This document shows positions 1 to 64,000 of a stretch of 64,000 nucleotides of DNA, in pieces. Below the pieces are notes generated by a model, which saw only the letters and a list, made by a program, of their open reading frames with translations, was not told the origin of the DNA and ran no database searches. Positions within the stretch are counted from its first letter, which is position 1. Each line of letters opens with the position of its first letter. The stretch covers positions 16,740,001 through 16,804,000 of the forward strand of contig OX597825.1 in the NCBI GenBank assembly GCA_951406725.2, in the 5' to 3' direction. A program made the position numbers and the translations under genes. Source of the DNA: Octopus vulgaris (taxonomy: Eukaryota).

Positions 1-1040
1 TGCGTATCTGTGTGTCTGTCTGTGTGTCTGTCTGTGTGTCGGTGTGTCTGTGTGGCTGTGTGTCTGTGTGTGTGTCTGTCTATCTATCTATATTACAATG
101 AAATATATGTTGGTTAAAAGATGTGTGTGACATTTGATTTTAAATGCTAAAGGTAACTCCATTACATTTACCAATGAGAAAACCGATCTCTTAACGTGAA
201 AGATGTCAAAACATCATATCTGCCCAGCGATTCCCCTATAGAATTTCCAGACGCACGTTTCTGGTCCTCTAACCTCTCTCAATGGGAAATCTCTTAGAGA
301 GAGAAAGAGAGAGCGATAGGAAGATTCGCATCGTCGATTTAAGTAAGTAAAGTAAACATCAGTGACTTAGTTGTGACATTGCACCACCTTGACGGGATAA
401 GTTTAGAGGCACCAACACCAAACAATATTTAGAAATAAACAAACTTTAGGTTAGTTAAAATATATTTGTGACATGCAGTAACTTATAAAGGCAAATTAGT
501 TGCAGTTACATTCGAGGAAAAACTCTCTCTCTAAGGGAAAAGTGTAAAGACACCATATCTGCACACTGCTTTCCCCATCAGATTCTCAGACGCATGTTTC
601 TGGTTCTTTAGCTTTCCTCAGTAGCAAATACTGACAAGAGATAACCCTGGGATGTGGTTCTTTGTGCCCATTTTGCTTTTAAGAATTCGATAAAATTTCA
701 TAGGGAACTAATATTTTACACAGGATCTGTTGCCATTTTTTCACAAAATTAGCAAGTTTATCCGGTCTGGGCTTCGATGAATGTGTTTTGTGTGTCTGTA
801 CATACTAGTAAAAAGCTGTTATACGGAACGTTGTAAGGTCAATGCATGAGAAACTTTCACAATCGCAAATCCATTATTTTGAGAGGCATGCTCTACAGTA
901 AATCCCGATAAGGTTCCTAAGATTAATAACATGCGTTGGAGTGTGACTGGGCATAATAACTTTGATAATTAGGGACGTTAAAGTATTGAGTATGCTTTCA
1001 CAATCTCTCTCTCCCTTTCTCTCTCACACACATCTATCTA

Positions 1041-1080
<40 letters not shown>

Positions 1081-1214
1081 CCTATCTATCTATATATCTT
1101 TCTAGCTATCTATACACACAAACATAGGTGTGTGTTTATCATTTACATATATACATATACATGCGTAGTATAGATATTTAAATTCATGCATATATCCATA
1201 CATATGCATTTGTT

Positions 1215-1283
<69 letters not shown>

Positions 1284-1317
1284 CTTATGTATATGTACAA
1301 ATGTCCATGCATTGTGT

Positions 1318-1402
<85 letters not shown>

Positions 1403-1514
1403 TATTTATACATGATAATAAAATAAAGTTTTAGGTTGCTAGTTAGCAAAATAACCCAAAAGGCAAATATATTAACAAGGGTACAAGATAGCACCAGTTT
1501 TGATAGAAAAAGGA

Positions 1515-1568
<54 letters not shown>

Positions 1569-1698
1569 TGTGCGTGCATAGAGGCATATACACAATCTTG
1601 TAGACACATATCTATGTGTGTACATGTATGTTTATAAATATGTACAAGTGTGTTCATGCATGCTTGTATGTATGTATGTAAGTATGTATGTATGTATG

Positions 1699-1757
<59 letters not shown>

Positions 1758-2285
1758 ATATATGTATCTTTGTGTATATTTATCTATCTATATATCTGTC
1801 TATAAGATTATATGTACGTACACACACACACATGTATATATGCACACGCAAGGATAACACACAATTGCAGATACACACAAAACTCCACCCACGCCAGCGA
1901 ATAGAGACAAATTGACCTCGGAGATATTCCGTCCTTGTTGGTAATTCGATGAATCACTTGCTCAACTCGTTTTGCTCCTGCGCACCTTCCACCTTCCACC
2001 CCACGCTATATTGCATTACATTATATTTATCGCTATTTAGCCTATGCGCATTCGGCACTCCCCTAGGCATGCTAGTGTACGCATAAATAAGTACTGCATC
2101 ACGTACAAGCGGGTCCGTATGCATAAACACACACAAAAGGCGCGCAACATTATAAAATGTATGTGGGATATGAATTAACGTATCCGCCTCCGATGAACCG
2201 GGTCCGATCAATTCTGAATCATATGAACTTTTGAAAGGGACGTGTCCTACTAATGGCCCTTCAGTATCAAAATACATATACTTCC

Positions 2286-2349
<64 letters not shown>

Positions 2350-2375
2350 GTTATATATATATATATACATACATG

Positions 2376-2448
<73 letters not shown>

Positions 2449-2468
2449 ATATATACATACACACATAC

Positions 2469-2515
<47 letters not shown>

Positions 2516-2554
2516 CATATATATATGTATATATAATATATATGTGTGTATATA

Positions 2555-4475
<1,921 letters not shown>

Positions 4476-4627
4476 ATATATAAATAGAAAGATAATAATC
4501 TTGTTGTAGATTATATCAAAAGTTAACCGATACCTATATAGCAAAAATACATGCAGTAAATATATACAACCATCTGGCGTTGCAACCGTATGTGCGGATA
4601 TAAATAAAACATATGTGTGTGAATATG

Positions 4628-4675
<48 letters not shown>

Positions 4676-4678
<3 letters not shown>

Positions 4679-5173
4679 TATACGTATGCATAGATATATA
4701 TGTGTGTGTGTGTGTATACATATATTTATATATAAATAGCTACATATATAGAGGTACAAACATACATATATATGTATTTCTCGCTCTACACGCATGCACG
4801 CACGCACGCACGCGCACACACACCATGCACATGTAGAAACGTACAAAATCACACACACACACATAGACATCTATCTATCTATCTATCTATCTATAAATAG
4901 ATACGTGCGTATTTTTTTCGCATGAATATATGTGCGTATGTTTTGTCATTACCGAACGAGGAGAAAGCATTGACGGCAGTATAAATCTTTATGTGTGATG
5001 GAAGTTTTTTTGCGCGTGCTTTGTGATGTTTATGGCGCGTATTTAGGTGTGAATCTGCGCATGCGTGGTGTATTTTGGTAAATATGAGAAAGTATATATT
5101 AGGTTAATTGTCTCTAGTTGATGTCTGTGTGTGTTTGTTCTGAAACATTATCACGTATGTGTGTGTGTGTGTA

Positions 5174-5206
<33 letters not shown>

Positions 5207-5460
5207 GTGTGTGTGCATGAGTGTGTATGTGTGTGTGTGTGTGTGCATGAGTGTGTGTGTGTGTGTGCATGAGTGTGTGTGTGTGTGTGTGTATCTAGAC
5301 GCAGGAGTGGCTATGTGCTAAGATGCTTGCTTCCCAACGACATGGTTCCTGGTTCAGCCCCACTGCATGGCAACTTGGGCAAGTGTCTCCTACTATAGCC
5401 GCGGTTCGACCAAAGCCTTGTGAGAGGATTTGGTAGACGGAAACTGAAAGAAGCCCGTCG

Positions 5461-5498
<38 letters not shown>

Positions 5499-5734
5499 CG
5501 TGCATGTGTGTGTATGTGCATGTGTGTATTTGGGTGTCTGTGTTAGTCCCCCCACCATCGCTTGACAGCTGATGTTGGTATGTTTACATCCCTTTACCTA
5601 GCGGTTCGGCAAAAGAGACCGATAAAATAAGTACTATGCTTACAAGGAATAAATCCTGCGGTCGAATTATTTGATTAAAGGCGGCACTCCAGTATGGCTG
5701 CTGACAAGGGATTGAAACAAGTAAAAGAATAAAA

Positions 5735-5780
<46 letters not shown>

Positions 5781-6318
5781 CTGGGTGACTCTGTGGTTTA
5801 AACATACATGTACAAGTGTGTAGGTAGGTGTTTGCATATATCGAGGTATGTGTGTGTATGCGTGTGTGTGATGGTTGGTTAACTATAAGACTCTTGTGCC
5901 TGAGTGTGCAGGTGCAGGTGTAAATATTTGTGGGTCTGTGTCAGTGTGCACATTGCCGGCCTGAGCGCATGCGTGTTTGCGTGAGTATCTGTATGCGTGT
6001 CTGTGTGTGCGTATAGGTGTGCGTGTGTGCATATATGTAATGTCTTGATAGCGTGAATGAATGGGTATGAATGCCTACGTGTGTAGGTGTATGTGCCTAT
6101 GTGTATGCGCGAGTGTGTGTGTATGTGCGTATTTGCATATGTATATGTGTGTATGTGCGAGAGAGCAAATGTATGTGTGAATGCATTTGTATTTACCATT
6201 GATCTGTTTAGTTATAAATCTCAATTCACTCCGGAAATGGAGATGAAATTTGGTTCTTACAACAGGTTTTACACAAAAGACACAGAAAAAGAGACTAAGA
6301 GAGAGAAAGAAAGAAACA
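4676..6318. repeat. Copy B of the ~1.7 kb direct duplication
   Basis: Colinear with 2610-4320, including the embedded SINE. The ORF track shows the same spurious peptides twice. Confidence 0.9.
5298..5737 (+). mobile_element. SINE family A (inside duplication copy B)
   Basis: Near-identical to 3295-3740. Confidence 0.8.
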
Positions 6319-6760
6319 TCTAAAAAAGAGAGGGAACATGTGCGTGTCGTGTCATACATACATACATATATATATATATATACATATATATATACATATA
6401 TATATACATATATCAATATGAATGAAAGAAGGGAAGTGAGGTAGAGTAAGAAAGAGAAAGTGAAAGTAAAAGCTGCGGCAAGTGATACATATTATAGTAG
6501 TCACTTTCTCAAAACTGTTACTTTTCTGTAATGGTATTATTCTACTAGTGGTCAAAGCAACACTCACCTTACAATCACCACTTCGACACTGGTGGAGGAG
6601 GTGGGGGGGGGTTGGAGTATACGAGGACAATGTGATGTATTTTATATCGAAAAAAGCTTTTATGTTTATCATTTTCGATCCTTTTAGCTGTAGAGTAGAT
6701 TTTGTTGCTATGGTGATTTTCGTTCAGTAACTTAGAAGAGAACACATGCAAATATATATT

Positions 6761-6905
<145 letters not shown>

Positions 6906-7549
6906 GGTGGAAGCATGTATATATGTGTGTATAATGAATACAAATAAGAAAAAAAATAGGAAGCTACGAAAGAAGCCGAAAAGCATGAGAGAAAACCACA
7001 TGAAAAAACACAAGAGAAAAAAAAAATGACAACGTAGAAATAAAAACGGAAGGCGTGTGTAGCCGAATGGAACTTTACAACGAGTGTCTCAACCAACAGG
7101 ATGTTTCGACTGAAAATTGGTCTAATATATACAAAGGCTTCAGAAATTTTTGCTTCAGAATTTGCATTGCTTCGTGCTTTGTAAGGAGAAATTTATAAAC
7201 ATGAGGAAGTAGGTATATTGGAAACGAAAGCAATAATAATAGTTTTAGTAGTAGAAGCAGTAGCAGTAGTAGTAGCAGTAGTAATAATAAAAATAATAAA
7301 ATCAATAAATAAAAGTAATAACAATATATACATTCATATATATATATATAATAACAATATATACATTCATATATATATATATACGTATCTATGAACACAC
7401 ACACACACACATATGAACAGCGAAACCGAGGTGCAATAGTGTAGACACGTGTTTGCGTGACAATGAAACTCTGAGTGTATCGTGAATCGTTAAATGCCTA
7501 TCTATTTGCCTATACACACACGCACACATACCTACTCTGTTTTTGTTTC

Positions 7550-8178
7550 TGCTCTAAGCACAAAGCCGAAATTTTGGGAAAGGGCGTCAGTCGATTAGAC
7601 CGACCTCAGTACGCAGCTGGTACTTAATTTATCGACCTCAAAACTATGAAAGGCAAAGTCGACCCCGGTGGAAGTTGGACTTAATGTAAAGACAGTCAAA
7701 ATACTACTGAGCATTTCGCCCGGCGTGCTAACGATTCTTATTTCTTTACTGTCCACAAGGGGCTACACACAGAGGGGACAAACAAGGACAGACAAACGGA
7801 TTAAGTCGATTATATCGACCTCAGTGCATAACTGGTACTTATTGAATAGACGCCGAAAGGATGAAAGGCAAAGTTGACCTTGGCGGAATTTGAACTCGGA
7901 GCGTAACGGCAGACGAAATACCGCTACGCATTTCGCCCGGCGTATTTCTTTACTAGCCACAAGGGGCTAAACAAGAGGGGACAAACAAGGACAGACAAAC
8001 GGATTGGATTAAGTCGATTACATCGACACCAGTGCGAAACTAGTACTTAATTTATCGACTCCGAAAAGATGAAAAGCAAAGTTGACCTCGGCGGAATTTG
8101 AACTCAGAACGTTGCGGCAGACGAAATACCGCTAAGCATTTCGCTCGGCGTGCTAACGTTTCTACCAGTTCGCCGCTT
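7550..8178 (-). mobile_element. Head-to-tail trimer of SINE family B
   Basis: Three units, each with the GTCGACTTTGCCTTTCATCCTTTCGGGGTCGATAAA-type central domain on the minus strand. Two end in AGCCCCTTGTGG..AGTAAAGAAAT. Confidence 0.8.
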
Positions 8179-8482
8179 TGTTTTATTGGAATATTGATAA
8201 GAATAAATGCCATTTTAGATCAGTTTAGTTTTCATACAAGTCTAGATGTTTTTAGTTAAATGCAAAGGATCAAATGGCATAATTTGATTCTAAAGTTTAC
8301 TATGGGATTAGTTAAGAAAATTGTAAAATCGAAATTGTAATGATAGATGCAGGCAAGTTTGATGTGAGGTGAAGAAACTCACTTTGCAAACACATGGCTT
8401 TATTTGTCCCTGTGTTGGCAAGTACATTGTACTAAGGCTCCCGGCCGAACAATACCTTGTGAATGTATTTGGTAAAGCCCGG

Positions 8483-8584
<102 letters not shown>

Positions 8585-8591
8585 ACTATCT

Positions 8592-10036
8592 ACGGAGGTG
8601 GCGAACACGTACATCGCGTCCGTCATCTACTACCGCCTGACCGTCGTACCTTGTCCCGACCGTCGTTTGTCCCGACCATCACCAAACTACAACGCATCCT
8701 CTTTCGCTTCTTGTGGAAAGGATGCGTCCCGATGGTCAGGCGATCCATTTGCTGTCAACACCCGTTAAAAGGAGGGCTGGGCATGCCGTGGTTGATGATG
8801 CGCAGACACGCGCTGAGACTGCGACATCTCTGGCTCTATGTAGACAACGGTGAACAGGTGTGGTCGCCGTTTGTGAGGCACGCTTTCCCGCAGCTCGTCT
8901 CTATGACCGAACTGCAGTCGTGGATCAAAAAGAGGCCGAGGAAGGGCGAATGGCACCGCGAGTGTCGCGTTGCTCTCAAGCAACTCTGCCGTCCTGGGTC
9001 GACCTTAAGTGACTTCAACACAACCAAAGCATTCTATAGGGGTTTAGTGGAGGGGAGGTACGACGACGAGCTCGGGGCGAACCTGGATGTCGACGAGGAG
9101 TACCTGACCCGCCTGTTCAGGACGACTTTCGGGCCAGGGCCCATGGACAACTTCCAGAGATCCCTGGCCTGGCAGTGCTACCGAGAAGCGCTACCCGTTC
9201 GGGATAAGCTCTATAGACACGGCTCGAGAAACACGGGGCCGAACTGCCCGAGATGCGGTCAGAGCGACGAAACCGTTCTGCACGCACTCGTTCAGTGTCC
9301 AACAATGTCCGACCTGTGGGCTTATGTCGAACAACTGCTGTCACGTGTGGGACGAGTCGGTTTATCAGCTGAGTCTATCGTCAATATTGTCACGCTTCCT
9401 TCCTTCAAACGGGAAGGAAGAGCTATTTTCATCATCCTTGTGGCTATGGCGAAAGAATGTATCTGGTGGACGCGTCTGAAAGGATTGGAGACAAACACTT
9501 TCCTCTCTGGTCAATCTCTCATCAACTTCTTCAAGTACCACTTGAAAAGGAAAGTGAGAGTAGAGAGGCAAGTTTTGTCTAGCGAATGTTTTAAAAAAAG
9601 ATGGGTGAATGTAGCAAGAATGGCACGTATGAATGACGAAGCCACCTTGAGCATAGTCCTATGAACCCAGAAATCGAAAACAGAGAGTTGCTTATTTGCA
9701 AAAAAAAAAAAAAAAAAGAAATATAAAATGTGACTTCATTGACCGAGGTTACCGTGGTCTTTTCCGTAGGCTTTTCTTTCCACGGGTAAACCTCACCTGT
9801 CCTCCCCTTTACACTTCATATTGACATTTCTGTGATAACGATCCCTATTGATCAATTTTTTTTTCCTCTCCCCCTTTTTTTTTAACCCCCCTTTTTTTTG
9901 TCCTCTTTCTCTCCTTTTACGATCCCTTTTGATCGAAACTCCCCTTCCTTTTTTTTTTTTTAAACCTTCAAAAGAAAAGCTCTACCTTGTAATTTGTACT
10001 ATCTGTGTGCAGCCCTGTGTGGCTAATAAAGAAACA
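8592..10036 (+). mobile_element. 5'-truncated L1/Tx1-clade non-LTR retrotransposon
   Basis: ORF2 C-terminal half, then a pyrimidine-rich 3' UTR ending AATAAAGAAAC. Flanked on both sides by (TATC)n. Confidence 0.85.
8601..9664 (+). pseudogene. Tx1/L1-like ORF2 fragment (post-RT region and zf-RVT zinc knuckle)
   Basis: ANTYIASVIYYRLTVVPCP, then a frameshift from a short local duplication at ~8640-8675, then LQRILFRFLWKG...PLKGGLGMP...CPRCGQSDETVLHALVQC. These are typical L1/Tx1 ORF2 motifs. Confidence 0.85.
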
Positions 10037-10077
10037 TATCTACCTACCTATGTATGTATGTATGTATGTATGTATCC

Positions 10078-10154
<77 letters not shown>

Positions 10155-11194
10155 ACTAACTATTAGGGTTGATTTATACGATTAAATCTCTTCAAGTTGG
10201 TACAAAAGCATGACCGCACCAAACGACTAAACAAATAAAAGATATAAAATGAAGAGAAAACATAATTGATAAGCTACCAACTTATTAAATAGCTACTTAT
10301 TTCTTACCGGTGAGTGTGTTAAATTATAAGGCACAAAAAGAAAATGACCCCAAACATAACAGAATATACTTCAACACACGAACTCATATAAAGAATCTTG
10401 CAAACCAAATCCAAAAACGAAATATTATTAAATAGCATAATGATAAAGACCGTATACCTTTTGGTTACAGTAATAAGAAAATCTCTCAACTTAATTTGAC
10501 ATAAATTTACTGAAAGAGTTTTGTTACATTATTTCACAAAAGAGTAGAATTTTGAAATAACGACGATATAGAAGTTATAATGTACACTAAGAAGAAACTG
10601 CATTCTGTGAAAGGTAGTTACATAATATAAGCATAGAGTGATTTCATAGCGCTAATACATAAAAGCTTATAGGATTATATATCTAGGACACAGAATTGAG
10701 GTTAATTCTATAGCTTATGGTTTAAAGAAATATCACTAGATATCTGCAATAATGCAACTGGCATGTATCAAATACACAAAAATGGTATCGGCCAAACATT
10801 CAATTCTTTCATCCTTAAAACGACAGTGGTAACAAATATAACCAAGTAACTGCTTTAATGTAATCTTAAAAACTAATTCTCATAAACTATTTCAAGACCC
10901 AAATGTTAACACACAACTTTGTTACACTGTGATGAAAAATTTGAATAATATAGCTAGAAAGATTTCGAATGTCATATAAAGGAATTTTGTCGGGAGATCT
11001 TTCTGTAATACCACTGTAAAATCGAGTGTATTCAAAGAAAAAGTGACATACATCCCCAGCTCAGGACCATGCAGGCAACGAAGAAAAACCGTGATATAAT
11101 TTGGCTTATATCTAATTAATCGCAACTTGTAAAGTTCAATATTGAAAAAATCTTCCTAACTTTAATCGATAATCACTTCCATATTGGTTTGAAA

Positions 11195-11557
11195 TGTTGG
11201 CAGAGGGCCAGCAAATGCGTGAGAGGGGCTAAATCGATTCAATCGAGTAAAGTGCTCAGCCGGTACTCATTTGAATCCAGAACGTACAGACGAATAAAAT
11301 GCAGGTAAGCATTTTGCCCGGCGTGTTAACGATTCCACCAACACGCTGCCTTGTATAATCACTTTAACGTTAATCTTAGATATAAGGCACCATTTTTTTT
11401 TCTTTCTTTACATTCTGGGTTCAAATTTTGCCTAAGTCGACTTTGCTTTCTATCACTTCGGGCTCGATAAAATAAGTCCTAGCTGAGAACTGATTTCCAT
11501 GTGATTGACTAAACCCCTCCTCTAAATTGCTGGCCTTGTGCCAAAATTCGAAACAAA
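11195..11557. mobile_element. Two degraded SINE family B copies (minus then plus)
   Basis: GCATTTTGCCCGGCGTGTTAACGATTC head (minus); GTCGACTTTGCTTTCTATCACTTCGGGCTCGATAAAATAAG...GGCCTTGTGCCAAAATTCGAAAC (plus). Confidence 0.65.
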
Positions 11558-11644
11558 TGTTAGTCACAGATACGAGATGCAGTACATTTTTATAAATTCA
11601 ACAGGCATAAATATGAAGCAAATTAGAGATGCTTTACTCATATG

Positions 11645-11900
11645 AAGGGGCATCGCTTAGTGGTTAGGGTATTCGGCTCGCGAGTCAGTTTATTTTACAC
11701 TGGCAAAAATGAGAAGTACTTGTATTTCCATTGGTCAGCCTTGCCACACACTATGTCTCACTGAACTTCCGTGAGAAGTATGTTAAGGGGTACGTATGTC
11801 AGTGGAATGCTCAACCGCTCGCACGTTAATCTCACGAGCAAGCTGTTCCGTTGAGCGGATCCACTGAAAACTTTGTCGTCGTAAGCAACAAAGTGGCAGT
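11645..11900 (+). mobile_element. tRNA-derived SINE, family D head with tail shared with 63620-63800
   Basis: GCTTAGTGGTTAGGGTATTCGG head; CACGTTAATCTCACGAGCAAGCTGTTCCGTTG tail. Confidence 0.7.
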
Positions 11901-12058
11901 ACTAATATCAAGAATGGTATATGCTATGAAAAAAAAAATACCTACTCAGACTGATGGGTCACACAAATGAACATGTGAATACCAGCTGAATGTGTTTTGT
12001 ACTGTGGAAGCCATCATATCTGCAGGCAAATCTACTGGGTTCTATCATGGAAACAGCC

Positions 12059-12450
12059 GAGGCGGTGAGCTGGCAGTATCGTTTGCACACCTGGCAAAAT
12101 GCTTAGTGGCGTTTCGTGCGTCTTCACGTTCTGGACTGATAATCCGTCGAGAATGATTTTGCCTTTCATTCTCCAGGGTTGTTAAAATAAGTACCAGTTG
12201 AAAACTGGACTTAATCGACTTACACCCTCTTCCGAAACTGCTGGCCTTGTGCCAAAATTTGAAACCAATTTAAAACCAATATCATAAAAATCGTAAGGCA
12301 TCGAGCTGGAAGACGCCTTAGCACGCCAAACAAAACCTTTAGCGGTATTTCTTCTGTCTTAAAGTACCAAGTTAATCACTGCGGGTCGATGTAATCGACT
12401 TAGCCTCGCCTTCAAAATTGCTGGCCTTGTGCTAAAATTTGAAACCAGTA
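12059..12450 (+). mobile_element. Two tandem SINE family B copies
   Basis: GGCGGTGAGCTGGCAG head; both copies end CTGGCCTTGTGC(C/T)AAAATTTGAAACCA. Confidence 0.7.
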
Positions 12451-12600
12451 TTACAGAAAAAAAACATATCTATATTGGCGTGAACGAAAGGCAATTCAAG
12501 TCAGCATTTTACAGTCATAGCTATTCATTCAGTAACAGGGGAAGATAAAATTCAACTAAAAGTTATTAAAAAAAATATTTGTTAAGTCATTGAAAGAAAA

Positions 12601-12836
12601 TCGTTGCTGTTATGTTAAACTGTCGTATGTTCAAATATGGCCAAATGCGTTTCTCTCCAATATTTATTTCTGCTTGGTCAAACTATCGTATCTCCAGCTG
12701 CTTCAGATGTTAAGATATCAAAAATTGTCAAAGTGTAGTACAACGGTTTTACTATAGTTTAGGGAAATTATTTTTTTTCGTTTTCTGAAAAGAGCAACGT
12801 ATTTGGACTTACGACACTTTTGCTTAATAGCAACGA
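12601..12836. mobile_element. MITE with ~39 bp imperfect terminal inverted repeats
   Basis: Left end TCGTTGCTGTTATGTTAAACTGTCGTATGTTCAAATATG. Reverse complement of the right end: TCGTTGCTATTAAGCAAAAGTGTCGTAAGTCCAAATACG. Confidence 0.65.
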
Positions 12837-13559
12837 AATGAATCGAATTATGTAATCGTAAACACTAGGGTTATCACATCGAGGCCTTATGAAAATTGCA
12901 GTAATTAATGTTTATCTTTTCTGCACTGCAGAGAAATGGCTGATCCCTAAAAGCCCATTATAAAATATACTACATTTACGTGCAGTTGTTTTTTATGTGC
13001 GGAGTTGGCGTAGTGTGTGTGTTGGGAGAGGTTTCAGGCATGAAGTTTGATTGGATGAGCCCATTGTCAGTAACGTCTAATCTATCCAATCACACTATTT
13101 AACTTCAATCATAGAGCGTCATTAACATTTTAACGTTTGATTCATATGTACGTTTCAAAAATTAAAAAATGTGCTTAAATGGCAGTTAATTAAAATTTTA
13201 GGATTCAATAGGTCCAATTTCGTACAAGAAAAATCCTTCAATATTTTTATTGGTTACCATTCTTTATGCCATACATTGTGAATTTTTCATTTTCACAAAA
13301 TATCTAGAATGTTCCATACGTTTCTGGAAAGAACTTTCTGTACTCAACGACGTATTCGTTTGTGTAATACTACAAGAGTCGTGTGAAGACTTATAAGAAT
13401 TATTTTAAATGATGGAATGGAAAGTTTTATAAAAACTCACTTTCATACACGCATGCGCACAAACAGATCTCTTTTTCACCGTTTCACTTTCTGTGATACG
13501 CACACACACACACACACACACACACGCACGCACATATATATATATATACATATATATAC

Positions 13560-13628
<69 letters not shown>

Positions 13629-14064
13629 AGTGGATGTGTGTGTATATGTAAAATATAAATATATAATACATACGCATGTATTAATAAATACGTGTATAAT
13701 CTATATCTACAGGCATATATTTATACACATACAGAAACACACATACACACATATATACATGTATATGTATACGCACACACACACATAGACACAAAAACAT
13801 ATTAAATGCTTTTCTGTTGCATGCTATACATATTTATCAGTACTTAGATCTGTTCCTCATACAATTTTGATAGGCAAATGGATATTTCACTAAACTGTAG
13901 GTGGTGATGTCTTCAAGTGAATGAGTATGTGAATCGATTGGAAGCAAATATAACGAATTTTTACCCATTTTGTATCGCAGAACATAACGTTTTTTTTTTC
14001 TCTCTCATTGGTGATTGCATTCCCTGCAGGTGTATAGTATATATATATATATATATATATTTTT

Positions 14065-14283
14065 TTTGTACTTGTTTCAGTCATTTGACTGCGGCCATGC
14101 TGGAGCACCGCCTTTTAGAGTGGTGAAAGAGTACAGCAGGGATCACCACCTCCTGCCGGAGCCTCGTGGAGCTTTTAGGTGTTTTCGCTCAATAAACACA
14201 CACAACGCCCGGTCTGGGAATCGAAACCACGATCCTCCGACCGCAAGTCCGCTGCCCTAACCACTAGGCCATTGCGCCTCCAC
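14065..14283 (-). mobile_element. SINE family C (tRNA-Arg-like) head joined to a family A 3' end
   Basis: GGAGGCGCAATGGCCTAGTGGTTAGGGCAGCGGAC head on the minus strand. 14065-14115 matches the family A tail. Confidence 0.7.
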
Positions 14284-14289
14284 ATTGCG

Positions 14290-14339
<50 letters not shown>

Positions 14340-14345
14340 CATACA

Positions 14346-14379
<34 letters not shown>

Positions 14380-14852
14380 CATACATATATATATATATAT
14401 ATAAACACAAACTGGGATAAGAACGTGAAACATTTTGAAGACGGCAAAAAAACACACAGACGGGACTTTTGAAAAGGGTGAAGGCAGAGAAAAGTAGGAG
14501 AGGGGGGAAAAAGAGACAGAGTAGTCGAGTCGTACCAATGTTAGAGAGTAATATACTTACAGTATAGGGTTAAAGGGTAGGGTACGTAACCGCCATGTAT
14601 ATAGGTAAACGTTAAAAAAACACAAACTGGGACAAGAACGTGAAACATTTTGAAGACGGCAAAAAAACACACAGACGGGACTTTCGAAGCTCTCTCTCTC
14701 TATATATATATATAGATGAATGATATGTATTTATGCATATATACAGGTGCAGGTTTGCATTCATGCATACATATAAGTACACATGCTCACGTAAATTCAC
14801 ACACACACACTCACACACACATACAAGCACACTCACACGCACGCACACACAT

Positions 14853-14911
<59 letters not shown>

Positions 14912-15224
14912 AGATGATAGTCTCTCGTAGTTCGAGTAAGATAGCTTCGCAATTTCTTTCGGAAAAAAAAAACCCTGTACGAATGATTCGCTTATAATTA
15001 TCAAAACTGTTTACACTTATCAAATGTGCTATACATTAGCCCACTCACTCCACCAAATCGACGTTGCCTGAGCAGGTGCACAGTCTACCACGCGTCAGCA
15101 GTCGGTGTGTGCATGGAACAAGACCAACGCCAAATAAAGTGTTTTGCTCAAGAACACAACACACTAGTCACTCCAGGAAGTCAAACTTCGATTCGCTGTA
15201 AACATCCTAGCGAGGCCATGCACA

Positions 15225-15290
<66 letters not shown>

Positions 15291-15851
15291 TACACACATA
15301 CACACATTAATAGATACACATACATGTACAAGCTCTCAACTGACCTGGCGGAAATACTAGCAAAAGTCTTTCAAATTACATCCTGCTGTGGTCAGCGACA
15401 TGTAAACAGATAGAAGGGGTGGAGTACATTAAAACATCTAATTATGGGTTTGCTTCAGCATGGCAAAGTGGGAGGATAAACAACACGATATGTACATTAT
15501 ATATGTGTGTATGTATGTATGTATGTATGTATGTATGTATGTATGTATGTCTAGCTATTTATTTATCCTCTCTCTGGTCGCATCTGTTGAATGAAACAGT
15601 TAAAAGATGTATCCAACATCCTTCTCTCTCTCTCTCTATCTCTCTGTCCATCTGTTCCACCTACTTGTCTGTGTGTGTCTGTTTCTCTTTATCTCTCTGT
15701 GTATGTATATGTATGTTTCTCTTTATCTATGTATGTATGTATGCATCTATCTATATATCAATCTGTCTGTCTACGTAACTATCTACGTGTCTGTCTATTT
15801 ATCTATCTGCGTGCGAATGACGAAACCACTTTCAGTATGATCCTGTAAATC

Positions 15852-15905
<54 letters not shown>

Positions 15906-15939
15906 ACTTTGCTCTCATGTGTTTATTTCCTCTCTGCCT

Positions 15940-16192
15940 GAGGTTACCGTGGTCTTTTCTGTAAGCTTTTCTTCCCACGCATAAACTTAATCTTGTTTCT
16001 TACTTTTTTAAAAATTTCTTTCAGTGATACGCGGTCCCTTCTGAACACTTTTTTTTACTCCGATCCCTTTTGATCGGAATTTTATATTTGTTTCCTTTTT
16101 TTGTTCCTTTTTCTTTTCCATCTTCGTAAAGAAGAGCTCTACATTTGTATTTGTACCCTCAGTGTTCAGCACTGTGTGGCCAATAAAGAAAC
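15940..16192 (+). mobile_element. 3' UTR-only copy of the Tx1-like LINE
   Basis: GAGGTTACCGTGGTCTTTTC...CACTGTGTGGCCAATAAAGAAAC aligns with 9745-10035. Followed by TATCTATCTAT; possible TSD CTCTCTGC. Confidence 0.75.
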
Positions 16193-16287
16193 TTATCTAT
16201 CTATCTCTCTGCTTGCAGTCCAATGAATAAAATAAGTAAACTGTCTGTTACTTTCTCTCACCATATCTTTCTCTCTCTTTCTCTGTA

Positions 16288-16336
<49 letters not shown>

Positions 16337-17494
16337 GTGTGTGCGTGCGTGTATATGATAGAACAGACAGGTATGTGTGTCATTATTCAGTTTATTTTAA
16401 GATTTCTTGCCAACAGAGAAAGAAACAGTTTCTACCATAGATCCAAGTCTCCTTCGTTTGAATTTCATTTGTGTGTATGTATGTATGTATGTATGTATGT
16501 ATGCATGATTTTACAGATGTTTACAGTTTCAATGATGGACTAGTCTTCGAATTCGCTTTCTCATTTCCTGTCTTGAGAAGCTTAATGTCTCAAGATTGGT
16601 ATTTAGGCAGTGTTACATATCCCAAGGCCCCAGTAGTTACAGGTATAAACCCGAACTTGTAATTTAGGTAGATAAACTTCAAATTTCTCAATATTTCAGC
16701 ATAGGTGTTCTCCTTTCAACTGATCATGAGATTTATGTTAACATCCGCCTGGCAATGTATGTAAGTGTGTATTATACAACAGACTCGTATATATGTTTGC
16801 GTATATATGTATTTGCTTCACCGTATATGTCTATATTTCAGCAGTGGGCTGCGTTCCTAAATCAAGACTTCAGCTTAAGTATAATTAGTATAGTCATGCA
16901 TACACTCACAAAACTCTGCAACCATTTCCCCGAAATTCTCTTTCGAATAATGGAACCAAAATAAGGAATTCGAAATCTCCAACTAGTCTCCATACAAATG
17001 CTTGCATTCACTGATACTATCTTATAGGTAGTATACTAATAATACTAATAACTATTATTATAGTGGATTTACTACTATATACAAAAGAAATTCCTGATAG
17101 TACTATTTCCTATCACAAACGCACCATTTAGATACTTAATATGAGCGTTAATAAATATTCCACAATGCATATACACCACTATACGTTCCAAATTATATAT
17201 TGGTTTAAATTGTTCCAATTAATCATAGATTAGCTTATTGGAATTTTCTCTGAAACTCAGTTATCTCATGACTTTATTGTTCAACAAATTGAAAAAAAAA
17301 AAAAAAAAATTATAATACAAAATAGGGAAACAGTTCTATTGAAATAAGTATAAAATGATTCTTTTGCAATGTGCGTTTGCTGAGAAATTAAAAATCTTCC
17401 GCCATTGTATGTAGTGTAGTGAAGTTTACAACAGCAAAAAGCAAAAAGCAAAAAAAAAAAAACACCAATAATGATGATGACGATGGTAATAACG

Positions 17495-17555
<61 letters not shown>

Positions 17556-18295
17556 TAATAATAATGATAATTTCAACAGAAATAACAATTAATAACAGAA
17601 CAAACAGTGCATCAATAACGAGGACAACACCAACAACGGAAATAAAACAACAATAATCGATTATAGTTGAAGATAAAAAAAAAAATCTATTAAAATTAGG
17701 TTCTCAGGAGAACCATGAACGGAAGAGTAAACCTCACAATGTGAAACGAATTGAATGAATAAATAAATAAATAAATGACAAAGAATTCAAAGAGTAAAGT
17801 AGCAACTAAGGTTCCGAAAATTATATACTTGCTGCTAACAATTGATTATAGAATACAATAAATAAAAAAAAGATATACAATAGTTTTAAGATCAATATTT
17901 GGACAGGAAACGCAGTGAGTATAAATAAATATTATCAACATTTGGCAAGAAATTTGATTTGAATACATACATACATAAAATTCAGCCATCCATTGGTATA
18001 TACATACATGCATACATGTGTACATACATACGTACAAATATACACACTTACATATATATGTAAAATTTACATATGCATTTTCTATATGTATATCAATATA
18101 AATGCTGTTATATATATATATATATTTACACACACACACAGACATACACACACATATACATGAATACATACGTACATACGTATTTCTGTGTGGGCGCATC
18201 TATATGAATATATGTATAAAAACATATAATTATATGTATATATATATATATATATGTAAATATATATGTATATTAGTATATATATATATATATAT

Positions 18296-18387
<92 letters not shown>

Positions 18388-19094
18388 CATACATACATAT
18401 ATATATTATATTAATTACACACAGAAACTCTCACACACGTACGCACACGCACGCACACACACAGATAGGTATATAAATGTATGTATGTATATATATATAT
18501 ACTCGCAATGCATGTACGCATGTATGTGTGATATATATGTATGAATGAGCGGTGCAACAGCTTGGCCGCAGGCCCTAGTTGGAACAGGTAGAAATAAAAG
18601 CAGGTTAGTGTATATACATAAATAGAATTTTGCATACACATATACATACATAATTCATACATACATACACACATAAATCCATACGTACATACATGTATGT
18701 ACGTATGTATGTATCTATGTATGCATGCATGAATGTCTGTATGTATGCATGTCTGCATGTATGCGTGTATGGTAGACTTTCTTTTTCAGTGAAGTTATAA
18801 ATGAAAACAGTTTGACATTGAACAGAAGGACCACACATTGTTTTTTTTTTTAGTACAGTACTTATTTGCTCCTTTAAGGAAGAAAAGTAACTTCGAAGTT
18901 TGGGTTTAGTAGCCGTCAACAGGTTTTCTGCTAAAGGCTGATGGGACGAAACGTGAAATCACTGACAACCGTATGCTGGTAGTGAACTTATATATATATC
19001 GCACTGCGTGACACTTTGGGGCTGTGTCTTCTACTACACCGTTGGGCAGCAGTTTGTGAGTGGATTTGAATGACAGAAAACTGAAGAAACTTCC

Positions 19095-19645
19095 GTATGT
19101 ATGTATGTATGTATGTATGTATGTATGTATGTATGTATGTATGTATGTATGTATGTATGTATGTACGTATGCATGCATGTATGTATGTATGTATATAGTT
19201 ATGTATGTATGTAGTTATGTATGTATGTATGTAGTTATGTATGTATGTATGTATGTATTTATGTATGTATGTATGTATGTATGTATGTATGTATTTATGT
19301 ATGTATGTAGTTATGTATGTATGTATGTAGTTATGTATGTATGTATTTTAGTATGTATATAGTTATGTATGTATGTATGTATTTATGTATGTATGTATGT
19401 ATGCATGTATATATGTATGTATGTATGTGTATGTATGTGTATGTATGTGTGTATGTATGTATGCATGTATGTATGTATGCATGTATGCATGTATGTATGT
19501 ATGTATTATGTTTGTATGTATGTAGTTATGTATGTATGTATGTATGTATGTATTTATGTATGTGTGTATGTAGTTATGTATGTATGTATTTATGTATGTA
19601 TGTATGTATTTATGTATGTATGTATGCATGTATGTATATATGTGT
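19095..19645. repeat. (TATG)n compound microsatellite
   Basis: Directly visible. Confidence 0.95.
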
Positions 19646-19646
19646 G

Positions 19647-19848
19647 TAAAGTTAATCCAAACATGAAAAAACAACAACGCGAGGACATGGAACAAGTATA
19701 GTGTTATTGGACGCCCAGGAAAGAAGGAAAGAAGGAGGGTTTAACGTTTCGAGCGGAGCTCTTCGTCAGAAACATAGGAAAAGGAAAGATCCAAAGAAGG
19801 GAAGATGGAGGAAAAAAATCGTCAAGGGTACACACGCGATCACATTTT
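19647..19848 (-). mobile_element. Short PLE 3'-terminal fragment carrying a hammerhead motif
   Basis: Homologous to the PLE end at ~40400-40619 and to 56278-56485. Confidence 0.7.
19739..19773 (-). ncRNA. Minimal type I hammerhead ribozyme motif
   Basis: Minus strand reads GTTT-CTGACGA-A-GAGC tcc GCTC-GAAA-CG-TT-AAAC: stem I, intact CUGANGA core, stem II, GAAA, palindromic stem III, UH. Confidence 0.75.
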
Positions 19849-20021
19849 ATGTATGTATGTAAGTATGTATGTATGTGTTTATATGTGTGTGTTTCTACCA
19901 AAAGCATTTGACAACCGAGGTTGGCCTGTTTACGTTCCCGTATGTTATCGGTCTGGTAAAAGTGAGCAACAGAATGAGAACCAAGTCTAAAGATTAATTT
20001 CCGGAGCCGTTGGTATGTTCC

Positions 20022-20270
20022 TTCATTCTCGAGCCATACTTGGCTCATAAGGGCCAGTTTCGCGGTTTCCTTGGCTTATAGGTTCCCTACCTGGACGGGA
20101 CGCCAGTCCGTCGCAGATGAGCTGCAAGATGCAGGAGGAAAGAGTGAGAGAAAGTTGTGGCGAGAGAGTCAGCAGAAGTTCGCCATTACCTCCTGCCGGA
20201 GGTCTGAGAGTCGAACCCGTGACCCCTCGACTAGGAGTCCGCTGCTCTAACGACTAGGCCATGTGCCCCT
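20022..20270 (-). mobile_element. SINE family C variant with V-domain-like tail
   Basis: GGCACATGGCCTAGTCGTTAGAGCAGCGGAC head; CTGCGACGGACTGGCGTCCCGTCCAGG motif resembles the V-SINE domain. Confidence 0.65.
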
Positions 20271-20659
20271 ACAACGTTGGTATGAGATCGTACAGGAATA
20301 ATAATATAGAAATATCCTTGCTTTTCTTCAGTCTCAGAATTACAAAAAAATTGTACTTGTAGGTATTATACACGTCTTAAGTATCAACTCGGTCGGTTAT
20401 CGAGAAAACAATGATACGCTGAAGAGAAACAATAAGCAATAACAAATGATATTATACAATCAATAATACCTTGGTAACACATACCCAAGCCCTGTGTTGA
20501 ATTGTAATCGAAATTTCTCTCTCATTCCTCTCTCTCTCCCACTCATGCTCTTCGTGAAACAGGGGAAAGTAATGTTGTGTTCGTCAATTCATTAACCGGA
20601 ATGGAAATATAAGAGATATTACAATAACAAGTACAGATGTAATGAACAACGTATCGATT

Positions 20660-20838
20660 AGGATGGTGACGACGATGATCATGATGATGATATTGATGGT
20701 GATGATGACGACGGCGACAATGATCATGATGATGACGACGTCGGCAGTGAAAACGACAACGGCGACGACGACAACGAGAATGAGGATGTTGATGGTAATA
20801 ACGACGACGATGACGACGATGATGACGACGACGACGAC

Positions 20839-20917
<79 letters not shown>

Positions 20918-21005
20918 GTGATGATGTTGACGCTGCTGCTGCTGCTGATGATGATGATGACGATGATGATGATGATGATGCTGTTGCTACTGCTGCTGAT
21001 AATGA
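20660..21005. repeat. (GAT)n/(GAC)n trinucleotide microsatellite
   Basis: Directly visible. Confidence 0.95.
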
Positions 21006-22749
21006 TAAAAAGGAACAAATACAGGAATAAGAAGAACAGCAGCAATAATAATCATATCATTGCAAAATCAATAATTCGCAAAATAATGGCGTTGATAATA
21101 ATGCAATTGGCATAAGAAAAACAGCAAAAAAAAAAAATAATAATAATAATAACTACATAATATCCGATTGCCCAGTACTCCAAATGAGAGAACGGAGTAA
21201 AAGACAAGAATGGCCGAATGGCGGGGTCTCTATATCCGTTAGGGAATTTGACGTACATATTCCTCCTCCACATGAATATTATGAAGTCAGTTATAAGGCA
21301 ATAACATGGCTTCGGCGCCCCTGGGGAGAATGACCAATAAATCAAATAGGAAACGCCTACATGCCATTATCTAAATCAGAACAGTAACTCTGTCCTGATT
21401 CATAATCATTCGCATTGTTTTAAGCAAATGGCGGTGCAGGCGGAATCGTTAGCGAGTAGGACAAAATACTTACCAGTATTTCACCTGGCTATTTAGGTTC
21501 TGAGTTCGAATCATGCCGAGATTGTCTTTGCCTTTTATCCTTTCAAGGTTGATAAAATAATTCCCAACAGAGTACTGTGGTCGATGTTATCGTTTAACCG
21601 AATTTATATAAGTTTTGTAAATGTATCTTATACTACATTGTGTATTTCTTGATTGAATAAGTACCAATCTTGTAAATATAAGAACTTAGATCGAATTATT
21701 TGATTAAAAAATCTTCAAGGCGGTGCCCCAGCATGGCCGCAGTCTAATGACTGAAATAAGTAAAAGGATAAACATAAGAGATAATCCATTTTGCAGTACC
21801 ATAACCAATCTCACGTAGTGCAATTTCCTCATAATATACCCTTACATATTACGAAGGGTCAGCCAGCAAGCGATAAAACCAATAAACGAAGAATAACCAA
21901 TCATTGAACACGAATCACCTCCTGCTGTCACAAACAGCCACATGGACATTCAGACATATTAGATTCTCAGTTTGTGTTGTCAAAACCTCACAACTGGACA
22001 AAAATAAAATCATCGATATTAAAAAATCTGGTAATTCTATTGAAATATATCGCAGTAGACGCAGTAGGAAGTCAATGGGGATCCGAGTTGTATAGAAAAT
22101 AAAGCAACAAAAGTACAACAACAACAACAATAAAAGAAACAAGAAGGAAACCCCTATCTATATTAATTATTATTATTATTATGGTTACGAGAAAATGTAT
22201 CAGCCAGTCTGTGGTCGCTGAACACAGAAATAACAACCAGCATCCGTTTAATGTACATGCGCATGGAAGAAAAGGCCACATTATTTAGAATGGACCTATG
22301 TTCTTTGCGCAAAGGAAACATATGGAATGGCCACAAATGGAATCACAGGCTTCACCGCTGACTTAAGGTTAAACAAACAAAAACAAAAGCCACGTCATTT
22401 ATCATTAAATAACTGGTGGCAAAATTGGTAGCCCAGGAGATGGAATGGTTTTAGAGGGATTTCCTTATCTCTCTTTCTATTGTTTGGACAATTTGTGTAG
22501 AGCCACAATTTTCCTTTCACCCTTCTAAGATAGATAGGTAAGTTAGCTTGAATTGATCATAGGTAAATAGCTTGAACTGATAATATTTAACCATAGAACA
22601 TCTGTCATCGACTAGATTTAAGATCAAAGACATTCCACCTGTTACTATTTCGTCTTTACCTTGTTTGTAGAGTATACAGGATTTTTCATCCAGGTTGGTA
22701 GCTATTTGTAACATCACTGAATGTAAATGTATACTCACTCTCCCCCGCT

Positions 22750-23071
22750 GTAATCTTTCACCACAACTTTCGCCCACTCTTTCTTTCTACTTCTGCTACA
22801 AAGCAGAGGAACCATGGTGTGGTAAACTTTCAAACCCTAGTCTAGATTGAGAATCCTCTGTACCCCAGGATGGTTCAGCTCTCCACCCGTTTAAAAGCCA
22901 CCGTTTACGGAATGAGGATAAAAACGTAGGTTTCACGCACGTGCAACAGCCAGTCTATGGCGTGTGGTGGGTGGATCTTCCAGTTTGCCACACGCACTCT
23001 TAGTAGCTTAGAGTAGGCTCGAATTAGAGATTATTCTTTGCGGCTAATGGCGTGAGTCCTGATTGGATGTG
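22750..23071 (+). mobile_element. SINE family C body with a distinct 3' tail ending in (GAA)n
   Basis: CTTTCACCACAACTTTCGCCCACTCTTTC body motif, then ~270 bp of unique tail, then the (GAA)n array. Confidence 0.45.
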
Positions 23072-23318
23072 GAAGAAGAAGAAGAAGAAGAAGAAGAAGA
23101 AGAAGAAGAAGAAGAAGAAGAAGAAGAAGAAGAAGAAGAAGAAGAAGAAGAAGAAGAAGAAGAAGAAGGAGGAGACGAAGAAAAAGAAGAAGAAGAAGAA
23201 AAAGAAGAAAGAGAAGAAGAAGAAGAAGAAGAAGAAGAAAGAAGAAGAAGAAGAAGAAGAAGAAGAAGAAGAAGAAGAAGAAGAAGAAGAAGAAGAAGAA
23301 GAAGAAGAAGAAGAAGAA
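23072..23318. repeat. (GAA)n microsatellite
   Basis: Directly visible. Confidence 0.95.
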
Positions 23319-24109
23319 GCTGGAGCATCAATATAATTTTTTTACTATTTACGATGTTATTATTGCATCTCGCTTTAAGGACTCTCATATTTTTGTGTAA
23401 GTAGCAAAATGCTCTGGCAACTTCGATTTTTGTTTTCCTTGCTTTTTGTCGTCCACATCGACGTCCCTGTTAATGTTCTTGTTGTTGTTCCTGTTGTTGG
23501 TTTCACCGCCGTTGCTTTTACTAATGTTGCTACTACTGCTACTAATGCCGTTGTTGCTGTAACGATTTGTAAGATTTTGTTATCTATTGAGTTAAAAAGA
23601 TCAGTTTGAGGAGGGAATTTTGAGCCTCATAGATTTTTTTAGTGTAACTCCGAGAGATTTTGCTTTAGGCTTTCAAACAAGCAGATCTTTTAAAGAAAAT
23701 CAATTTATTTGTGTTAATCTTTTCACTTTTTATTTATTTATTTTCATAAAAAAATTTTTCATCATTGGAAACATGTGTGTTTGGTCTGAAATAGCATGTT
23801 TCTCTATCTGCTTATATTACATTTGGAATAAAAGAAAAAAAAAGACTATTGAAAACAGTGTGAATACATACGTATATACTTGCATACATTCTAACACCCC
23901 CACGCCCTACATATATATATATATATATATATACATATAATTTTTACAAACTTTTGTATACATAATTTTTATATAAATACAAGTGTTTGCATATATCTTT
24001 ATATATAAATATATTTATCTAAGGGAATATATATATGTATATATATATATATATATGAAAAAACAAGTAAAAAATAGAAAATGCTAAAATAATTTTATAG
24101 TGAACATTT

Positions 24110-24147
24110 CAGTACCGGTTTCGGTCATTTTGAGACCTTTTCAACTG
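24110..24147 (-). ncRNA. Minimal hammerhead motif, U3-A8 core variant (left arm)
   Basis: Reverse complement of 26060-26097. Confidence 0.7.
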
Positions 24148-25092
24148 TAACGATTAAATAATTAAATTTAGAAAAATTAGAAGAAAAGTTTTTTTAAAAG
24201 AATATTTCTATAGTAGTGTTCAGATTTAAGTGGCATTCTGCCTTTCTCTGACTCCCTTGTTTGCACTTGTGTGTTCGAGGTAGTTGTGAGTTCTTGGTAG
24301 GGTAGTAGAGGGAAGGCTGGTGAGGAAAGGGGGTGGGAGAATCTGGGAGTGCCCTGATGGTCGTATTTTGAATGGTCAGTGGCGGCTGGCAGTCTCAGTT
24401 CAATTCAGGATTGTTTATAGAATTAGCGTAGGTGTTATACTAAAAAACATTAGTGACAAACTTAAGGGGTAGGGGGTGGAGAAGAAGAAGAAGAAGAAGA
24501 AGAAGAAGGAGAAGGAGAAGATGATGGTGATGGTGGTGATGATTATGACGACGATGATGATGATAACGATGATGATGAAGAAGAAGAAGAAGAAGAAGAA
24601 GAAGAAGAAGAAGAAGAAGAAGAAGAGAAGGAGAAGATGGTGGTGATGATGGTGGTGATGATGATGACGCCGATGATGATGATAACGATGATGATGAAGA
24701 AGAAGAAGAAGAAAAAAACAGAGAAGGGAGAATATGAATGGGTGTAAATATAGCTATGAAGGGGCTGATTAGTAATGGATTCTATGGAGTGTAGTATTTG
24801 TGTGTGTATATATATTTTTTTCTTTTATTCTAAAGTTGAGGTATATTAATTGTTTGTCGTAGACCCGTTAAGAAGTGGCTTGTATTTTGTAATAAAGAGA
24901 TTTTCTTTACTTATTCTTTGTCTCGAGGTTGTATCGTCCCTAAATTGGTAGAGGGGAAAATTCTGAAGTTTGGTGTTTTTTGTTGGCGCAAGTATCTATG
25001 TGTTGGCTAAAAGCTATTTTTCTGTTTTGGGGAATTTTTATCTGGGATCTGTGCAGGGCCATTCGTTTACGCAAACCATTTTTTTGTTTGGC

Positions 25093-25375
25093 CTAACCTG
25101 CTCCGGGTGTCAAGAGCAGTACATAGGCCAAACAAAAAAATGGTTTGCGTAAACGAATGGCCCTGCACAGATCCCAGATAAAAATTCCCCAAAACAGAAA
25201 AATAGCTTTTAGCCAACACATAGATACTTGCGCCAACAAAAAAACACCAAACTTCAGAATTTTCCCCCTCTACCAATTTAGGGACGATACAACCTCGAGA
25301 CAAAGAATAAGTAAAGAAAATCTCTTTATTACAAAATACAAGCCACTTCTTAACGGGTCTACGACAAACAATTAA
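25093..25375 (+). pseudogene. PLE GIY-YIG endonuclease C-terminal fragment
   Basis: LTCSGCQEQYIGQT, a frameshift in an A-run, then LRKRMALHRSQI...HIDTCA...FPLYQ...KENLFITKYKPLLN. Aligns with the end of the 34.5 kb ORF. Confidence 0.85.
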
Positions 25376-26059
25376 TATACCTCAACTTTAGAATAAAAGA
25401 AAAAATATATATACACACACAAATACTACACTCCATAGAATCCATTACTAATCAGCCCCTTCATAGCTATATTTACACCCATTCATATTCTCCTTCTCTG
25501 TTTTTTTCTTCTTCTTCTTCTTCATCATCATCGTTATCATCATCATCGGCGTCATCATCATCACCACCATCATCACCACCATCTTCTCCTTCTCCTTCTT
25601 CTTCTTCTTCTTCTTCTTCTTCTTCTTCATCATCATCGTTATCATCATCATCGTCGTCATAATCATCACCACCATCACCATCATCTTCTCCTTCTCCTTC
25701 TTCTTCTTCTTCTTCTTCTTCTTCTCCACCCCCTACCCCTTAAGTTTGTCACTAATGTTTTTTAGTATAACACCTACGCTAATTCTATAAACAATCCTGA
25801 ATTGAACTGAGACTGCCAGCCGCCACTGACCATTCAAAATACGACCATCAGGGCACTCCCAGATTCTCCCACCCCCTTTCCTCACCAGCCTTCCCTCTAC
25901 TACCCTATACCAAGAACTCACAACTACCTCGAACACACAAGTGCAAACAAGGGAGTCAGAGAAAGGCAGAATGCCACTTAAATCTGAACACTACTATAGA
26001 AATATTCTTTTAAAAAAACTTTTCTTCTAATTTTTCTAAATTTAATTATTTAATCGTTA

Positions 26060-26097
26060 CAGTTGAAAAGGTCTCAAAATGACCGAAACCGGTACTG
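26060..26097 (+). ncRNA. Minimal hammerhead motif, U3-A8 core variant (right arm)
   Basis: CAG-TTGAAAA-GGTC tcaaaat GACC-GAAA-CCGG-TA-CTG. Confidence 0.7.
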
Positions 26098-26184
26098 AAA
26101 TGTTCACTATAAAATTATTTTAGCATTTTCTATTTTTTACTTGTTTTTTCATATATATCAACTCGTGTGTTCCTTTTCACCCTT

Positions 26185-26227
<43 letters not shown>

Positions 26228-26230
26228 TAT

Positions 26231-26292
<62 letters not shown>

Positions 26293-26297
<5 letters not shown>

Positions 26298-27559
26298 TTG
26301 GCAACTAAGTTCCCGCCGATTTTTTTAATTAAAATTTTTTTTAGAAGTTTAATAATAAAAAACAACTAATTAGTCAATAATGTATTCACCTTTCTTGTTT
26401 ACAACTTTTTCCTAACGTTCAACAAGGTATTGAATATCTTGTTGGTAGAAATCACCCGATTTCGACTCGAAAACTTGGAACAACCAAGCTCTGAATTCTG
26501 CGTCACTATTGAAAGAAACTCCGCGCATAGCTTTTGAAAGAGATTGAAAGAGGTGGAAATCCGTTGTTGCCAAATCAAGAGAGTACTGCAGGTGTGGCAG
26601 CACTTCACAGCCATGCGTTTGAATAGCTTCCTTGGTCATATTGGCGATATGAGGGCGGGCGTTGTCGTGCATTAGAACTCCATGCTGTCGATTTGGTCTT
26701 TTCTCTTGAATAGCCATGATGAGTCGTTCCATCTGTTGAACATAGAGTTCGGCGTTGACTGCTTGGTTCCGTTCAAGCAATTCCAAGTCCCACCATATGC
26801 ACAACATCGTTTTAGGCGGATGGGGATCTTGTTTCCTCGCGCGGTGTCGCTTGTTTCCCGGGGCTAAGCCATTCCTTACACTGCTTCATATTGATGTACA
26901 GGCACCATCTTTCGTCGCCAGTAACGATTCGGTAAAGAAATCATTGCTTGCGTCCATGAGTTGAGGGTTGAAGAGCAAGCAAATCAGCGGAGATTGTGGC
27001 TCGTTGATCATATTTGGTATCACTTAGCGGAACCCGTGCTCTGAACGTTTACCATCGAGTGAAGATGCTTCTCTATAGCAGTGTGTGAGCATTTCATTTT
27101 CTCTGCCAGTTTCCTTGTCGTTTGACGAGAGTTTTCGTGCAAATATAGGTTCAATCACTCTTTATCAAACTTAACTGTACGGCCAGGACAAAGTGCGATT
27201 TTGAGCTCAAAATTTCCATTTTTAAGTTTGGCATACCAATCACGAGCGGTTCTTTCATCTATGAACCCTCTCCGTACACAGCACAAATGTCGCGAGCAGC
27301 TTTTGCGGCCTTAGAACCTTCATAAAAACAAAATAGAAGGAGGTGTCGAAAATGGTCGTTTTTCTTAACTTGACATTCCATTTTAATGATGTGAAAAGAA
27401 ACAACAATTAACTAAAATTAGCTAGATTAAAAAAAAGCAAAATAGATTTCAAAATGATTCCAAAATAGAATTCTCGAAAAACATAGATTCCAAAATTTAA
27501 AAATGCAATAAATTCAAAATTTGAAAAAAAAAGCGACTGGAACTTAGTTGCCAATCTAA
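26293..27559 (-). mobile_element. mariner DNA transposon (mellifera-subfamily-like), full length and degraded
   Basis: TIRs TAGGTTGGCAACTAAGTTCC and GGAACTTAGTTGCCAATCTA; ~1.27 kb; inserted in (TA)n. Confidence 0.9.
26370..27381 (-). pseudogene. mariner transposase pseudogene (D,D34D type)
   Basis: MECQVKKNDHFRHLLLFCF...MLCIWWD...HDNARPH...YSLDLATTDFHLFQSL...KGEYIID*, with frameshifts. Confidence 0.9.
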
Positions 27560-27568
27560 TATATATAT

Positions 27569-27646
<78 letters not shown>

Positions 27647-27668
27647 ATATATATAAATGCATATATAT

Positions 27669-27707
<39 letters not shown>

Positions 27708-28189
27708 CATACAACCCCATATATATACATATACATATACACCCTATATATATATGTATATATATATGTATATATATATATATATATATGCATATATATA
27801 TACATAAATATATATATATATATATATACATATATACATATACCCCCCCCATATATATATATATATATTTTTTTTTGTTTGTATGCGCGCAAGCGTGGTT
27901 GTGAGGTAAGAAGCTTGCTTCCCCCGCCTGCGTTGGTCAGTGTTTTTCTTTGCACTGCTAGGAGTCACGACGCTCTGCACCAACGTCGTGAATTATTGAA
28001 CAAGTGAAGCACAAGTACAAGGTTTTGGGGGAGATTCAGTGGGGGTTTGTTACTCGTGTTTATTTATTTTGTGGAACAATAAATCTTCACTAAGTTCCGG
28101 GCATTTGTCTGCTTGTAGTTGCGTTTAGAGTCTCACTTAGCGGTGAGAAGTGTGTTTTGCGGGTGTATCCCTACTCAATTGAAGGTAGG

Positions 28190-28368
28190 AGACAAAACGA
28201 CTACATCGATCTCAGTGCCTTACTAGTACTTATTTCATCGAACCCGAAAAAGATGAAAGGCAAAGCGAAACTCGGCGGAATTTGAACTCAGAGTGGGCGT
28301 AACGACGGACGAAATACCTTTACGCACTTCGCTCAGAGATTGCTAACAGTTCTTCAAGTTCGCTGCCT
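28190..28368 (-). mobile_element. SINE family B
   Basis: CCCGAAAAAGATGAAAGGCAAAG...CGGCGGAATTTGAACTCAG. Confidence 0.7.
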
Positions 28369-28369
28369 C

Positions 28370-28461
<92 letters not shown>

Positions 28462-28538
28462 TGATAACAACAACAACAATAATAATAATAATGATGATGA
28501 TGATGATGATGATGATACTAAAAATTATTATTTTTATC

Positions 28539-28570
<32 letters not shown>

Positions 28571-28662
28571 GTTGATGATGATGTTGATAGTGACGATTGT
28601 GATGATGATGGTGATGATGGTGATGGTGATGATGATGATGATGATGATGGCGATGGTGATAG

Positions 28663-28717
<55 letters not shown>

Positions 28718-28732
28718 AATGATGATTATGAT
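28369..28732. repeat. (AAT)n/(GAT)n/(TAT)n compound microsatellite
   Basis: Directly visible. Confidence 0.95.
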
Positions 28733-29629
28733 AAATTTTAAAATGCTATTCATAATGGGGAGGATTTTCATTTTAGTTAGCTATTTTCTCGGTGCTTTTA
28801 TAATTTCTCTTTTTGCGTGCTTCCTTGAGGAACCATTGTTCTGACATTACTACATATTTGTTTTGTTTTATTTTAAAATTTTAGTTCATTGTTTTATTTC
28901 TCGTTATTTGTTTCTTAATCTTATTTTCGTCCTTATTATAATCGATGACAGGCATCACGTCAGATTTTGAAAATCTTTCAATTATTCCAGTTTGTTTATG
29001 TGGCGTGAGGTTTTCATTGAAAAGGAAGATATGAATTAGCTTTTCTCAAAGAACTTCAGATGCCAAATTTACAGAATAAAAGACTCTGATAATATCAACG
29101 CCTCCCTTTCTTTGTTTTTCACAATGACTTTTACCCTGAGGTGACTTTGAATTTTTCTAATAATATTTATTCGTTCATCAGCGTTTAATATTTTTCTTGT
29201 ATTTTTTTTCTTTTTATTGATATCTCTCTTTCTTTCATCTTCTTTGATTCTATTGGGTATTTCTCATGATATATCTTCCCAACGGATATTAATTTAAGGT
29301 TCGAGGTATAATGAATTATTGAAGGTTAACGTTACTCAAAACTATAATATCCAAAAGGATGTTGAAATCTGTTAAATTATGGAAATCTATTTCGAAATTT
29401 TAATAGAAGTCCTACTGCAGAAAATTGGGAAATTAAAAGAATTCTATGTGGCTTCATATTTTACATTCCAACATATCCATTGATATTTTCCTAAAACGAA
29501 TAATTCATATTAATGTTTAGGCTAAAAAACCCCAATTCAAGCAGTTTTGTTTTTCCTCACACTTCGTAGGAAAGCTTAAATGCAGTAATTCACAAATATC
29601 CCGTATTGTCAAATATTGGTGTTTAGATG

Positions 29630-29930
29630 TGATCATAAAGTCATGAAGGGCCATGGGTTTGCATATAGAAACTTCCCCGCCGAGGAACAAATCCCAGCAA
29701 GATTGTTTATGGAAAACCAGCCTTCCCTCTACATGCAACCGATGATATATGAGGGAAAGGCAAAGGCCGATTCAGCTCAGCACCGGTGAAGTCGCAACTC
29801 ATTTCTACAGCTGAGTGAACTGGAGCAACGTGAAATAAACTGTTTTGCCCAAGAATACAATACACAGGAATCGAACTCAGAACCTCATGATTGTCAGCCA
29901 GACTCTTTAACCCCTGAGTCATGCTCCTTC
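29630..29930 (-). mobile_element. SINE family D with an alternative tail
   Basis: Minus-strand GAAGGAGCATGACTCAGGGGTTAAAG head; TTTCACGTTGCTCCAGTTCACTCAGCTG body. Confidence 0.65.
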
Positions 29931-29964
29931 AGGTAGGTATGATTATGAAGGATAATAAAATAAT

Positions 29965-30092
29965 ATTTTCTACTCTAGGCACAAGGCCTGAAATCTTGGA
30001 GGAGGGGGCCAGTCGATTAGATCGACCCCAGTACGCAAATGGTACTAAATTTATCGACCCCGAAAGTATGAAAGGCAAAGTCGACCTCGGCA
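29965..30092 (-). mobile_element. SINE family B 3' part
   Basis: CTCTAGGCACAAGGCCTGAAAT...ATCGACCCCGAAAGTATGAAAGGCAAAGTCGACCTCGGC. Confidence 0.75.
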
Positions 30093-30584
30093 GCAATGAT
30101 ATCAATACTTACTAATAGCAGACAGTCTGAAGTTCAAGAAATGGAACTTCTTGCATGCCCTTTCGAGCAGATATTTACATACGCTTAAAGTAACATAGTA
30201 TATTGATTAATGGTGAAAATTATATTACAATATATTATAATTTATAAGTAAAATTGTGAAAATGTCATAACTTAGGCAATATTATCTTCAATTCAATATC
30301 TTGCACCTTTCTGATATGGTGGAAAATATTCTCACACATACCTTCCCACATAACACTTTCCTTCAAAGAAGTTCTTCCTGTTAATCTCCAGGATTCACAC
30401 GTTCTACAAAGCAATTAAGTTCTAACGTTTTCCAATTTCTTCAAGATGCTTGTTAATTTTTCAAGACTTTTCCAGATCTTGCGACTTTTCTGTTGGTCCT
30501 CTGGAATCTAGTATCAAATAGTAACTATTTATTTGTATAGACTTTTGTATTTTTGTGTATATACATGTACACACATATCGATGA

Positions 30585-30822
30585 GAAGGCGCGTCGCTTA
30601 ATGGTTAGGGTATTCGGTTACCAATCGAAAGGTCGTGAGTTCAATTCTCGGTGATGTGTTGCGTTGAGGAAGACACTTTATTTCACGTTGCGCAAGTCCA
30701 CCCTGTTGGCAAAAATGAGCAGTACCTGTATTTCAAAGGCCTAGCCTTATCACACTCTGTATCATGCTAAATCCCCCCGAGAACTACGTCTAAGCCACTT
30801 GCATGTTAATTTCACGAGCAGA
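30585..30822 (+). mobile_element. SINE family D
   Basis: GAAGGCGCGTCGCTTAATGGTTAGGGTATTCGG...GAGTTCAATTC head; tail as in 63620-63800. Confidence 0.7.
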
Positions 30823-31934
30823 TTAACATTTAAAACTGTCCGTTCACCTTCTAAATTCAGTCACCCACCCATTTTTGCACAGTTGATAAAGCTGGCACAT
30901 GATAACCTAATGCAGTAACCGTGTCAGTATGAATGTCTTTGGGGCTAAACCCTTTTACTGCAGGTACTTGATAACATCACGATTCTAAATCTCTGCCATC
31001 TTCAAGATAAGGCACTACTAGTTGCATCTGAAGTCTTCTCTGAATAGTCAGATCTCAATTTATCTGGATATAAACAATGCAGTTATTAATAAGAAGGGCT
31101 GAAATTCATTCATGCATGTTTTCACAGCTTTAGCATCACTCCTTCATAGACAGCCTATGACCTTTTCAGCGCACACTCGTGGCTAATGCAGAATGGAGTT
31201 GATCTGCCGTGTCGAGTAGCTTTACTCTGGAGATCCACGCAATTAATACACAACTTCTCCCCGTAGGACTATTTAAAATATGCATATTTGAAACAAGAGC
31301 GATATGAGTAATAATTTGAGCTGCTCGAAAAGTTTTTACAGCATAGCTAATGCAGAGTGGAGTGGCTATGATATTTTGTGTTAGCAAATAATTTACTAGT
31401 TAATTACATTGAGCTTGGATACTGAGTTATGTGGGAACATGAAAGAGACTATTTATGATATATGCTGTAACTTTCCCATAAATACAAGATATCACAAATG
31501 AAAATAGAGAATAACCTTACAGTAAAAGCGTATTTATTCAATGATGGAAGTTGTCATATTTATATTTCACAGAATATTATGTCATAGAGACTCTAAAATC
31601 GCGTTCTGATTAAAAGCATCATTTTGATAGACGGGTTAAGTTGTATATGAAGCTGTAGATATAGTAATATAAATATGAAAGCGATAAGAGTTCCACTCTG
31701 ATCTATGAAACGAATTTCTAGATGATAACATTCTTTAAACTTTCGATCACATGTAATTTGTGATATATTATGCAGAAGTGTATTAATATACTGGATAGCT
31801 CTGGTAAATTAGTCTTTAGCATATACCAGCAACAAAATCTATTATAGCCGTACACATTCGAAAGAAAGTTAGAGAGAAGGAGAGAGAAAGAGAGGGAGAA
31901 AGAGAGAGAGAGAGAGAGGGAGAGCAAAACCAAA

Positions 31935-32087
31935 CTCGGTTTACAATCGTGTGGTTACGGGTTCAGTTCCATTTCACGCTCTCTTACCGTAGCTGTTTTC
32001 TATTATAGCCTTGAACTGACCAATACCTTGTGAGTGAATTTGATAGACGGAAACTGTGTGGGAAGCCTTACATATATGAATATATAC

Positions 32088-32127
<40 letters not shown>

Positions 32128-32340
32128 GGAGGGTGTATGCATGTATATGCGTGTCACTTTGCGTTCACGTTTGTCTTCCTACCGGTGTTGGTCTGTTTAC
32201 GTCTCCGTAATGGAGCAGTTTGACAAGATAGTGAAACTATAAGTACCAGACTTGAAATCGTGGATCGGTTTATTCAGGTAAACTCCTCGAGGTAGTTGGA
32301 CGCAGTCAAGCATGGCCACAGTTACAAGTAAAAGACAAAA
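31935..32340 (+). mobile_element. Degraded SINE family A
   Basis: CCTTGTGAGTGAATTTGATAGACGGAAACTG, internal (TA)n, CATGGCCACAG...CAAGTAAAAG tail. Confidence 0.6.
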
Positions 32341-32446
32341 ATGTCTGTATGTCAGTGGGAGAGATCGAGAGTGAGAGAAAGAGAAAGAATGTGTGTGTGT
32401 TGCATCGATTACATGACTTTGATCAAATTTTTTATTATTTTTTAGT

Positions 32447-32553
32447 GGAGGCGCAATGGTCCAGCGGGTAGGGCAGCGGACTTGTGGTTATAGGAACGCG
32501 GTTTCGATTCCCAGACCGGGCGCTGTGTGTGTTTATTGAGCGAAAACACCTAA
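32447..32553 (+). mobile_element. SINE family C head only
   Basis: GGAGGCGCAATGGTCCAGCGGGTAGGGCAGCGGAC...GGTTTCGATTCCCAGACCGGGCG. Confidence 0.7.
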
Positions 32554-33227
32554 ATATTGCTAAATAAAAAGTAAATTGACCACGTGGAGGGATGTAAAGT
32601 AAATTGATCCGGGGTTAGGACGTAAAAGCCAGGAACAAAATCCCCTAAACAATTTTTAACGCCCCCGCCCCTTAAAATTTCTGTCAGCTTTCTTCCTTTT
32701 CGTTTAACAGTAAAATATGGTTGGATATCTACGAAATTCTGAAAATGTAGCAGCAAAGGAAACGCTGTTGTTATAAATACTTTGTAAAATGCTATCTCTG
32801 ACAGCTCTCTTTATAGAAATCAATAGAACTTTTATTGAATTAAAGCCTGATTTAAAATGACTTGCCTCATGGGTTACTCTCTGACTTCGATACTGTTCAC
32901 TAAAAGCAGTCCTTTATTCTTTACAGAGTGCATAATAGATGTTTCAGAATCATTAATTCCCGTTAAAGCTTCCTCTGCGAGCGGAAACAAAGGACTGATT
33001 ATACGTCTTATTCTTTGAAAGAAGTGAAGAACCCGTCGGGAATAATAGACGGACAGCCCGGTAATATATGATAAGGAATCTTTATTGGTAGGCGCTGAAA
33101 TTTTCCTGAGTAGAGTTAAATGCGAGACGTGAAAGCGTAATTCGTAATGCTAATTTGGGTAATGTTGAATGCAAATAGATTCAGTGTAAAATTTACATTT
33201 ATCGTATGTGGAATCTAGTTTCGCTTA

Positions 33228-33561
33228 GGCACAGACGTAGCTTTGTGGTTAAGAAGCTCGCTTTACAGCCTCGTTTTGCGTGTTGAATTCACCTCCGCGG
33301 TACTTGGGCAAATGTCTTCTACTGTAGTCCTGGATCGAACAATGCCATGTTAGTGGAGTGTTTGAAGAAGGCGCGTCGTACACACACACACACACAGACA
33401 CAGAAACATAGTAGCTTTGTCGTAAGTAGCTTGCTTACCAACCACATGGTTCCGGGTTCAGTCCCACTGCGTGGCACTTTGAGTAAGTGTCTTCTACTTT
33501 AGCTTCGGGCCGACCAAAGCCTTGTGAGTTGATTTGGTAGACGGAAACTGAAAGAAGCATG

Positions 33562-33621
<60 letters not shown>

Positions 33622-33830
33622 ATGTTTGTGTATCTGAGTTTCTTCCCCAACATCGCTTGACAACCGATGCTGGTGTGTTTACGTCCCCGTAACTTTGCAA
33701 TTCGGTAAGAGAGACCCTATAGAATAAGTACTAGGCTTACAAAGAATAAGACCCAGGGTCGATTTGCTCGACTAAAGGCGGTGCCCCAGCATGGGAGCAG
33801 TCAAATGGCTTAAATATAAATAAAATAAAT
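33228..33830 (+). mobile_element. Two adjacent SINE family A copies (degraded 33228-33380; better preserved 33410-33830)
   Basis: AAGTAGCTTGCTTACCAACCACATGGTTCCGGGTTCAGTCCC head, internal (TA)n, GGCGGTGCCCCAGCATGG tail. Confidence 0.8.
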
Positions 33831-33886
<56 letters not shown>

Positions 33887-34108
33887 GAGTATATAATTAT
33901 GAAAATATAATTATATACTTCAAAAAATTTAATTTTCGATATGGTGTTTTATTTTATACCCTAGCTACTGATCTAATCATTTTAATAATTATATCCTCAA
34001 TTTATACGCGCGCGCGCATGTGTATACGTATGTGGGTGTGTGTGTATTTGTCCCGCACCATCCTTTGATAAACTTGTTGACTGTGTATGTATATACATAC
34101 ACACACAC

Positions 34109-34145
<37 letters not shown>

Positions 34146-34275
34146 CACAAACCCATCGCATTTCTCACAAATCCTTACACCATCGCATCCCATACCAACA
34201 CGAATACGACAACTACCTACCCCCCTCCAACCTCCCCACCCAAAAACACTCCTACACATACAACCAGAACTTTAA

Positions 34276-36624
34276 CAAAGAATACACCCCTTACCTCAAC
34301 AACCATTTTTTAGACAGAGGGGAAAAATACAAACACCACCGCTAACACAGACCCAAAATAAGAAAACAAAAATTATAAACCTCTCCAGCAAAACACTGAC
34401 ACCAACCCAAATCAACATCCTAGCAAGAAGTTTTGAAATTCACACCCACCCCAAGAACACCCAACCCCCGGAGGTCAAGGATGACGTTTCTGAATTCTGC
34501 AGAAAACTTCGCCTAACAGAAGCTTTGACAGATATTAACAATGGGGACGACTCATTGATCAGAAATAAAAGCAACTTCCTACCACCAAAAGGGAGAAATA
34601 AAACACTGGACGATTTCTGTAAACACATCCAGAGTCTCCCCTTTACCCCAAGCAAAACCAAGGTAAAATCCAATTTCAGTAAGGAAGAATGGGAAAACCT
34701 ACGTGACATACAACTGGATAAAAACCTCACCATCAAAGAAGCGGACAAAGGGAGTGCTGTGGTCCTTATGGACACGGAATTTTATAAACACCTAGTGTTC
34801 TCCATGCTTAACAATAACATTTTCTATGAGGTTATTAACAACTACAAACAGCAAAAAACAATCAGAAACCTCACCACACTCATACACCAACACGGTCAGG
34901 GACTCACAGAAAAAGAAAGGGATTATATCACCATTTTCAAATGCAAGCCCAGCCTTTTTTATGGCCTTCCTAAAATCCATAAAAACAAATACATCACCGA
35001 AGCCTGCAAACTCTCCACTGACATCCACATCAACATCAAAGCACCGGAGGACCTAAAACTAAGGCCCAACGTGGCTGGTACCTCCTGTGAAACACACCGC
35101 CTGAGTAACTTCCTAGACATCCTTTTGAAACCTTTCCTTACCCACATCAAAAGTTTCATTAGGGATGATCTGGACATGCTCAAACACCTCCCGAAAACAG
35201 TTAACGAGGAGGCACTCCTGGTATCCTTTGATGTCATCAACCTCTACACCAACATTCCACATGAGTATGGTATAGAGGCAATTGACTTCTGGCTAGAAAA
35301 ACACCCAGAGACATTCCCTGACCGCATTAACAAGTCTTTTATTACAGAATCTCTTAAGTTCATTCTGACAAACAATTTTTTTCTCTTCGACGACACACAC
35401 TACCGTCAAAAATATGGCATTGCGATGGGTACCAAGGCTGCACCAGTCCTTGCGAACCTCATAATGGGTTACTTCGAACTGTCACTCTATGAAATATCAA
35501 GCCAGAAATTTGGACATGTTTTCCACACCTACCTAATGGAAAACTGGAAAAGGTATTTAGATGATTGTTTCATCATATGGAAAGAACCTTATGAAAAACT
35601 CCTGGAATTCAAAACCATACTAAACAACATACATCCCAACATCCAATTCACTATGGAATTAAGCAAACATCATCTCCCATTCCTTGATCTCCTAATTATA
35701 AAAACACCTAAGAACCAAATCATAACAGACATCTACCACAAACCTACAGACTCACAACAATACCTCCTCTTTAGTTCATGCCACCCAAAACACACCAAGA
35801 CAAATATCCCTTTCAATTTAGCTAAAAGGGTATGCACCATTGTCTCGGATCCAAAAACACGAGAAATACGCCTTCAAGACCTCAAAAAAACACTATTACA
35901 ACGTCAATATCCCTCCACCCTTATAGAGTATGGAATAAAACGCGCCAAAGAACTAGACAACACTACACTGAAAACCACCCAACCTAACACCACACACAAC
36001 CTCAAAATACTTCCATACATTTCCACCCACAACCCCAAAAATATCGAAGCATACACCACAATCATACAAAACCTCAGTCTACTGCCAACAGACCCAAAAA
36101 TGAAAAACATTATAAATACACACAAAATCCTCAAATGCAAAAGGCAACACAAATCTTTAAAAAAACTCTTGACAAATGCCAAACTTCACACACCACATCC
36201 ACCCCCAACAGTAAAAAAATGTGCACGCTCAAACTGTGGTACCTGCCCCTTTCTACTTGAAGGCTCTGAATTTACCTTCAAACAAGGTACGAAGTTTAAA
36301 ATCAAGACTAACTTCTCCTGTTCCTCCGAGAACCTTATCTACGTTCTCACATGCGCTGGTTGCCAACATAATTATGTTGGACAAACGAGTCTCCCGTTAC
36401 GTAAACGAGTTACGGTGCATAAAGAACAAATAAATCTCCCGGAATACCGACAAATTCCACTGAGTGACCACTTAGACTCATGTGCTAAAGACTTAAACCC
36501 CAAATTCTATATATTCCCCTTCTACCAATGTAAAGACGGGATCACCACACAGGAGAGAATTAACAAGGAGAATCTCTTTATTGAAAAATTCCAAACACAA
36601 CTTAATATGCAAACTCCTCGTTGA
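34276..36624 (+). CDS. PLE reverse transcriptase / GIY-YIG endonuclease polyprotein (true start not resolved)
   Basis: The frame is open from 34276. Motifs: KIINLS, IKEADKGSAVV, FYGLPKIHK, SFDVINLYTNIP, GIAMGTKAAP, RYLDDCF, FLDL, CARSNCGTC linker, NLIYVLTCAGCQHNYVGQT...LRKRVTVH. Confidence 0.9.
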   Translation, partial: QRIHPLPQQPFFRQRGKIQTPPLTQTQNKKTKIINLSSKTLTPTQINILARSFEIHTHPKNTQPPEVKDDVSEFCRKLRLTEALTDINNGDDSLIRNKSNFLPPKGRNKTLDDFCKHIQSLPFTPSKTKVKSNFSKEEWENLRDIQLDKNLTIKEADKGSAVVLMDTEFYKHLVFSMLNNNIFYEVINNYKQQKTIRNLTTLIHQHGQGLTEKERDYITIFKCKPSLFYGLPKIHKNKYITEACKLSTDIHINIKAPEDLKLRPNVAGTSCETHRLSNFLDILLKPFLTHIKSFIRDDLDMLKHLPKTVNEEALLVSFDVINLYTNIPHEYGIEAIDFWLEKHPETFPDRINKSFITESLKFILTNNFFLFDDTHYRQKYGIAMGTKAAPVLANLIMGYFELSLYEISSQKFGHVFHTYLMENWKRYLDDCFIIWKEPYEKLLEFKTILNNIHPNIQFTMELSKHHLPFLDLLIIKTPKNQIITDIYHKPTDSQQYLLFSSCHPKHTKTNIPFNLAKRVCTIVSDPKTREIRLQDLKKTLLQRQYPSTLIEYGIKRAKELDNTTLKTTQPNTTHNLKILPYISTHNPKNIEAYTTIIQNLSLLPTDPKMKNIINTHKILKCKRQHKSLKKLLTNAKLHTPHPPPTVKKCARSNCGTCPFLLEGSEFTFKQGTKFKIKTNFSCSSENLIYVLTCAGCQHNYVGQTSLPLRKRVTVHKEQINLPEYRQIPLSDHLDSCAKDLNPKFYIFPFYQCKDGITTQERINKENLFIEKFQTQLNMQTPR

Positions 36625-37256
36625 TCAAACTTCCTTTCTCTACCTCACTCTTCATGGATGGACTAACACAAATATATAAAGATACCATGCATTCATCACT
36701 TCAAGCTAAAACTTATATTCTTTAAATATCATTTTTACTATTGTTGTTATTACTATCATTTTTATTATAAATGATATGACAATTTGAAATGCAATTGTCT
36801 ATGCAGATTTATATTATTAGAAAATAATATAAATAAAGTGTTAAAATCTGAAAGTTAAGTTAACAAGCAATTATATAAAAAAGATAATGCAAATGAAGCT
36901 AAAATGATAGTTTTATAATTTGGGTTTTATTGAAGAACTCAAAAGAGTTGTCTCCCCTTACTCACAACACAGGAACTGAAGAACCAGGACCACAATTACT
37001 ACTACTTCCTGTCCTGCAACATGCTGAATTTAACAACACAACACATCACATGCTCTTAATCCCTTTGGATCTTAACACCTCAAGGTAATTTTTTGGTAAA
37101 CAACCATAAAACTCAAGATACACAACGAACTCACAATGTATCGGAGAACTTATTTTTCAATTTTTGTACATTTTTATCATTATTCTTTTACAAAAAACAA
37201 TGCAATTTTCTTTTTTTCCCCTTTCTAATTTTTAAAAAAACTTCTTAAAACATAAA

Positions 37257-37297
37257 TATTCTTGACAAGTCATACAATGACGAAAACCGGTTGAATA
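37257..37297 (+). ncRNA. Minimal hammerhead motif, U3-A8 core variant
   Basis: TATTC-TTGACAA-GTCAT aca ATGAC-GAAA(A)-CCGG-TT-GAATA; one extra A after GAAA. Confidence 0.65.
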
Positions 37298-37436
37298 AAT
37301 ATATATTTATATATTTTATCATTTTCTCATTTTATTAAAATTTTCTTTCATTTGAGCATTCTGCATTTAAAAAAAAATATTTCCTTACTATATATATATA
37401 TATATATATTTTGTATATATATATATACATATATAT

Positions 37437-37637
37437 TTGAGGGACGTTCGCCTACACTCTTTTTCTCCCGGCGCACGCCACTTCCGCTCGGCCGGCCATT
37501 CCCTAGATGACATCTCAGTGTTTGGTCTCGCCCCCCACAATGGTCGCCCACTTTCCAGGCTCCACTTGGAGCAACGCTACATCTTCACCCTACAAACTAC
37601 TACCCCACACGGACTTAACACAGCCCCCTCCTCTTGA
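37437..37637 (+). pseudogene. PLE GIY-YIG C-terminal fragment
   Basis: RDVR...ARHFRSAGHSLDDISVFGL...RLHLEQRYIFTLQTTTPHGLN matches the typical Neptune-type PLE C-terminus (VARHF..HS..EQ..IF.L.T..P.GLN). Confidence 0.75.
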
Positions 37638-40487
37638 GATCCGCTTCTTTTTTTTTTTTTTCTGTTTCCCGGATACAACACCCACACACACACACCTACC
37701 TACCTCCCACACGCCTGTTCACACACACACATACGTAGACCCATCTACGTACATACATTCACACATTTAATCACACACACTTATAGACATACATGCACAC
37801 ACTAACATACAAACCAACATGCACATACACACACACATACATACATACACACACACATACATACTTGCACACACACACACACACAGACATACATACACAC
37901 ATACATACACACATACATACGCACATACATACACACACACTCATACACACACACCGCACGTACATACTTCACACACACACACATGCACACATACATGTAG
38001 GCATACACATACATACATACCCACACATGCACACCCTTACACTGAATGCACACACACATACACCTTTTTGTATCTCTTTTCTGCTTTCCGGTTTTGGCTG
38101 ATGGATCCTCGGTTCCCGCGTAGCGGGGCGTTCGAGGGCCTTTGCGCTCGCGCGCCTTGGCGCGCGCTGGGGGCTTGGTCGGCCCCATGGGCTTGCGTTG
38201 TATTGCTTGTGCGTTGTGTGCGTGAGCGCGCTTCGTGTGTGTGGGCTTGCTTCGGATGTGCGCGTGCGTATGTATGCATACATACCCACACACGAGCATG
38301 CATCCCTCCCCACATACATACACGCACACCTACTCACACACACACATACACACACACATACCCGCACACACACATATACATACATACACACACATACCTA
38401 CTTCAGACATACACACACACAGACATACACCCATACACTCACACTCACACGCATACACACACACATACACACGCACACGTACACATACACACACACACAC
38501 CTACATACATACATTACACTTGTACACACACACTTACATTCATACACACACACACCTACACAGCCATACCCTCACTCAGACACACACACCTACCTACACA
38601 CACACACAACACACACAGACACACACCCATACATACATCTACACACACACGCCTACACACATACATACATACATACATAAACACACACACATACACATAC
38701 ACACACATACGCACACACACATATACTTATACACATGCACACACACACATACATACATACACCCATACACATACACACACACATACCTACATACTCCTAT
38801 ACACACATACATACACACAGACATACACACATACACACTCACACAAACATACACACACACATACTTACACACACACACTCGCCTGCACGCGCACACACAT
38901 GCATGACAAACACCCATACACTCACACTCACATACGCACACACCAACATAAACACGCACACGCACACACACACCTACACTCCCACACACATACATACGCA
39001 CCTACATACACACACGCACGCATACACACGCACACACACGCATACACACATACATTACACACGTACACACACACCTACATACACATGCATACACACACAC
39101 ACACAAACATGCACGGACACACCCAGACATACATACATACACCTATATACACACACCCACACACACATACACACACACACACACACACACATACACGGAC
39201 ACACCCATACATACTTACATACATACACCTATACACACACGCCTACACACCTACATACACACACATGCATACACACACACACATGTACGCACATACACAC
39301 ACATATACGCACATACATATATACCCACACACATGCACACACACACACATACGCACATGCATGCATGCATGCACACGCGCACACCTACACGCATACACAC
39401 ACACACACTTACACATACATACATACACACACATACATACACCCATACACATACATGCATCCTACACACACATACATACACACTCACACATACATACACA
39501 CACACACACTCACTCACACACCTGTATGTACGCACACACACATGCACATACACACACTTCCACACACCCACACGTACATACATACACACTCATACACATA
39601 AACACACACACACACACGGACATACATCTACGCACACACATATATACACACATACTCACATACATTCATCGGACACACTGACACCCAGACATACACACAG
39701 ACACACTCACACATCCACACACATACATACTTACGCGCATACTCGTAGGCGCGCGCACACACGCGCTTGCGCCGGTTCGCGCACGCATACGCGCTGCATG
39801 CACCTCGCTCTTGGACCCGACGAGACCTTCCCGCTCGTTCCTGGGACCGTCGCTTGTCGTTGGGTTTTCCCACGCCCGTCTCCGCGGGACCACTCTTCCA
39901 TCTTCCCCTCGGCTGGAGTCCTTTTCCTTAACCCCCCCTTTTTTTGTTACACACACGCGCACACATATACACACCCACTCACACACACACATTGCTTAAA
40001 TATATACATTACTCTTACACACATTCAATCTACTCGCCATTAATACTACCACGACACTGGACACACACACACACTACTACTCAACACACGCTGGCACGCT
40101 ACATACGCCCCCACCCCTTCCCCTCCCTCCCTTCCTCCTTCCTTCATTTTCTTACTACTGACCACTGTCTGCTATGCCTACTACTGTCTCGCCCTACCTC
40201 ACACGCCTACACACAGACGCACACACTAACACATACATATATTTTTTGTTTTTTTATCTCGCCTCACACACACATACACACACGCACAGGCACACACTCA
40301 CACATACACACACATCTGTTGCGTTACCAACCCTGTCTCCACTCTTTTGGCTTTAAAAACCTACTTTGCTCTTGTTATCGTAAACTTCCGCCTTTCACCA
40401 TGTGGACTTCGTAAACACCAGTCGTTTTTTTCTCCATCTCCTGTTGCCCGCTTTGGGATCTTTCTTTCCTCTCTCTTCCTTCTTTAT

Positions 40488-40522
40488 GTTTCCGACGAAG
40501 AGCTCCGCTCGAAACGTCATAC
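40488..40522 (+). ncRNA. Minimal hammerhead motif (U4C core variant)
   Basis: GTTT-CCGACGA-A-GAGC tcc GCTC-GAAA-CG-TC-ATAC. Confidence 0.6.
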
Positions 40523-40615
40523 CTTCCTGCTTCCATATTTCCTGAGCGCCTATTAATAATAATACTGTAATTGTTCCACTGTTGTTGTGTTTTTTTGTTT
40601 TCCCGTTTGGATTAA

Positions 40616-40696
<81 letters not shown>

Positions 40697-40914
40697 TACG
40701 TATGCGTGTGCATATGTATGTGAATGTGTGTGCACGTATTTGTCCATATTTATTTTCCTATTACTTAGCGGTTTAGTAAATATATATGCATGCATATATT
40801 TATGTACGTACGTACGTACGTATGTATGTATGTATGTATGTATGTATGTATGTATGTATGTATGTATGTATGTATGTATGTATGTATGTGTCTATCTATC
40901 TATCTGTCTGTCTA

Positions 40915-40993
<79 letters not shown>

Positions 40994-42178
40994 GTCTCTC
41001 TATCCATCTATCTATCTTTGTATCTGTCTATTTATCTATCTATGTATCTATCTGTCCATCTATATACACATATACGCATATATTACATACACATGCACTC
41101 GCACAAGCACACATATATATTTATATTAATATATTTAGCGGTTAGTATATTCTATCATATTTCAGTGGCTTTGCGAATTCTTCTCTCTCTCTCTTTCTTC
41201 GTGTGTGCCTGTATCAGAGATTATGTTAATGCGGGTGCACGCTTGTGTCTATATATCTCTACATACAGATATATCTGCAGAAGCATTTATTTTTAAATTC
41301 TATCCAGTTTTCCTTACTATCAAAATCTATGATTATTATTGGCATAGCCGAAACGAAACGAACCCTGGCAGAAGTATTAATGTACGCGAATTTCAAAATA
41401 AGTGATTTATATATTTAGGAAGATGGGAAGAATACTGCGCCTAGAGTGCTTAGCAATGGCCACTTCAGTATAACACGACATATTTAATGCTGTGCTCGTA
41501 TTTAGTGGTATATTTATAGGACCGTATGACTTGTTAATGTAGCGCTTCCTTGAAGAAAACGTTCAATAAAGGAACCCCGAGCAGTTAAGTGCCTTCGATC
41601 GAAGCAGCTAGTTTTGTTAAATATACTGACAGACAGTAGAATTCCCACATTAGCTAACTTGAATACGTAAAATTATACGAGGAAACAATGTATATAAGCG
41701 TATATACAGGCACGCATAGAAATAAATTTAAGGATAAGCACACAGCATCGGCTGGAATACACACACACACATACACATACATATATATATGAGTACATAA
41801 AGGTGTGTGTATATATACACGCATATATACAAGCATATTAATATGTGAGTGTGTACAAAGAGAGAGAAACAGAGAGAGATAGAGGATGGACGGAAACAAG
41901 AAAACAGTGAGATAGGCACACATCTACATAAATATATGTATGTATGTGCGTATATAAAATATATGCACATACACAAACGCGCGTATGGCTGCGATTAAGT
42001 GTGCATGCTTCTGCTGGTCAATGTAGTTGGAATTCTAAGATTTATTGGGCCTCGTATATATATATGGAATTCATTATAGATATGCACGCTCATTCACCCG
42101 CACGAAATAATGCACATGTCTACGCATGCGCCTGCATTTACTTACATGTATACATACATACATACATACATACATACA

Positions 42179-42210
<32 letters not shown>

Positions 42211-42251
42211 CATGAGTGCATGTGTGTCTACATCTCTCTCTCTCTCTCTCT

Positions 42252-42298
<47 letters not shown>

Positions 42299-42519
42299 GT
42301 GTGTGTGTATGAAGTCTGTGCAAATCTAAATGTGCCCGTTCATACGGTTCCCTTACTCTATTATGTTGAACGTTTATTCAACTGGTGTGCGATCTAACAC
42401 AAAGACACACCAGTATACGCTTGCGTTACATTTTATACATACATACATACATACATACATACATACATACTTACATACATACATACATGCATACATACAT
42501 CAATACACACGCGCACGCC

Positions 42520-42675
42520 CCTCCACATATATATCTCCCTGTTTATTTCTGTGTTCCTTTCTGTTGAAGAGCGTAGGCTTGAAATGCAAAAGACATTCTC
42601 ACTTCTCGAGCATTAAACTAATACATCTGTTTGTATTTACACATCCATCTTTAGGTTTGTGTAAATTCTTACTAT
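42520..42675 (+). mobile_element. Short PLE-terminal fragment with a degenerate hammerhead (42557-42592)
   Basis: CTTT-CTGTTGA-A-GAGC gtag GCTT-GAAA-TG-CA-AAAG. Homologous to 61686-61875; ends at a (TA)n/(TACA)n tract. Confidence 0.6.
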
Positions 42676-42677
42676 AT

Positions 42678-42710
<33 letters not shown>

Positions 42711-42726
42711 TACATACATATATGCT

Positions 42727-42787
<61 letters not shown>

Positions 42788-42788
42788 C

Positions 42789-42820
<32 letters not shown>

Positions 42821-42879
42821 CCCTATGCTCTTTTCTCCATCAAAGTGTTCATTCTGGCTGATTCAAAATCAGAGATATG

Positions 42880-43673
42880 TTGGTACCGAGATTTGCTCCT
42901 CTGAGCTCTATTCAGCATCTATAATTTCTTATGCATGTACATTTAGAGTGCAGGTTTTGAAGCATTTTGTTTTATAGGATATTCCGATACCGGAGCAGTA
43001 GGCCTTGGTGCCTGACACCGTAGCTAAGCTGGCCATAGAAGAAAACTTTAGGTAAGGGTGTGTTTTCCATTCGTAACAAATAGCCAACACCCCTCAATTG
43101 CGAATTGTGAAGGAAACAGTCCTAGAATGTGACACCTTGCAAGCACCTCTGTGTTGGAAAGTTAATGCTGCTAATGGATGCTGCAAATTGAACCAAGGCA
43201 GCGAAGACAGAATGGCTCTGGTATTTTGATACAGCACCTGTAATGTGTTCATGTTTCATAGTCATAAAAAGAGAGGTAAGCCCTTCTGCCCGGTACAATT
43301 TTCATTTTTGTGGTCATGTAAATGCTATGATCTTTCAATTGTCTGTGCTGAAGCCTATCCAAAGTTGAGTCTACGCTAAACAATCGTCCATTCAGCATGT
43401 TCAAATCTGCTAAAACAAAAGCAACCCACATAATAAAGTCCTGCTGTTTGGTATTTTTCATTCCAAGATTGTTTCAAACACTGATTTTTAGAAGTAATTG
43501 CTTAAACATTCTTTAGACAACATTTAAAAAAGAGGACTCTTACTATTGGGGTTTTGCTATGCTGATACCCCTCTGGGAGGAATTCTCTTATAGCATTGAT
43601 GTTGCCCGTGCCGCAGGTGGTGACCACATTGAACACATATGGCTTCTTATTAAAATATTGCGTGATGAATAAC

Positions 43674-43711
<38 letters not shown>

Positions 43712-44000
43712 AGAACCTTCTAGAAGCATTGTAAAGAAAGACAGAAGAAAACGAGATAGCTTCTGCCAATGCAGAAAGTTTTTGCAAAACCTTTATAATT
43801 CAGGCGCAAATGCCTATCCTTAGAAGGATGCAGTTATGCAAATGTCCATTTATTTCGATTCCGTTATCTTACTGAAACTCCTCGGCGTTAGGTTAGCAAC
43901 AGTAGCAGCCACTCATCGAACTGTTGATGTTAGTAAACATTCAACTGTTGGTCTAGGCAACTCAAGAATTGTTGGGTGAGCCGAAAACCTGCACGATAGC
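42880..44000 (-). mobile_element. Degraded RTE-clade LINE fragment
   Basis: Minus strand around 42960-43160 reads LSNTEVLARC...SQLRGVGYLLRMENTPLPKVFFYGQLSYGVR, resembling the RTE C-terminal QLRWAGHV.RM...LPK..FYGEL motif. Confidence 0.55.
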
Positions 44001-44004
44001 GTGA

Positions 44005-44066
<62 letters not shown>

Positions 44067-45201
44067 CACATACATATAAATACATAAACACACACAGGTA
44101 TAAACGTCAGTGTGTCATTGTACAGAAATACCCAGATGTGTGAGTGCAAATATGCGTCTGTTTCCTCATATATGAATCTGAATAAATACGTATATATTGA
44201 TGTCCACGTTTTAGAATTACGCAAACATGCACATTTATACACACCTGTGAATATATGTACATACACAAACGTAGACACACCTCCACAAAATATACAGACG
44301 CATATAAATACTTGTATGATATATTCCTTAACGCTACAGGGTGTTGTTAAATATTTTGAATGCTTCTAAGCATTGTGGATAATTGAAAGTCAAAATCTTA
44401 TTGAATCTATATATTTAAGGTCTTCACTTCTTATAAAAGCGTTCTACCTTAGAATTTCTAAATCTGAATGAAATTTTAATCGAAATTTCGTTGATATTAT
44501 CATTGTTTAGAACTGTGTCTCTTGTGACGAAACATGTCTGTGACAAGTTGTTCAGTTGTATTGCAATAAGGTATAATCTATAGGGCCATATATCTATAAC
44601 GGAATGATTGACGGCGGGAAAGAAATAGGAAGCCAGGTGAACCAATTCGTGTGTGTCCTTGAGAGATGTGTCCGCCAGTAATGACAGGGAGCTCTTGAAG
44701 ACGTCGTAGCCGAAACTGAGTGGTACGAATTCTTGCAGGTAGTTGAATTTAGTTATGTCACGACTACTGGTCAGATAAAAGACACTCTATCTGTACACAG
44801 TTATGTTCTGTCAAAGAAAAGCGTCAATGAGAAAATCGTTAATGAGATTCCCATATCTCGTTTATCTAAAAATGTTTACAGCAACTGGAATTGCAATAAG
44901 TTAAGTAACTGGTCAAATGGCTATGAGAAAAAAAAAGAACAAAATAAGTTCTTAATGTTTTTACCGGGGTCTTAATGAGTTAGTCTCTTGAGTGAGAATT
45001 GTTTGTTATATTTTTTGTTATATGTATATATGTATGTATGTATTTATGTATGTATGTATGTATGTATGTATGTATGTATGTATGTATGTATGTACTTATG
45101 TATATGTGTGTGTGTGTATCGGCTACACACAAATGCACACACACGCGTACACACACACACATGGACATACAAGCACACGTGATATATACATACATTCAAT
45201 C

Positions 45202-45253
<52 letters not shown>

Positions 45254-45398
45254 GAGTATATACCTATGAGCGTGCCCATTTCTCACAGTCACGTTTTACG
45301 TATGAGACAAAGAGAACTCAGTACATAATACAGAGTATATATAATAATTTATTTGCTGACCTTGTTATAGAAGCAGCATCAATCTCAACAAATAAAAG

Positions 45399-45441
<43 letters not shown>

Positions 45442-46904
45442 ATGGCTACATATGAATATTTGTGAATATTACATCTAAAAATAGAAGCGTGTACACATAC
45501 ATACACAAAGATACATGTGTATGTATCATATTACTTTTTCGGCGAATGGTTTGATATATTTCTACTTAGCTGTAAACGTATATTCTAAAGAAATCGAAGA
45601 AATTTGCTATTAAGTGTACAGCAGGACAATGTTATTTTTTTTCTTTTCTTCTTTCGCTCTTTTTAATGTCCAAAAGATCTCTCACCATTGCTGTATATCT
45701 CGAAAAGGGCGGTATGCTTTTAATAGTTACTTACATTCAGAAAACTTCTGTATAATGGCTCTCAGCAATGTCATTCTTAACACGAGAGAGAGAAAGAAAG
45801 AGGTCTTTTGGTAAATTATCTGTTATTATTGATTTGAAATAATGCTTCTGCAGACAACTGTCTGAAGAGATGGAGTACGTTGAGCACAACTTGTAAACAC
45901 TTATGTTCATCAAAACAAAATGTTCACACGTTTTTTTTCTTCGTTTTCTCTCTCTCCCTCTCTATCACTCGATCTCTCTGGCTTTCTATATCTTTTTTTG
46001 AAATTACTCACAGAAACACGTCTCTAATAATAGAATGAGAAATAAATATTATTTAAAGACATTATTTGATTTACGTTTCCGACATGAACTATATGAAAAA
46101 CAACTATCTTTAATACAGAGAAAGAGGGTTTGCCGATGCAGAAATATGCTGCAATATTAGATTTCATTTCGACTAAATTGTTATTTCTCTTTTCTTTTAA
46201 ACTTTAACCTCTCTCATACACAAGTGCTATACGAAATATGATTTGCCTCTCCAAACACATTTCCACGACGTTTACAAGCTTTGCAAATTCGAAATTATTA
46301 CAATAAAAAGTAAGAGTTGTTGTTTATTTATGTAAAAAAGGAATTATTTAATTACTTCAGAGAATTTGTTAAAAATATTTTGATGCAAGTAATGTTTCGT
46401 TCAAGCGGATGCTGAATCAGTTCTGCTTTATAAAGATATGTGATAACATAGAGTATAGATGGAGATTTCACAGCTTCATTATTATATTATATGACAAATG
46501 GTGAGAGAACGTTTTTTTTTTTACCGAAACGACGCTGATGTTCAACATCTCTAGTCCTGCCAAGTTGACAGAAATGTTAAAATGCTAATTTTATTTGCAG
46601 AGGCGTACATTTACAGCTCTCAACTCACACGGTTTTACAGTTTTCTATTTCGTATTTTCTTCCTAATATAGTAACATTAAATACATCATGAAAATATACA
46701 AGAGTTTAATCTGATGTTTAAACTTACTATATAATATTTCAACAAAGACCATTGCACAGATGCCAATGAACCACCGACCATGCTCTCAAAGATTTACTCG
46801 TAGCTGTGTAACACCAGTACACACAAAGACTACTGTCTACGACCGGAAATTAAATAATCAAATTCAACTGCCGCGTTTTATCTACAATTGCAATATCTGC
46901 AACA

Positions 46905-47272
46905 GGAGGCGCAATGGCCCAGTGGTTAGGACAGCGGACTCGCGGTCGGAGGATCGCGGTTTCGATTCCCAGACCGGGCGTTGTGTGTGTTCATTGGGCG
47001 GAAACACCTAAAGTTCCAAGAGGGTCCGGCAGGGGGTGGTAGCGAGCTCTGTTGTACTCTTTCGCCAAAACTTTCTCTCACTCTTTCTTCCTGTTTCTTG
47101 TCTCCGACTTCCTACGCAACCGCTGAGCCTGAATGCGCATTCATCCATCCGTTGATGCTCTCGGTGTCGGGGGTTGACCAGCTTTCTCTTCTGCGGGTCT
47201 TACGAATAGCAAAGGATCACGTTTCGGACTTCTCCCACTAGGGACCAAGACCGATTCGCTCAACAAACAAAC
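46905..47272 (+). mobile_element. SINE family C (tRNA-Arg(TCG)-like head) with a distinct tail
   Basis: GGAGGCGCAATGGCCCAGTGGTTAGGACAGCGGACTCGCGGTC...GGTTTCGATTCCC; the tail ends in (CAAA)n. Confidence 0.8.
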
Positions 47273-47474
47273 ACCTGCAACACTATTATCGGTCGACGAA
47301 AAAAACAAATCAAAGACAAAAACAAAATACTTTAGTGTATGGCGGTCCTAGTAGATGACATTACAGCAGGATCTTCTGGTCCTTTCTAAGATAATTTCAA
47401 CTAACCAGTTCAGTCAGTACGGTTCTCACTTAAAATTATCGTCTGGTGTTAGTTCTGTCTTTATCCTCCCTACA

Positions 47475-47881
47475 TTACTCTTTTACTCCTTTACTTGTTT
47501 CAGTCATTTGACTGCGGCCATGCTGGAGCACCGCCTTTTAGTCGAGCAAATCGATCCCAGGACTTATAATTCGTAAGCCTAGTACTTATTCTATCGGTCT
47601 CTTTTTGCCGAACCGCAAAGTTACGGGGAGGTAAACACACCAGCATCGGTTGTGAAGCGATGTTAGGTGGACAAACACAGACACACAAACACACACGCAC
47701 ACACATACATATATATATGCATATATACGACGGGCTTCTTTCAGTTTCCGTCTACCAAATCCATACACAAGGCCCTTGGTCGGCCCGAGGCAACAGTAAA
47801 AGACACTTGCCCAAGGTGCCAAACAGTGGGACTGAACCCAGAACCATGTGGTTGGTAAGCAAGCTACTTACCACACAGCCA
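47475..47881 (-). mobile_element. SINE family A
   Basis: Minus-strand GGCTGTGTGGTAAGTAGCTTGCTTACCAACCAC head, internal microsatellite, GGCGGTGCTCCAGCATGGCCGCAGTC tail. Confidence 0.85.
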
Positions 47882-48614
47882 ATCCTGCACCACATTGTGC
47901 ACAAACCCGATAGCCCTCTCCTTCCCTCTTCATTCTTAGTTCTACCAAGTACGACCATAGCTGCCATTTTAGAAACCCTCTTGAATAATTTTAAATCAAA
48001 ATGGTAACTGTCAAAAAGTAAACTCTAGATTTAGGTTGAATCCATGTTAACCTTTGTCATCTCGTACTTTCTAATTCAGTTTTGATCCGCCGCTTTCTTT
48101 GTGACATACAATCTATCGCAATATATATTGAATACAAAATAGTGTCCTCTAATGTTCTCCTCGCAAAGGACAACCTCTTTGACACGTGAAACTTGGCACC
48201 TTTTGATCTCACTTTAGCCCAGCAACAACAGAATATATTCTTAACAATGGCATTACCCACCACCGTGAACCTTTGTTAATCATCAATAACTATGAATATT
48301 GCATCTGAGAATCAAAGAGAGACACCTATTGGAAACTTGCTTTTAAGTGTCATTCACCTTTAATACCATTTGATTGGACCTTCGACAGAACAATATAGTC
48401 ATTGAACAATGCTCATGGTCGCCAGGAAAACTTCTTAGCTAAGGTGTCTGCTTGTAATGTACACATCATTCATTAATCTCACACAAATTGATAATCATAA
48501 AGAAATTTTCCGACAGAGCATCGTATGAAGCTTATGAGGACAACCTCAGTGGTATTTGAACTTGGAGTTTAAAAGCAGAAGAAATGGCGCTATTAATAAT
48601 GAGAATAATAGTGA

Positions 48615-48836
48615 TTTCGAAATTTTGGCATATGACCAGTAATTTCGGTGGAGGTAAAAGTCGATTACATCGACACTAGTGCATAACTGATACTTATCAT
48701 ATCGACTACGGAAGGATGAAAGGCAAAGCCGACCTCGGTGAATATTGAACTCGGAACGTAAAGACAAACGAAATGCCGCTAAGCATTTTACCCGTTGTGC
48801 TAAGGATTCTATCAGCTCGCCGCCTCAACGATAATG

Positions 48837-48909
<73 letters not shown>

Positions 48910-49305
48910 CAATAATACTCTAGGCATGAGGGCCCAAATTTTTGGGGAGGGGCCAGTCGATTAGATCGACCCCAGTACGCAACTGGTACTTAATTTATCC
49001 ACCCCGAAAGGATGAAAGGCAAAGTCTACCTCGGCAGAATTTGAACTCAGAACGTAGCGGCAGACGAAATACCTATTTCTTTACTACCAACAAGGGGCTA
49101 AACACAGAGAGGACAAACAAGGACAGACACAAGGATCAAGTCGATTATATCGACCCCAGGGCGTAACTGGAACTTATTTAATCGACCCCGAAAGGATGAA
49201 AGGTAAAGTCGACCTCGGCGGAATTTGAACTCAGAACGTAGCGGCAGACAAAATACCGCTAAGAATCTCGCCCGGCGTGCTAACGTTTCTGTCAGCTGGC
49301 CCTCT
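48615..49305 (-). mobile_element. Cluster of three SINE family B units separated by (AAT)n
   Basis: One unit at 48615-48826 and a dimer at 48915-49305, each with GAAAGGATGAAAGG(C/T)AAAG. Confidence 0.8.
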
Positions 49306-49373
49306 TCATAACAACAGTAACAACAACAACAACAAAATCAACAGTAACAACAACAGTAATAATAATGATGATC

Positions 49374-49447
<74 letters not shown>

Positions 49448-49544
49448 AAGAAGAAGCGGAGGAAGAAGAAGAAGAAGAAGAAGAAAAAGAAGAAGAAGAA
49501 GAAGCGGAAGAAGAAGATATTATACATATACTAATGCAATATTG

Positions 49545-49865
49545 TGGGTCTCTATCACCGTGATCAACGTGACCGACCAGACTATCAGATGTTGCTACAC
49601 GTCGCGTGTCACAATGCGCTTTACACTGTTTTAGCTCTCAAATGACGCCACCCCGCTAGCTAAGCGAGCAGGCCAAGAGAAGAAAAAGCGAGCGCAAGTT
49701 GTGGCGAAAGCGTACAGCAGGGATCGCCAACATCCCTGCCGGAGCCTGGTGGAGCTTTAGATGTTTTCGGTCAATAAACACTCACAACGCCTGGTCTGGG
49801 AATCGAAACCACGATCCGACAACTGCAAGTCCACTGCCCTAACCACTGGGCCATTGCGCCTCTAC
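49545..49865 (-). mobile_element. SINE family C with another distinct tail
   Basis: Head at 49865-49780; tail GCTCGCTTAGCTAGCGGGGTGGCGTCATTTG...GTCACGTTGATCACG. Confidence 0.75.
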
Positions 49866-50954
49866 TGTGGGTCGATATAGTAAAATTAATTGGCTTCATA
49901 TAAAGTTTACATCTTAAACATGTATCAATGTGTTAAAATTCCACCAGTTTTCTTCCTATTCTTGTTTAATCCCCAAAATCATCTTCTGTAGAACAGTTCT
50001 ACGTGCATGATCATCAAAGACATTCCAGTCATGACGATTTACTCTTTTATGTAAATATAATGTATCTAGGACTATATGATTCAATGTCTTCCTACATTTT
50101 AACACAATAAATGCACATAATTAAATGGTGATGTGGGGCCGTGGCTGCTATATTTGCGATTAGACTGATCGTATAGAGATTCTTTACTGGTTCTCGAAGT
50201 CGAACTATTTCTGTTAGCGTTTTAGCCCCAGGGGAATCTTGACTGAACAGATATATGACGGAAGCCATTCCAGTATGACCATCTCGTCTTTTTGCATGTA
50301 TCCTAGTAACACAACTAGCTAATGTTTTGTTTTGTTTTGAAAACGGTAGGATTCGATTCTAAGGTATATCACTGTTATTTCTAATATTCTGAAGCGTCTG
50401 CGTATATATTTACCAAAGTAATTATTTGTTATGGCACTGAAAGCGAAGTTATGAATTGATCAGGTCGAAATTGTTCGTCATACAACATCAAAGAGCACGA
50501 TAAGGACTTCAGACATCCGTATACTTTCCATATGTTTTTCTACAGCTGACGGATCTAATATTTCTCGGCCATAAATACATTTTTTTAATGTTAAACATCA
50601 GTGTAGATAGTATTTAATATGAAATTCTGTGTACACAGGAAACCACGACATCGTTTTATTGATGTACTGCAAGAGACAGAGATATGATTTCATTTTTTTT
50701 TTTTATATTGTTAGAGACATGGTACTGACTGTAAAATATTATTTTTTTATATTTGTATAAGTAACTGAAGTTATATTTCTCGCTATATTGGCTAAATATT
50801 TCTTCCTACTCTCTTTTGGTTCCTATACATACACAGATGGATAAATCATTTTCGTTTATCATTTATTCTTTTATGTGTTTCATCCTAAAATTTGTGTCCA
50901 TGCTGGAGTAACACCTGTATTATCGCCTTTTCGATGGCCATCTCTATTGGGTTG

Positions 50955-51790
50955 GCTTTTGATGAATAAGGGAGTTTGGTTTTGCTGTTCTCCTAAAAGT
51001 CGCTTGCCGTGATAATGATTTATCTGGAGCTTTCAAAGGCAGAAGGTCAATGTACTTCTTGGAAATATCTTCGCCAGCTCCAACAAAATATCTCAGGTTG
51101 TTTTAGCAAGCTGTAGACTTTTGAATCCCACACTATTTCACTGTCTAGTCCTTACATTATACAAGATGTATGGGATCCATGGAACAGTGCCGCCGAGTCC
51201 TGTTCGGAGGATGGTACCTTTCTCGATGCCAAATTTCGGTACCAGCCCCTCTTGTTTTTGCACCCTTTTAAATCCTAGCCAGACTCATGGGGCCGGTTTC
51301 CTGGTTTCAATGGCGTATGTGTTCCCCACCTGGACAGGACGCCAGTCCATCGCAGCGCTACTCATTTTTGCCAGCTGAGTGGACTGGAGCAACGTTAAAT
51401 CAAGTGTTTTGATCAAGAACACAATGCATCGCCCGGTCCAGGAATCGAAACCACAATCTTACGATCATGATGCTGTCACCCTAACCACTAAGCCACGCGT
51501 CTTCACACCAGTCCCTCTAGGATCTTCCAAATGCATATCACTGCATATCTCACTCGGCTTCTCTCCAGGGAATACATTTTCAATTCTTTCAGTCTCTCGC
51601 AGTAGATTAAGGGATTCATTGATGCATACCTCTCGTTGTAGCACCGTTGAACTGCCTCGAGCTCCGCTACTAAAAACTGTTGGGCGACTAGAGTTGAGTG
51701 CATGAGTCCAGGCGGATGAGGATAGATGTCCTCCGTTGGACCTGCATAGTGTCCTCGTCCTTTGTTCTGGAAATTCTCGGAACCATTTAC
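50955..51790 (-). mobile_element. Degraded CR1/L2-group LINE 3' fragment
   Basis: ELEAVQRCY...ERLKELKMYSLERSRVRYAVICIWKILEGLV|PKFGIE... The reading continues across the SINE insertion. Confidence 0.75.
51252..51506 (-). mobile_element. SINE family D with V-domain-like tail, inserted in the CR1-like LINE
   Basis: TSD ACCAG(C/T)CCCTC at 51241 and 51507; GCGATGGACTGGCGTCCTGTCCAGG motif. Confidence 0.8.
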
Positions 51791-53110
51791 TCTGGATTAC
51801 TTTTCGAAACAGTAAAAATCTCACAATTGAATACAGGCGGTAGAGAGCGAACGAGCTAGCAAGATGAGAGAGAGAGAGAGAGCAATAAAGGGAGAGAGAA
51901 AGAGAGAAATAGAAAGAGAAAGAGAAAGAGAGAGAGAGGTAGAAAAAAACACACTGAAAATGAGACAGAGAATGACAGAGTGTTGCTAGGAAAGAAGATG
52001 AAAATATTGAGTAAAATATTTACAAATGTTCACAGTGTAGAGAAATTTGTTGAAGGAAAAAAGAAAGAGGATAAAAGTGATTGAAACAGACAAAGACATA
52101 AGAATATAGAAAAATTAATAGAAATAGAGGCCGTCAAAATGAAGAGAAAGAGCGAGAGAGAGAGAGAGAGAGAATGAACGTTGCTAGGAAACAATTGTAA
52201 AGAAAAAAATCTACAAGTGTACGAAGTTTTTAAAAATGCATGTCGGAACGGAATTGTGTTTACTGATGCTGAAATTTTCAATAACATAAGAAACTTAAAA
52301 ACCACAGTTTTCTTTAAAAAATTAAATATAAATTGGAAATATTAAGAATTTTATAGACAAAGAAGACCCTAATAATTACCTGGTTTCATAAAAGTTACAT
52401 AATTCGAACTAATCAATAAACAACTTTCTCCATTATAGTAAAGATACAGTTTTAGAGTCAAGGGGAGATGCCATTAGATAGATTACAGTAACTTTGCCTT
52501 TCGTATTCCAAATGTCACCAAGAAAATTTCTCTGTGATAATTATCGTTAAGAGTTATTTCTTATGTCTCAGGTTTTGAATGTGGTCTTTTATAAATGCAC
52601 CAGCCTATTTCGTAATTTTTTTTCTGTATATAAAATTTTATTGCAAAGTCGTTGATTGGGCTATTTTTTAGGTGTATGATAAAACGATTTGGATTTAGGT
52701 TAACTATATGAATAAATAACGACTATATGAATTAGTCATGACTATATCAATAAATCACAATATCAGATTCTGAAGGACTTTTTCCTTTGATCCATGCCAG
52801 TTTTTATACGTGTTATGATTTGCGTTTCACTTACGTATACAAAATTTAAATTAGTAGGAGAGTGTTGAATTCAGACTGTTTGAGTGACGAATTTCACTGA
52901 TGTTTTGGGAGTGGCGAGAGATTTGAGAGGCTATAACGTCTAAGCAGAGGTATTTGACGTTTACACTATTTTTGTTTTATTATGAATGTTAAGACACTTA
53001 TGTTCTAGGGGAAAAGAGCTGGGCATTTCATCTATTTATATGTAGTTTCATTCTTACATGAGGGAACATTGTATAACACGATTTTTTCTATTCCTAGATC
53101 TAGTGTTTCT

Positions 53111-53877
53111 TTAAACCCTTGACAGCAGTTAACACAAATATGCGATCGCACTTTTGATTGCCTATCCGCGGTTAACGTAAATATACGATGTAGAGCTGCC
53201 CTACATCTATCACGGACTTTTTAGCGGCTGACGTATGTTTACGTTCGCTATAGTGTACTCTATCTCTTGAGGCTTGCGCACTCGCCATCCCGTGCATTAT
53301 CTTAGCTATTTTAGGTTACGTTCAAGTCATGAGACTAGCAGTAGACCAATGACATGCGGATACTTTACTTGCATAATACCGTGTTTTGAGTTGTACCACA
53401 TGCAAGCTATTTTCTGAACTTGAGCAGAATAACCCGTGCATATCATATTATGATAAATATATTTCTTTACTACCCACAAGGGTAGTGTGATGAACAAGGA
53501 CATACAAAGAGATTAAGTCGACTACATCGACCCCAGTGCGTAACTGGTACTTAATTTATCGACCCCGAAAGGATGAAAGGCAAAGTCGACCTCGGCGGAA
53601 TTTGAACTCGGAACGTAACGACAGACGAAATACGGCTACGAATTTCGCCCGGTGTGCTAACGATTCTACCAGCTCGCCGCCTTATTATGATGAATAGCTT
53701 CACATATTTCGTTTTCATAAACCGGTAGACGTAAATGTACGACGCTATGTTATTGTAACGGTGAACGTAAATAGACGCGACCTCGTTGGCACTTGTGTGT
53801 TTGTGTGGCCTCGTTAGATTAAAAAAACCGGAGCAGTGTCTCGCATGCTTCGGGTAATACCGGCGTCAAGGGGTTAA
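53111..53877. mobile_element. piggyBac-like non-autonomous element
   Basis: TTAA-ACCCTTGAC...GTCAAGGGG-TTAA (TTAA TSD, CCC/GGG ends). Confidence 0.6.
53460..53682 (-). mobile_element. SINE family B with Tx1-like tail, nested in the piggyBac-like element
   Basis: Full head GGCGGCGAGCTGGTAGAATCG; TSD-like TATTATGAT(A/G)AATA on both sides. Confidence 0.8.
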
Positions 53878-55408
53878 GGCGTATATTTAATGTAATTCAG
53901 TATTTCCTCAAATCCACTTAATGTTAATGCAATATAGTTGGGTATTTATCTCTCAGGCTATACATTCAATAATTTCTGTCTGACATTGTTTACTAAGGCT
54001 TTTATGGTTTGGTTGTGTGGATAACCAATGAAATATTTGCATATGTATACTGATTATTGTTTGGTTTTTGTTAGTGGCAATATTTATCAGTGTTCAACAA
54101 GTCGAACCGAACGCCAAGGAAATTAAACGAACGGTTTTTAAATATAATAATGAAATGCAATAATTGAGAAACTTGTAAGTAACTTAAAGTTGTCTGTACA
54201 AAATATTTTCCGGCTATTACTTGTAAATTGATGAGATGTTCCTGATAAACTTTTATACTATAAAATATACAAAGAAAATTCTGAAATATTTTTGTTTCAA
54301 TAGAATAATGCGATTTGAGAATCATGAGAACACGGGAATTCTAAACATGCATGTTTTATAACTATGCAAAAGATACCTAGGTACAGGTCTCTTTTGAAAT
54401 TTAACGATTATTTCAAGTTTTTCTATATTTGTTACTAATTATGATACAGCACTTCGGAATTTTAAAGTCAAATCATTTACATTTCACATGAAACTACGTT
54501 GAACTTATTGTGCACGTTGGTGACTTCTAACTCTCAGTACACCAGTAAAACATTTGGGATTAAATATGCTTCATGTGCTTACAATAAATAAAGGTATATC
54601 ATAGTGGCTTGCTGTGTTATATTTACATTTTTCCGGAGGCTACGAAACAGGTAATGGATATCGCTAATGCTGTTATCATTTAACACAAGAGAATATATAT
54701 TTTTTTCTTAAAAAAGAGAATAATTATCTAACAAGCAAGCAATGGTTAATATACACTTTTGTCTTTGCACAAACAAGAATATCGGAAATATAATCAGGGA
54801 TTAGAGTCGAATGAATATTTTTTGGTACACAAGGAGGGAACCTGCGTTCTCTTGCAGAAAACTAAATATCTAAAAAAAGAAGCGCAGAATTCCTATCGTT
54901 AATGCACGGGTTGACTTTGAAGAGTAATAAATATTAGAGGAATAATACAATTATAGACGCATAGCTTTTAAGTATTCAGTTATATTTATTCATGCTACGA
55001 GTACGAATCCTGGCGGTTTTGCGGTTTACCTTTCATCACGCCAGCATCAATTAAATTAGTATCATTAATGAGTGCAGAGCACTCGCAATAAGCTGCGCTG
55101 TTTTACTGACGTTAAACACACACACACACACACACACCTACATAATCATACGTGCATACATACATAAATAAATATGTATGCATTTATGTATATATATATA
55201 TTTATGTGTGTGTGTGTATTCAGTGTGAATTAGAATGCGGAGGTAATTTTCTAACATGCAACAAGACAGAAAGGCTGAATGAATCAACGAATACAAAGAA
55301 ATGAAATTATTAAATAAAAATCGATGAGAGTACAACGTTGGGGCATCATTGTTTATGGCTGACGTTTATTGTGTATGCGTTGATATTTACATACACACAC
55401 ACACACAG

Positions 55409-55448
<40 letters not shown>

Positions 55449-55560
55449 GTATCAGAAATAATTGAGGTTCAGTTGAATTACGTCCTTAAGTTGAAGCACT
55501 AAGTCAGTTCGGTATTATCGGCACAGTTCGAAGTAAGGTGAAATCTAAACAAGCAGCAGA

Positions 55561-55874
55561 CAGCAGGATATCAAGTAGTGATTCAGTACGACCGTTTCAC
55601 GCGGCTCTGTTTAAATGAACAATGCAATCATTACATTTCAGTCATTACATCAATTTAAATGTAGTGTCATCTTCAGCTGCACAAATAAATAAATGGAATT
55701 TTAACAAATAGGACACATTAGAAAAATTATATTAATGTGTCCTACTTGTTAAAATTCCATTTCTTTGTGCAGCTAAAGATGGCACCACATTTAAATTGAT
55801 GTAATGACTGCGTTGTTGGATGAAATAGAGTCGCTTTAAACGGCCGTACTGCATCATTACTTGATATCCTGTTG
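55561..55874. repeat. ~150 bp imperfect inverted repeat (hairpin) between (TA)n tracts
   Basis: Arms 55561-55720 and 55733-55874 with a 12 bp loop, e.g. GGAATTTTAACAAATAGGACACATTA / TAATGTGTCCTACTTGTTAAAATTCC. Confidence 0.85.
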
Positions 55875-55881
55875 CTTATTT

Positions 55882-55920
<39 letters not shown>

Positions 55921-55977
55921 TACAATTCATTTAATCAGTAGATTTCTCAACACTGGAACACTACATAAAAATATACG

Positions 55978-56032
<55 letters not shown>

Positions 56033-56243
56033 TATGTCTGTGTTTGGAATCAATGAGAAAACTATTATAGTCAATATTGCATTCAAATTTTGGTATAAAA
56101 TCAGCAATTTAGGGGAAGGAATAAGACCCGAAGGCTCGACTAGCTCTTCTATTTTTCAATCGGGCGAAAATGTATGAAAGGTATAGTCGACATCGGCAGA
56201 TTTTCAACTCAGAACGTAACCTCTGTTTGCCTTTCTTCTCTTT

Positions 56244-56277
<34 letters not shown>

Positions 56278-56283
<6 letters not shown>

Positions 56284-56485
56284 AATCCAAACAAGAAAAC
56301 ACAAAAAAAACACAGCAACGTGAGGACGTGGAACAAATAAAGTATTATTGGACGCTCAGGAAAGAAGGGAAGAATGAGGGTTTAACGTTCCGAGCGGAGC
56401 TCTTCGTCGGAAACAAAGGAGAAGGAAGGATCCCGAGAAGGGAAGACAGAGGGAAAAAAATTGCTGGCGGTGCTCACGAGGTCAT
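56278..56485 (-). mobile_element. Short PLE-terminal fragment with a mutated hammerhead (56380-56414)
   Basis: Homologous to 19647-19848; GTTT-CCGACGA-A-GAGC tcc GCTC-GGAA-CG-TT-AAAC; (TA)n on both sides. Confidence 0.7.
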
Positions 56486-58115
56486 ATATATATATATGTG
56501 TATATGTATATATGCATATATTCAAATTTTGGTATAAAATCAGCAATTTCGTAACGTTGTGTCTTGAGTTTGACTTTTGTAATCTGTATTTCGGTAGATT
56601 TCGCCAGTATAGTCCCAGCCATTTCTAACGTAAAAGCGCCACCTAGTGAACTCTTTTACACCGTGATTTATAGTTCAGGCATATATGGGATACCATGGCC
56701 TACACTAACAAAGAGGTGTTATTGTTGTAGAAATATCCGGAATTAGAAGGTTGGTCCGTGATTTTTTGGACAAATTTGTCCAGAAAACTTTCGAATTTTA
56801 TGGGATGCTTTCGCTTGGTTTATTTTGGTTTAATATTAAAGAGATTTGGACTGGTTGAGATAAAATAGATGTGTCGTAACGTTGTGTCTTGAGTTCGAAC
56901 TCACTTTGTAGTAACTGAAGGAAGATCTTAAATTATATTCAGTAGTGTAGATACACTGTCACAACTGGTATATATGTAATGTTTAAATGTATATATGTAA
57001 TGTTTGAAATGTATAAAATTATGTACTGTCATATTGCAGCGATTTTCTCAATATAAGTATGTAGATCTCAATAACGAGTGAAAAATCTAAAGATAATACA
57101 TAAAATATCCTCAGTATGTCATTCCAACTCACTTTAGAAGATAAAAGTAACTGAAGGAAGATCTAAATTATATTCAGTAGTGTAGATACACTGTACAATG
57201 TATATATGTAATGTTTGAAATGTATATTATGTATGTCATATGGTGTAATATAAGTATGTAGATCTCAATCGAGAAAAACTGTAATACATTTTATATGTGA
57301 ACCCACTTATTTTAATCATGGCATATATATGCAGATACCAAATATTGAATAAAATATGTATATTGCAATATATGTTTTTGTCACTATAATCAAATCATAA
57401 AGAAAGCATGCTATGATTATATCTATATTGCATACGAATGGAATGCATACTACATGAATATTTACATGAATACATGGTACCTGAATATTTACAAACAATA
57501 TTGTTTCGAGAAAAGAATCTCTGATCTGAAATTCACCTGGTAATATATGATGTACTTTGACAATCCAACAGGACTTACTTAAGTAAACTTTATAAATTAC
57601 ATGCACAAAACAGGCTTTTAAAGAAGTTCATTATATGCATTTGGTTTGCGAAATAAAATACTGGTGGACAGTTACGCCGATTTTTGACTACTCCTCATAG
57701 AAGGCATGCACGATTTGCTTCTATAACGAATTGTATAGAATATGCAGTTGCTCTATAAAGCACTCATTAATGTGGTTATAACCACGGGAAATAGCTAGAT
57801 ATGAAAATTTCTGCTTTTAAAAGCGCCTCATTAATGCAAAAGGCGGCGGGAAAAATTCAGGAAAGATTTTAAAGATACTTCGATTCCAATAATTATATTT
57901 TTGACAGCCAATTAAAATCTCATAACTAATTAACAGCTTATACGTTTCATAACACAAAAGAGCTTATACATTTCATAACACAAAACAACCAAAATCCTAT
58001 GTACTAAAATATACAGACTTATTAGAAAACTTAATGAAGGAAGAAATATCTCTAAACATATTGTTTGTGTTCCTTTATAATTGTAAGTAAATCTATCTAT
58101 CTAACTATCTATCTG

Positions 58116-58205
<90 letters not shown>

Positions 58206-58387
58206 AACCTACCTGCATACATACATAATACATGCAAGCATATATGCATACATACATATATGCATACATACATATATGCATACATACATATATGCATATA
58301 TACATATCTGCATATATACATACTTATATACAAAGATACGCACACTCATACACATACACACAGACACAGACACAGACACACACAAAC

Positions 58388-58423
<36 letters not shown>

Positions 58424-59205
58424 GGGGAGGGGGACAAGTAACATGTTTTCTAGCCAGCAGATCTTTTGATGCAATAAGTAATCAAGCTACCTGACCCCTC
58501 AAATCTAACCCTTATACATAATAAGCGTATTCTATATTGGTCATTTCCATATGATAAAGGTAAATATTCTTGCCCGTTCTGTAACGAAGAACTCTATCTC
58601 ATCCTGTTCTCAGAGAATTCACTTCGCGAAACTCACAGTGGATTTAATTGTGTGGTATCCGAAATTTCTATTTCAGCTAAGTTCAGTCTTCCTTCAGACT
58701 TCAATTAAAGAATATAGATAACTTCGAGATCAGGTTGAGTGTTGCACTGGTAATACGCCGACTTCAAGCCTTTCAAGATAAGAACATATATATATATATA
58801 ATTGTGAAATATTTTAGGTGTTACGTTTATAATTAAGCACGTATTACGCTATGATATAAAAATACAATTAAAAATTATTATGGGCGTGACATTCCCTTGA
58901 ATTTTCGTTGTGAAATTTGACATACGAATGAATACAAGGACACGCGCACATACGTACACACACACACACGCAAACTCTCACATATATATGTACACATATA
59001 CATATACACTCGCCTGCAGGACTATACTCAGGGATAAGGTCATGTGTATGCTTCCACATTGTGGTACGTATGTATTATATTTTATTATATTTTAATGCAA
59101 CTATGCAAGTCACATACACACATTTAAACATAATCATATGATTCATACTTATACTTTTATACATATAAACAAATTTGCCATGGTTTTATATCTGACATCA
59201 TACTG

Positions 59206-59257
<52 letters not shown>

Positions 59258-59537
59258 TACATATATATATACATATTACATATATATATTACATATATAT
59301 AAACACACACATATATATATGCATTATATATATATATCTTACATATATTTGTATATATATATATTATATATTATATATATAATACACATATATACATATA
59401 CGTATTATATATATCATATATACATATATATGCACATACATTCATGTATGTATGCATATACATGCATGTATATGCATATACATACACATATATTTATATA
59501 TAGATGTATATATATATGCATGTATATAAATATATAC

Positions 59538-59570
<33 letters not shown>

Positions 59571-59639
59571 TATATGTACATACATATAGTCATGTATATA
59601 TTAACATATATACATACACATATATACATATATATTTGC

Positions 59640-59697
<58 letters not shown>

Positions 59698-60190
59698 GTA
59701 TGTATATCTTATTTTTATTTCATCAGTCATTCTCACCCTGTTCCCCTTTTACTGTTTTTATGTATTTATATATTTATTTTATTTATTCATTTATTTACTT
59801 CATTGTTTGCTGGTATCGTCTAAGGTCAAGCTTCACCAATTTATAAGAATGTCTTCGCCACTGAACCGAAACAATCTATAATGCCGGAACTTCTTGTTTA
59901 CTTTTTTTTTCTTTATGCTTATTTATTCTTTTTTGTTATTTTCTTAAAATTATTTAAGTTTGTTTCCTTATAGTTTCACGTTGACTTACAGTTTACACAA
60001 ACACACGTGCACACACATACACAATCACTTAGAAACATACACACACATTTATATATGCACACACACCTTCACTCAAATAAATGTGTAGACGCAAATACAC
60101 ACGTATCAACGTATTCAAAACGTACAAATATATACATACATATACTTACATATACATTTATATACACACATATCTAACATACATGTACAT

Positions 60191-60230
<40 letters not shown>

Positions 60231-60842
60231 GTATGCATTGATGTATGTATGTATGTATTCACATATTTGTGTGAATATATATAGATATATGTATATACAC
60301 ATATATGCATACACGCATATACACTCATACCTAACATACATCTACATACATCTCTCTGTCTCTATCTTGGACTCTGTCTCTGTCTGTCTGTCTCTATATA
60401 TGTATATATATATGTATGCATAAATGTATGTATGTATTCACCTATTTGTATACATATATATATATATATATACACAAATAGGTGAATTCATACATACATT
60501 TATGCATACATATATATACATATATAGAGGCAGACAGATGTATGCAGATGTATATATATATAGATGTATATACACATATATGCATACAAGCATATACATG
60601 CATATATATCTGAATATATACCTGCGTGTATGTGTGTATTTACATATATGTATGTAAATTTACACATACACATATATATGTATATATATCTTTATTCACC
60701 ATAACATTAACTGTCAAAGACAATCATATAAAAAGTACGTCATCATTAAGAGTTTTCATCCATTGCGTGCAATTAACCGTGCGAATCTTAAGACAGATAT
60801 TAATGTATAACCGTGTAGTAGCAGCAGCAGCAGTAGTAGTAT

Positions 60843-60881
<39 letters not shown>

Positions 60882-61469
60882 CCGTCCGTTTGATTTTAAT
60901 TTTATATTGGTTTTTTTTTTGTCCTTTTTGCTTCTTTCTTTCCAGCTTTGCAATTTTTTTTTGCGACTGATTTCTTTTTATAAGTTTAGATTGAGTAAGA
61001 AAGGAAGAAGGAAAAAATATATAATCTACCTAGCAATTCCGATCATTGTCTGAGTATTGGAATTTATGTTTTCGTATATGTGTATAACGCAAAAATATTT
61101 ATGTTTGTGGTTAACAGTGAAAGGGCAGTAATGATGGCGTCTACGTAAATTTGTATATATGTGTAAGAAGCGCATATTGTTTCCTGTATTATATGGTCTT
61201 GTACACCTAGATATACATTCAACACACAAATTTAGAGACTCATTTATAAAAACCTGTAAAAGTGTGTGTGTAGTTGTGTATTTATAATTTTTTGTGTCTG
61301 TATCTGTTGATGTGTCTATCTTACACAGATACGTTTTTTTTTTGGCATATATTTCTCAGCGCAAAGTAAGTCTCCAGTGTATCTATATGCGTGCCAGTTC
61401 GTGAATTCTTCAATGTTATTACAGCCATCCATAAATCAACTGATATTTTAGAGAAGTACATATATTACG

Positions 61470-61512
<43 letters not shown>

Positions 61513-61591
61513 TATATATATATATATGTAGGTCGAGAAATATTGTTAAAATTAACAAGCACACACACATGTATGAATGTATGTATGTATG

Positions 61592-61635
<44 letters not shown>

Positions 61636-61637
61636 GT

Positions 61638-61685
<48 letters not shown>

Positions 61686-61690
<5 letters not shown>

Positions 61691-61875
61691 AGAATTCACG
61701 AAAAACACAAGACCAAGACAGGTGTTGTAGAGAACAAACAGATGCATTCGTATAACGCTCGGCAATTGAAGAAGTCTTTTACGTTTGGAGCCTACGCTCC
61801 TCCACAGAAAGGAACACAGAAAGAAAGAAGGGGATAAAAGAACGTGTGTAGTGGCTATCGATCTATAATGGTGAT
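61686..61875 (-). mobile_element. Short PLE-terminal fragment with a degenerate hammerhead (61776-61811)
   Basis: CTTT-CTGTGGA-G-GAGC gtag GCTC-CAAA-CG-TA-AAAG; (TA)n on both sides; homologous to 42520-42675. Confidence 0.6.
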
Positions 61876-62395
61876 ATATATATATATGAGCTTTTGGGAA
61901 GGAAGAAAGAAGGCTATTTCCAATGCTTTAGGCTATGTACCATCTTGATTGATAGTCTTAAGTGACACCCCAAATCTTCAGGTGTAGAAAATTCAGATGT
62001 TGCAACAGTAAAGCCGTTGTGTAGAGACTTCAGGTTTTACACCGGCAAATCAGATGTGCACATCTAGAAGAGAGTAAAATATAATCCAATATAAGAAGAC
62101 AAAGAAGGCGTCCGTCACATCCTTAATACTCAGTTATAATTGTTTCTGAAGTAACTCTGTTTTCGATACCATTCCATGCAAGATTAGCTCCTGCGCCGAG
62201 GGTGCTTTTGAAGCAGGTTTGCATAAAACGCAAATATGATGTGACCTGGAACCTTAAGGTGAACTGGCTTTGAAATCAGAGTTAGTACAGAAACAACTGT
62301 AACTGGTCATTAAAGATATGACGGACTCTTCCACTCTGCTCTTTTTTGGCTTATACATACATACATATACACACACATATATATGTATATATATA

Positions 62396-62450
<55 letters not shown>

Positions 62451-62468
62451 ATATATATTTAAATTTGA

Positions 62469-62545
<77 letters not shown>

Positions 62546-63617
62546 GGTGCCCCAGCAAGGCCACAGCTCGTGAGCTGAAACTAGATAAAATAAATAAAAA
62601 TAAAATAAAAGTAAGCGTGTATATGTCTGTGTGTGTGTGTGTGTGCTTGTGTGTATGCGAAGTATTGTTGTGTATCACTGCGTTTTGGCGCTTTATCGAC
62701 AGCATGAACAGACCGCATTTCAAGACAAAATTCGTTGCCACTGTAATGTTGCGCACTACGAATTTTTATTCAACTGATCAACATGTTTTCTTTGTCAGTA
62801 GTGACGGATTTTTTGCTGGCATTTGTTTTCCTCGCGGGGCGCATGATGCTGATGAAGCTTCAAAAGGTAGAAATGCGCAGACAATACTATCCAACGAAAT
62901 TTCGTCTGGCATTCACATATCTTTGTTTTATTTAACACAGTACGTCGATAAGAAATATTATCCCTGAACGAATATCGCGGTTAACCTGACGTTTACGACG
63001 TATTTGCATTAAGTATGAAGTAGAGATCGTTATCTAAATCTAATAATCTAATATTGATTCCGCTGCACGCAACGAATTTAGACTTAAATGGGATATAATA
63101 CGGAAAGCTCAGCCTTAATGAGATAGTCGATGCGACTGTGAGCTGTACTCTATGGAAACCTGTGAGATAGGAACAAGAACAACCTGATTAATAATAGATT
63201 AAACCTAAGGGTATCAGGTATGCATAGCGACTCACACACACATTTAAGTATTTTCGAATCTAACGAGTAAAAGCGCCATACTTGGATTTTGATGGTGGAA
63301 ATTTATTCTGGTGTTGTATCCGTTGTAAACTTAACCTCTAGTATTAAATATAATAAAATCATGGGATATTATGTTATATGGTGAATTAAATTGCATTACA
63401 TATGCTATAAGCTATGTGCTATGGTATGTGGTATGCTATATATAATACTATCCCATAATAACCCCTGCCTATTTAGTCTGACTATTTTGGTGATTACACT
63501 ATTTTCCTTTCTTTGATGTTCTACCTTACTAGTCATATTATGTATATTTGTACTGGCTTTATGTAACTAAGTGTCCTTTCGACTAATTCATATACTCACT
63601 AGAAACTAAAAATCCAT

Positions 63618-64000
63618 GGTGGAAGCACTCCGTCGGTTACGACGATGAGGGTTCCGGTTGATCCGAATCAACGGAACAGCCTGCTCGTGAAATTAACGTG
63701 TAAGTGGCTGAGCACTCCACAGACACGTGCACCCTTAACGTAGTTCTCGGGGATATTCAGCGTGACACAGAGAGTGACAAGGCCGGCCCCTTCAAATACA
63801 GGTACAACAGAAACAGGAAGTAAGAGTGAGAGAAAGTTATGGTGAAAGAGTACAGCAGGGATCACCACCATCCCCTGCCGGACCCTCGTGGAGCTTTTAG
63901 GTGTTTTCGTTCAATAAACACTCACAACGCCCGATTTGGGAATCGAAACCACGATCCTATGACCGCGAGTCCGCTGCCCTAACCACTGGGCCATTGCGCC
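63618..64000 (-). mobile_element. SINE family C, well preserved (runs to the window edge)
   Basis: GGCGCAATGGCCCAGTGGTTAGGGCAGCGGACTCGCGGTC head through the CGTAACCGACGGAGTGCTTCC tail. Confidence 0.85.

Follow-up and report, generated by a model that had tools for sequence, protein, structure and literature searches.

A nearly unmutated palindromic Penelope-like insertion in Octopus vulgaris with its inversion point at a small hairpin in the endonuclease coding sequence

Introduction

In the Penelope family it is typical to find an adjacent inverted, 5′-truncated copy, a "tail" on one side only and insertion into microsatellites (PMC8557442); how the tandem and inverted structures arise is described as unsettled (PMC8557442, PMC11167929). 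Head-to-head Penelope palindromes were read by Arkhipova et al. in 2013 as the outcome of self-priming on an antisense template (PMC3846280). Outside the family, fold-back at small hairpins through 2 bp of microhomology has been described at L1 insertion sites (bioRxiv 2024.12.14.628481) and at yeast breaks (PMC11724301).

Here we analyse a palindrome within a stretch of 64,000 nucleotides of Octopus vulgaris DNA (contig OX597825.1, positions 16,740,001 to 16,804,000), called the window below, in whose own coordinates all positions are given. A preliminary description, made from the sequence alone, had noted that Penelope-like elements often show inverted 5′ duplications, and this layout is indeed routine in the family (PMC8557442). 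Like the canonical EN+ Penelope-like elements, the locus has a head-to-head, 5′-truncated inverted copy, an AT-rich simple-repeat target, a one-sided extension (27-30 nt here, a 30-40-nt tail in theirs) and a palindrome or overlap at the inverted junction, for which self-priming has been proposed (PMC3846280, PMC8557442). Unlike the EN+ examples of those papers, the whole insert is palindromic, with arms of about 1 kb that extend into the endonuclease ORF, and its junction is formed by an imperfect stem-loop whose spacer measures 28 nt, whereas the rotifer examples have overlaps or palindromes of 15-38 bp at the pLTR end (PMC3846280, PMC8557442).

The hammerhead-like motifs of the locus resemble those of Penelope elements in being minimal and of type I, with a U3-A8 core, a dimer-dependent stem III and an arrangement as opposite-strand pairs, but the pair lies about 1.9 kb apart here as against 100-700 bp, and stem II is of 4 bp (PMC4209133). 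As in PAc, a Poseidon element of Anolis (Frangieh et al. 2024), the tail lies between two ends and an ATG is found at hammerhead stem II, about 110 nt from the tail end here and 111-118 nt in PAc (PMC11167929). The ATG frame closes after 14 codons in the octopus copy and so may not mark a true start; the clade is also unlike that of PAc. L1 twin priming inverts sequence without duplicating it. The inversion junctions of L1 twin priming and fold-back share with the present locus 2-3 nt of microhomology at sites of retrotransposition (PMC10191854, bioRxiv 2024.12.14.628481), but in the L1 fold-backs reported it is flanking genomic DNA that is copied, and here it is the whole insert (bioRxiv 2024.12.14.628481).

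Results

The insert represents the 3′ kilobase of a Penelope-like element, comprising a coding remnant, a 3′ UTR and a minimal hammerhead, inside (TA)n (Table 1). The Penelope identity proposed in the preliminary description is supported by the GIY-YIG remnant, the hammerhead and the head-to-head layout. Since the endonuclease ends at a stop codon (25373-25375) that is followed by the repeat-rich UTR and the hammerhead, we rejected an assignment to the Naiad clade, which has an N-terminal endonuclease and no canonical hammerhead. Over 90 aa the remnant shares 51% identity (E 3e-30) with the end of the ORF of a neighbouring element. This neighbour, a near-complete, (TA)n-flanked Penelope-like element of another family at 34143-37388 (+), has an unbroken RT-endonuclease frame of 782 aa (34276-36624); a CX2-5CxxC linker is present, and a degenerate hammerhead lies at 37262. 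An L stands in this neighbour at the position of the CTA-encoded Leu of the palindrome.

Table 1. Features of the palindromic insertion and its flanks, in coordinates of the window.
Feature	Position	Strand	Description
Left flank	23911..24048	.	TA-rich microsatellite, target site; junction blurred by the element's (AT)4
Left (inverted) arm	24049-25095, 1047 nt	- (element antisense on +)	About 1.05 kb from the element's 3′ end; lacks the tail
Minimal type I hammerhead-like motif, left-arm copy	24110..24147	-	From descriptor scan and fold
CTA microhomology	25093..25095	+	End of inverted arm and Leu codon of L-T-C; complements TAG 25124-25126
Penelope-type GIY-YIG endonuclease, C-terminal remnant	25093..25375	+	CxxC, YIG, R, H, H, C, E, N
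Spacer	25096..25123, 28 nt, unpaired	+	Sense GIY-YIG coding sequence continuous with right arm
Native 6-bp stem, 10-nt loop	25098..25119	.	Halves start at 25098 and 25114
Right arm	25124-26158, 1035 nt	+ (sense)	Remnant of the coding sequence, then a 3′ UTR containing trinucleotide repeats and a pLTR-like end
Minimal hammerhead-like motif, right arm	26060..26097	+	U3-A8 core, 4-bp stem II, self-complementary stem III
One-sided extension, 27-30 nt	26159..~26188	+	Read as Penelope "tail"; between right arm and (TA)n
Right flank	26189..26295	.	(TA)n, then unrelated decayed mariner in the same microsatellite

The GIY half of the endonuclease is lost through truncation; the fragment by itself gave no Pfam match, and an initial homologue search with it returned 0 relatives among 18 candidates. 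With phmmer, 256 relatives were obtained at E<=0.001; those examined number 153 (150 among the matches listed and three others, P0001-P0003), and 69 of them carry the motif at the L-T-C position, with L in 23, I in 29, M in 12, V in 4 and T in 1 at the place of the Leu. The gap after GQT measures 3 residues in 43 of these 69 and 2 residues in 20. An A7 run (25134-25140, mirrored at 25079-25085) carries a +1 frameshift in both arms. RT is absent from the truncated copy and present in the neighbour's ORF and in relatives P0001-P0003 (PF00078). The linker region, too, lies outside the palindrome copy, but in 43 of the 44 relatives of sufficient length RT and endonuclease are joined by the CX2-5CxxC linker, a mark of the Neptune and Nematis clades (PMC8557442). 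Neither blastn nor tblastn found a second copy of the palindrome's element family in the 64-kb window. A scan of bacterial and archaeal genomes, with nine candidate stretches, yielded related Penelope-like RT-endonuclease ORFs on three short contigs (L001-L003); none of the three has a long inverted repeat, and their presence in bacterial genome bins is probably due to contamination from animal hosts.

When positions 23990-25110 were aligned with the reverse complement of 25100-26230, the near-identical head-to-head arms of about 1.05 kb reported earlier were confirmed, with 1031 paired positions, 0 substitutions and 6 indels. The blastn identity between arms is 98.1% over 1051 columns (E=0.0), far beyond chance, and the palindrome is the longest high-identity inverted repeat of the window. 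Four of the indels are of 1 nt in homopolymers (24726, 24815, 24953 and 24976), and the other two are a 2-nt TA (24298) and 14 nt in a GAA run (24611-24624); both arm-specific frameshifting deletions of the coding remnant sit in the left arm. The absence of substitutions at 1031 sites puts a 95% upper bound of 0.3% on arm divergence, and the arms are probably identical in vivo. Both arms contain an internal direct duplication of about 140 nt with mixed trinucleotide repeats in the 3′ UTR (24480-24715, 25500-25725). The palindrome, which had been delimited at 24047..26190, is confirmed in the sequence, but its mirror ends at 26158, and the left side lacks an equivalent of the stretch 26159-~26188.

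TA microsatellite was seen at both outer ends, as had been claimed; the flanks are otherwise unlike each other, with a TA-rich tract on the left and (TA)n followed by a decayed mariner on the right. This mariner (~26295-27558, -) has terminal inverted repeats and lies in the same TA microsatellite about 105 nt from the palindrome. A foldback or MITE DNA transposon was rejected for the locus, given that the arms consist of retroelement coding and UTR sequence and the ends are asymmetric. The locus is a very recent, 5′-truncated insertion of a C-terminal-endonuclease Penelope-like element, and it is non-coding debris for which no function is implied. Other repeats of the window include a MITE-like imperfect palindrome of 314 nt (76%) beside (TA)n at 55561-55874, a smaller inverted pair at 62110-62326 and a young tandem duplication of about 2 kb (2660-4330 and 4700-6360), which served as a control.

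The hammerhead invoked in the preliminary description was located, as a hammerhead-like motif, at 26063 (+) and at 24144 (-). These two make up the palindrome pair among the three hammerhead matches obtained when the window was scanned on both strands with a descriptor, while an Rfam scan gave no hammerhead match at the gathering threshold. The U3-A8 variant has been reported in Penelope elements (PMC4209133). The two copies are predicted to co-fold as a dimer through stem III. The extension of about 28 nt is found on a single arm, the one that the spacer continues into, and from the hammerhead core to the end of the element there are 125 nt in the palindrome and 126 nt in the neighbouring element. 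Because these distances match, the extension is most likely the Penelope tail, its membership in the element being judged from sequence in a window that holds a single copy of the family. Both ends lie in TA repeats, but the idea that two 3′ ends had both integrated leaves out of account that the ends are unlike, with a tail on one only.

At the junction, the 28-nt spacer was recovered at 25096-25123, and the stem noted in it, in which CTGCTC and GAGCAG enclose the loop cgggtgtcaa, is a native hairpin nearly concentric with the palindrome (stem centre 25108.5, palindrome axis 25109.5, 1 nt off). Concentric stems of at least 6 bp arose in 0.84% of 5000 spacer shuffles; among 28-mers, 33 of 2321 in the neighbour's ORF and 2 of 807 in the arms have one. 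As antisense DNA, the hairpin has a free energy of -5.1 kcal/mol, equalled by 8/200 and 10/200 shuffles; its RNA fold is unremarkable (equalled by 23/200). The proposed sharing of CTA/TAG with the LTC codons is real as microhomology, but the pair falls outside the lowest-energy hairpin. Terminal CTA/TAG pairing is unstable, at -2.7 kcal/mol when forced as against -5.1 when free, and the forced-pair energy is equalled by 13% of spacer shuffles and at 76 of 1095 candidate sites in the neighbour's ORF; the arms themselves hold stronger fold-back sites elsewhere. Given the Leu in the neighbour and in 23/69 relatives, 2-3 nt of the junction microhomology are probably native. We regard the hairpin, which is modest and comes from a single junction, as suggestive, its site being good but not unique. 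A left-flank hexamer (24020-24025) complementary to the tail end (26180-26185, 2 nt off register) was considered as a sign of two-point annealing and was set down to chance, since such matches occur at 79 of 2216 comparable TA sites and at 4.7% of all positions.

It had also been suggested that read-through transcription of the locus would give about 1 kb of dsRNA with a hammerhead near one end. Such a fold is predicted, with 1038-1039 arm-arm pairs, but the hammerhead would be buried in it. In either predicted read-through transcript, in which the antisense arm is made first, the sense hammerhead is fully paired with that arm, and it would thus be unlikely to fold as a ribozyme. That this dsRNA would be an ideal ADAR or Dicer substrate is unsupported, as neither transcription nor a host exon was found and the arms are not A-depleted (A fraction 0.41 and 0.31 in their two unique parts). 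The search for host exons was made by Pfam in 141 of 151 candidate frames, a scan that short exons would escape; the ten frames outside it lie in the neighbouring element. The frames scanned gave a LINE remnant, the mariner, one weak match and one low-complexity frame. The LINE-type remnant lies at 8363-9661 (+) and has a zf-RVT domain.

The suggested link between this dsRNA and the A>G islands of the window did not hold up either. These A-poor islands (~37455-37510, 38110-38270 and 39790-39950, with A fractions of 0.12, 0.04 and 0.09) belong to a different repeat, and 12 A>G-tolerant comparisons of the islands with the arms gave no alignment, the best score being only 31, which 2/100 shuffles reached. 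The link is an unsupported analogy. The repeat in question (~37437-40618, +) is a third one, beginning in the TA run directly after the neighbouring element, and it has a hammerhead-like motif at 40492. Its C-terminal part we take to read as GIY-YIG-like, although profile and alignment searches gave no match. Its strongly A-poor, G-rich islands look like A>G hyper-edited RNA that was re-inserted, and this repeat may be more interesting than the palindrome.

Discussion

Fold-back self-priming is in our view the best reading of the palindrome, with a probability of roughly one half. The endonuclease would cut the (TA)n microsatellite, and an antisense strand would be primed by the right flank at the start site of the tail end. 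Synthesis would halt about 1.1 kb in, just beyond the native 6-bp hairpin of the GIY-YIG coding sequence; the hairpin would then return the 3′ end so that TAG pairs with CTA, and the strand would be copied back on itself until, about 28 nt short of the end, the copy stops at the (AT)4 of the element and joins the left TA flank. The order of these steps is our inference throughout, as are the nature of the folding strand (cDNA or antisense RNA) and the source of the polymerase for the second arm (the RT of the element or the host). That the strand turning at the axis was antisense can be read directly from the sequence, since the spacer runs without a break into the arm that has the tail. The two ends of cDNA polarity lie within 31 nt of each other, for which the chance is 1.8-5.6% under uniform independent truncation, and a frameshift common to both arms is expected if one arm was copied from the other, although inheritance from a parent copy could also explain it. 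Fold-back at the hairpin, as first proposed for this locus, is plausible and the best single reading, but the case comes from one junction, and one locus cannot separate it from dual target priming.

Dual target priming fits nearly as well, and we consider it possible, if doubtful. A protein dimer would nick both target strands, one of which would prime at the tail-end site and the other upstream, and both cDNAs would reach about the same point, set either by the 5′ terminus of a single broken RNA or by stalling at the hairpin, before joining via CTA/TAG, perhaps with the assistance of the 6-bp stem formed between the two strands. Identical antisense strands would anneal only at an internal inverted repeat, which would again yield this junction. 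The scheme directly explains why one end has a tail and the other has none, a single common RNA would explain the similar arm lengths as well as the common frameshift, and independent RT slippage could give the unshared homopolymer indels. In vitro, the PAc protein of Anolis, for which a dimer has been modelled, cleaves both target strands and extends each of them, starting at two adjacent sites on either side of the tail (PMC11167929). That RT starts at a tailed as well as at a tail-less end, and that both target strands are extended, suggests that the left arm was primed separately. However, the scheme would require about 1 kb of strand displacement or a pair of RNAs with coinciding ends, for which the chance is 1.8-5.6% under independence. 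PAc moreover belongs to the Poseidon clade, whereas the relatives of the palindrome's element carry the Neptune/Nematis-type linker, and TA microhomology fully accounts for the left end.

An artefact of sequencing or assembly, namely a fold-back read or two loci mis-joined through near-identical copies, is unlikely, even though fold-back reads make up about 0.55-0.6% of ONT genomic reads (PMC12870357) and the differences between arms resemble consensus errors. Over 784 unmasked sites the arms differ by 5 small indels and no substitution, unlike the control duplication, which has 9 substitutions and 1 small indel in 1008 unmasked sites (Fisher about 0.002), and 4 of 66 homopolymer runs disagree between arms while the neighbour's ORF stays in frame through 168 runs. 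Such indels suggest errors in the consensus or slippage by a polymerase, not ageing, and they indicate a poorly polished palindrome and not an absent one. The symmetry does not reach into the flanks but halts at the element end, beyond which only one side has an extension, of the size expected; a technical fold-back would run on into the flank, and it is the respect for element ends that makes a real locus more likely. The agreement of this extension with the one-sided tail of the family likewise argues against a fold-back read. A later event in the host, whether inverted duplication of a truncated copy during break repair or replication or the homogenization of an older palindrome by arm-to-arm conversion, appears very unlikely. 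Long palindromes and TA runs are fragile, and conversion too would remove substitutions. Host fold-back from microhomology is documented (bioRxiv 2024.12.14.628481, PMC11724301), but the duplication is limited to the element and has a terminus of known type, and such a layout is routine for the Penelope family (PMC8557442).

The layout, the opposite-strand hammerhead pairs (2014) and antisense self-priming have already been published, and since the arrangement is so well known for the family, the locus is best taken as a clean instance of it, not as a discovery. In the literature covered, to which older subscription papers did not belong, there was no study testing hairpins at Penelope inversion points, only the self-priming proposal of 2013. 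What the octopus locus adds is a long-armed, wholly palindromic and almost unmutated case with its junction at an imperfect hairpin inside an ORF. Being tidy, nearly unmutated and readable at its junction, it shows which measures could be taken across the family, i.e. the length of the spacer, the presence of concentric stems and the identity of the tail-bearing arm. A single locus decides nothing about mechanism. We would tentatively conjecture that minimal, young, wholly palindromic inserts are frozen intermediates of Penelope second-strand synthesis, in which native hairpins of the element fix the point of inversion and the tail records two priming sites on one RNA, and which could also routinely supply long dsRNA that is edited and re-inserted. 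If this is true, a genome-wide set of such inserts from this host, in which elements of the kind have been active recently, could decide between fold-back and dual priming.

Follow-up and report, generated by a model that had tools for sequence, protein, structure and literature searches.

Probable ADAR-type hyper-editing at the base of a Penelope-like element lineage in Octopus vulgaris

ADAR hyper-edits long duplex RNA by converting A into inosine, which reverse transcriptase (RT) reads as G. In avian leukosis virus and Rous-associated virus, ADAR-type hypermutation was described in which nearly 50% of A letters had changed to G (Hajjar and Linial 1995 and Felder et al. 1994, as summarised in PMC12925331), and restriction of LINE-1 by ADAR1 is reported in the same summary to be independent of editing. 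According to the hyper-editing results cited here from PMC5625713, A-to-I hyper-editing in metazoan transcripts is highest in octopus, and depletion of G upstream of the edited A is an ADAR motif across animals. A-to-I editing normally vanishes with the RNA. At the locus described here, it was apparently copied into germ-line DNA and then carried along by a retrotransposon lineage that stayed active. The locus lies in a window of 64,000 nucleotides of Octopus vulgaris DNA, to which all coordinates refer. A sequence-only reading of this window had pointed to a G-rich island inside a Penelope element and had taken the insertion itself to be a hyper-edited transcript.

The Penelope-like element and its G-rich island

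The element copy at 37437-40615 (+) is young, Neptune-type and 5'-truncated, and it is bordered by (TA)n at both ends; longer copies of the family run upstream into an ORF with RT and GIY-YIG domains. The end of the GIY-YIG endonuclease frame was found at 37437-37637 (+; frame 37371-37637), and its C-terminus matched the ORFs of the longer copies. Because this frame end reads on the + strand, + is the transcript strand. The Penelope identity and the + sense strand were thus correctly assigned by the sequence-only reading, as evident from the GIY-YIG frame, the RT and GIY-YIG ORFs and the common 3' end. In the longer copies, a single ORF was read to contain RT plus GIY-YIG at its C terminus, with Pfam matches that were both under the curated cut-offs (RVT_1, E=0.00085; GIY-YIG, E=0.011), and open frames of about 1000 residues were kept in many young copies. 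Ahead of the GIY-YIG core, these ORFs contained a C-X4-C-X2-C linker of the CX2-5CxxC type, which is common to Neptune and Nematis between RT and EN, as outlined in PMC8557442. Additionally, the element 3' end was repeated 5' of the ORF as a pseudo-LTR-type partial tandem in four copies (L082, L087, L088 and L089), and the common 3' end was followed by (TA)n in 19 of the 20 fetched copies. These features are shared with the EN+ Penelope-like elements of the Neptune clade as presented in PMC8557442: RT followed by GIY-YIG, the CX2-5CxxC linker, tandem pseudo-LTRs and (TA)n targets. By its motifs and (TA)n targeting, the element would fit the Neptune type. In contrast to the Neptune elements in that description, the 3' region of the octopus lineage is CA-rich, measures 3 kb and contains an inverted duplication; the structural account cited here from PMC8557442 is of inverted 5'-truncated copies adjoining the pseudo-LTR.

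Directly upstream of the studied copy, 34276-37370 is occupied by another Penelope-like element, which is A/T-rich and belongs to a different family. Its open frame spans 782 codons and terminates in GIY-YIG (Pfam E=0.002); the studied copy was inserted in the (TA)n that follows this second element. At L082, the element is directly preceded by the 3' end of a further, related Penelope family, which resembles it in its hammerhead-like core and CA tract; the two are nested insertions into one (TA)n. In the terminal repeat region of the studied copy, a candidate motif resembling a minimal hammerhead core was present at 40494-40517 (+). This motif was conserved among the subfamily 3' ends and its fold was weak (z -0.99); no Rfam hammerhead match at E<=1 was obtained, and the only Rfam matches were microsatellite-driven and under the gathering score.

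Downstream of the ORF end, the composition of 37665-38055 (+) defined a CA/TA-rich tract that lies outside the predicted duplex. It is followed by arm 1, which is divided into two parts: a unique part at 38060-38192 (+), characterized by alignment to outgroup copies as an A>G hyper-mutated inverted duplicate, and a GT-rich part at 38193-38270 (+), whose base composition points to an inverted copy of a CA tract. A short palindrome (38264-38289; self-inverted match at 24 of 26 positions), retained in older copies, marks the 3' junction of the inverted arm. A CA-rich spacer of approximately 1.45 kb (38290-39730, +) would form the loop between the arms, and arm 2, corresponding to island 2, lies at 39733-39930 (+). 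Its assignment as the original sense-orientation segment together with about 60 nt of the preceding CA tract, likewise A>G hyper-mutated, rests on alignment and on its predicted duplex with arm 1. At 38074, the window copy alone has lost about 15 nt, which were present in all other young copies aligned.

The A-poor, G-rich patch itself was confirmed, as 38081-38268 contained 8 A, 49 C, 75 G and 56 T. A base-calling or assembly artefact was ruled out by at least 39 other loci that matched the island at 92-95% in both orientations (DNA search, best 40 of 435 candidates) and by contigs of four public runs. These contigs, drawn from three studies, showed no G>A difference of at least 10% over 38040-38259 (38260-38310 was left out as repeat). 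Five of the eight surviving A letters follow a G, as the sequence-only reading had counted, but this count is at chance level when taken alone (P=0.20) and circular if those G letters had been A.

We compared the island with the CA tracts flanking it, which were about 46% purine with very little G, after merging A and G and using 147 overlapping 188-nt flank windows. The earlier claim that the island resembles its flanks once G is reverted to A was not borne out, since the merged island fell outside the range of all 147 windows on five measures: T (56 vs 18-34), C (49 vs 63-82), TT (19 vs 0-7), purine-purine steps (29 vs 0-12) and purine/pyrimidine alternation (0.57 vs 0.76-0.96).

The island was also found to be a family trait. 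Of 29 copies selected solely on the basis of their ORF end, 28 had it, the remaining copy having a deletion, and a 25-letter motif search that allowed A or G at every G returned 57 matches, 51 of which were all G and six of which had one A; none had two or more. Relatives down to 60% identity were then included (protein search with the RT N-terminus, best 150 of 2796 candidates; 40 fetched). In a tree of 62 ORF ends, 44 copies split off from 18 copies without the island with a support of 100/99, and the island was present in all of the 44 but three, which have deletions. A single-copy event at the window copy is rejected by this family-wide distribution. Within the young family, all copies were indeed G-rich with no A-rich version, an outcome that the sequence-only reading had named as counting against editing; the sister subfamily, by contrast, carries an A-rich version, which is oppositely oriented. 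The exact form of that reading, in which the window insertion is the hyper-edited transcript of a flank-like CA-rich precursor, takes account of an A-poor, G-rich patch within a CA tract; given the family-wide island, the purine-blind statistics that differ from the flanks and a true precursor that is inverted, we regard its probability as negligible.

Origin of island 1

Five island-free copies (L130, L131, L132, L135 and L144) had a unique, sense-oriented segment of approximately 130 nt at the position that corresponds to island 2, and a search with this unedited segment gave at least 40 matches at 92-100% (all 40 scored). Its reverse complement aligned to island 1 of early island-clade copies, and in direct orientation it aligned to island 2 of the same group. 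Because both islands align to the unedited segment in opposite orientations, island 1 is, on these alignments, an inverted duplicate of the ancestral island-2 segment plus the CA tract before it. The first pointer to the inversion was a three-letter alignment (A=G) to 23 island-free sister copies, in which the reversed island scored 84-110 and the forward island only 49-77. The proposal that the precursor was CA-rich flank is thereby replaced: the purine-blind statistics are unlike the flanks, and the source was identified in the inverted ancestor of island 2. The related expectation that nearly all island G letters had been A also failed, since the 44 G letters in 38081-38192 of the window copy were traced to A (19), G (18), T (4), C (1) and insertions (2).

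Both junctions of the inverted arm were located in short palindromic or AT-alternating stretches, which suggests template switching as the origin of the inversion, with 38264-38289 as the likely switch point. An unrelated inverted duplication of 227 nt was observed in L155 (3799-4030 vs 2705-2932 in element orientation). It was 96% identical to its source, with eight substitutions and no A>G bias; therefore, inverted duplication arises in this family without hypermutation. No copy that has the island duplication with unedited arms was obtained by the junction motif (nine matches) or by a DNA search with arm 1 of L285, an early-branching copy (five matches).

Other inverted or GT-rich stretches were noted in the family. 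Four copies of one subfamily (L161, L256, L272 and L273) contained a third GT-rich segment of about 70 nt just 3' of arm 2 that ends in a short palindrome; its source was not found. L273 contained an additional private inverted stretch. A 39-nt reverse-complement resemblance (79%) between the 5' part of the L174 island and the 5' region of the ORF in L159 and L150-L153 was of low complexity and was rejected as probably due to chance.

A>G changes in the two arms

The two arms were compared with the unedited segment on the transcript strand by a three-way alignment of 131 ancestral columns, which included 26 of 32 outgroup copies, 12 of 14 copies for arm 1 and 10 copies for arm 2; the rest lacked anchors. 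In arm 1, 23 of 42 A letters had changed to G, with T>C at 0 of 29 T letters, no C>T, no G>A and nine transversions (A>T 6, A>C 1, C>G 1 and G>C 1). In arm 2, 12 of 29 A letters had changed to G, alongside four T>C, two G>A, no C>T and eight transversions. The A>T changes of arm 1 and the non-A>G changes of arm 2, which were counted in the later basal clade, weigh against the editing interpretation. Across the three-way columns, A>G was specific to arm 1 in 23 and to arm 2 in 11, and there was no column in which both arms agreed against the outgroup; therefore, the A>G polarity needs no root. The clustered A>G on the sense strand that the sequence-only reading had predicted from a mismatch table of family copies was thus borne out for both arms, when the sister-subfamily segment served as the reference.

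Over the same split, A>G affected 1 of 129 A letters in a control flank 3' of arm 2 and 0 of 99 in the last 600 nt of the ORF (arms vs flank, Fisher p=4e-18), and total divergence amounted to 13 of 539 columns in the ORF and 7 of 268 in the flank. In the CA tract before arm 2, the outgroup-to-clade comparison (27 of 32 outgroup copies vs 12 clade copies) revealed a rise in G per 30 nt from 0.3 to 4.0 and 6.7 and a fall in A from 14.7 to 11.0 and from 14.8 to 7.9, so that the A loss matches the G gain one for one. The gain extended over 60 nt only and then returned to background; this 60-nt stretch is the part expected to pair with the GT half of arm 1. The GT half, for its part, contained 3% A and 45% G, compared with the 20% and 30% expected for plain inversion (nine early copies, with L285 left out). 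Clustered A>G on the transcript strand with other changes rare, and alteration of both strands of a long predicted duplex with almost no A>G beside it, are the signature of ADAR, and both were observed. The clustered sense-strand G>A of APOBEC type was not, with G>A counts of 0 in arm 1 and 2 in arm 2.

These tallies bear on two further explanations. Inverted repeats are generally known to fold in DNA as well, and processes of damage or repair within a hairpin or a cruciform (deamination of single-stranded DNA, GC-biased repair or conversion between the arms) might therefore be invoked. Such processes should leave C>T, or equal A>G and T>C in each arm; arm 1 instead has 23 A>G with neither T>C nor C>T, and the unedited inverted duplication in L155 lacks any such bias, so we consider a DNA-level origin very improbable. 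Alternatively, the RT of the element could have misinserted dC opposite template A during nucleotide-pool imbalance or stalling in structured RNA, with no inosine involved. Strand-specific A>G is expected from this mechanism too, and A-to-G hypermutation during retroviral replication is in print (a title in the reference list of PMC3185545). However, the changes end at the duplex boundaries of both arms, 1-1.6 kb apart, where the spacer and flanks should have suffered as well, and A after G tends to escape; we judge misinsertion to be improbable, if slightly less so than the DNA-level processes.

Hyper-editing by ADAR calls for a long RNA duplex, and islands 1 and 2 are predicted to pair as one in the transcript. 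The predicted arm-arm duplex of the window copy reached -218 kcal/mol, compared with a shuffle mean of -145 and a minimum of -158; the corresponding values were -238 vs a mean of -144 in L257 and -249 vs a mean of -109 in L285 (20 shuffles each). The local folds of each island alone were modest (z -2.3 and -2.2). Four loci of the host genome exceeded the A_deamin cut-off, a domain match that would fit ADAR or ADAT.

L285, the early-branching copy, was found by the junction motif and showed A>G at 16 of 28 sites in arm 2 and 18 of 39 in arm 1 (34 of 67 in total), with only five transitions among 173 non-A sites and six transversions. In L289-L291, each arm had 16-24 A>G. G was common to L285 and L289 at 13 of 28 sites of arm 2, with two to three sites private to L285 and four private to L289. 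This combination of common and private edits suggests one shared round of editing followed by later private rounds; alternatively, the common edits would reflect independent editing with a shared site preference. The A letters after G were edited least in L285 (1 of 7 vs 33 of 58 elsewhere, one-sided p=0.04), and the other three tallies had the same direction (p=0.12, 0.12 and 0.14), although the sites were few and not independent. C and G were favoured as the 3' neighbour of the edited A, unlike the downstream-A enrichment reported for invertebrates in the motif data cited from PMC5625713. With A>G in both arms and almost none in the flank or ORF, and with half of the A sites of L285 changed, ADAR, the enzyme named by the sequence-only reading, is likely right.

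The most serious rival dispenses with an editing enzyme and assumes ordinary mutations, filtered over many master generations by selection for RNA pairing, under which a change from A-U to G-U would be tolerated. In accordance with it, the arms of the young family still pair far better than shuffles, and T>C, which turns G-U into G-C, leads the later inner branches of the island (34 vs 17 C>T). However, C>T, which turns G-C into G-U, would be equally tolerated and is common in these elements, yet it is entirely missing from both arms, and about half of the A letters changed while the ORF and the flank barely diverged. This rival is largely refuted by the rate and by the C>T absence, and we consider it unlikely as the origin of the G letters, albeit marginally less so than RT misinsertion; selection on pairing may have acted after the founding event.

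Descent of the edited lineage and comparison with known systems

We consider it likely that the transcript of an ancestral master copy folded back as predicted and was hyper-edited by ADAR, and that RT copied the inosines as G into the insertion that founded the lineage. According to this model, an inverted duplication of about 200 nt arose, as the alignments indicate, approximately 1-1.6 kb upstream of its source, and the two arms are predicted to have paired in the transcript. A>G then appears at 40-60% of the ancestral A letters, on one strand and limited to the two arms, with ADAR acting on RNA as the probable agent. Judging by its distribution, the edited state was inherited by all subsequent subfamilies, including the young one found in the window. 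At least one further editing round would have followed, because the early branches have most edits in common plus private ones. Later drift, mainly T>C, raised CpG further and blurred the pairing of the arms.

As evident from the subfamily ladder, approximately 72-82 G letters were kept in the island of most copies, and the sequence became increasingly GT-like. The inner-branch changes in the island, counted in 37 of 41 copies (four lacked anchors), were T>C 34, C>T 17, G>A 7 and A>G 5. Since these changes were mostly T>C with few A>G, and the G count was kept down the ladder, the G letters date from the clade base; on this count, they are ancestral to the island clade. An apparent cluster of nine A>G on one inner branch was a misalignment at a 19-nt tandem duplication and was gone after realignment. 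No private A>G cluster was present in any of 20 young sequences, and A>G was the least frequent transition in their CA tracts as well as at the ORF end and at the 3' end; there is thus no visible sign that the process continues in the young copies.

T>C was far above A>G on the sense strand among young copies (76 of 201 T columns vs 36 of 605 A columns, 37665-39730). Misreading of U by the RT, slippage within repeats or compensatory change at G-U pairs may account for this excess.

The proposal that a hyper-edited Penelope-like transcript was retrotransposed therefore stands in part. The clustered, strand-specific, ADAR-type A>G and its entry into DNA by retrotransposition were retained, but the event was ancestral and the precursor another sequence. 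The CpG density, which that reading had attributed to editing, has two sources: A>G changes in CA contexts at the founding event, and later T>C (34 vs 5 A>G on the inner branches).

On this reading, hyper-editing of the non-coding duplex did not halt the element, and ADAR would act on transposon RNA in cells contributing to the germ line. The unedited ancestor, the early intermediates and the descendants occur in one genome; therefore, the case is directly testable. A genome-wide search rule also follows, namely inverted repeats in which each arm shows A>G relative to an outgroup, with the strand being the same for both arms. More broadly and far more tentatively, ADAR might repeatedly cause heritable mutations in the retrotransposons of animals that edit heavily: germ-line ADAR would rewrite internal inverted repeats over transposition cycles, founding subfamilies and CpG-rich patches, and its fossils would be widespread and record past site preference. 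We regard this extension as possible but somewhat doubtful. In the openly accessible full-text literature, no account was found of ADAR edits that had become fixed in a lineage of endogenous retrotransposons, and an earlier description is possible.

Compared with the avian retroviruses summarised in PMC12925331, the octopus element is similar in that about half of the A letters changed to G in an inverted-repeat region of a reverse-transcribed RNA, and the inferred chemistry is the same. In contrast to those cases, as they are given in that summary, the octopus case concerns an endogenous Penelope-like element whose edited form is the inherited master of a subfamily ladder, and its genome still contains the unedited ancestor together with early intermediates. 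The hyper-editing of metazoan transcripts at inverted repeats, in the results cited from PMC5625713, likewise involves a long duplex formed with inverted sequence close by, A>G in clusters and avoidance of an upstream G. There, edited RNA is compared with an unedited genome, whereas the octopus G letters are in the DNA and are inherited. APOBEC3 editing of endogenous retroelements, as described in the portion of PMC2873906 used here, is also similar in that a host deaminase leaves clustered changes of one type in genomic copies. However, APOBEC3 acts on cDNA and produces G>A clusters, while the octopus arms show A>G limited to a predicted RNA duplex; the octopus lineage would thus represent an ADAR counterpart to APOBEC DNA editing.
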